This document shows, one piece after another, positions 1 to 35,272 of a stretch of DNA of 35,272 bases. Each line of letters begins with the position of its first letter. Within the stretch, counting starts at the first letter, position 1. Source of the stretch: Psammoneis japonica. Taxonomy: Eukaryota. The notes under the pieces are model-generated. The model did no database searches, was not told the DNA's origin, and worked only from the letters and a program-made list of their open reading frames with translations. The position numbers were made by a program, and so were the translations under genes. Location: positions 310,001 to 345,272 of the forward strand of contig QPGO01000082.1 of the NCBI GenBank assembly GCA_008632985.1, read 5' to 3'.

Positions 1-248
1 CCATGTGGGTGGTCGCGCGGAGCAATCGAAATCAAGGGTGGTCGGGCGGTGGTCGTCGCTGGTCGCGGTCGCCGCAGAGGCCATGGGTGACTGCGCCCGC
101 AAAAGGGTGCAAGTGCAAACTCGAAACTCGGCCTCATGGCTCATGGTGACTGCTGAGTGGCATTCACATTGCGGATTGATCATTTCGCTCTTCTTCTTCT
201 CCTTGCAACAAATAGAAGTAGGTACTACAGGAACCGGTGTCACCTATT

Positions 249-1340
249 ATGCAAGCTACGATCCATCGTTGCTCCAAGATGCTCGTTCTAGGAGAAAAAG
301 ATGTGCGCCGGTGTCTGTCAATGTCGGATTGCATTGAAATGAACAGAAAGGCGCTGACCTCCCTGTCAAAGAGGTACACAAAGGACGGCAAGCCAAGTGG
401 AGTCGTTCCGACTCGTTTAGCATTGCCTTACAGCAGTGGATTATCGACTGGAGACGATGAAGCTCCTCAAGACTGGACTCTCTTCAAACCTGCAGCTTGG
501 TATTCACCCGATAATGTTCTAATGGGGCTCAAGATTGTTTCTGTCCGCTCCCACAACGCATCGATCGGGAAGCCAATGGTTCCCGCGACAATCATGTTGG
601 TGGATGCTCAATCTGGAGAATCGCATGCGACTCTTGGTGGGACTTACTTGACCGCAGCACGAACTGCTGCTGGAAGTGCTGTTGCTACTCAGCTCTGTTG
701 TTCACAGGAACCGTGTCGGAATCTATTGTTGTTTGGAGCCGGGATGCAAGCTGAATGCCACATCGATGCTCTCATGTGTGTGTTACCGAACATCAGTAGT
801 ATTAAAATTGTGAATCGCACAAGAGACCGAGCAGAATCTTTGAAAGAGAAAGTTGCAGAGCAGTATCCAACCGTGTCGATGATAGAAACGATTCTTTTGA
901 AAGACCACGGGTCGGTAAAGCTGGCAGTCTCGGAAGCGCATGTTATTGTGGCGTGCACCAACTCACCTACGCCTTTATGGGATGGATCATGGCTTCAGTC
1001 AAACTGTCATGTAATTGGAATTGGTTCTTATACGCCCGATATGCAAGAAGTGGACAGAGAGACTGTGGACCGATCGAATATCCTGGTCGACACGTGGGAA
1101 GCCCTGCAAGTAGGAGATTTGAAGCATCTCGACTCAAAAAGCAATCAGGCAGCCTTATTGGGGGATGCGCTATGGGATGAATCCAAGTGTAATGCTGGGA
1201 AGGAAACCGAGAGCGACAGTAGAAGGGATTGCACTTTTTACAAAGCAGTTGGGACTGCTATTCAAGATGTATTGACCGCAAGTATGGTAGTGGAGCACGC
1301 GAAGGAACTAGGTATCGGTACAGAGGTGGATATGTCATAG
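249..1340 (+). CDS. Ornithine cyclodeaminase / mu-crystallin (ketimine reductase) family protein
   Basis: Uninterrupted ORF with the family motifs 'GLKIVSV', 'LTAARTAAGSAVAT', Rossmann 'LFGAGMQA', 'HVIGIGSYTPDMQEVD' and C-terminal 'YKAVGTAIQDV'. First ATG is at 249; an alternative is at 279. Confidence 0.9.
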   Translation: MQATIHRCSKMLVLGEKDVRRCLSMSDCIEMNRKALTSLSKRYTKDGKPSGVVPTRLALPYSSGLSTGDDEAPQDWTLFKPAAWYSPDNVLMGLKIVSVRSHNASIGKPMVPATIMLVDAQSGESHATLGGTYLTAARTAAGSAVATQLCCSQEPCRNLLLFGAGMQAECHIDALMCVLPNISSIKIVNRTRDRAESLKEKVAEQYPTVSMIETILLKDHGSVKLAVSEAHVIVACTNSPTPLWDGSWLQSNCHVIGIGSYTPDMQEVDRETVDRSNILVDTWEALQVGDLKHLDSKSNQAALLGDALWDESKCNAGKETESDSRRDCTFYKAVGTAIQDVLTASMVVEHAKELGIGTEVDMS

Positions 1341-1378
1341 AATGCGCTTAGATGGTGTGTTACTATGCAGGCATCTTG

Positions 1379-1972
1379 CTACTTGGACGGTCGTCCCGCG
1401 ACACTCACCAAGTTGATGCAGTATCGGTTGCCCTTTCTGTCGGGAAGATTGTGTCCCAGGTGGGTCCCATCCAAACTTACAGCTTCGCCATTGGGGAGGC
1501 AGCGCACGTCATCCCAAATCACCTCATCATCGCGAAAGCTTGGCCATCCGTGGGCCTTGCTCTCCTTAACAAAGTCGTCAAAGGACCGTCCCCGGGGTGC
1601 GACAAATAGTGGCTTGCCAGTGTTGGAGTCGTAAAACGTGATCTCTTTCTCTGTTGCTATCTGCTTTGCAGCTTCCTTGAGGAATTTTGTTTCTTGAAAG
1701 TAACCAGAATGCTCAGCGTAATGCCTGTTGTAGTTGCAGATACGATCCGCGGTTTCCCAGGAGCAACCCCAACGCAAGTCATCCTGAACGGGGCTTTCCG
1801 AAGTACCATGGCTCTTTGGCTTCATTATGGATTCATCTCCAACAATCGGAAGGGTTTTATCCTTTTTCTTAAAAATGGTCATCGTTCGTTTGGCAACTGT
1901 TGTGATTGGTCGTTGTATGTTATCGATTGCCAATTTATGCTTATGACTTGAAAGCTTGCGATTTATGAGCAC
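1379..1972 (-). CDS. msrB: Peptide methionine-R-sulfoxide reductase MsrB (SelR domain), Zn-independent type
   Basis: Motifs 'HGWPSF', 'THLGH' and catalytic 'RYCIN'. The usual CxxC pairs are replaced by 'DSNT' and 'SLDG'. The true start is uncertain and may be the downstream ATG of MTIFKKK. Confidence 0.85.
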   Translation of the reverse strand: MLINRKLSSHKHKLAIDNIQRPITTVAKRTMTIFKKKDKTLPIVGDESIMKPKSHGTSESPVQDDLRWGCSWETADRICNYNRHYAEHSGYFQETKFLKEAAKQIATEKEITFYDSNTGKPLFVAPRGRSFDDFVKESKAHGWPSFRDDEVIWDDVRCLPNGEAVSLDGTHLGHNLPDRKGNRYCINLVSVAGRPSK

Positions 1973-2686
1973 TTGGTGAGAAAAATGAAGTGGCGAAGCG
2001 CGAGTGACTCAGCCTTCGAGTCCCACGAAATCCGGTCGTGCCTGCGCAGTTTTCGCCACCCATGCTCGGGCAGAAAAGGTGGTGGTTGAAATGGCGTACT
2101 TGAAGGCTGTGTTCATTTGCAAAGGAGCTGAAAGCAGACGATTGGTTTTAGATTGCTCCAGAGATATGCCTGTTCTGAAAAATGCGCTGAGGTGGTTTGA
2201 TCTTGACAACCAAAAAGAGAGCTTTTGGAGACAAGCTTTTGCACGCTGAAGTAATTGAATGCAGAGCTCTTCGTATTATCCCGCTAGGAACAACACTCTC
2301 GAAAATGATTGATGCTTCTCTGTGCTTCTCGGGTGCCAGTATGGTATGCTCTTCTCTCTTCTCTTTTGGTACAATGGGGTCTAACTTCTAACTCTAGAGT
2401 AGTAGTCTAACTCACAGTGGCAAGGATCAGGACTTCGAGGACGCCCTATTTCGTGAATTCAATATTATATAAAATACATATCCAGATTCAACGGATGTCA
2501 TATTGATTAGTATCGTAAAAATAGACGAAGAGCTGGTATATCAATACACACTTCTTTATCATCTTTGAGCTATGGCGTATATCAGAATATAGCAGTATTC
2601 TCAATAAAATTATGCAAACACTTAGAACGAATAAAATATTGGTGTTTTCACATCTCCAATGATAACCACAAAAAGGAACTCCTACC

Positions 2687-3757
2687 ATGGCGCCCACCGA
2701 GTCCAACAAGACCGACCCTCTCTTCCCAGATGTGGCACCTCCACCAGTAATGGTGCACGTTGTTGCACCGGCAACTTTACCTGCTGGATATACCTTTGAC
2801 GCGCAAGTCGGCGATGACCCAGACAGAACCTTTACAGTCGAAGTGGTACGTGACTACGTGACTGAGAAGAAAGAATAATACGGGGCATCACCAAGCTTTG
2901 GAGGGGATAATCGATGGCCGTTTATTTGATGTGGACATATATGTTTTTTTCCCAAGAGCTTTATTTGTGATCATGTATTCAATATGGTCATATGTGAGTC
3001 CCTGGAAAACGCTCATATTCTTCGTTTGTTCTCTTCGCTCGTGACAGCCCCCGGAGGGTGTGAATGAAGGCGATTTTTTTCTTGCTCCGCTCCCAGAAAA
3101 CTACGAAGGACCTCGTCTGAATGCTCCCACTGGTCGGTGGAAAGATGGTCTCTTTGGCTGTTGCAATCTTGGTTGCTGTCACGCGCATCTTTGGTGTGCC
3201 ATCTTTTTCCCACAGAGTACGTGTGACCGTCATTTCTTCTGAGAAGTGTACTGTAGACGCTTGTTGTGAAGCACTGAAGATGATTTGCTAACTTTTTTTC
3301 TTCTTATTTTTTTCTAGTTCTTATGGCAAACGTCATGACAAGGATGAACCTCACTTGGTTGGGTGAACCGGGTCCATTGGTGTCGACTCGAAACACGTTC
3401 AAAATCGTCTTGACCCTATTCATTTGCTACATCATTTACTCGTTAACCTTGAACATTATAGCGGGACAGTACGCGTTTGACAGCGTCCCCGGCTATGTTG
3501 TTTCTCTCAAAATTCTTGGCTCGCTTTCCTTTTCACTCTGGGCCTTGTATTCTCTTTGCAAGACACGCGAAAATGTCCGTTCCAAGTATTCCATTCCAGA
3601 AGAAAAGTGTCTTGGCTGTGAGGATTGTTGCTGCGCTTTTTGGTGTACTTGCTGCACGGTTGCGCAACTTGCACGCCACACGGGGGAATACGAAACCTAC
3701 CCGGCGTCGTGCTGCACCGAGACGGGACTTCCCAAGGGCACGCCGCATTTGGTGTAA
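2687..3757 (+). CDS. PLAC8-family Cys-rich membrane protein; 3 exons (2687-2845, 3048-3216, 3318-3757)
   Basis: GTACGT donors at 2846 and 3217 and AG acceptors ending at 3047 and 3317 join in frame. Motifs are 'GRWKDGLFGCC', 'RENVRSKYSIP' and 'EDCCCAFWCTCCTVAQLARH'. Confidence 0.88.
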
Positions 3758-3923
3758 TAGCGGTACTTACGATCTAGAGCGATCCGAGTAACGGACAGCG
3801 AGAGTCAACCAGGGTCGTTGCCTGTAAAGGAGCAATGGCATAACACGTCTCACGCCAATTCATACATGACTACTAAGATACATACAATCATTACTTGCTT
3901 ACTGATTATTTGTGCTGCACTTT

Positions 3924-4972
3924 CTACTCTTCGTATCCAAAAGTCTGTTTGAACTCAGCCTTCATTTCCTGTTCCTCTCGGCCTAACTCATCCTCCAACA
4001 TGGCCTCCTCTTCTTGAGCTTTTGTTTGGACGCAACCCGCAACGCCTTGGCATGCCGTCCTTGCCGTTTCGAAACATCTTGATACTCCAAATGCAACCTC
4101 CCAATCGTTTCGCCAAAGAGATTTGTGGATTGGTTCTTGGTTTTGCTCTTGGCGGCGACCACTGCCTTGGGTTGTTTGAGAGAAGCACTGTACAATTCTG
4201 TGGATGCAAGCTGAGTGCGTCGGACACAAAAGTCCATGTCGGGTCCACAGGGAATCAAAAGAGGCAGAGGCGGGGTCTTGCCCGTTGCGGACGGGTTGGG
4301 ATTCTTTTTGAGCTTGCAAAAATACGTGCGTTGGTGATAGAGAACTCGGTCTTGATGCTCGACTCCCGTTATTACAATGGCATGATCAAATCCAGAAGCA
4401 ACAATTTTGGAGACGGGATCGCCGCGGTACAAATCCAAGAGCATATTCTGCAGCTTCTTTCCCTCTTGATTATCCCATACATCACCAACAAACAAAACAA
4501 GAGGTTTGCTACCAATTCGCTTCTTGGGTACAGATCCACCATAATCCGCAAGACTCTTGTATCTCAAAACACCCAGCTCCATCATGTCGAGTATTTGTCT
4601 ATCAAAGGTTCTGCCCAATACCAAATTGTTGGGTCGTTTCTTGTTGTGACTCGCCATGACAAACAGAGCGCAATCATTTTTGGTGGTGAGAAACTCGAGC
4701 GAATGCTGTCCATCATCTGTAAAGGGAACAATTTCATTCTTTTTCGAAAGCAGTTTGGCATGGGGCGCTTGAATGGCCCGTAAGTCTTTTAAAATTGTAC
4801 CCATGGCTTGAGAACAACGAATGCCTTTTAGCAAAAGTGTGGACTTTGCTGGCTCGACCAGTTGAGACTCTGTTGACTTCAAATACCGTTGGACACGAGC
4901 CTTGGGATTCTTTGCGCTCCCGGACAAGACCTTGGCCTTGGAGGCTTTGGCTTGTTGCGATGTTGGTGCCAT
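3924..4972 (-). CDS. RPF2: Ribosome production factor 2 (Brix domain); one frameshift near 4020-4025 before the acidic C-terminus
   Basis: Motifs 'KNDCALFVMASHNKKRPNNLVLGRTFDRQILDMMELG', 'GPDMDFCVRR' and 'FGETIGRLH'. Adding one A in the A-run gives ...SKQKAQEEEAMLEDEL...YEE*. Confidence 0.92.
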
Positions 4973-5347
4973 GGTCGATGTTCTGAAACTACTTTTAGAG
5001 AGTAACTAACATGAGCGTCGGTTTCTGTTTTCTGTCGGCGGTCGGCGGCAACTTTTGCGTGGTCCCGGGCGATGGAATCTTTGTTGGATGGAATTTTTTG
5101 GTTTCAAATTTTTGAGCCTGGCCTTACTGCGCGGGGGCGCGCGATACCCGCGATAGCGAGAGAGAACATTTTGAAGTACATCCGACTTTCCATGATCAAC
5201 AATCCGATGATGATTCAAACGCACGCCACAAAAAAAAGGCCGCTGTTCTATTTGACGATGATGCATTGTGAAGTGATTGTTATTTGAGAAACAACATAAC
5301 AACAGAATAGTAAGAAAAGAGATCAGGTGCTTTTCATAGTATCAGAA

Positions 5348-8215
5348 ATGGGTGAAAATTCCAACGAAAATGACGTGGGAGAAGCTGTGGAATCAAACCG
5401 AAAAGTTGGTGGGTCTCGCGGCCGTGGCGGTGGCAAGAAGAAAAAGTCAACGGCGCAAGCCCACGGCAATGACGACAGAAGATCAAAACAGAAACCCAAT
5501 CCAAGCCACCCCAAGAAAAAGAAGCCAAAAGGCAATCAAGTTGATAATCAAGGAAAGGGCGAATCGAGTCACGCTACTAGATCCTCCCAAGCGCAAAGAA
5601 ATCTGCTGGAAAAGGAGCTCACAAGTCCTCGAACAAGCGTAAAAACAAAGAGAAGAAGAATGATTCGACAAACAAAAATTCGGAACCGTCGCTTCCATTT
5701 CCGCCTTATTCAAAGTTACAAGACTGTTGGAGCGATATGCGCCAAAGATCCCAACCTCGTCCGGGGAAAATCGCATGCTTTCAGCCCAACGGGAAAGGAG
5801 CATGGCCTTTGTCACGTGCGATCGAGGGAGTCTCGCCAGGGATGTTCTGTTGGAAAATAGAATGGATCAAAATCGGGCTCTAGACGGAGATATTGTCTTT
5901 GTTGAGCTCTTGGAGGAAGAGCAAACAGAAGTTCAAAGCAAGGACAAAAGTGGCCAGGGAGAAGAGTCGATAGACGATCTCTCCAAGGCCTTTTCGTCAA
6001 GGGTATCGTTGAAGAACGGGGAAGAAGCTGAAAAGCCTGCAAGATGGCGAGATGACGCCATACAATGTCGACTATGGAATCCATTGGTGAATGTACGCAA
6101 GAAGGCTTTGTCCTCCACGCAGACGCCGTCGTTGCGTTCGGATCAATTGCAGCAGCAGAGAAAAGGCAAGGTTGTGTACGTCATGTCATCCTCGGTTACA
6201 CTTAGTAATCAATCCTCTGAATTGAATCCTAGTGATGAAAGCTATCGTGCACGGGCTCCACGAAGATCTATTGTGGGGACGCTCAAGAAAGCAAGTCGCG
6301 GCGGCTACCGCTTTGTGCCAAACAACAAGGCATTACCCGAGTTTTTCTGCAAGGGCCATATCCGACACGGCGACGGCAAGTCGGACAACAGTAATGTAGC
6401 TCTTTACAAGGGAGAATATGTCCAGGGAAGTTGGAAAGAAGGTGATTATTTCCCCCCATGCGAACGTGTTCTGTCCTTGGGTACATCGTGCAATGTGGAA
6501 GACGAAACATTGGCACTCTTGGAGGAGAACGGAGTTAACCATGGAGATTTTTCTGCTCTTGTCTTTGAAGACGTAAACCGGGCCGTGGATTCAGGCTTGA
6601 CGGTTCTGTCACGCAAGGAACAAGCCGAGGACAATCTCGGATGGCAGCCGACGCCAGACATGTACAAGGGACGAAGGGACTACAGGAAGCAACGCATCTT
6701 TACGATTGATCCCACGACGGCAAAGGATTTGGACGATGCCCTGCATATCACGCCCTTGTCTAATGGACAAGTTGAGATTGGGGTCCACATTGCAGATGTC
6801 TCTCATTTTGTGCAGCCCGATTCGGCCGTTGACGAGGAAGCACGGCGTCGTGGTACGACTGTGTATTTGGTAGACCGAACAGTACCGATGCTTCCTCGGC
6901 CACTCTGTGAGGTGGCCTGTAGTTTGAATGAAAATGTCGAGCGACTGGCATTTTCTTGTGTCTGGACCATGAATAAGGACGGAACTATGCCAGCGAATGG
7001 AGATATTTGGTATGGAAAGACCGTAATCAAGTCTTGTGCAAGGTTGGACTACGCCACGGCGCAGAACATTATCGACACAAGGTTGCTACAGGCGAAGCAT
7101 GGCACCAGGTGAATGATGAGTTGTGGCCGAAAAGCCGACGTCCCACAAAAGGATGCGGTCACACGATTGATCAAGTCGCGGCAGACGTCCGCCTCATGAA
7201 TGTCGTAGCCAAGGCGCGGAGAAAGCTTCGCTTTGAAAATGGTGCATTGGCTTTGAACGGGATAAAGCTGCTTTCCAGTTAGAGGAGGATGGCGAAACGC
7301 CGATGCTATGTGCACCATATCCAATCCGAGACTCAAATCGACTTATCGAGGAATACATGCTTCTTGCCAATTTTTGGTTGCGCAGCGTTTGATTTCTCAC
7401 ACCGGAGGACTCGCTCTTCTGAGACAGCATTCACCGCCTCTTCCGATGGCATGGAAAGTGTCGTCGAAGTCGCAATGGAAGGTATGGGCTTCAAAATCGA
7501 TGCTTCGTCATCTCAAGCCCTGCAAAAGTCTCTAAGTCGGTTAGGACGAGAATGCCAAGACGAGTTGGTTCTGCAATGCGTCACAGCCATGTTGATGACT
7601 CCCATGAAGGAGGCTCATACATTGCGGCCGGAGAAGTCGCCGAAGAAGGTTGGCGACATTTCGCTCTGAATATTCCATACTACACGCACTTTTCCTCCCA
7701 ATCCGTCGATATGCTGATATTGTGGTCCACCGTCTCTTCAGGTGTCCATCGAAGGCGAACAAGAAGTGGAATCCTTTCCAATGTCTCAGAAAGAGATCCA
7801 TAGCATTTGCAATCATTGCAACGACAAGAAAACGGCTTCAAGAAAAGCACAGGACCGAAGCGATCGTGTGTTTTTGGCTTTGTATTTGCGGCGCAACCCA
7901 CTCAAGGGACAAAAGGCTGTAGTCCTCTCCATTGGACAGAAGACTTTCACAGTCTTCGTCCCGTCGTTGGGACTTTCTGCTCTCGTACATCTAGAGGACC
8001 ACAAGGACAATTTCAAATTTGAAAGTTACACGACGTCCCGAGATCAGCGAGGCATACGAATGGAACCGAACAACAAACCGAGAAAGGACGGAGGAGGAAG
8101 GCGCAAGATGGACATCAGAGTGTTTTCCAAACTCTCTGTTTCATGCACCTGCAAAGAGAAGCCACCCGTTGACGTCAGAGTAAGGGTAGAAGGATTTTGG
8201 ACGGAGGCTGAGTAA
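5348..8215 (+). CDS. DIS3L2: DIS3-like exonuclease 2 (RNB/RNase II family 3'-5' exoribonuclease); fragmented by several frameshifts
   Basis: CSD motif 'NRALDGDIVFVEL', catalytic 'IFTIDPTTAKDLDDALHI', 'GVHIADVS', 'TTVYLVDRTVPMLPRPLCE', 'LIEEYMLLAN' and 'HFALNIPYYTHFS..PIRRYADIVVHR'. The N-terminus is Lys-rich and low complexity, with no PIN domain. Confidence 0.9.
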
Positions 8216-8294
8216 CAGAAGTAACCAACATACTGTTTTGTAAATGAAGCGCTACACATAATTAGAAGTATGATCTGCGCCATACATTTACCAA

Positions 8295-11200
8295 TCATCC
8301 ATTGCTTGGGTACAACAGATCCACTATTATGGCATGCCGACAAACTGTCCAACTAGTACTGCCGCGTGCTTGCATTGCTGCATTTCGCTGACGAGAGAAG
8401 CGTTCCTCCAAAAACACCTTCTCTCTTGAAGAGCGCGAGCGAGTGTTTCTGAAACGAGCAGCGGCAAACTCTCTCATGTTTTGCTTGATGCGTGTGTCAA
8501 GTCGTAATTGTGTGTCCAGTTTTTCTTCTAGCGGCTCCAATTGAACTGATCCGCTGTGAGATACCCTACGTTGGCCTTTCTTAGACGGGTGGATGTCGCA
8601 GTGGATATCTTTGGACGATTTCAGCTCAGGAAATAGAGACAACATCACAAATGCAGATTTGTCCGCGTATTCATAACACCGCCCTGAAAACAACAAAATG
8701 CTGGGTCAGTCGGACGATTACTCAACTGTGTCTTTTATGACCTAAATCGTGCGTTGTTTGCTTACAGACGTCCTCAATAAAACGAGCCTTCTTTCCTTTC
8801 TCATTCACAGATATACCAAATTCGCTGTAGTATATGGTCAAGCGATTTTTGTCTTTACACGCGTTCAGCTTTTCATAGACCTGCAGCTTCTCGCGCTGGA
8901 GACGATCTGCCGAATCCTTCAGATCCTCACCAACTTGTGAAGGCAACAATACCGACGAGTCCCCTCCGTGATGCGAATCATCTGCTGACAGAATGCCTTG
9001 AACCTGTACAGCGAATTTTGTTTAGGTCGAGAAACACGTATCGGAGATGAAAACGAAACTGATATCACGCACCTTTAGATACCTTGCAAACGTGCCGTTG
9101 TCAACCTTGCACGATAGCTTCCTAGTCGATACTTCCTCGCACACATTATCAGCTGCTGAGAACGCGACACCAAGCTTTTCCCATAGCCTTTCTAGCTCTT
9201 CTTGCAAAAGGTTGATATGAAGGAATCCCTCCTTCTTCGCCACGGACCAGAACTTGGTCCGAAAAGCAAGTGGAGAGTAAGCTCGATACCATAGATCAAC
9301 CAAATGGGGACGGTAGAGCGACATTCTCTCATTGACAAGAGCCTGTACCCACTTCCTCGTGAGATGCCCTCGAAGTCTGGCTTGAGCTTTGCAGATGAGA
9401 TTCTTGACTAGTGCATACGCAAAGCGGACGCGGCGACCTCGCTGAACTGACTGCACACGAATAGCCGCTTCATGGAGACGAATAACTTGCCGCCTAACTA
9501 GAACGCCACGGCTCCAGGTCTGTATGAGCAAGATGCTCCTCATCATCACGCGAGCTTTCCGTCGACTTCGGCTGCCACGGATAACACGCTGAATTTTTAC
9601 GGCAGCTCGTCTTGATATCACGATTTCAGGTTCTACTGTTTCTTCTTCTTCACCGGCAGCAGCAGCGACACGCGATCGATACTGTCGCTGGAGACATATG
9701 ATTGCTTTCTTCAATCTCCGGTAGTGCATTTTTGCGAGATGCATTCTGCACAGAGCTTGCACTTTGATTGTGACACCAATCAAAACTCCTTGTTTTCGCC
9801 TGGCGGAGATCACGAGCTCTTCTGCACCGCGAACATCTGTGTCAGGAGCAGACCTGGAAGAATTGGTGTCTACGCTCTTCTTGGACGATGGGCGTGGTCG
9901 TCGAGAAGACGGCGACATCACTATCTGCCTCGATGAATTAATGCTACACGAAAGAGAGACAATTGCCCACTCGACATCTTTTGTTACTTTCTTCGCTTTC
10001 TTCGCGATGCTGGAAACAGGTGGCGCAAGCGGCTTGAACGCCTTGGTCAATATCTCCTGCTGCTTTGACAAGTAAGACGTCTTTTGAAGCTTGACTCTAG
10101 TATTTTCTTGGGGCCACTGCTTTGGACTTCGCACTTTCCCAAATAGCTCCGGTTGAAGCTTCGGAAAGAACCCATAGCTATACTTTTCGTCTCGGTCTGG
10201 CAAACCCCAATTCGAGGGTGCTGCTGGCGTGAATGTCTCACGGATCTAACAAACACATCAGGAAACTGGTGAGAAACCACGAACAATATACTTACACACC
10301 TCGTAAGCATCGCGTCCTCCTCACCTTTCCAGATTGGTTATCCAAGAACGGCGTTTCCTTTTTGCCACCGGTCTTCAAAGTTGTCACCTTCGAACGATTC
10401 GCCTTCGCCAAAATGGACTCATCAAAAATCCTCACAAAAGGATCATCTGGATTAGCTACTTTCTCTTCAACAAATCGTTGGAACATTTGAGATGACGTGA
10501 AGTGCTCCATGAATTGCCGGGTCTCACTACTACCGGGACTGTAGTACAGAAGATCATCTATGAAGTCTTCTTGACAAAACTTTCCATGGTGAGATTCATC
10601 CTGCTCAATGAACTTCTCGTAGGAAAAGAAAATGCTGACAAAGAAGCGCAACCACGCATCACGAATCTCAGTGGTCGAAAACCCATCGGGTTCAGGGCCG
10701 TCAACAAGGCTGAGCGTAGTTGTACTTGTCGTCCCACTGCAGCTGGAGAGCTAGCCGACGACTTCTTTGATCGAAACAGACTCTTCATGTTTCGAGACTT
10801 TGTCACCTCGCGAGTAGAATCGCCACGAGAAACTAAATGCCCATGTTCCGTTGTAAAGCCACTGATTGGAGTAGACAGGTCATCGTACGCCTTCTCTGTT
10901 TTGGCGAGAGCAATTCTTCTTGCAGTCACGGGCGCAGGGTCATACAGGGCGCTGGTTCGAGCGTAGCTCGGTCGTTGGCTATTGTCTGGAAGCGGCTCTC
11001 CACCTTTCGTCATGCGGGCCCTAACACTACTCGTTCCAGTGACAGCACTCATGTAGACGACACTTCCGTACTTCTGAAGCTTCGCCTTTAGTTTTGATGC
11101 GTCTTTCCCGGGAAGGGCAGGTGGCTGCCTCGGTGACGAAGTCTCGGGATCAAAACCCAAATGGACAATATCATTGTCAAGGTCGACAAAGACGACACCA

Positions 11201-13541
11201 CGAGGACGCCTATTCGAAGGCATTTCGGTCATGTATCGCGAATGAAGGCCAACCAGAAAAGGGATGGGAGCGTCCAAAATGTCGAGCATAGAATACGGCA
11301 TTACTGGGATATAGATTCCTTGCCATTCAAATGGAAAGAGGAAACTGATAAGCGCCTCCGCAACAGGAACCAACATGGCATGCTGTTGACACACCAACGC
11401 CACCTGCAGCTCTTGCATGAGACAACCCATTACGACCATTATGTTCTCGACACTGAGCGCAGAAAATAGAGGAAGAAAGGAAAAGTCGGCGAGCGGAAGC
11501 TCGTTGACGGCTGGTCTCTTGATTGCCATAACCATGTCGTTCGTGACTCCGAAATTCACTTTGATCTGTCCCTGCGGAGGAAGCGGTACCTCTGAAACAA
11601 AATTAGAAATATATCTTTCAATCGGAAGTGGGGCCTCAACCAAGGATATCCGATACAGCTGCAACAAAAAGTTCCGCCAAAGGTTGAAAAACCCAAAATG
11701 AGAAATGACCACCAAGCACTTTGGTAAAAACACAATGTCCGATGAATTCTTCCAGGAAGGGAGAATTCCACTCAGCCCAGAATCTTTTGCCATTTCGACA
11801 AGTTTTTCGGTTTCCATCGACTCATCGTAGATGTGGAGCGCAGCACCATACAACCTAGTCCCGGTTGAGGAAGTCAAAACGAAATTGAATATGGTTGGCG
11901 CCATTCTTGTTTGCTTGGGACAGCACCCATCCGGGAAGACAAACTTGGATATGTGCTCAGGAAACTCCATGCCAATGTGTGAGTTGGGCGTTGGATAGCA
12001 GTCAATGACTGACGTATCCAGGGGTACCTTTTCTGGAGTCGTAAGCTTTGAGAGTGACGCTTCATCTCGGGAGCAAGCTGTTCACGGTGCCCAATGACGC
12101 AAAAGAAATCGACTAGTCTCGAGGGCAACTCCAAACCAGTCATGCTGTGTTGAGGCGCACTGCTCATGGTTGGATCGATGGAAAGTCGATGGAAGCTATG
12201 GAACTCTTCACTGTCGTCCCACTGGTCAACATCCTTGTTGTTTTCTAGAATACGCAGCCACGCTTGGTCCGCCAACGGTCCTCCAAGAGGAGTTACAAAC
12301 GCCATTGCCTCGTACTTTGCCCGACAGAATAATTCCCGCTCGGACATGGTGCTGTTGCTTTTTGGTCGACGCTGCTCCCACGACTCTGGTATGTACGCTT
12401 CGTAAACATTTCTCGCTCGAGCATTACCACCCGCACGCTGCATGTAATCCACCTGGTCCGTGGTCCACGACGTGGCTGCGCCTTGAACACGACGAATGGT
12501 TGCCACGTCGGAGCTCAAGGCCCGATTGTGAGCCACGCCACACGATGAACACAAAAAGACACCATGGCCACCCGTATACATGTAAACGGCAACGGCGGGA
12601 TCAATCGATGGACTTGATTTCGCAATGGGTGCAACTGCTGGCTTGGAAGGAGTTTCAGACGGAGGAGCAAAGTTTTCATGATGATCATGAAAACTGCCCA
12701 GAGGATCGTTCGACAATTCACGCTCGGGGGGCTTGGCTAGCGTAGTAGAGAAGGATGCATATACCTGCGACGAGTCGACCAGCGGTGACCTGCAATCTGC
12801 GCAGGAACGATTGGTCGAAATCGATAGCAGACGAGCCAGTACTTTTGTCACAGAGATGGAAGCTGACGCTAGCGGTGTGTTGGGCATTTTGGAAGCGTCA
12901 GACGGTGCTCGAGACTGCGAGTTTCTCGTCGGAGTTGTTGACGTATTTGAAGTTATGAGTGATTTTGTCATTGGAGATTTTATTGCTCCGTTTGTCGATG
13001 AATCAGGCCGTGCAGAAGCTCCTCTTACGGGATTGCCGCTTGCTTTCTCTTTATACCGAGTCACGGAATCATCATCACTATCGAAAGGATTTTGGGGGGA
13101 CCCTTCTTTGGAGGGAGTGCCTCTATTAGTTGGAGAGGAACTGTTGCTGGGCCCATTTGAGGTCTGTTGTGTCGTGGTGTTTTTCCTCACAGACGTCTGC
13201 TCCGAACGGTATGTTTCTTCGTCATCATCAAACGGATTCTTTGATCCGCCGTTTTCCCTACGCAAACCGCTTTGATTCTTACGACGTTCCCCTTTTTGAT
13301 TAAGGGTAGGAGATTTGTTTCCAGTTCGAGTATCCTCCTCCTCAAAAGGATTGGTGCTAATTTTTGACGTGAGTTCGGCGTCCACGGTATCCTTCGCATC
13401 GTCCTCAAACGGATTGGTAGATGACGTTCGGGCGCCAGGTAACTGGTCGTCATCAAAAGGATTCAATGATGGAGACCTAGGAGAGGACTTTGATTGCGAA
13501 ACGGGAGGCCCGTCATCCTCAAAGGGATTCGTTGACGCCAT
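8295..13541 (-). CDS. Large multidomain trafficking regulator: NPF repeats, ArfGAP-like Zn finger, uDENN/DENN/dDENN, IQ-motif array; introns at about 10246-10324, 9004-9072 and 8684-8765, plus frameshifts
   Basis: Six NPF+acidic motifs. ArfGAP-like 'NRSCADC...GVFLCSSC..H', 'GGNARARNVYE' and 'RELFCRAKY'. DENN motifs 'FVFPDGC', 'FNFVLT..G.RLYG', 'PKCLVVISH', 'LFPFEWQGIYIPVMP', 'APIPFLVG', 'VVFVDLD' and 'SQMFQRF'. Repeated IQxxxRGxxxR motifs. GT-AG introns join the ORF pieces in frame. Confidence 0.85.
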
Positions 13542-13816
13542 GGTCAATGCCGGATCCTGTTGCAGTTCTTTGTTTGTCCCTCGTACGTCGCTGATCTCAT
13601 GAAACCTTATATGCATGTCTGAATGCAGATTGATATTCTCTAATCATACAGCATTGAATAGGAATAATGAAAACTTCACATTTCTGTCTGTCTGACACCC
13701 GTGTTTGCACCCGAAACACACCAAACAGCCCGTGTTCCGTGCTTGATCGTGCTGTACCAGCTAGAGCTAGAACCGAAAGCTACAAGTACACGCGAACAGC
13801 ACTATGTTATCTTCTT

Positions 13817-14719
13817 CTAATCAAAGAAGCCACCAGTCCCAGCGGGATTGAAACCGCTGTCGTCATCGTCCCCTTTATCGCTTGCATAAAAGGAGGGACC
13901 ACGCCGATTCTGCCGTCGCAATTCAGCTTCTGCCTTTGATTCTAGTATATCCAGATGTTGCACCACGATTTTCGCCCTTTGTCTTGGTTCCCCAGTCTCC
14001 TTGTCCGTCCAATGGTCGTGTCTCATACTTCCAGTGACACCAATACGAGTCCCCTTTTCTACAAATTTGCTAGCGTATTCAGCGTTCTGACCCCTAATAA
14101 GATTTAGATAGACGAGAATACATGACGTACGACTTACCATGAGAATCACGCCCAACATAAGGCACATAATACCAACATGACAACGGAACAGCAGCGCTCT
14201 AGACTTACCAGATTTCCAGTGGAAACCAGTCTGTCTCTTCTTCTCCGGATCTAATACCGCGGGCTTTGCGTTCCAAGGGATGATATTTCCGCTTCACCGC
14301 CAGAGAAAGGTTGAGGACAACTTTTCCATCATCCAAATACCTCGGATCGGGATCGTTCCCCACTCGACCAGAAAGAGTAACCGTGTTGAGCTTTGGAACT
14401 CGCTCATCCCAATCCCCTGCTGCGGCTTCCAAATCCGCAGCCTCTCTTTTGGTATGCTCCTCACTTGTTCCCACTGGTCAGGCGGTGCCTTTTCAAAGCT
14501 TCTGGGTTTGTCGTCGTTATTTTCAGTTCCAGATATTTCATCGAAAAAGTCTCCGCCAGCAGTATCCATCAATTGAAAACTTGTGGTTCGAGAGGCAAGA
14601 GTGCGTTGGAACGCTCGGTATGTTTGGTGCGCCGGAAAAACAGAAAAAGCTGCCGCAATGTACGCGAAAGATAGGAGGTAAGAAAACCACACCATCAGCG
14701 TTGTGGCGTGAAGTATCAT
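13817..14719 (-). CDS. ssb: Bacterial-type single-stranded DNA-binding protein, probably plastid-targeted; intron 14094-14208, frameshift near 14475
   Basis: OB-fold SSB motifs 'LNTVTLSGRVGNDPDPRY', 'ETDWFPLEIW|GQNAE', 'KGTRIGVTG' and 'WTDKETGEPR', with an acidic tail ending 'GGFFD'. The N-terminal hydrophobic signal is followed by 'AAAF' (ASAFAP-like). Confidence 0.9.
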
Positions 14720-15108
14720 TGCCGACGCTTACGTGCTGGTGGACGCTTTGGGAAGACTGTGATTCGCAACAAGCGACGACCTGTGGCCGATGCGATGGCC
14801 GCGCCGCCGACGACCGCGGACCGCGGCGCGCGCATTTGTATTAGCTAGACCTCTAATGGCTTTTATCTGGACCTCAGACCTCGCGATTCACGATGCGGTG
14901 CCAAAAGAATCATCGTTAGGGTCTAGAGTCGAGACTGGTTCCTCCTCTAAACTTTTAGAATCGAACGTTTTACTATCTGTACAGCAGTTTTCTCTGCTGC
15001 TTCGCACAGCTGCATCCTACTTAGAAAATCACACAGCCAGAATTGAAAACTTTTATTCCTTCTGTTATCTCTATGTTCATATCTATTTCAAAATTGGTTT
15101 CAGTCTGC

Positions 15109-16722
15109 CTAGACTTCCGCTGTCTTCCTTGGTCTGGATGCCTTTCTACGGATTTCGCGCTTTTCGTTCACATTCCTGGTCCAATCAGCCGGAAGACCTC
15201 GCCTAGTTGCTCCCTGCATCAAGTCCTTGTAGTAAGCATTAGAGCACGCGGCTTCTCGCAATCTGCTCACCACCATGTCGCCCACCATGCCATCCTTGAC
15301 GCACTCGGAAAAGATTTTGCGAACCCACTTTTTGCGCATGGGGCGCCCGACCGGCAGAAGTTTAGCACAGGCCTTTAGCATGGTCCCGTATGTCACATGG
15401 TTGGGCGAACCAAATTCATCAGAGTTTCGTAGTTGTTGAAAGGTAGCAAGGGCGACTCCGAATGCTTTTTCCTTTTCTGACCTTGATCCTGACGCCATTG
15501 CGCAGCTTGCAATTACCGAAGTAAATCCATAAACGTCGGGTCTGCACCTCTTAGAGCCAGTGTCATTATAAAGTCTCATTTGACGGTCAAGAATGGCTCG
15601 GGTACGTCGGTAGCCCCCCTTGTCCTTGCTGCGTGAGGAACACGCCATGACAGTATTGTACAAGATGGTGTCGGGCTCGAGGTTTTCCGCGCCCACTCTG
15701 TAGGCATCTTCTACTCTCGTCAACATTTCTTCGGCTATTTGAGCACTGTCCGGTCTTCCTGACTTTGCCATGGCGTTGACAACAGTGCTGTAGCTGATAA
15801 TATCAGGCGTTGCTTCCTCGTGTCCTGCCTGACTAAGCAGAACCATGAATCCTAGAATGGCTGATGCTCGTGCTGCAGCCTTCTCGTGGGAAGACTTTGA
15901 CCACGCTGCCAAAACGGCGTTGAAGCTTGAGGTTCGTGGCTTGACATCCTCCAGACCGGTAGTCTCGTAGAGGCGTTCCATCATGCCAAGCAATTTTTCT
16001 GCGTTGCGTGGTGCCTCCTTGGAGTCGCTCTTTGCCCATAATTGAAGAACAATATCAAAAAGATCTGCGTCGGGAACTGCGAGATCGTTCTCGTGAGTCT
16101 TGTACAGTCGAATCATCCACTCAAGCACTCGTTGCGCTCGCGGAGCAGCATATGGCACTCCACTCCCTTTCCAGGCTAATAGAACATTTCTGAAACTATC
16201 ATAGTTGGGCTGCAGGTACATGTCACCATCAGCCTTGAAATGCTCTTCCATTTCCAAGAGGATCTGCTCGCATCTCTCGGCTGCGGCTCCACCCTCGCCG
16301 CTTCGTGCCCAGCCTTCTAGCATGCAGTTGTATGCTTCAGTAGTGGCGATAGCATCAGGGTTTCCAGCATGGCGTTCGTCAATGAGACGCTTGAGTAAGC
16401 GTTCGACGGCGAGCGCACATTCAATACTATGATCGTTTTTCCTGGATATCTTTGTATCGTCCAGTCGTTGTCTTGACTTGGCATTCTTGGATGACTTATT
16501 GCGGGTTTGCACATTTGCCCAAGCTGACATGAGCTGCGGAGTTGTCTTTAGCATTTCAGGAGTCAGATCGCCTGGCGGTGACTCACAAATATCGACTGTC
16601 ATTTTCTTTAGCCATGCGATGTGTGTTGCCTTTGGCAGACCTGATGTCACATATGCCGATACGTTTGAAAACCCCGACGACAAGAGCGCCGCGACTACTA
16701 GTGAGGAGGAAAGCTGCTTCAT
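15109..16722 (-). CDS. Pentatricopeptide-repeat (PPR) protein, probably organelle (plastid)-targeted
   Basis: Tandem ~35-aa repeats 'AYNCMLEGWARSG', 'SFNAVLAAWSKS', 'PDIISYSTVVNAMAKSG', 'PDTILYNTVM', 'PDVYGFTSVI' and 'PNHVTYGTMLKAC'. Signal peptide 'MKQLSSSLVVAALLSSGFSNVSAY' starts at ATG 16722. Confidence 0.9.
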   Translation of the reverse strand: MKQLSSSLVVAALLSSGFSNVSAYVTSGLPKATHIAWLKKMTVDICESPPGDLTPEMLKTTPQLMSAWANVQTRNKSSKNAKSRQRLDDTKISRKNDHSIECALAVERLLKRLIDERHAGNPDAIATTEAYNCMLEGWARSGEGGAAAERCEQILLEMEEHFKADGDMYLQPNYDSFRNVLLAWKGSGVPYAAPRAQRVLEWMIRLYKTHENDLAVPDADLFDIVLQLWAKSDSKEAPRNAEKLLGMMERLYETTGLEDVKPRTSSFNAVLAAWSKSSHEKAAARASAILGFMVLLSQAGHEEATPDIISYSTVVNAMAKSGRPDSAQIAEEMLTRVEDAYRVGAENLEPDTILYNTVMACSSRSKDKGGYRRTRAILDRQMRLYNDTGSKRCRPDVYGFTSVIASCAMASGSRSEKEKAFGVALATFQQLRNSDEFGSPNHVTYGTMLKACAKLLPVGRPMRKKWVRKIFSECVKDGMVGDMVVSRLREAACSNAYYKDLMQGATRRGLPADWTRNVNEKREIRRKASRPRKTAEV

Positions 16723-17265
16723 TATTCTGCGACGTTGCAATTCCAAATGTTTTCTGATTGCGAGATGAGAAAGATCACTGTGCTTCTTGCTCGTATTATT
16801 AATGAGAATTTCGTTCTTTGCCAGTTTCAGATGCTGAGCCAATGCCGAAAGTCGGTGAGTCAAGGATCGAAACAGCTGGAGTCTATTGGAGTCAGAAAAA
16901 GAGGGGAACAGAAAAAAAGTTGTCCATCCTTGTTCAAACCGATGACGTCGATATTGCGTCGACGAATGTCGGAAGGAGAAATGAGCCAATCAAAATGACT
17001 GATTTTTGCTTGTTTTGATGACGTGGTTCAAATAGAACTATATGTTTATGAATAGAATCATTAATAATCATCTGTCGCAGACATTTTTGATTTCTGGATT
17101 GAAAATTGTTCAAAATCCGCGATCCACCAATTTTTCACTTCAACAAAACGAAGAAACGGCTGATTCATCATCGTTACCAGATGCTGTCACCGTGCTGTCA
17201 GCACTCCTTTTGCCTCGACCAATCCCTACAATACTGCCGGCATCACATAATGTTCTGCAAAACTG

Positions 17266-18117
17266 ATGTGTTTTAAGGCTTTCACCTGGTGGGCAGCTGG
17301 ATTCCTCTCCTTGTGCTTTGATTTGAGCCTCGCATGGAACGTGCCGCCGCCCGATCGGTCAATTGCTACTGGTAGTTCTGAGATAGTAAGAACATTGGAC
17401 GATGGTCGTCGAAAAACAATTTTGTCAACATGCTTGTTGGCGGGAGTCGCTTTTCCATTAAAATCCTATGCAGCACCAGCGACCGCGGGAGAAGCTCTTC
17501 GTCGATCTGCCGCCAATATACCAGGGTACGGCCAAACCGATGTGTTTTTCCCTCCAAACATGCTAGGGAAATGGAAAGCCAGTCGAAGTATTGTGACATC
17601 GTCTGACCCCTCGTTGGAGTCCATCCTCCCTCTCACCGTGGAGTATGAAATGAGGTTCATTCCATCGGTTGATGACGGTGCTGTCGTATGTGATCGTGGA
17701 TACAACCAGGCTGCTCTCCAACAAGCGCTCTCTAACGCTGTTCAGGGCAAGGAGTCGGTTCGCTCATTCGAATGGACCGAGACGAATCCGAATGACTTGC
17801 GGCTTGTCCTCTCGAACGGGTCAAACATGAATATCAAAGTTACAAAGCGCGCTACCGAACGGACGGAGGACACAGTGTCGAGTTCCGAGTTTCGGCGTGT
17901 CACCAAAGAGGATGCGTCGGGGATACCGTCTGTCTCTGCTCAACGTGTATTGCAAAAGTGGAAGATTGTGAACGAACAGCAAGTTGAAGTCATCGAAATC
18001 GTCTATAATATCGGAGGTGGCTTAGCTGACCCAATGAAAATGACAGTTGGTGGAGGGGCGTCATCATCGCCAGAGATAATATGCAAATCGAGACTCAGCC
18101 TTACAAAATTGCAGTAG
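17266..18117 (+). CDS. Putative thylakoid-lumen protein, DUF6816-like (cyanobacterial/plastid family)
   Basis: Signal peptide ending 'SLA-W', then a twin-Arg plus hydrophobic segment 'GRRKTILSTCLLAGVAFPLKSYA-A'. The motifs 'DVFFP...GKWKA' and 'VCDRGYN' were recalled as DUF6816-like. Confidence 0.6.
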   Translation: MCFKAFTWWAAGFLSLCFDLSLAWNVPPPDRSIATGSSEIVRTLDDGRRKTILSTCLLAGVAFPLKSYAAPATAGEALRRSAANIPGYGQTDVFFPPNMLGKWKASRSIVTSSDPSLESILPLTVEYEMRFIPSVDDGAVVCDRGYNQAALQQALSNAVQGKESVRSFEWTETNPNDLRLVLSNGSNMNIKVTKRATERTEDTVSSSEFRRVTKEDASGIPSVSAQRVLQKWKIVNEQQVEVIEIVYNIGGGLADPMKMTVGGGASSSPEIICKSRLSLTKLQ

Positions 18118-18130
18118 CACATAGCATTTT

Positions 18131-19281
18131 CTATATTTCTGCTTTCTGAGCATAAAAGATTGATGATCTGTCTTCCAGTAAACTCAGCATTGATTCCTGA
18201 TACCAGGAACAAACCCAAATCGACTGAAGAATCTGTGATACGGCATGTTTTCTTCTCTTTCCGATCTGTACTGATTCAGTAGCTCTTCGCCAGCCTCGAG
18301 CCGACGTTTTGCCTTCACCTCTACAGTTCCGTCGCTCTTTCGCATGGCATGACTTACGTTGGGTTCATCACAGTGTTGCAGCATATCAAGCATCGGTACA
18401 AGTTTTTCATCGTCACCCTCATCCTGAAACGATCTGGTTAGAAGTGATACAAAGGCACCTTTGACCGCTTCTGGCAATCCTTCAACAGTCTCTGTAACTT
18501 GTGGAACTTTTGTTTCCCACGGCCAACTAAAGCCTTCCTCTTTCTCTTCCGTATCTTTCTCGCGAGCAGCAATAAGTGAAGGTCCGACAATACCATTGAG
18601 AACCTTGATGGCAAGATCAACCTGTCGAAAGAGGAAGGCAAGCAATAACGCGTCAATCGAAGTGAACACGCAAAAATCACTGTTCGGTTCAAATGGGGCT
18701 CCACCTTACCTCGTCGCGAAGATCTACAGACTCCCTATAACATAAACTCCCCTTCAAGTATTTTTCCACATCTTCGTCAGACCAAAAGAGAACGTGCTCC
18801 TGGTTGTTAATTCCTCGTTCCCATGGTAAAGTTGCAAAGTATGGTCCAAAACGACAACCCGAGTCATCGCCCTCCTGCAGAATCAATACTCTTTGGCCAT
18901 GTAACCCGCCATCACAACCGTGTTACCGCCAGGGCCTGCTCGCTTGATCAGATTGCCAAACGCATCTCCACATTTTGGGTCTTCCATTGCGTCCTTCAAT
19001 GTCAAACAAGCTTGACGTGGCACAGTAAAGAGCAATTCTCCTTCTTCAACTTGTTCGTTGACAAATGCGCCAAACCCTCCACCCAAAGGCGATGGCTTGA
19101 TTTCAATTTTGTTGCTAAGGTCTGATCCACTAGCTCGCAGCCATTCCAAAAGATCTTCGTATCGGTTTGCTGATGGAGATTCAACACTTGGTAGCGTCGC
19201 CGAGAAACCAAGCCCCGTTGGCAACACGGCAAGCATCACCAACACGACGATCGTCGTTGAGACCAGCTTTGAAAACTTCAT
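18131..19281 (-). CDS. SET-domain protein lysine methyltransferase (Rubisco LSMT/SETD3-like), probably plastid-targeted; intron 18622-18709, frameshifts near 18885 and 18198
   Basis: Motifs 'LLEWL..SG', 'GGFGAFV...VEEGELLFTVP', 'FGPYFATLP', 'LVPMLDMLQH', 'AGEELLNQY' and 'FGFVP'. Signal peptide ends 'GLG-F'. The frameshift-corrected C-terminus is ...FYAQKAEI* (stop 18131-18133); the uncorrected stop is at 18184. Confidence 0.85.
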
Positions 19282-19563
19282 CCGTTCGATATCTTCAATG
19301 CCACACACGAAAAATCACAAAGACTGGTCGCAAACCAACGAATGGCATCGTCTCGAGAGTTCAAGGTGGATTGGTTTACGTCGAAGCAAAGAAGTTTTGC
19401 GCTCCACGTGGCCGGCGCATGCGCATTGGCGGGAAGTTTTGCAGCGCAGGACCCCCTGACTCTAGCTCTAGAGTACGATGCAACAGACGCAAAATATATG
19501 GTAAAAGAATGAAGCAAGAAGTAAAATAGGCTAAGCACTCTCAACATCTCTCGCTAGGCCTAG

Positions 19564-22418
19564 TTACTTTGAGACTGACGTTGAAGGCAGTTTCTGGGAG
19601 GTTCTTGTCACCTCAAGGATAGCTCGAATATACATCATGTCGCGTATAGCCGCGAACGACTCTGGCGTAAATTCCTTGTTTGTATTTCGAATATGTTGCC
19701 GCATCGTCCAGTTTGGACTGGTGGTGGCATAGACTGTTGGAAAGGCACCTCCTGTAGCTGTCGAAAAAAAGCCAGTAATTGTTTCCAGCAGCTTTTCGAG
19801 CTGAATCATATGGTGTCGAAGTTGATGTAGCTCGTCGCTTGTCCATGGTTTTAGATACTCACAAGCTTGCACAATTTCTTCATCGGTCGGTCTACGCTGA
19901 ACCGATTGCAGCAGGTTACCAGGGAGCTTCCGATGATCCTGAACCGATTTCTGAAGCCTCTCCATTAAGAATGCTACACTTGTTTCTCGTTCTTCAAGAA
20001 GTTTTTCTATCGGAAAACTCGAAATTCCCTGCTGGAGCCGGTCAAGAAGTTTTGAATATTTGCGCGACTTGTTCTTGACCCACCTTTTCCTGGTAGTTTC
20101 GGATTCGAAAGAATGGCACCAGTGGCAGTTGTTGGGATCACTCAAAATTGACGTGAGAGCTGCGTCAATGGTCGAAGAAAGATCGTAATTCAGTGACAAG
20201 GAAAGGTCGGACGACAGTTCCAGCGCCAAAGCCTCGAACCTATTAGTGCTGGATACAGACTTTGAATGCAGCAGTGGGCGACTCGAAACTTGATCGATAA
20301 CGAGTAATCTGCGAAGTTCACCTCGGAAACTGAAGCGATACAGAAAAGGTCTTCCGAAATTATTGAAAGTTATCGTCATTGACCATAATCCCCAAGCTCT
20401 CATTGCCGCAGGAGTCTTGTGATTTCCAGCTAGTGATATCTGTCCCACGCATTTGGCTTCGTCGAGTTTGGCGTAAAAGTTATCTGCCACATCAATGTCG
20501 ATATTGAACACAACTGATTGACAAAGAAGTGCAATGGTCATATTCTGCGCGCCAAACATAGCCTTTATTATCATGCATAGTTGTGATAGAGCTTCGAGGA
20601 GGACCTGGAATCGACAGGTCATGAACTCCTTGTCATTTCGGTTTACTCTTGCGATGGAGGAGTCAACCACCCGCATTGCGTCATACACACGTGTGATCTC
20701 AAGTGCCAACAAGCAAGTCTCCACCAATTGGATTCGCAGCTTGTCAAACGCTTCTCCGCGAAACCGTGTAGATGGTAGATGCGAGAGAGTCGCGAGGTCG
20801 ACTGCTCGAATTTGGCGGAAATCGCTTAGCGCTGACAAGATTTTTCTTGATGTATCCTTGTTACTGAAAATCGCATAATGGAAAGCGACTTCCGTGAGCC
20901 TCGCAACGTCACTGAACGTGTCGAACATGAACCACTTTGTTTGGTTGCTGATAATCAGAAGTGATAACTGATTCTGTGGCGTCGCTGACAAGGCCTGGTG
21001 TAGTAGGCTTAGGAACTCCAAGACATCATCAAGGTTTATTTCTGAAATTTGGTTCGGATATGCAACACCTGCAAAGATACCTGCCCACCTTTTCCAACCA
21101 GCGGAATTGATAAATCGATAGGCAGGTACCAAGGCGTCAACATGGGTGCAAATACTTAAATAGAGATCACTGCTTACTCTCCCACATTGTGTAGTAAACG
21201 GGGTAGAAAATGCTGCCGTGAAATCGACCAAATCACGGTTTTCTCTTATGAAGGATTCGAGGCAACTGTTCAAGCGTGTCGCAGTTTCATAGTCAGCTTC
21301 ATCAAAGGAAATGAGCATTTTCCTCACAAGGACGTCGACGACTTGCACAAAAGACAATATTTGCGTTCGAGATGCAGATGTACTTTGGAGAGAGAGAGCA
21401 ATATAGCTGCCCTTGTACCCTTTGTGATGGACATAACAAACTCGAAGGCGTCGATAACCTCTTCTGCTAGCTCTCGTACATCATCATGTGAACAGTCGGG
21501 CGATGATGCGTCCTGAACTTGCACCAAGTTGGACATTAGATTTAGTGTTGCAGGACTGGAGCCACGTGCCACCATAGATGCATGGCAATATCGCAGATGA
21601 AGCTTTAATATTTCATTGGCGTACAAACCAATGATTCTGTTTTGAAGATTCAACGCAAAGTCTCGTGTTTCGGGACGGCGGTCAGAATCGCTTTCCAGCA
21701 GAGTCACCAAAAGTTGGAATGCCTCTTTGATTGACTCGCGCTGCTTTTGCGAATTGAAGGGACAGACGGAAAGCGCAAACTCGGTGAGAGCGACAGTTCT
21801 GTAAAATAGAACGTCACCGTTGAACTTCCAGTCGTCGGCAGAGTTTCCAAAATCGTGCACATTCTTCACGAAGGACGTTGAGTTCATCACGATCTCATAG
21901 TCTCCATTTGCTGTCAGTGTTTGAATGCTTTGCAGTAGCTCGGCTCTTTCTGTCTCTCTTTGAAGCTTGTCGGAAGAGCTCTGCAGGGTGAGCTCTTCGA
22001 ACTGTGCTCGGAACATCTGAGCCATCTGGATCTGGCGCCGTTCGTTGTCAGTGTCTGCTTTGGTTGGACGCTTACGGTGCGCAAGAGCATCAATTTCTTT
22101 TGATCTCGTACTCGACGAGGCTGCTTTTCGAGCACAACCGCCATCTTCAATCTCGACAGCGTTCTCTTCAGTGAGTAAAGATACTGTATTCGCTGTTGGA
22201 ACTTCGTCCTGATGATGCAATCCTGCCTGTCGAGTCACAAGGGATGCATACTGCGGGGAAATGACACCGCCATGATGAGCGAGAGGGATGCAGCGTCTGC
22301 CTTTTTTCGTGAAGATGTGATGGCTTCCACTGATCCTGTTTAATTTCCAACCATCATCCTCAAGCGATTTTTTCAGCTGATACCAACGTTTCGGCATGGC
22401 CTCAACGCGGTTACTCAT
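19564..22418 (-). CDS. ~950-aa protein with an N-terminal HicA-type toxin (dsRBD-fold mRNA interferase) domain and a large uncharacterised alpha-helical region; one frameshift near 21357
   Basis: N-terminus 'LKKSLEDDGWKLNRISGSHHIFTKKGRRCIPLAHHGGVISPQYASLVTRQAG' matches the HicA pattern L..GW...R..GSH..F.+.G....P.H. The two long ORFs (21324-22493 and 19564-21357) overlap and join on adding one T (AAATAT[T]TGTCT). Confidence 0.75.
22221..22397 (-). other. HicA_toxin-like domain (GSH catalytic His codon at 22320-22322)
   Basis: About 59-aa alpha-beta-beta-beta-alpha pattern with conserved GW, R, GSH and a downstream His, ending in 'QAG' as is typical of HicA. Confidence 0.8.
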
Positions 22419-22807
22419 GATACTGCTTTCGTTCCCCAACAGCAGTTGCCAGATCACTACCCAACGTCGGAAGTCGCAAGTAAGTCCAGACAATAAAATA
22501 GAAATCAGAGAGAGTGTATGTTCGCATGAAAACCTGAAACTTCTCTAGTAGAGCGTGGAGGGCTACTACTGGAGTACCGGTAGAGAGGGGGAGGTGTCAT
22601 TGCGAATGGGGTCATGAGCACTTCTACACGGTATGCGAGAAGTGCGCAACTCAGGCCCAACGTTGCGGTGCGGAACGCTATCCTCGCTCAACTTGGTGAG
22701 TAGGGTGCGGCGAAGTTTGTGCCGCGTCACAGAATCGATGCTAGTGCTGTTTCGAATCATTCTCGAGGACGCCAAGCAAGCGCCCGGCTCTCGAGACATC
22801 TCTAAAG

Positions 22808-24483
22808 CTAGTTTGTGACTTGCAAGATCAGGGGCACACCATGCAATCCATCCAAAAAGAAGTTGGACTTGACATAGGCATCACAGAACCAATGGGCAAT
22901 AGGGAGTGCCGTGGATACGACTAACAAGGTTATAATGGGTGAAGGTAGCGTCTGTCTGAGCCACGCAAAAACGGCCCATCCACCAATCAGCGCCTCCGTC
23001 GCAACAATTACTGCATTCCAAAGAAAAAAGGCCATTTGGCTACCAAAAGGAGGTATAAAGCAACTTGGAGGATTGCATACTCCGTCCGCCTCTTCCCGTT
23101 CATGCATTTGCTGGAAGAAAGTCGCTACGATGATTTGAATCACAGTGTGAATACAACGAAAACGAAGAGAAACAGAGAGAGAGCTCGTCATTCCGACTCA
23201 CTTGATAAAATCCATTCATGAAATGCTCCGCTGACAAAAAATACAAATAGTACTGCCCAAGGTTTTGAAACGAATCGTCTTGATGGCAAGAAAACACCTC
23301 TCTACAAACAAAAAAAGCGGCGCATATGAGAAAGTTGGTCCGTCAAAAGGCATGGAACCTCTTGTTCTTCTCACCTTCAAGACGCCATGAACGAGAGCAT
23401 TCCACCGCTTACCCCAAAACTCGGATGGAGACCTAGATTGTAGCACCGGATTGTGCATGAATATTTGCGGCTCGCGTTGAAAGCCAATGTCGTGGCGGCA
23501 GCAATTCCTTGACCAAAGAGAGTGAGATAGATTTGAAAGAGCACTGTTCGAGACGACACAATATGTAAAGCGAGTAACGGTATCATGTCAGAGGATACAC
23601 AATACTGGAACTACAAGAGCTCAAAGATACGCACGCGCGTGGACCGCATTGATCTTGAGCTGTCGAAGACTAAACAGCCTTTCCAAGCTGCTCCACTCCT
23701 CCGGAGCATTGCTTTCCCATGGCGGCTCAGACGTGAATGGCACCACGTTGAATGCAAAAAGAAGTGACTTAAAAAGTCCAGTGATAACATTAGTGTTCCA
23801 AACGCTTGAACATGCTTCAAGTTGTCTCTCAATGTACTCTTGACGTGGAGTTGAGTCTTTGCATCAAGTTTCAATTCCATGGGTGAACCGCAATACAATG
23901 CATAAGCAGCCATGGATCTAGAGACGTGCTTTGGTTCAAATCCATACATGGCTGAGTCACAATGAGTGAGAAATACGAATCAACTATTCGCACTCTCTAT
24001 GAATACATTCAATCGTCACGTACCTTCAGTGCAACGAAAGATACTGAGTGTGGGCGGAACCGCCGAGAGACAAAACTTGAAAATCTTATTCCGCACGTCC
24101 AACACTGTCATTTGATAATACGGAAGAAAGATGCACAGCGGTATCACAATTCCATAACCCACCAAGTACGATATTGGTTCCTTTCGTCGTTGTATGATGT
24201 ACTTGTATGAAATGGTGGACAGCGCAGCCATGAATACGCCTTGCATCGCGACAGTCTATGTTCACGAAGCAGCTTGTAAGCATTCAACTCGAAACAACGT
24301 CATCAGCGCTCTATCAAATAACGCGCAAACACACTTACTACCAATAGCTCTATCCAAAACAAAACGCTCGGAGGATAGAAACCCCAATCACCGTTAACAA
24401 ACGGAAGCTGAAACACAAACAGCGGATCTCTCTCAGCTGTCCATTTTGTCGGGAAAGATCCATCCTAAATTAATAGACGTCAT
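22808..24483 (-). CDS. Membrane-bound O-acyltransferase, wax-synthase type (MBOAT_2); multi-exon, with frameshifts
   Basis: Motifs 'MHNPVLQSRSPSEFWGKRWNALVHGVLK', catalytic-His 'VSGAFHEW' (about 23216-23236) and 'QMAFFLWN', with multiple TM segments and GTAAGT/GTACGT/GTGAG donors. The start is approximate. Confidence 0.85.
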
Positions 24484-24894
24484 GATGGAAGCACGTCTCT
24501 TGAGAATAAGGGAGGAAGCAGGATATATAAAGGCGGTTCGTCAGATGCAGCGGCGCTCCCAAAAAATGAGACGCCATGGTTGCGATCGTGACGTGATGGT
24601 GATCCGGTAGATTCATGATTCAGTGCGAGGTTTCAGGTTTGAGATGCTGTGCTTCACGAAGTTCGAATACTTCGACTCGGTCGACCGATCCGAATAAATA
24701 CCTCCGTACAATTCTACGCAAATTTTTGTACTGGGGTCGGCGGGATTTTTTGCGCGATGATGACGCCGCCGAAAAATTGATTTTATCGAGAAAGGAACGC
24801 GACGTGTCATTTTTTGCTGTTGTTGTGTTATTGCCAGTGTCACGAAGAAGCTACAAACATCAGTCCACTTGTTGTGTACGTAATCCAAGAGAGC

Positions 24895-26176
24895 ATGAGA
24901 AGTAGCAGCGTTCGAACTACGCCGTCCGTGGCGTCATTGCCGTCGTCGGTCGGATCCACGTCTGATAAGAACAAAGCAGGAGGACTCTCGGCAACAATCC
25001 TGTCTGCATATGATCTTACCGAAAGGCAGCAGCCAATCGCTGTGACAATGAAAGCTTGTGGCATGACCGTCAGTACCGGTGCTCCCTCGTCTCGTCATAA
25101 GGATCACAACTCTTTCCGGTTCAACGGGAACAAACGAGGTTCTGCAAGCAACGAGAAAGCTGGAGATTTGGAAATCCAGGCACCTTTGCGGGACTTGTAC
25201 TGTGCTACTGCCGAGTTTGCCGTCGAATACGAAAATAGCAGTCAACGCCTCACAGCCAGAGTCAAGCTGGATACCATGGTGATTCACGAAACGCAGTGGC
25301 TCATTCTCAATCTGGAAGGCGGCGACATGGATGAGAGCAGCGATGGCGTTATTACTCCGACTCTGCGGCTCAAACTTAAATTACACGGACCGTATCGACC
25401 CGAAATTGCGGCACTTGTAGCCATGGGAGATGCATGGTTTGGAGCCATGGACCATGTAGAAAGCTCATGGGTACAGCTAAAGTCAAAAGTGCCCACACGA
25501 AACATACCCACCATCTCGTCCAAGTACATTTTGGTCCCAATGGCTCCACTGCTGCAGCACTTGTGGTGCTTTTGCCCATTGTGATTGGTGTCATGATTGT
25601 AACGCTCCCAGTATTCTTGCCGTTTTTGGTGGTGGTTGCCAGTGTTGCAGCAGGGGCAGTCGCGGTTGGTTCCATTGTGTACTTTTCCACATCCACGGGG
25701 CGCGATCAACTGTCCATTGTCTTGTCTCCCGTCTTTACGACGCTCATGAGTACCAAATCGGGACAATCTCTAGTGTACGAGACTGGACCTCGGCCGACGC
25801 CCGTTTCGGTGGCTCGTCTCGTGGTGCCCAAGGACATGTGGGGCAAGCTCATGGCGTCGCTCTTGATTGACTTGCTTGGGAGTGCATCGTATTTGATCCC
25901 GATTGTTGGTGAAGCCGCAGACATCGCTTGGGCACCGATCCAAACCATTTCATCATGGCCATGTACGACACGATTTCGCCCAATTTAAAGTATGTGAGTT
26001 TCTTTGAAGAATTGTTGCCCTTGACGGATGTGATTCCAAGTGCCACGATTGGATGGTTGACCGAGTACGGTCCAGATCTATGGACGCAAGGAACCAAGCA
26101 CGTGTCTGGATCCTTTGGTGCCGTGGTACCTACATCCAACGGGGTGGCGGCTCGCCCGTCTCAAGCATCACGGTAA
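24895..26176 (+). CDS. StLDP: Stramenopile-type lipid droplet protein (StLDP/LDP1) homologue; frameshifts near 25545 and 25948
   Basis: Recalled similarity to Phaeodactylum StLDP: 'ATILSAYDL..RQQP', 'RHKDHNSFRF', 'ETQWLILNL', 'GPYRPEIAAL', a ~50-aa Pro-containing hydrophobic hairpin, 'YETGPRPTPVS', 'DLLGSASYLIPIVGE..DIAWAPIQT' and 'FFEELLPLTDVIPSATIGW'. Confidence 0.82.
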
Positions 26177-26463
26177 CTTCTTGGGAGAAAACCTTTGGGG
26201 CGAGAAGGACGCTGAGTGTGTTCTTGGGCTTAAATGCTTGCCCTTTCACTGCATAGATGAAGATTCAAGATGTGTTGTGTCTTGATCAAGCTTAATATTT
26301 AGATAGAAACTCTCTAAGGCAGAACGATCCAGTTTGACATAGGGTACATCGTTACGCTATTCGCTTTTGCAAAGAATCAAGTATCTGCCAGTATTTTTCT
26401 TGACAACAACTCGACAAAGCCTCTACAGACTAGTCTCTACTCCCAAAAATCTTGCGTACATGA

Positions 26464-27790
26464 TCATTCTTGAACCGCCGCTTCCGATGATTCAATCTGG
26501 AGCCCTTCCAACGTTGCAATGACTAGTGTCTTTTCGTCGCGAAACTGTGTATCGGCGGATGCTCGTTCCTCGTGAAGGGTCTCCAAGTACCGACAGAGCT
26601 TGACCTTGTTGTCCACCAATATCTTGACAACATCCGGCGGCTTGTTTGGATTTGCAACAAAAATCTTGAAAACATGAAAGGCATCCAGACTAATATGAGG
26701 ACTGGGGTTGCGAAGTAGCTTCATTACCAGAATGAGATTTGACTTGGAGGCAATGTAACGAATCATGACTTGGTAGTTGGATCGAGTCAAGAGGACCGTC
26801 GACAGGATTTGAAGAGCCATGCGTCGAGTCATGTAATTTGACTGCTCGGACGATAACAGCTTCAAGTTGAATCGATCCTCCCAAAGAGCTTGGTAATCTC
26901 TCAGAAGGAACTCTGCCGTTATCTCGGCCATTTCATTCTGTGTTGCTTCGCTGCCGTCGCTACCCGTAAGGATGAATTTGAGCGTCTCTGTCGCATCTGT
27001 AGCGACATCAAAATTTGGCGAGAACACGAAATCGTCAAGAAACGGAAAGACATATCGCTCAACGCTGTCTGTTGTTGATACCATGTGTCTGTACAAGTTG
27101 ACATGTCTCAGAGTAGATCGAAGCATTGATCCACAGTGAAGCGCAACATCAGGAGCCGCAGAGCCGCACTCGTGTCCACGAATGATTGGACTTATAATCT
27201 CGTCGTATCGGTTCTCAACATACAGGCTAAAACTTTCCATAGAGGGCTTGTAAATAGCCGAGTCTTCTCCGGCCAAACCGCACACTAACAAATAGTTGAA
27301 AATCGAGACAACATCTTTTCGGCTTTCAAACGGCAATTCAGATAATGTACGAGTAGTCGGGCATAAATGTCTGCATTTCTTCAGAATCCGTCAAAACTCG
27401 CACAGTCGTTGAAACAACCGACGGATTCTTGATTCGACTAGATCATCACGAGACGAGGAGCGACGTTCCTCGTACAAGAGAAATCTGAGGCGAGATAAAC
27501 GCGCTGCGAGAAGCTCTGTAGCTTCCTCGTCATTCTTGTTGTCGTCTTTGCTCACCGGGGCGTCACTTTTAGATCATCCACAGTTTAGATTCTTTCTCTG
27601 CCTTATCTTCCGAAATGCTGCTTTCTTTGAATCGGATATGGCGGCCAAGGTCAACATTCATCGTATCCAGAAGCAACGGTACGTCTGTGCAGGAATCAAT
27701 CCTAGAGCTAGCGTCCCCTCTCGCAAAAGGAAAGAGCTCCCCAGCCAACCATTCAAAAGGGGTGGCCACATGTGATGTCGGCGTTGACAT
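26464..27790 (-). CDS. Mo25/CAB39-like scaffold protein; frameshifts near 27575 and 27360
   Basis: Motifs 'LPFESRKDVVSIFNYLL', 'ALHCGSMLR', 'PNFDVATDA', 'NYMTRRMALQILSTVLLTRSNYQVMIRY', 'DAFHVFKIFVANPNKP' and 'QFRDEK'. Confidence 0.9.
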
Positions 27791-28364
27791 GTCTGCTCCT
27801 CCAGTTTCGTGTTATCTGCTCTTCTTTTGCCTTTAGCATACAAAAGATACTGCCGGTCATTCATTCACCATGAGCTTCGAGCTTCCAGATCTTGCGGGCA
27901 AAGCCAGCGACCTCCAAAATTATTCAATTATGTCGATGAATATATCGAATGCTAGATTTTTCGAAAATTCAATGTATTTATTCATTCACTAAGGATTAAA
28001 ATTTTACAGCCCTTCTGCCTTCACAAAATCTGCCATTTCCGCCTTTCGCGCGATTTCGCGATGACGTTCAATCTTCCCAATTGCATTGCCATTGGAAGCT
28101 TTAGATAGGTCAGCAAGATGTTCAGGGTGCGTTGTACAGTCGTAAGGTCTTTTTGGCCGTCTTTGTTGGGAACATATTGTTGTTTCACGGAGACTGCCAC
28201 GTGGAACGAAGCCCGTTGATGTCTTTCGCGCAATGTCGCGCAGATGACACGATGGTGTCAAGACTTCAAGACTGTCAAGATGCGTTTGAAATTGCATTGG
28301 CGATCTCGCACAATGGCCTTCGTTGGACAATCGTTGACAAAGACAACTACTGGCTTTAAACTTC

Positions 28365-29951
28365 ATGTCGACGAAAGACAACGATATGGATACTTCCCAA
28401 CAATCTGTTGGTGCCTCGGCGCAGAAAGTCGAAACGGCGTTGGACGAAAAGCGCACTTGGGAAAAGATATGGGATCGTATTCCTCTCCCACTCAAGGATT
28501 GGACTGCAAGTGGTGTAATTGGATTTCTCGTCGTCTCTCATTGGCGCTCGTTGTGGCTTCTCTTTGACATTTGGACCTGTGATCAACCGCCAGACGCGAC
28601 TCTTGCCGCAGGGACAAACTACTGCTTTGCCTTGCCTGCACAACAAGACGGGGAACTTCGAGATAGGCGCTTTGACAGTGCCGTGCTATCATACTTTTTA
28701 GGAGTCGGGTTCATCATCCTAGGTGTTTTACTCATGTGGGGTGGGCTTTGGTTTCCAGACAACAATGAAGTTACACCGGCTAGAGGTTTCGTCCGATTTA
28801 TCGTCTTGTACATTCTTGGACTTGCAGCGAACTGCATGTGGCGCGGGATTTGGTACCTTACCGACTACTGGATTCTACCCAATGACCCAATTGCTTCCTA
28901 TTGGTTAACTTCATTTGTCGGAGCAGCTGGGGCGTTCCTGATTTGCGCTGGTGGATCCCTTTTGGCTCCTCCCTCCATCTTCTTGTTGGATGGCCCGTCT
29001 GTAGAGCCTCCACCTATTGCCGTGACACAGCTCTCAACCTACTACGACCTCACCCTTCCCGCCGATGCCAATGAGCCACCCAAATTGCCTTGGTACCTAT
29101 ACATCATTGACGCTTTGACCAGTTTCTATGTGATACCCATTTTTGTGGTATGGTTTTGGAGAGGGACGTGGCAACTCATGGATGACTGGTTCTGGGGTTT
29201 CACAGAAAGCGACTCTGATGTGGGCATGTCCGTCCTCTACAGCCTCATTTTCTCGCTCGCATGCGCTATCGTTGCAAGTGAGCCAGTCATGTGCTACGCC
29301 GAGTCCTTGGCGATTCACGATAAAATTGGAAAGTTTACGATTGGACGAACTCGGACATTCATTGTTGCATGGGCAACAGTAGCTTTCTGGAGGGCCGTTT
29401 GGACCGCGTGGGATCTATGGTTTGGTAAATCTTCTCGCGCTTCCGCTTATGGAGGAGAAATTGGTTCTATTGTCTGCCTTACGTTCATTGGATGTCTCGC
29501 ATGCATCACCGCGCCACCTTCTACCCTTGGTATTGATGTCGTGCCACACCCAGATTCGGCAGACGAACCTCTCTTTGCAATGAACCCGCTACCTTGGGAC
29601 CTTCTCTACATTTTCGCCATTGGACGTAATCCACCACCCGTCGAAGTCGAAACCGGTGGAAAGGAGGACATTGTTGAAGAGATTGAGTTATCCAGATTGG
29701 ACGATGGTGGCCAACCGTTTCCTCCAGATGATGAAGAGGAGGCTGATGAAGCTCGCGTGCGCTTTAGAAAAGCCGTGCACGTGGTCGGAAGTCTCAACGC
29801 TGGAGTTACGGAGCTCCGTCTTGGTCAAAGGTCCTACTGTGAAATGCAGCGCCCACACCTTTTAGAACGTCAGAAAAGTGTGAAATGCATCAAGCAGCGC
29901 CCGGGGCTCGAGAATAATCGGCACCGAAGCCAATACTTTCGAAATCGCTGA
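28365..29951 (+). CDS. Multi-pass membrane protein, Fuseless-like
   Basis: 528-aa intact ORF with a four-fold repeated 'WR(G/S/A)xWxxxD' motif after TM helices (HWRSLWLLFD, MWRGIWYLTD, FWRGTWQLMD, FWRAVWTAWD), typical of the Fuseless family. Confidence 0.7.
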   Translation: MSTKDNDMDTSQQSVGASAQKVETALDEKRTWEKIWDRIPLPLKDWTASGVIGFLVVSHWRSLWLLFDIWTCDQPPDATLAAGTNYCFALPAQQDGELRDRRFDSAVLSYFLGVGFIILGVLLMWGGLWFPDNNEVTPARGFVRFIVLYILGLAANCMWRGIWYLTDYWILPNDPIASYWLTSFVGAAGAFLICAGGSLLAPPSIFLLDGPSVEPPPIAVTQLSTYYDLTLPADANEPPKLPWYLYIIDALTSFYVIPIFVVWFWRGTWQLMDDWFWGFTESDSDVGMSVLYSLIFSLACAIVASEPVMCYAESLAIHDKIGKFTIGRTRTFIVAWATVAFWRAVWTAWDLWFGKSSRASAYGGEIGSIVCLTFIGCLACITAPPSTLGIDVVPHPDSADEPLFAMNPLPWDLLYIFAIGRNPPPVEVETGGKEDIVEEIELSRLDDGGQPFPPDDEEEADEARVRFRKAVHVVGSLNAGVTELRLGQRSYCEMQRPHLLERQKSVKCIKQRPGLENNRHRSQYFRNR

Positions 29952-31064
29952 AGAGCTACCGTACCGTAAGTAGGCCTCCATCGCCCATCGCTGCATATTG
30001 TGTTCCAATACACCCTGCTAATGCACGGAATGAATACATCGGCCGGGACCATAGAAATAAATTTCGTAGCTCGCATTATGAATCAGAGTAAGCGGTCTCG
30101 ATAAGTTGTTCTTCGATGTCGCTCGCTTTATGAATCAAAATAGCGGTCGCGATAAGGTATTCTTCGTGTCGAGGATTATCTGGCCTAGCTTTCTGGGGAA
30201 GGTAGTCGACGTGCTTGTTCGTTATCTGCCGCTGAACTTGGTGTTGAAAATTCCAGCAGGCTTCTCTCTCTCTTCGTCGGGAAGGCAAAAGCTCTACAAG
30301 TAGTTCATCTTGAGCGTCTGGTCCACCCGTCGAAATCGAGACCGATGAAAACGAGGACATCGAAAAGATGGAGTTATCCAGAACGGACTAGGCTGACCAA
30401 CCGCTTCCTCCAGACTCCAGATGATGAAAAGGAGGCTGGTGAAGAAGCTGAAGCCCCTCGCGTGCGCTATAGAAGTGCTGTGCACGTGGTCGGAAGTCTC
30501 AACATTGGAGTTACGGAGCTCCTTCTTGGTCAAAGATCCTACTGTGAAATGCAGCGCCTGCTCCTTTTAGAACGCCAGAAAAGTGTGAAATGCAGCAAGC
30601 AGCGCCCGGGGCTCGAGAATAATAATCGGCACCAAAGCCAATATTTTCGAAACAGCTGACGAGTTACCGTAAGTAGACGTCCATCGCTGCATACTGGTCA
30701 TGTTCCAATACACCCTGCTAAATACGCATGCACGGAATGAATATATCGGCTAGGACCATAGAAATAGTATTTCGTAATTTCGTAGCTCGCTCTATGAATC
30801 AAAATAAGCCGTGTCGATAAAGGTGTTCTCCGATGTCGCTCGCTTGAGGTATTCTCTGACGTCGCTCGCTTTATGGATCAAAATTAGCGGTCTCGATAAG
30901 GTGATCTCCGATGTCGAGGATTATCTGGCCCAGGTTTCTGTGGAAGGTAGTCGGCGTGCTTGTTCGTTCTCTGCCGATGAACTGGGTGTTGAAAATTCCA
31001 GCAGGATGTTCGTTCTCTTCGTCGAGAAGGCAAAAGCTCTACAGGCTCATCTTGAGTGTCCGGT
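29634..31064 (+). repeat. Diverged tandem duplication (unit 1 about 29634-30322, unit 2 about 30323-31064) of the 3' end of the Fuseless-like gene plus downstream sequence
   Basis: Both units begin CCACCCGTCGAA and share long blocks such as GTGCACGTGGTCGGAAGTCTCAAC, AAGCAGCGCCCGGGGCTCGAGAATAAT and GACCATAGAAATA. Both end ...CATCTTGAG(C/T)GTC(T/C)GGT. Confidence 0.92.
30323..30659 (+). pseudogene. Duplicated fragment encoding the C-terminal cytosolic tail of the Fuseless-like protein
   Basis: Translates to 'AVHVVGSLNIGVTELLLGQRSYCEMQR...RPGLENNNRHQSQYFRNS*', versus the parent 'AVHVVGSLNAGVTELRLGQRSYCEMQR...RPGLENNRHRSQYFRNR*'. The 5' part is disrupted and has no TM region. Confidence 0.75.
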
Positions 31065-31498
31065 GGCTCAGTATCGACCGCATTTGTTGTTGTCGGATGG
31101 CAATAGACGATTCCCATGGGCTTCTGTTCGTATGTGTGTCATGTAGTGCTGTCATTCAATGTCAAGCAAGGTTGTGCCAACGCAGTGACAAAGCGAAGTG
31201 TCAGTACATTACTGTATTCCCGAGTAATAAAATAAAAATGATGCAGAGATGAAAATGTTGAATGTTGTTATTGTTGACGTGGTCGCAGACACGAGGTGCA
31301 CGGACAGAATTCTACCGTACTGTATTGCTCACCCCTGGTCAGGGTTGGGTATTCATTGAGTACGAGCAACACTCGCGCTTTTCGTCGCTTCAACAGCGGG
31401 CTTCGCAGAAAAGACCCATGGCAGTGGCTTATTGAGAAACAGAGAACCACATTTTCGTTACAAGGTAGTTGTTGGAAGTATCAGAACAACAGAAAGCA

Positions 31499-34400
31499 AT
31501 GGACGACGACGATGATCTACCTGCTCTTAGTCGGAACCGATCAAAATTCATCGATGGCGTTTACGTCTCGGCTGAACGAGCCAAGTCAGTTGCCGAGAGA
31601 CGCGGTCTTTGCCACATCTGTTGTGAAGTGAAAACACACGAACGCAAACTCGTTGGCTTGCAATGGAGAAAGAATCCACTTACGATAAAGAACGACAACG
31701 ATGCAAATTATCATGTCTACAAAGGGTACCACATCGGCCCTCAGTGCTACTCGCTCGACGGTGCGAAACGTGCGCTTGGAGAACCCGTACATAACGGGAA
31801 GAAACCGCACAAGCGACACCATAAGCTCCCTTCATCGTCCAGGAGTGAAGCTTCTGCTCCTTCAAAATCGAGTGGTTTGGGAACCCTTCTCGATAAGGCA
31901 CCACGCTCGCGACGTGGCAGCAAATCCTTATCTGGAGACCCGCCAAGCCAGTCATCCAGAAAAAAACACTCAGATAAACGTAAAGGGAAGCACGATAGGA
32001 TCAAACCGAGAAGTTCAAACTCTGAAGATTTGTTTTTTGATGCCGGAAATTCGGGTAATTCTGAACGCTTTGACGCGACAATCTCGAGCAGATCATCAAA
32101 TTCTGGCACACAATCCGGCGACTACCTGTCGAGCGGCTACGGATCTGATGCACCACCACGAAAAAAGAATGAATCAAGGCTCGCCATTGAGGAACTCGAG
32201 CGATTTGTTCACGAGCAACGTTACAACGACTTTATGGAGACGCTTTCCTCAAACAAGAACCTTGCAGATGTTGTAAGAAGAGCGTTTGAATTGCTGAGAA
32301 ACAATGTGCATGTCGTACATGAGACAATGGGTTACGTCTTCGAATCATCATCTTCAGTGTGGATTAAATATTTCGTAGATGCGATGGAAACCAACCAAAA
32401 AGATCTTGCAGTCCAGCGAGAGGGTGTGCTTACATTATGGACCCTCTCCGCTATTTCCAAGAAGTATATGAAGTACGTTTGCAAAGGAGGCGGGCTCAAG
32501 GCAATTCTAAGCATTATGGGCAAGTACGAATCCGACCAAGAACTGACTGAATCGTGCTGTGGTGCTTTGGAATGCTTTTCCCGCAACCCAAAAGACGGAT
32601 TATCCACCTCTCACAAATATGGTAACAGAGCTCTTACACAAATTGTGGAGCATGTGAAACGTGAGAATACCGTAGGAGGAATTCGGACAATCGCGATCAG
32701 AACCTTGTACAACCTTGCGATGGAAGACGAAGGCGCTGCGGTGTCCGTGGGCAGCGAGCTTAGTGCAGAGCCCTTGTTGGGTGTCATAAAGCAGGCAAAA
32801 GACATGAATAGCGTCGAATGGTCGATTCGGCTGCTCTGGAGACTTCTCTCAGCAGAATGTATCTCAGTGCCTCGTTTTGACGTAATAGAGGCGGTGTTGG
32901 TTGTCTTCTCCGGTTTCGAGTCAAAGTCTTTCAAGGATGCTGCGTGTGGTATCATCTCCTGCGCAGCGAACGGACCCTCCGATGAACAACAATCTATTTC
33001 AATGCGACAGACACGAACTGTAGCTGAGTCTATTATGATTGTAGCCGCGTCGCATCCAAATATGAAGAACGTTCAGTTGATGTGTCTTGAAGTCATGTGC
33101 AGCTTGTGCCGTCAGCCCGACAAAGTAGGCGTCGTGGCAGATACGGATATCGTTGCTGTGGTTGTCGAAGCGATGGATTCTTACCAAGAAGACATAGTGC
33201 TACAAGGTGTTGCGTGCACGTTGCTTTTCTACCTTTGCGAAGACAAAGAAGCGAGAGCCGCTGTTGCTTCCGAAGAAGGGATTACTTCTATAGCTACCGC
33301 CATTAAGGAGCACGGATCGAGCATCTCGAGCTCGGCTGAGGGATCGGACTTACTAAAGGACGCAGCTTCAGCATTGTTAACTACGCTTGCGACATCATCT
33401 GAAACATCAGACCTACTGGTACGGTCTGGCATAATTTCAGATCTCGATTTTGCACTGAGAAACGAACAAGCTTCGAGCATGCCTTCAGCTGTCCGCGTAA
33501 TGGTACTCAACGCACTGTCCGCTGGAGAATGCGTGGAGGATGATACTCGCATGGTGGGACTTGTCACAGAAGCTCTTCAAAGCGCTGAGTCGGTGGAGGA
33601 GGCAGAATGTATACTCGCAAAAATCTGTTCCATGACAGGTTCGTCATCAGAGGCAGTTTTTTGTGTCCTTGGTGCGAACGGAGGAAAAGGAATGGATATT
33701 CTGCTGGGAACAATGCTAACGTATTTGCAGTCAGAAGCTGTCCAACGAAGTGGCTGTGGAACGCTCGCAAATATCTACATCAGTATTCCATTTGTTGGAA
33801 AACTAAATCAAAGAACGCAAGTATCTTTGAACTTTGAATCAATGGAGGTTGAATCTCACGCGGAGAGGGAAGTGAAAGCACTAGTGTCTGCCATGAAACA
33901 CCACAAAAGCAGCGCCGTAGTGCAGGAGTACGCCTGTACAGCTCTCTCCAATTTCATCGTTGGAGCGGAGCTGGGTGGCGTATCTCGCGATACCTGTACC
34001 CCAGACGACGTTGTTGCTGCTTTCGCTGGAATAAGCAAGAACGTCATTGACGTATTTTCGATTCATCAAACGTCTGCAGAAGTCCTTACGAGTGCTTGCC
34101 GCCTGCTCTGGGTGATTGCCTTCATGAACGATGAAACTGAAATGAAGCTTCGAGGCAGTCACGCCATTACAAAGGTCTGCGAGGCAATGTCCAAATTTGC
34201 AAGGGATGATGTGCTGAATTATGAAGGATGTGGAGTGCTCTCCACCATGCTCGCAAACGATGTCCACACTGAATTCATTGGAAGCGGTAATGCAGTGGTT
34301 GCCATCTTCGACTGCATTTGCTCAGAAGACGAACGCCTTGTCGAGATTGCAAGTGAATTGCTAGCATCCACCATCAAGACTGTCTTTACTGCAAGCAACG

Positions 34401-35272
34401 AGTACATGGAAATTGAGGATTCTGTAAACGAGGCTGTCCTATGTATGAATACACATTCTAAGTCGCCATCGATCCAGAAATCGATGTGTGAATTCATCAC
34501 GTCACTGGTTTCTCTCCAGGATAGTTACGTCAAAGGTCTAATTGGAAATTATGGCGGGCTGGTTGCTATCACGAATGCGATGACAAACCACGCCAAAGAC
34601 GAAATGGTGGTGGAATCTGGTTGCCGAGCACTTTCCAGCATCGTTAGTGGTTGCAAGCCTTCTATTATTGTTGAGCAAACGAGTGCTCTTGGCAGCATTC
34701 TCATGCACTCTATGAACGACCACCCTACAAACAACGTTGTCCAGGAAGCTGTTCTTGGTGCTCTTTGTGGACTTTGCGCTCGAGAACCGAGTTTCAACGA
34801 TTACATTGTAAGCTGCAATGGGCTTCCACAGATTATCGACACTCTTAATCAGCACTTTATGCTCGAGCCAGTCGTAGTGAATGGTTGCTCGCTCTTGTGG
34901 GTCATGGCGGCATACGGCGAGAACAAGAAACTAATCGGAAGGGCGGGGATTCGCGCCATTGTGAATGGCATGCAAGCCCACATTGCATCATCGTCGGTTC
35001 AAAAAGAGGCCTTGACGGCCTTGAAGAATTTGGCAACGCACAAAGAGAACAAAGTAGCTACCGTTGAAGTTGGAGGGGTTGCCGCAATTGTCCAATGCAT
35101 GTGGGTCCACATGAATTCTTCGCAAATATTTTGCGCCGCGTGCTCCGCTCTCAACAACATTGCTGTAGATGCCTCTACCAAGAAGGTATCAAACGTTGAG
35201 AACGGGGAGCTCACAGCGATCTGTTTTGGAATGAAGAGATTCGAGAATGACAAGGAGGTACAAATGTGTGCG
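31499..35272 (+). CDS. Large armadillo (ARM)-repeat protein with an N-terminal Cys/His motif; 3'-truncated by the window edge (at least 1258 aa)
   Basis: Frame from ATG 31499 (MDDDDDLPALSRNRSKF...) is the same frame still coding at the window end; it is absent from the ORF track, consistent with no stop. ARM-like repeats include 'VQREGVLTLWTL', 'GGLKAILSIM', 'VQEYACTALSNF', 'VQKEALTALKNL' and 'GGVAAIVQCM'. Confidence 0.85.
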   Translation, partial: MDDDDDLPALSRNRSKFIDGVYVSAERAKSVAERRGLCHICCEVKTHERKLVGLQWRKNPLTIKNDNDANYHVYKGYHIGPQCYSLDGAKRALGEPVHNGKKPHKRHHKLPSSSRSEASAPSKSSGLGTLLDKAPRSRRGSKSLSGDPPSQSSRKKHSDKRKGKHDRIKPRSSNSEDLFFDAGNSGNSERFDATISSRSSNSGTQSGDYLSSGYGSDAPPRKKNESRLAIEELERFVHEQRYNDFMETLSSNKNLADVVRRAFELLRNNVHVVHETMGYVFESSSSVWIKYFVDAMETNQKDLAVQREGVLTLWTLSAISKKYMKYVCKGGGLKAILSIMGKYESDQELTESCCGALECFSRNPKDGLSTSHKYGNRALTQIVEHVKRENTVGGIRTIAIRTLYNLAMEDEGAAVSVGSELSAEPLLGVIKQAKDMNSVEWSIRLLWRLLSAECISVPRFDVIEAVLVVFSGFESKSFKDAACGIISCAANGPSDEQQSISMRQTRTVAESIMIVAASHPNMKNVQLMCLEVMCSLCRQPDKVGVVADTDIVAVVVEAMDSYQEDIVLQGVACTLLFYLCEDKEARAAVASEEGITSIATAIKEHGSSISSSAEGSDLLKDAASALLTTLATSSETSDLLVRSGIISDLDFALRNEQASSMPSAVRVMVLNALSAGECVEDDTRMVGLVTEALQSAESVEEAECILAKICSMTGSSSEAVFCVLGANGGKGMDILLGTMLTYLQSEAVQRSGCGTLANIYISIPFVGKLNQRTQVSLNFESMEVESHAEREVKALVSAMKHHKSSAVVQEYACTALSNFIVGAELGGVSRDTCTPDDVVAAFAGISKNVIDVFSIHQTSAEVLTSACRLLWVIAFMNDETEMKLRGSHAITKVCEAMSKFARDDVLNYEGCGVLSTMLANDVHTEFIGSGNAVVAIFDCICSEDERLVEIASELLASTIKTVFTASNEYMEIEDSVNEAVLCMNTHSKSPSIQKSMCEFITSLVSLQDSYVKGLIGNYGGLVAITNAMTNHAKDEMVVESGCRALSSIVSGCKPSIIVEQTSALGSILMHSMNDHPTNNVVQEAVLGALCGLCAREPSFNDYIVSCNGLPQIIDTLNQHFMLEPVVVNGCSLLWVMAAYGENKKLIGRAGIRAIVNGMQAHIASSSVQKEALTALKNLATHKENKVATVEVGGVAAIVQCMWVHMNSSQIFCAACSALNNIAVDASTKKVSNVENGELTAICFGMKRFENDKEVQMCA

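Follow-up and report, generated by a model that had tools for sequence, protein, structure and literature searches.

A HicA toxin-type domain at the head of a large helical protein in Psammoneis japonica and its eukaryotic relatives

How does a domain of the prokaryotic HicA toxin family come to head a large protein encoded in a eukaryotic nucleus, and what would keep it in check there? This question is raised by a gene on the minus strand of a 35,272-nucleotide stretch of DNA from Psammoneis japonica (contig QPGO01000082.1, positions 310,001 to 345,272; hereafter the window). HicA toxins are 50–100-aa single-domain proteins that stand beside a HicB, which masks their histidine (PMC11594946), and in the literature searched HicA figures as a toxin of prokaryotes (and phages). 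A full-text literature search found no paper on a eukaryotic HicA. None is described in the available parts of a survey from 2024 that covers 14 genetic contexts (PMC10865869) or of a 2024 review (PMC11594946), and in the available text of the survey the mentions of eukaryotes concern viperins only. An initial annotation, made from the DNA letters, had reported a complete HicA-like domain without a HicB partner and had interpreted the protein as a candidate defence or cell-death effector. The analysis described here confirmed the observation and partly supported the interpretation.

Domain architecture of the locus

The gene is read in two frames on the minus strand. ORF1 (364 aa) runs from an ATG at 22418 to a stop at 21324, and the second frame is open at 21480..19567 (595 aa). 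Blastp against P0001, an uninterrupted homologue of 961 aa, aligned ORF1 residues 5–340 with P0001 1–344 and the second frame with P0001 358–948 (43.7% identity, E 6e-160). Because both frames are collinear with uninterrupted homologues, they form one gene, in line with the initial annotation, and not two neighbouring ones. The start of P0001 aligns with window residue 5, just before MPKRW. The features of the locus, all on the minus strand, are listed below.

19564..22418, minus strand: whole gene, a HicA-domain fusion of ~955 codons in two frames with one −1 break, intronless
22395..22418, minus strand: two candidate ATG starts, M1 at 22418 and M8 at 22397 (translation and alignment)
22218..22385, minus strand: HicA toxin-type RNase domain, residues 12–67 (Pfam PF07927, PDB chains, homologue model)
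22320..22328, minus strand: Gly31-Ser32-His33, the predicted catalytic motif (alignment to 4c26_A/6g26_E)
22272..22274, minus strand: His49 (P0001 His45), the second conserved His, in a P-V/L-A-x-H-G-G motif
22062..22226, minus strand: variable linker, probably disordered, residues ~65–119 (mapped from the P0001 model)
21906..22058, minus strand: long single helix, residues ~121–171 (mapped from helix 123–173 of the P0001 model)
21399..21905, minus strand: first part of the helical body, ORF1 frame (aligned by blastp with P0001 as far as its residue 344; by hhalign also present in the Amoebophrya protein)
21352..21398, minus strand: interval with the −1 frame break (47 nt between collinear blastp segments)
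21324..21326, minus strand: stop codon of the ORF1 frame, after the out-of-frame tail that follows the break
19567..21351, minus strand: main helical body, second frame, 595 aa (blastp to P0001 and AF2 model)
19564..19566, minus strand: stop codon of the gene

Residues 12–67 covered the Pfam profile PF07927 (HicA_toxin) from end to end (positions 1–58/58), with an E-value of 3.1e-8 and a score of 34 bits, the cut-off being 27. They also aligned to the solved HicA chains 4c26_A and 6g26_E, which placed the window GSH on Gly22-Ser-His24 of the toxin; the 4c26 chain carries His24 mutated to Ala. Gly22 and the HicB-masked His24 are the catalytic residues of Burkholderia pseudomallei HicA, and the HicA fold is dsRBD-like (PMC11594946). 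In 72 aligned rows of the family, the Gly, Ser and His were kept in 95%, 93% and 94%, respectively, and a second His (window His49, P0001 His45) in 97%; in P0001 numbering, R24, G27, S28, H29 and H45 were retained in 93–97% of 70–72 rows. The second His was also invariant in an alignment with 14 short prokaryote-type HicAs. Catalysis is not universal in the family, since a few members have lost the catalytic His (GSYH in P0005 and GSLH in P0037). HicA is the most conserved region of the protein: the window domain is 70%, 75% and 68% identical to those of P0001, P0002 and P0004, and identity to the same three proteins drops to 30–48% in the body and 10–16% in the linker (10% to P0001).

The fold of the domain was examined on the AF2 model of P0001 (pLDDT 83, pTM 0.77), a homologue 70% identical to the window in this domain. 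The model displayed the order alpha-beta-beta-beta-alpha (H6–17, E21–26, E29–34, E37–43 and H51–60). VIA-align superposed its residues 5–63 on the HicA chain 5yrz_D with Z 8.6 and an rmsd of 2.1 over 57 aligned residues, and gave Z 8.2 for 6g26_E, 7.8 for 1whz_A and 7.4 for 4p78_D, the HicA superpositions spanning 57–62 aligned residues. The HicA fold that the initial annotation had named as a check was recovered on this homologue model, by superposition on solved toxins. The locus has a genuine full-length HicA domain at the N-terminus, including the catalytic His. Judged from its sequence, the domain is predicted to have kept ribosome-independent RNase activity that depends on His33.

Beyond this domain, the P0001 model is disordered at ~61–121 (pLDDT <50 at 66–121), continues with a 50-residue helix and from there on contains helices only; a single 3-residue strand is the one exception to the helical content outside HicA. 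The "charged coiled-coil-like linker" of the initial annotation therefore needs to be redrawn as a disordered stretch of ~55 residues followed by the long helix. The part after the disordered linker comprises ~840 residues with the long helix and ~780 residues without it. An AF2 model of the 595-aa second frame of the window itself (pLDDT 82.6, pTM 0.85) was likewise all-helical.

The claim that this large helical part is unrecognised held in family and fold searches. The second frame had zero Pfam, NCBIfam or PADLOC families, the NCBIfam rows being far sub-threshold, and Pfam, NCBIfam and PADLOC assigned to neither frame a defence family, an NTPase or another recognised sensor or signalling domain. 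The Foldseek check proposed for the body, run with two models against PDB and also against BFVD, returned zero matches at E<=1e-3. In wide VIA-align searches, body fold matches reached at most Z 10.3 and Z 9.6, within a helical-protein background of ~13; the best rows were designed repeat proteins, Nic96 and similar generic helical proteins, and a weak row that fell on the helical region of the EfAvs5 chain 9jap_A (Z 7.0) also lay inside this background. The family profile against PDB sequences yielded weak HicA rows only and left the body without a match. ESM Atlas gave no usable match with ORF2, and with the P0001 body only sub-0.9 leads of TPR-like type (SPO22/ZIP4, TTC7_N and INT10), which make that body at most "helical repeat-like". 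The body is an orphan all-helical fold without a match to a known fold or family.

A family of intact relatives and the frame break in the window copy

An all-against-all HMMER search among 1.84 billion representatives yielded 74 relatives with E<=1e-3, of which 28 had E<=1e-10 and 4 had E<=1e-30. Full-length members (945–1004 aa) are uninterrupted and collinear with both window frames, and a 3444-bp metagenome contig encodes one uninterrupted ORF of 954 aa. PF07927 was detected at E<=1e-3 in 30 of the 35 relatives scanned, 25 of them at or above the cut-off; no other Pfam family was detected in the 35. The named sources are an MMETSP transcript, Attheya sp. CCMP212 (Bacillariophyta) and Amoebophrya sp. 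A120 (Syndiniales, an alveolate parasite). The Amoebophrya protein aligned by hhalign over HicA and ~340 body residues (probability 99.5%, E 3e-22). Body identity among members ranges from 22 to 48%. Hints of transcription for the family come only from the MMETSP record "Transcript_..." and short contigs, and the automatic IMG name of the long proteins is "YcfA (HicA-like mRNA interferase family)". Word-indexed protein searches with ORF1 and ORF2 returned nothing; the same type of search with the family alignment returned at least 5 members, all of them known already. Nothing was found with ORF2 among metagenome contigs or with ORF1 among viral contigs.

These sequences constitute a previously undescribed family of conserved ~950-aa eukaryotic proteins, present in diatoms and, more distantly, in Amoebophrya. 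Since the architecture recurs in many independent sequences, it is not an assembly chimera. By profile, its N-terminal domain belongs to the same family as the prokaryotic HicA toxins of B. pseudomallei (4c26/6g26), S. pneumoniae (5yrz), Y. pestis (HicA3, 4p78) and T. thermophilus (1whz), with which it shares the fold seen in the P0001 model, the Gly-x-His motif and the second conserved His. Unlike these toxins, the window domain forms the N-terminal end of a protein of ~955 aa that is encoded in a eukaryotic nucleus.

The window copy differs from its intact relatives at one point. Between the two collinear segments, 47 nt (21398..21352) stand for 13 P0001 residues, which means that one base is missing and that an intron does not fit. 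The claim that the gene is intronless holds on this ground: 253 GT..AG pairs of length 3n+2 were listed as candidate introns, and the collinearity with homologues leaves only the 47 nt. With regard to a programmed frameshift, no X XXY YYZ slippery site was seen when the break interval was read by eye. An A3 run at ~21360 is one possible break site. Conserved family columns are kept at 71 of 83 in the window, as against 71 of 81 in P0001 and 70 of 81 in P0006, both intact. Because the copy is undecayed apart from the break, two options are left: a pseudogene that is very recent or allelic, or a single-base error in the consensus.

Under the second of these options, the break arose in the consensus or in base calling, and this organism has an intact, working gene; we give this option a probability somewhat short of even. 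It is favoured by the state of the gene, with its conserved columns and 595 open codons downstream, and by the uniform direction of the breaks in the window. In the RNB gene, the Pfam profile is tiled in order over successive −1-shifted frames (profile positions 78–134, 142–170, 172–210, 284–306 and 307–319), the SET gene has one −1 break, and every frame break found in the window is equivalent to one missing base. A uniform missing-base direction is typical of deletion-biased consensus errors. Frame breaks that had been seen by eye in the Mo25 gene upstream of 27390 were discarded, as positions 1–78 of the Pfam profile lay in no upstream frame. Two DNA runs, with word depths of 61 and 33, oppose the artefact: the contigs built independently from them cover 21287–21508 with 0 gaps relative to the window. 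Both runs derive from the same sample, may be the source of the assembly and gave one contig each at >=90% likeness. Other long ORFs of the window are intact (1268 aa and 626 aa), so that any errors would need to be spread very unevenly. Being frame-broken, and without an indel in the contigs of either run, the window copy may be non-functional in Psammoneis japonica.

Genomic setting and origin of the HicA domain

The neighbours of the gene in the window are eukaryotic (Brix, RNB, DENN, ArfGap, PPR, SET, Mo25 and ARM repeats), and the adjacent SET gene has a canonical intron (GTAAGG...ACAG), in agreement with the nuclear setting described before. One contig from each of two DNA runs spans the whole locus. 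The HicB partner, whose absence had been noted by inspection, was sought in 99 stop-to-stop frames of >=45 aa at 17000–25000 on both strands; none belonged to a HicB family. The P0001 model has no HicB-like beta-containing domain, and HicA is the only family in the window protein and the 35 relatives. In contrast to HicAB type II systems with their small stand-alone toxins, the window gene, of ~955 codons and with no HicB at 17000–25000, is not a toxin-antitoxin pair.

Could a bacterial hicA have been joined to a eukaryotic ORF by contamination or chimeric assembly? HicA is otherwise prokaryotic, and the YcfA (HicA-like) names given by IMG to the long proteins point the same way. However, the same fusion occurs in dozens of independent contigs and transcripts, HicA and body share one open frame for 364 codons, the domain matches the neighbouring host genes in GC and GC3, and the locus lies among eukaryotic genes, one with a spliceosomal intron, within a single contig of each run. 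Contamination or chimerism is effectively refuted, with a negligible probability left to it.

The origin of the domain was approached through its nearest prokaryotic relatives, which are 38–51% identical across the domain; they were recovered with exact peptide patterns, ISGSHHIF for example, and the choice of bacteria represented is biased by this. The closest are short HicAs from Planctomycetota MAGs, e.g., L001 (Phycisphaerae, 51% over 53 aa) and P0047 (Phycisphaerales bacterium). These short HicAs have the RISGSHHIFTK core and a PVH motif in common with the window clade and form a clade of their own, apart from it: the window clade holds 29 fused sequences (SH-aLRT 95) and the clade of short HicAs 40 rows (SH-aLRT 98), on an unresolved backbone. 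In the tree, no bacterial group encloses the eukaryotic clades, and no donor can be named. Pfam annotates PF07927 as a bacterial toxin family, and this known range argues for a bacterial origin; the fully host-like composition of the domain argues for an old one. Most likely, the domain was acquired from bacteria long ago and not in the recent past of this genome. The horizontal acquisition proposed in the initial annotation thus finds support only in its outline (a bacterial family, with nearest HicAs at 38–51%).

Predicted function and its rivals

We favour, with better than even confidence, the reading that the locus is a member of a eukaryotic HicA-fusion family whose domain, a predicted RNase, is controlled in cis by the helical body. 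In this reading, a bacterial-type HicA endoribonuclease domain at the extreme N-terminus would be joined by a variable, predicted disordered linker of ~55 residues and a long helix to the ~780-residue body. As no antitoxin was found beside the gene or within the protein, we infer that the body would govern HicA activity. It would be either a scaffold by which the nuclease reaches particular RNAs or RNPs, or a restraint that a signal lifts. We lean slightly towards a conditional RNase, triggered by stress or infection, over a housekeeping one, and a putative role of the family in defence is plausible.

A housekeeping role, with HicA as the domesticated catalytic module of a constitutive RNA-processing or decay scaffold and no part in conflict or cell death, is a serious but rather unlikely alternative. 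PIN domains are such catalytic modules in eukaryotic decay factors. A constitutive factor would suit the recurrence of the ~950-aa architecture in several sequences of diatom origin and, distantly, in Amoebophrya, the strong purifying selection on the catalytic domain, the position of the gene between ordinary housekeeping genes and the zero defence-family matches in PADLOC. A housekeeping factor would fit less well with a body that diverges fast (22–48% identity) and an unconserved linker, with the loss of the catalytic His in some members, with named members from SAR lineages only and, if the break is real, with a frame-broken copy, which is unexpected for an essential gene. We regard as improbable the further alternative that HicA is now a non-catalytic dsRBD-like module and the protein an RNA-binding scaffold rather than a nuclease. 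The dsRBD-like fold of HicA (PMC11594946), seen also in the P0001 model, and the danger that a free toxin RNase without an antitoxin poses to a cell speak for it, whereas the Gly-Ser-His motif and the second His are kept in 93–97% of 72 rows across deep divergence. Such retention is expected with an active site under selection, albeit the same residues could also serve RNA binding.

The favoured reading of an RNase under cis control has a more specific form, which we put forward tentatively and consider unlikely as it stands: the HicA-solenoid proteins would be single-chain, abortive-infection-like antiviral RNases of diatoms and syndinian parasites, restrained by the body and released by a trigger. 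The body would hold HicA inactive and recognise a viral or stress signal; a conformational change or cleavage of the flexible linker would then release the nuclease and shut down host and viral RNA. A bacterial protein of unrelated toxin fold, CapRel(SJ46), works in the manner that the initial annotation had proposed: in one chain, it carries an N-terminal toxin and a C-terminal region with two tasks, to restrain this toxin and to sense a viral protein (PMC10865869). If true, this form would make the family a eukaryotic counterpart of CapRel-like fused sensors, built on a bacterial toxin domain without an antitoxin.

With the toxin active site kept and no antitoxin nearby, in ecologically dominant algae and a dinoflagellate parasite, the family raises the question of how eukaryotes control a free-standing mRNA interferase. 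It supplies a new nuclease candidate that may serve diatoms in RNA decay or in responses to stress or viruses, and its ~840-residue orphan helical domain, with a good-confidence model, is a target for structural study. The fused prokaryotic HicAs, classes 11–14 of Gerdes (mBio 2024; PMC10865869), are likewise single polypeptides, and for them, too, the control of a fused toxin is at issue. In classes 11–13, HicA is fused to HicB, with class 13 reaching at most 340–440 aa and having a mostly helical N-terminal region; in class 14, HicA lies at the C-terminus of a long coiled-coil SMC protein (PMC10865869). No Pfam HicB, HTH, RHH or SMC match was present in the window protein or the 35 relatives, and the fold searches listed only generic helical proteins, an outcome with which a remote kinship would still be compatible. 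In contrast to these classes, HicA in the window protein is N-terminal, its partner is the orphan helical part of ~840 residues, and the hosts are eukaryotic.

HicA domain and its genomic setting

The window is clearly nuclear DNA of a eukaryote. The neighbouring ORFs carry Brix, RNB, IQ, DENN/uDENN, ArfGap, PPR, DUF6816, SET, Mo25, Fuseless and armadillo-repeat domains. GC is even across the window (0.44-0.52 per kb), and a canonical GTAAGG...ACAG intron interrupts the SET gene, which lies just downstream of the HicA gene. In the Mo25 gene (window 26467-27700, minus strand), profile positions 79-331 lie within one ORF (26467-27390) and positions 1-78 were absent from all upstream frames of at least 20 aa, which could be due to an intron, divergence or frame breaks. 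The HicA gene comprises the following features:

22493..21324, minus strand: upstream ORF (ORF1), 389 aa when started at a TTG and 364 aa when started at its first ATG (22418)
21357..19564, minus strand: downstream ORF, 597 aa, abutting the upstream ORF
22328..22320, minus strand: Gly31 and His33, placed by alignment to HicA chains as equivalents of Gly22/His24 of B. pseudomallei HicA

The 364-aa product matched Pfam HicA_toxin (PF07927) at residues 12-67 over all 58 profile positions, with an E-value of 3.1e-8 and a score of 34 bits against a cut-off of 27. Its best PDB sequence matches were HicA chains (4c26_A, E 0.0034; 6g26_E, E 0.0037; weaker, 1whz_A and 5yrz_B), and its ISGSHH was aligned with VTGSAH of the 4c26 His24Ala mutant toxin. 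According to a 2024 review, toxicity or RNase activity depends on Gly22 and His24 in B. pseudomallei HicA and on the corresponding His in the toxins of Y. pestis, S. pneumoniae and E. coli, and HicB buries these residues in the toxin-antitoxin complexes (PMC11594946). The AlphaFold2 model of P0001, an uninterrupted 961-aa homologue, contained an alpha-beta-beta-beta-alpha domain at residues 6-60. When compared with 48,161 PDB representatives by VIA-align, residues 5-63 of this model superposed on HicA 5yrz_D (Z 8.6, rmsd 2.1 A, 57 aligned), as well as on 6g26_E (Z 8.2), 1whz_A (Z 7.8) and 4p78_D (Z 7.4). The domain is thus a member of the HicA family by profile, by motif and by fold in the homologue's model, and the complete HicA domain with the GSH histidine read in the initial annotation is borne out.

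No HicB family was found in the 99 stop-to-stop frames of at least 45 aa on both strands of 17000-25000, in agreement with the earlier reading that HicB is missing on either side; the sole family match among these frames was DUF6816 of a neighbouring gene. The P0001 model likewise showed, beyond the HicA domain, no beta-containing domain able to be a fused HicB. A HicAB toxin-antitoxin system is thus not what this gene represents, given its size and the lack of a HicB within the protein or in the frames around it.

A single gene and its family

Word-indexed protein searches with either frame returned no relatives. When the 364-aa frame was run by HMMER against all 1.84 billion cluster representatives, 74 sequences matched at E<=1e-3; 28 of these reached E<=1e-10, and 4 reached E<=1e-30. 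The top ones are long proteins aligned from their first residues, among them P0001 (961 aa), P0002 (1004 aa), P0004 (953 aa) and P0006 (961 aa). By blastp, residues 1-344 of P0001 corresponded to ORF1 residues 5-340 (44% identity) and residues 358-948 to the second frame (43.7% identity, E 6e-160), so that 13 P0001 residues remain for the 47 nt (21398..21352) between the two segments. Because the frames are collinear with the uninterrupted P0001 and only these 47 nt are left, they form one intronless gene with exactly one -1 step; they are not separate genes, and the gap is too small for an intron, as the initial reading of an intronless gene would have it. Among the 253 GT..AG pairs listed as candidates for a frame-restoring intron, none fits within the 47 nt. 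The observation is thereby confirmed and extended from a single gene to a family.

Members were found in several sources. P0003 is an MMETSP record ('Transcript_17947 ... type:complete'), P0010 comes from the diatom 'Attheya sp. CCMP212' in EukProt, and P0060 (CAD7935473.1, 1676 aa) from the parasitic syndinian alveolate Amoebophrya sp. A120. Hhalign of the family alignment against P0060 (probability 99.5%, E 3e-22) covered HicA and about 340 body residues, and therefore the unit common to the diatom family and Amoebophrya exceeds the toxin domain; P0060 continues for about 1260 residues beyond the aligned part. Searched viral contigs contained no relatives. PF07927 was detected at E<=1e-3 in 30 of the 35 relatives scanned against Pfam (25 reached the 27-bit cut-off), the remaining five being N-terminally truncated or degenerate, and no other Pfam family was found in the 35. 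The JGI metagenome contig L081 (3444 bp) carries a single uninterrupted 954-aa ORF of P0004 type. In L082, another metagenome contig, a stretch of about 3 kb (2275-5223) downstream of the P0004-type gene lacks any ORF longer than 111 aa, a sparsity in line with the gene density of eukaryotes and not of bacteria.

The family alignment contained 87 rows, of which 70-72 cover the key HicA residues; in these rows P0001 residues R24 (97%), G27 (95%), S28 (93%), H29 (94%) and H45 (97%) were kept, with motif exceptions including GSYH (P0005) and GSLH (P0037).

Identity of the window product to P0001 / P0002 / P0004
HicA domain: 70 / 75 / 68%
Linker: 10-16%
Three body segments: 30-48%

By these identities the nuclease domain is the most constrained part of the protein. 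At columns conserved to at least 75%, the window copy kept 71 of 83 residues, equal to the intact P0001 (71/81) and P0006 (70/81), and it is therefore undecayed apart from the frame break.

The nearest prokaryotic HicAs recovered shared 38-51% identity, and the best 22 matches listed were all from Planctomycetota (Phycisphaerae, Pirellulales and others), in a search of one genome per species; its seeding with exact peptides (ISGSHHIF, for example) biases what it recovers. In a domain tree of 105 rows and 63 columns, the window fell within a clade of 29 fused-type sequences (SH-aLRT 95), separate from a second fused-type clade (14 rows, SH-aLRT 97) and from a Planctomycetota clade (40 rows, SH-aLRT 98), and the tree backbone had no resolution. 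The HicA domain has the same composition as the neighbouring genes (GC 0.488, GC3 0.500). We take the domain to be of the prokaryotic HicA kind and most probably an old acquisition, which supports the initial claim of an acquired toxin domain in outline. The second fused-type clade of 14 rows comprises P0026, P0027, P0029, P0036, P0056, P0058 and relatives; they share the signature SRG..RA...LPVAVHGGKLRRDV and Ala/Arg-rich sequences, and the proteins reach 1101 aa.

The break in the reading frame

The stop-to-stop open stretches of the first (22544..21327) and second (21480..19567) frames overlap by about 150 nt, and the second is displaced by -1, equivalent to one missing base. All other frame breaks found in the window were of the same -1 kind:

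About 5300-8215, plus strand: RNB/Dis3-like gene with split Pfam RNB profile, breaks at 6900-7950
18184-19308, minus strand: SET-domain gene with a -1 break at ~18888 (about 18880-18895), read by eye and without a homologue alignment

In the Dis3-like gene, the RNB profile was tiled in order with successive -1 shifts (78-134, 142-170, 172-210, 284-306, 307-319; frame order by start mod 3, 0,2,1,0,2,1,0,2), giving, within about 800 nt, up to seven breaks that each amount to one missing base; breaks in the opposite direction were absent. By eye, motifs such as LIEEYMLLANF|LVAQRLIS straddle a T5 run. Two readings suit this gene: decay into a pseudogene, with indels strikingly all in one direction, or a locally poor consensus. 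The SET break falls between ...AGYMAKEY and LILQEGDDSG (GAGTAT followed by TGATTCTG) and is too tight for an intron, the ~88-nt intron of this gene lying further downstream (about 18710-18620).

Because all breaks, in the RNB, SET and HicA genes, share one direction, they suggest deletion-biased consensus error or deletion-biased regional decay, and an artefact in the HicA gene is accordingly quite conceivable. Against it, two long ORFs elsewhere in the window (1268 and 626 aa) are uninterrupted, and the Logan contigs of two DNA runs (word depth 61 and 33), both from one sample, cross the locus without a gap, which argues that the base is missing in the reads themselves, with the proviso that such contigs may share their sample with the assembly and hide minority alleles. 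Relative to the window, the contig of one run carries a single substitution and that of the other three: 19693 A>G is common to both, and 21816 A>G and 21855 G>C occur in one run only. These differences suggest two haplotypes in the sample. On balance we favour, with some reserve, a real lesion, recent or allelic; any other cause seems very improbable.

Helical body and possible mechanism

P0001 was modelled by AlphaFold2 with the family alignment (pLDDT 83, pTM 0.77): residues 61-121 came out with low confidence, 123-173 form a 50-residue helix, and from there to residue 956 the model has helices only. The second frame of the window (595 aa, 35 rows) was also modelled as all-helical (pLDDT 82.6, pTM 0.85). 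In VIA-align, the matches of the P0001 body were confined to designed repeat proteins, Nic96 and the like; they had Z<=10.3, which the tool rates as background for helical proteins, and the best fold match of the second-frame model had Z 9.6. Foldseek found no match at E<=1e-3 in PDB for either model or in BFVD, and searches of PDB sequences with the family profile and of the ESM Atlas added no more than weak TPR-like leads. The large unrecognised helical part described initially is thus recovered, and we call this predicted body an orphan alpha-helical, solenoid-like domain.

In the protein, an N-terminal HicA domain whose active-site residues are intact and under selection is followed by a flexible linker and the conserved helical body. 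The HicA domain would cleave RNA in the manner of bacterial HicA. Since no other neutralising partner was found in or around the gene, the body may govern HicA in cis: it would either carry the nuclease to particular RNAs or complexes, or keep it restrained pending a signal. No defence family, NTPase or sensor domain was found in either frame by Pfam, NCBIfam or PADLOC, and the proposed pairing of an immune effector with a sensor is taken here as a hypothesis. The fast divergence of the body, the loss of His in a few members and the possibly broken copy here incline us slightly towards a dispensable, conflict-type gene over a core RNA-processing factor, as a leaning and not a finding.

In the survey of Gerdes (PMC10865869), fused prokaryotic HicA classes have HicB or SMC as partner in four architectures, and the present gene appears to fall outside these four. 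Full-text searches of the literature other than subscription journals brought up no description of a HicA protein in eukaryotes; automatic IMG annotation already names several 953-aa members 'predicted RNA binding protein YcfA (HicA-like mRNA interferase family)'. As judged from sequence, what appears new is a eukaryotic architecture built on a known toxin domain, the integrity of this copy being uncertain.

In several members, the otherwise unconserved linker carries the motif (R/K)-P-(I/V)-P-(A/G)-S-K...L-(S/T) right before the long helix (P0001 about 112-125; window about 22100-22060), a possible site of docking, modification or cleavage.
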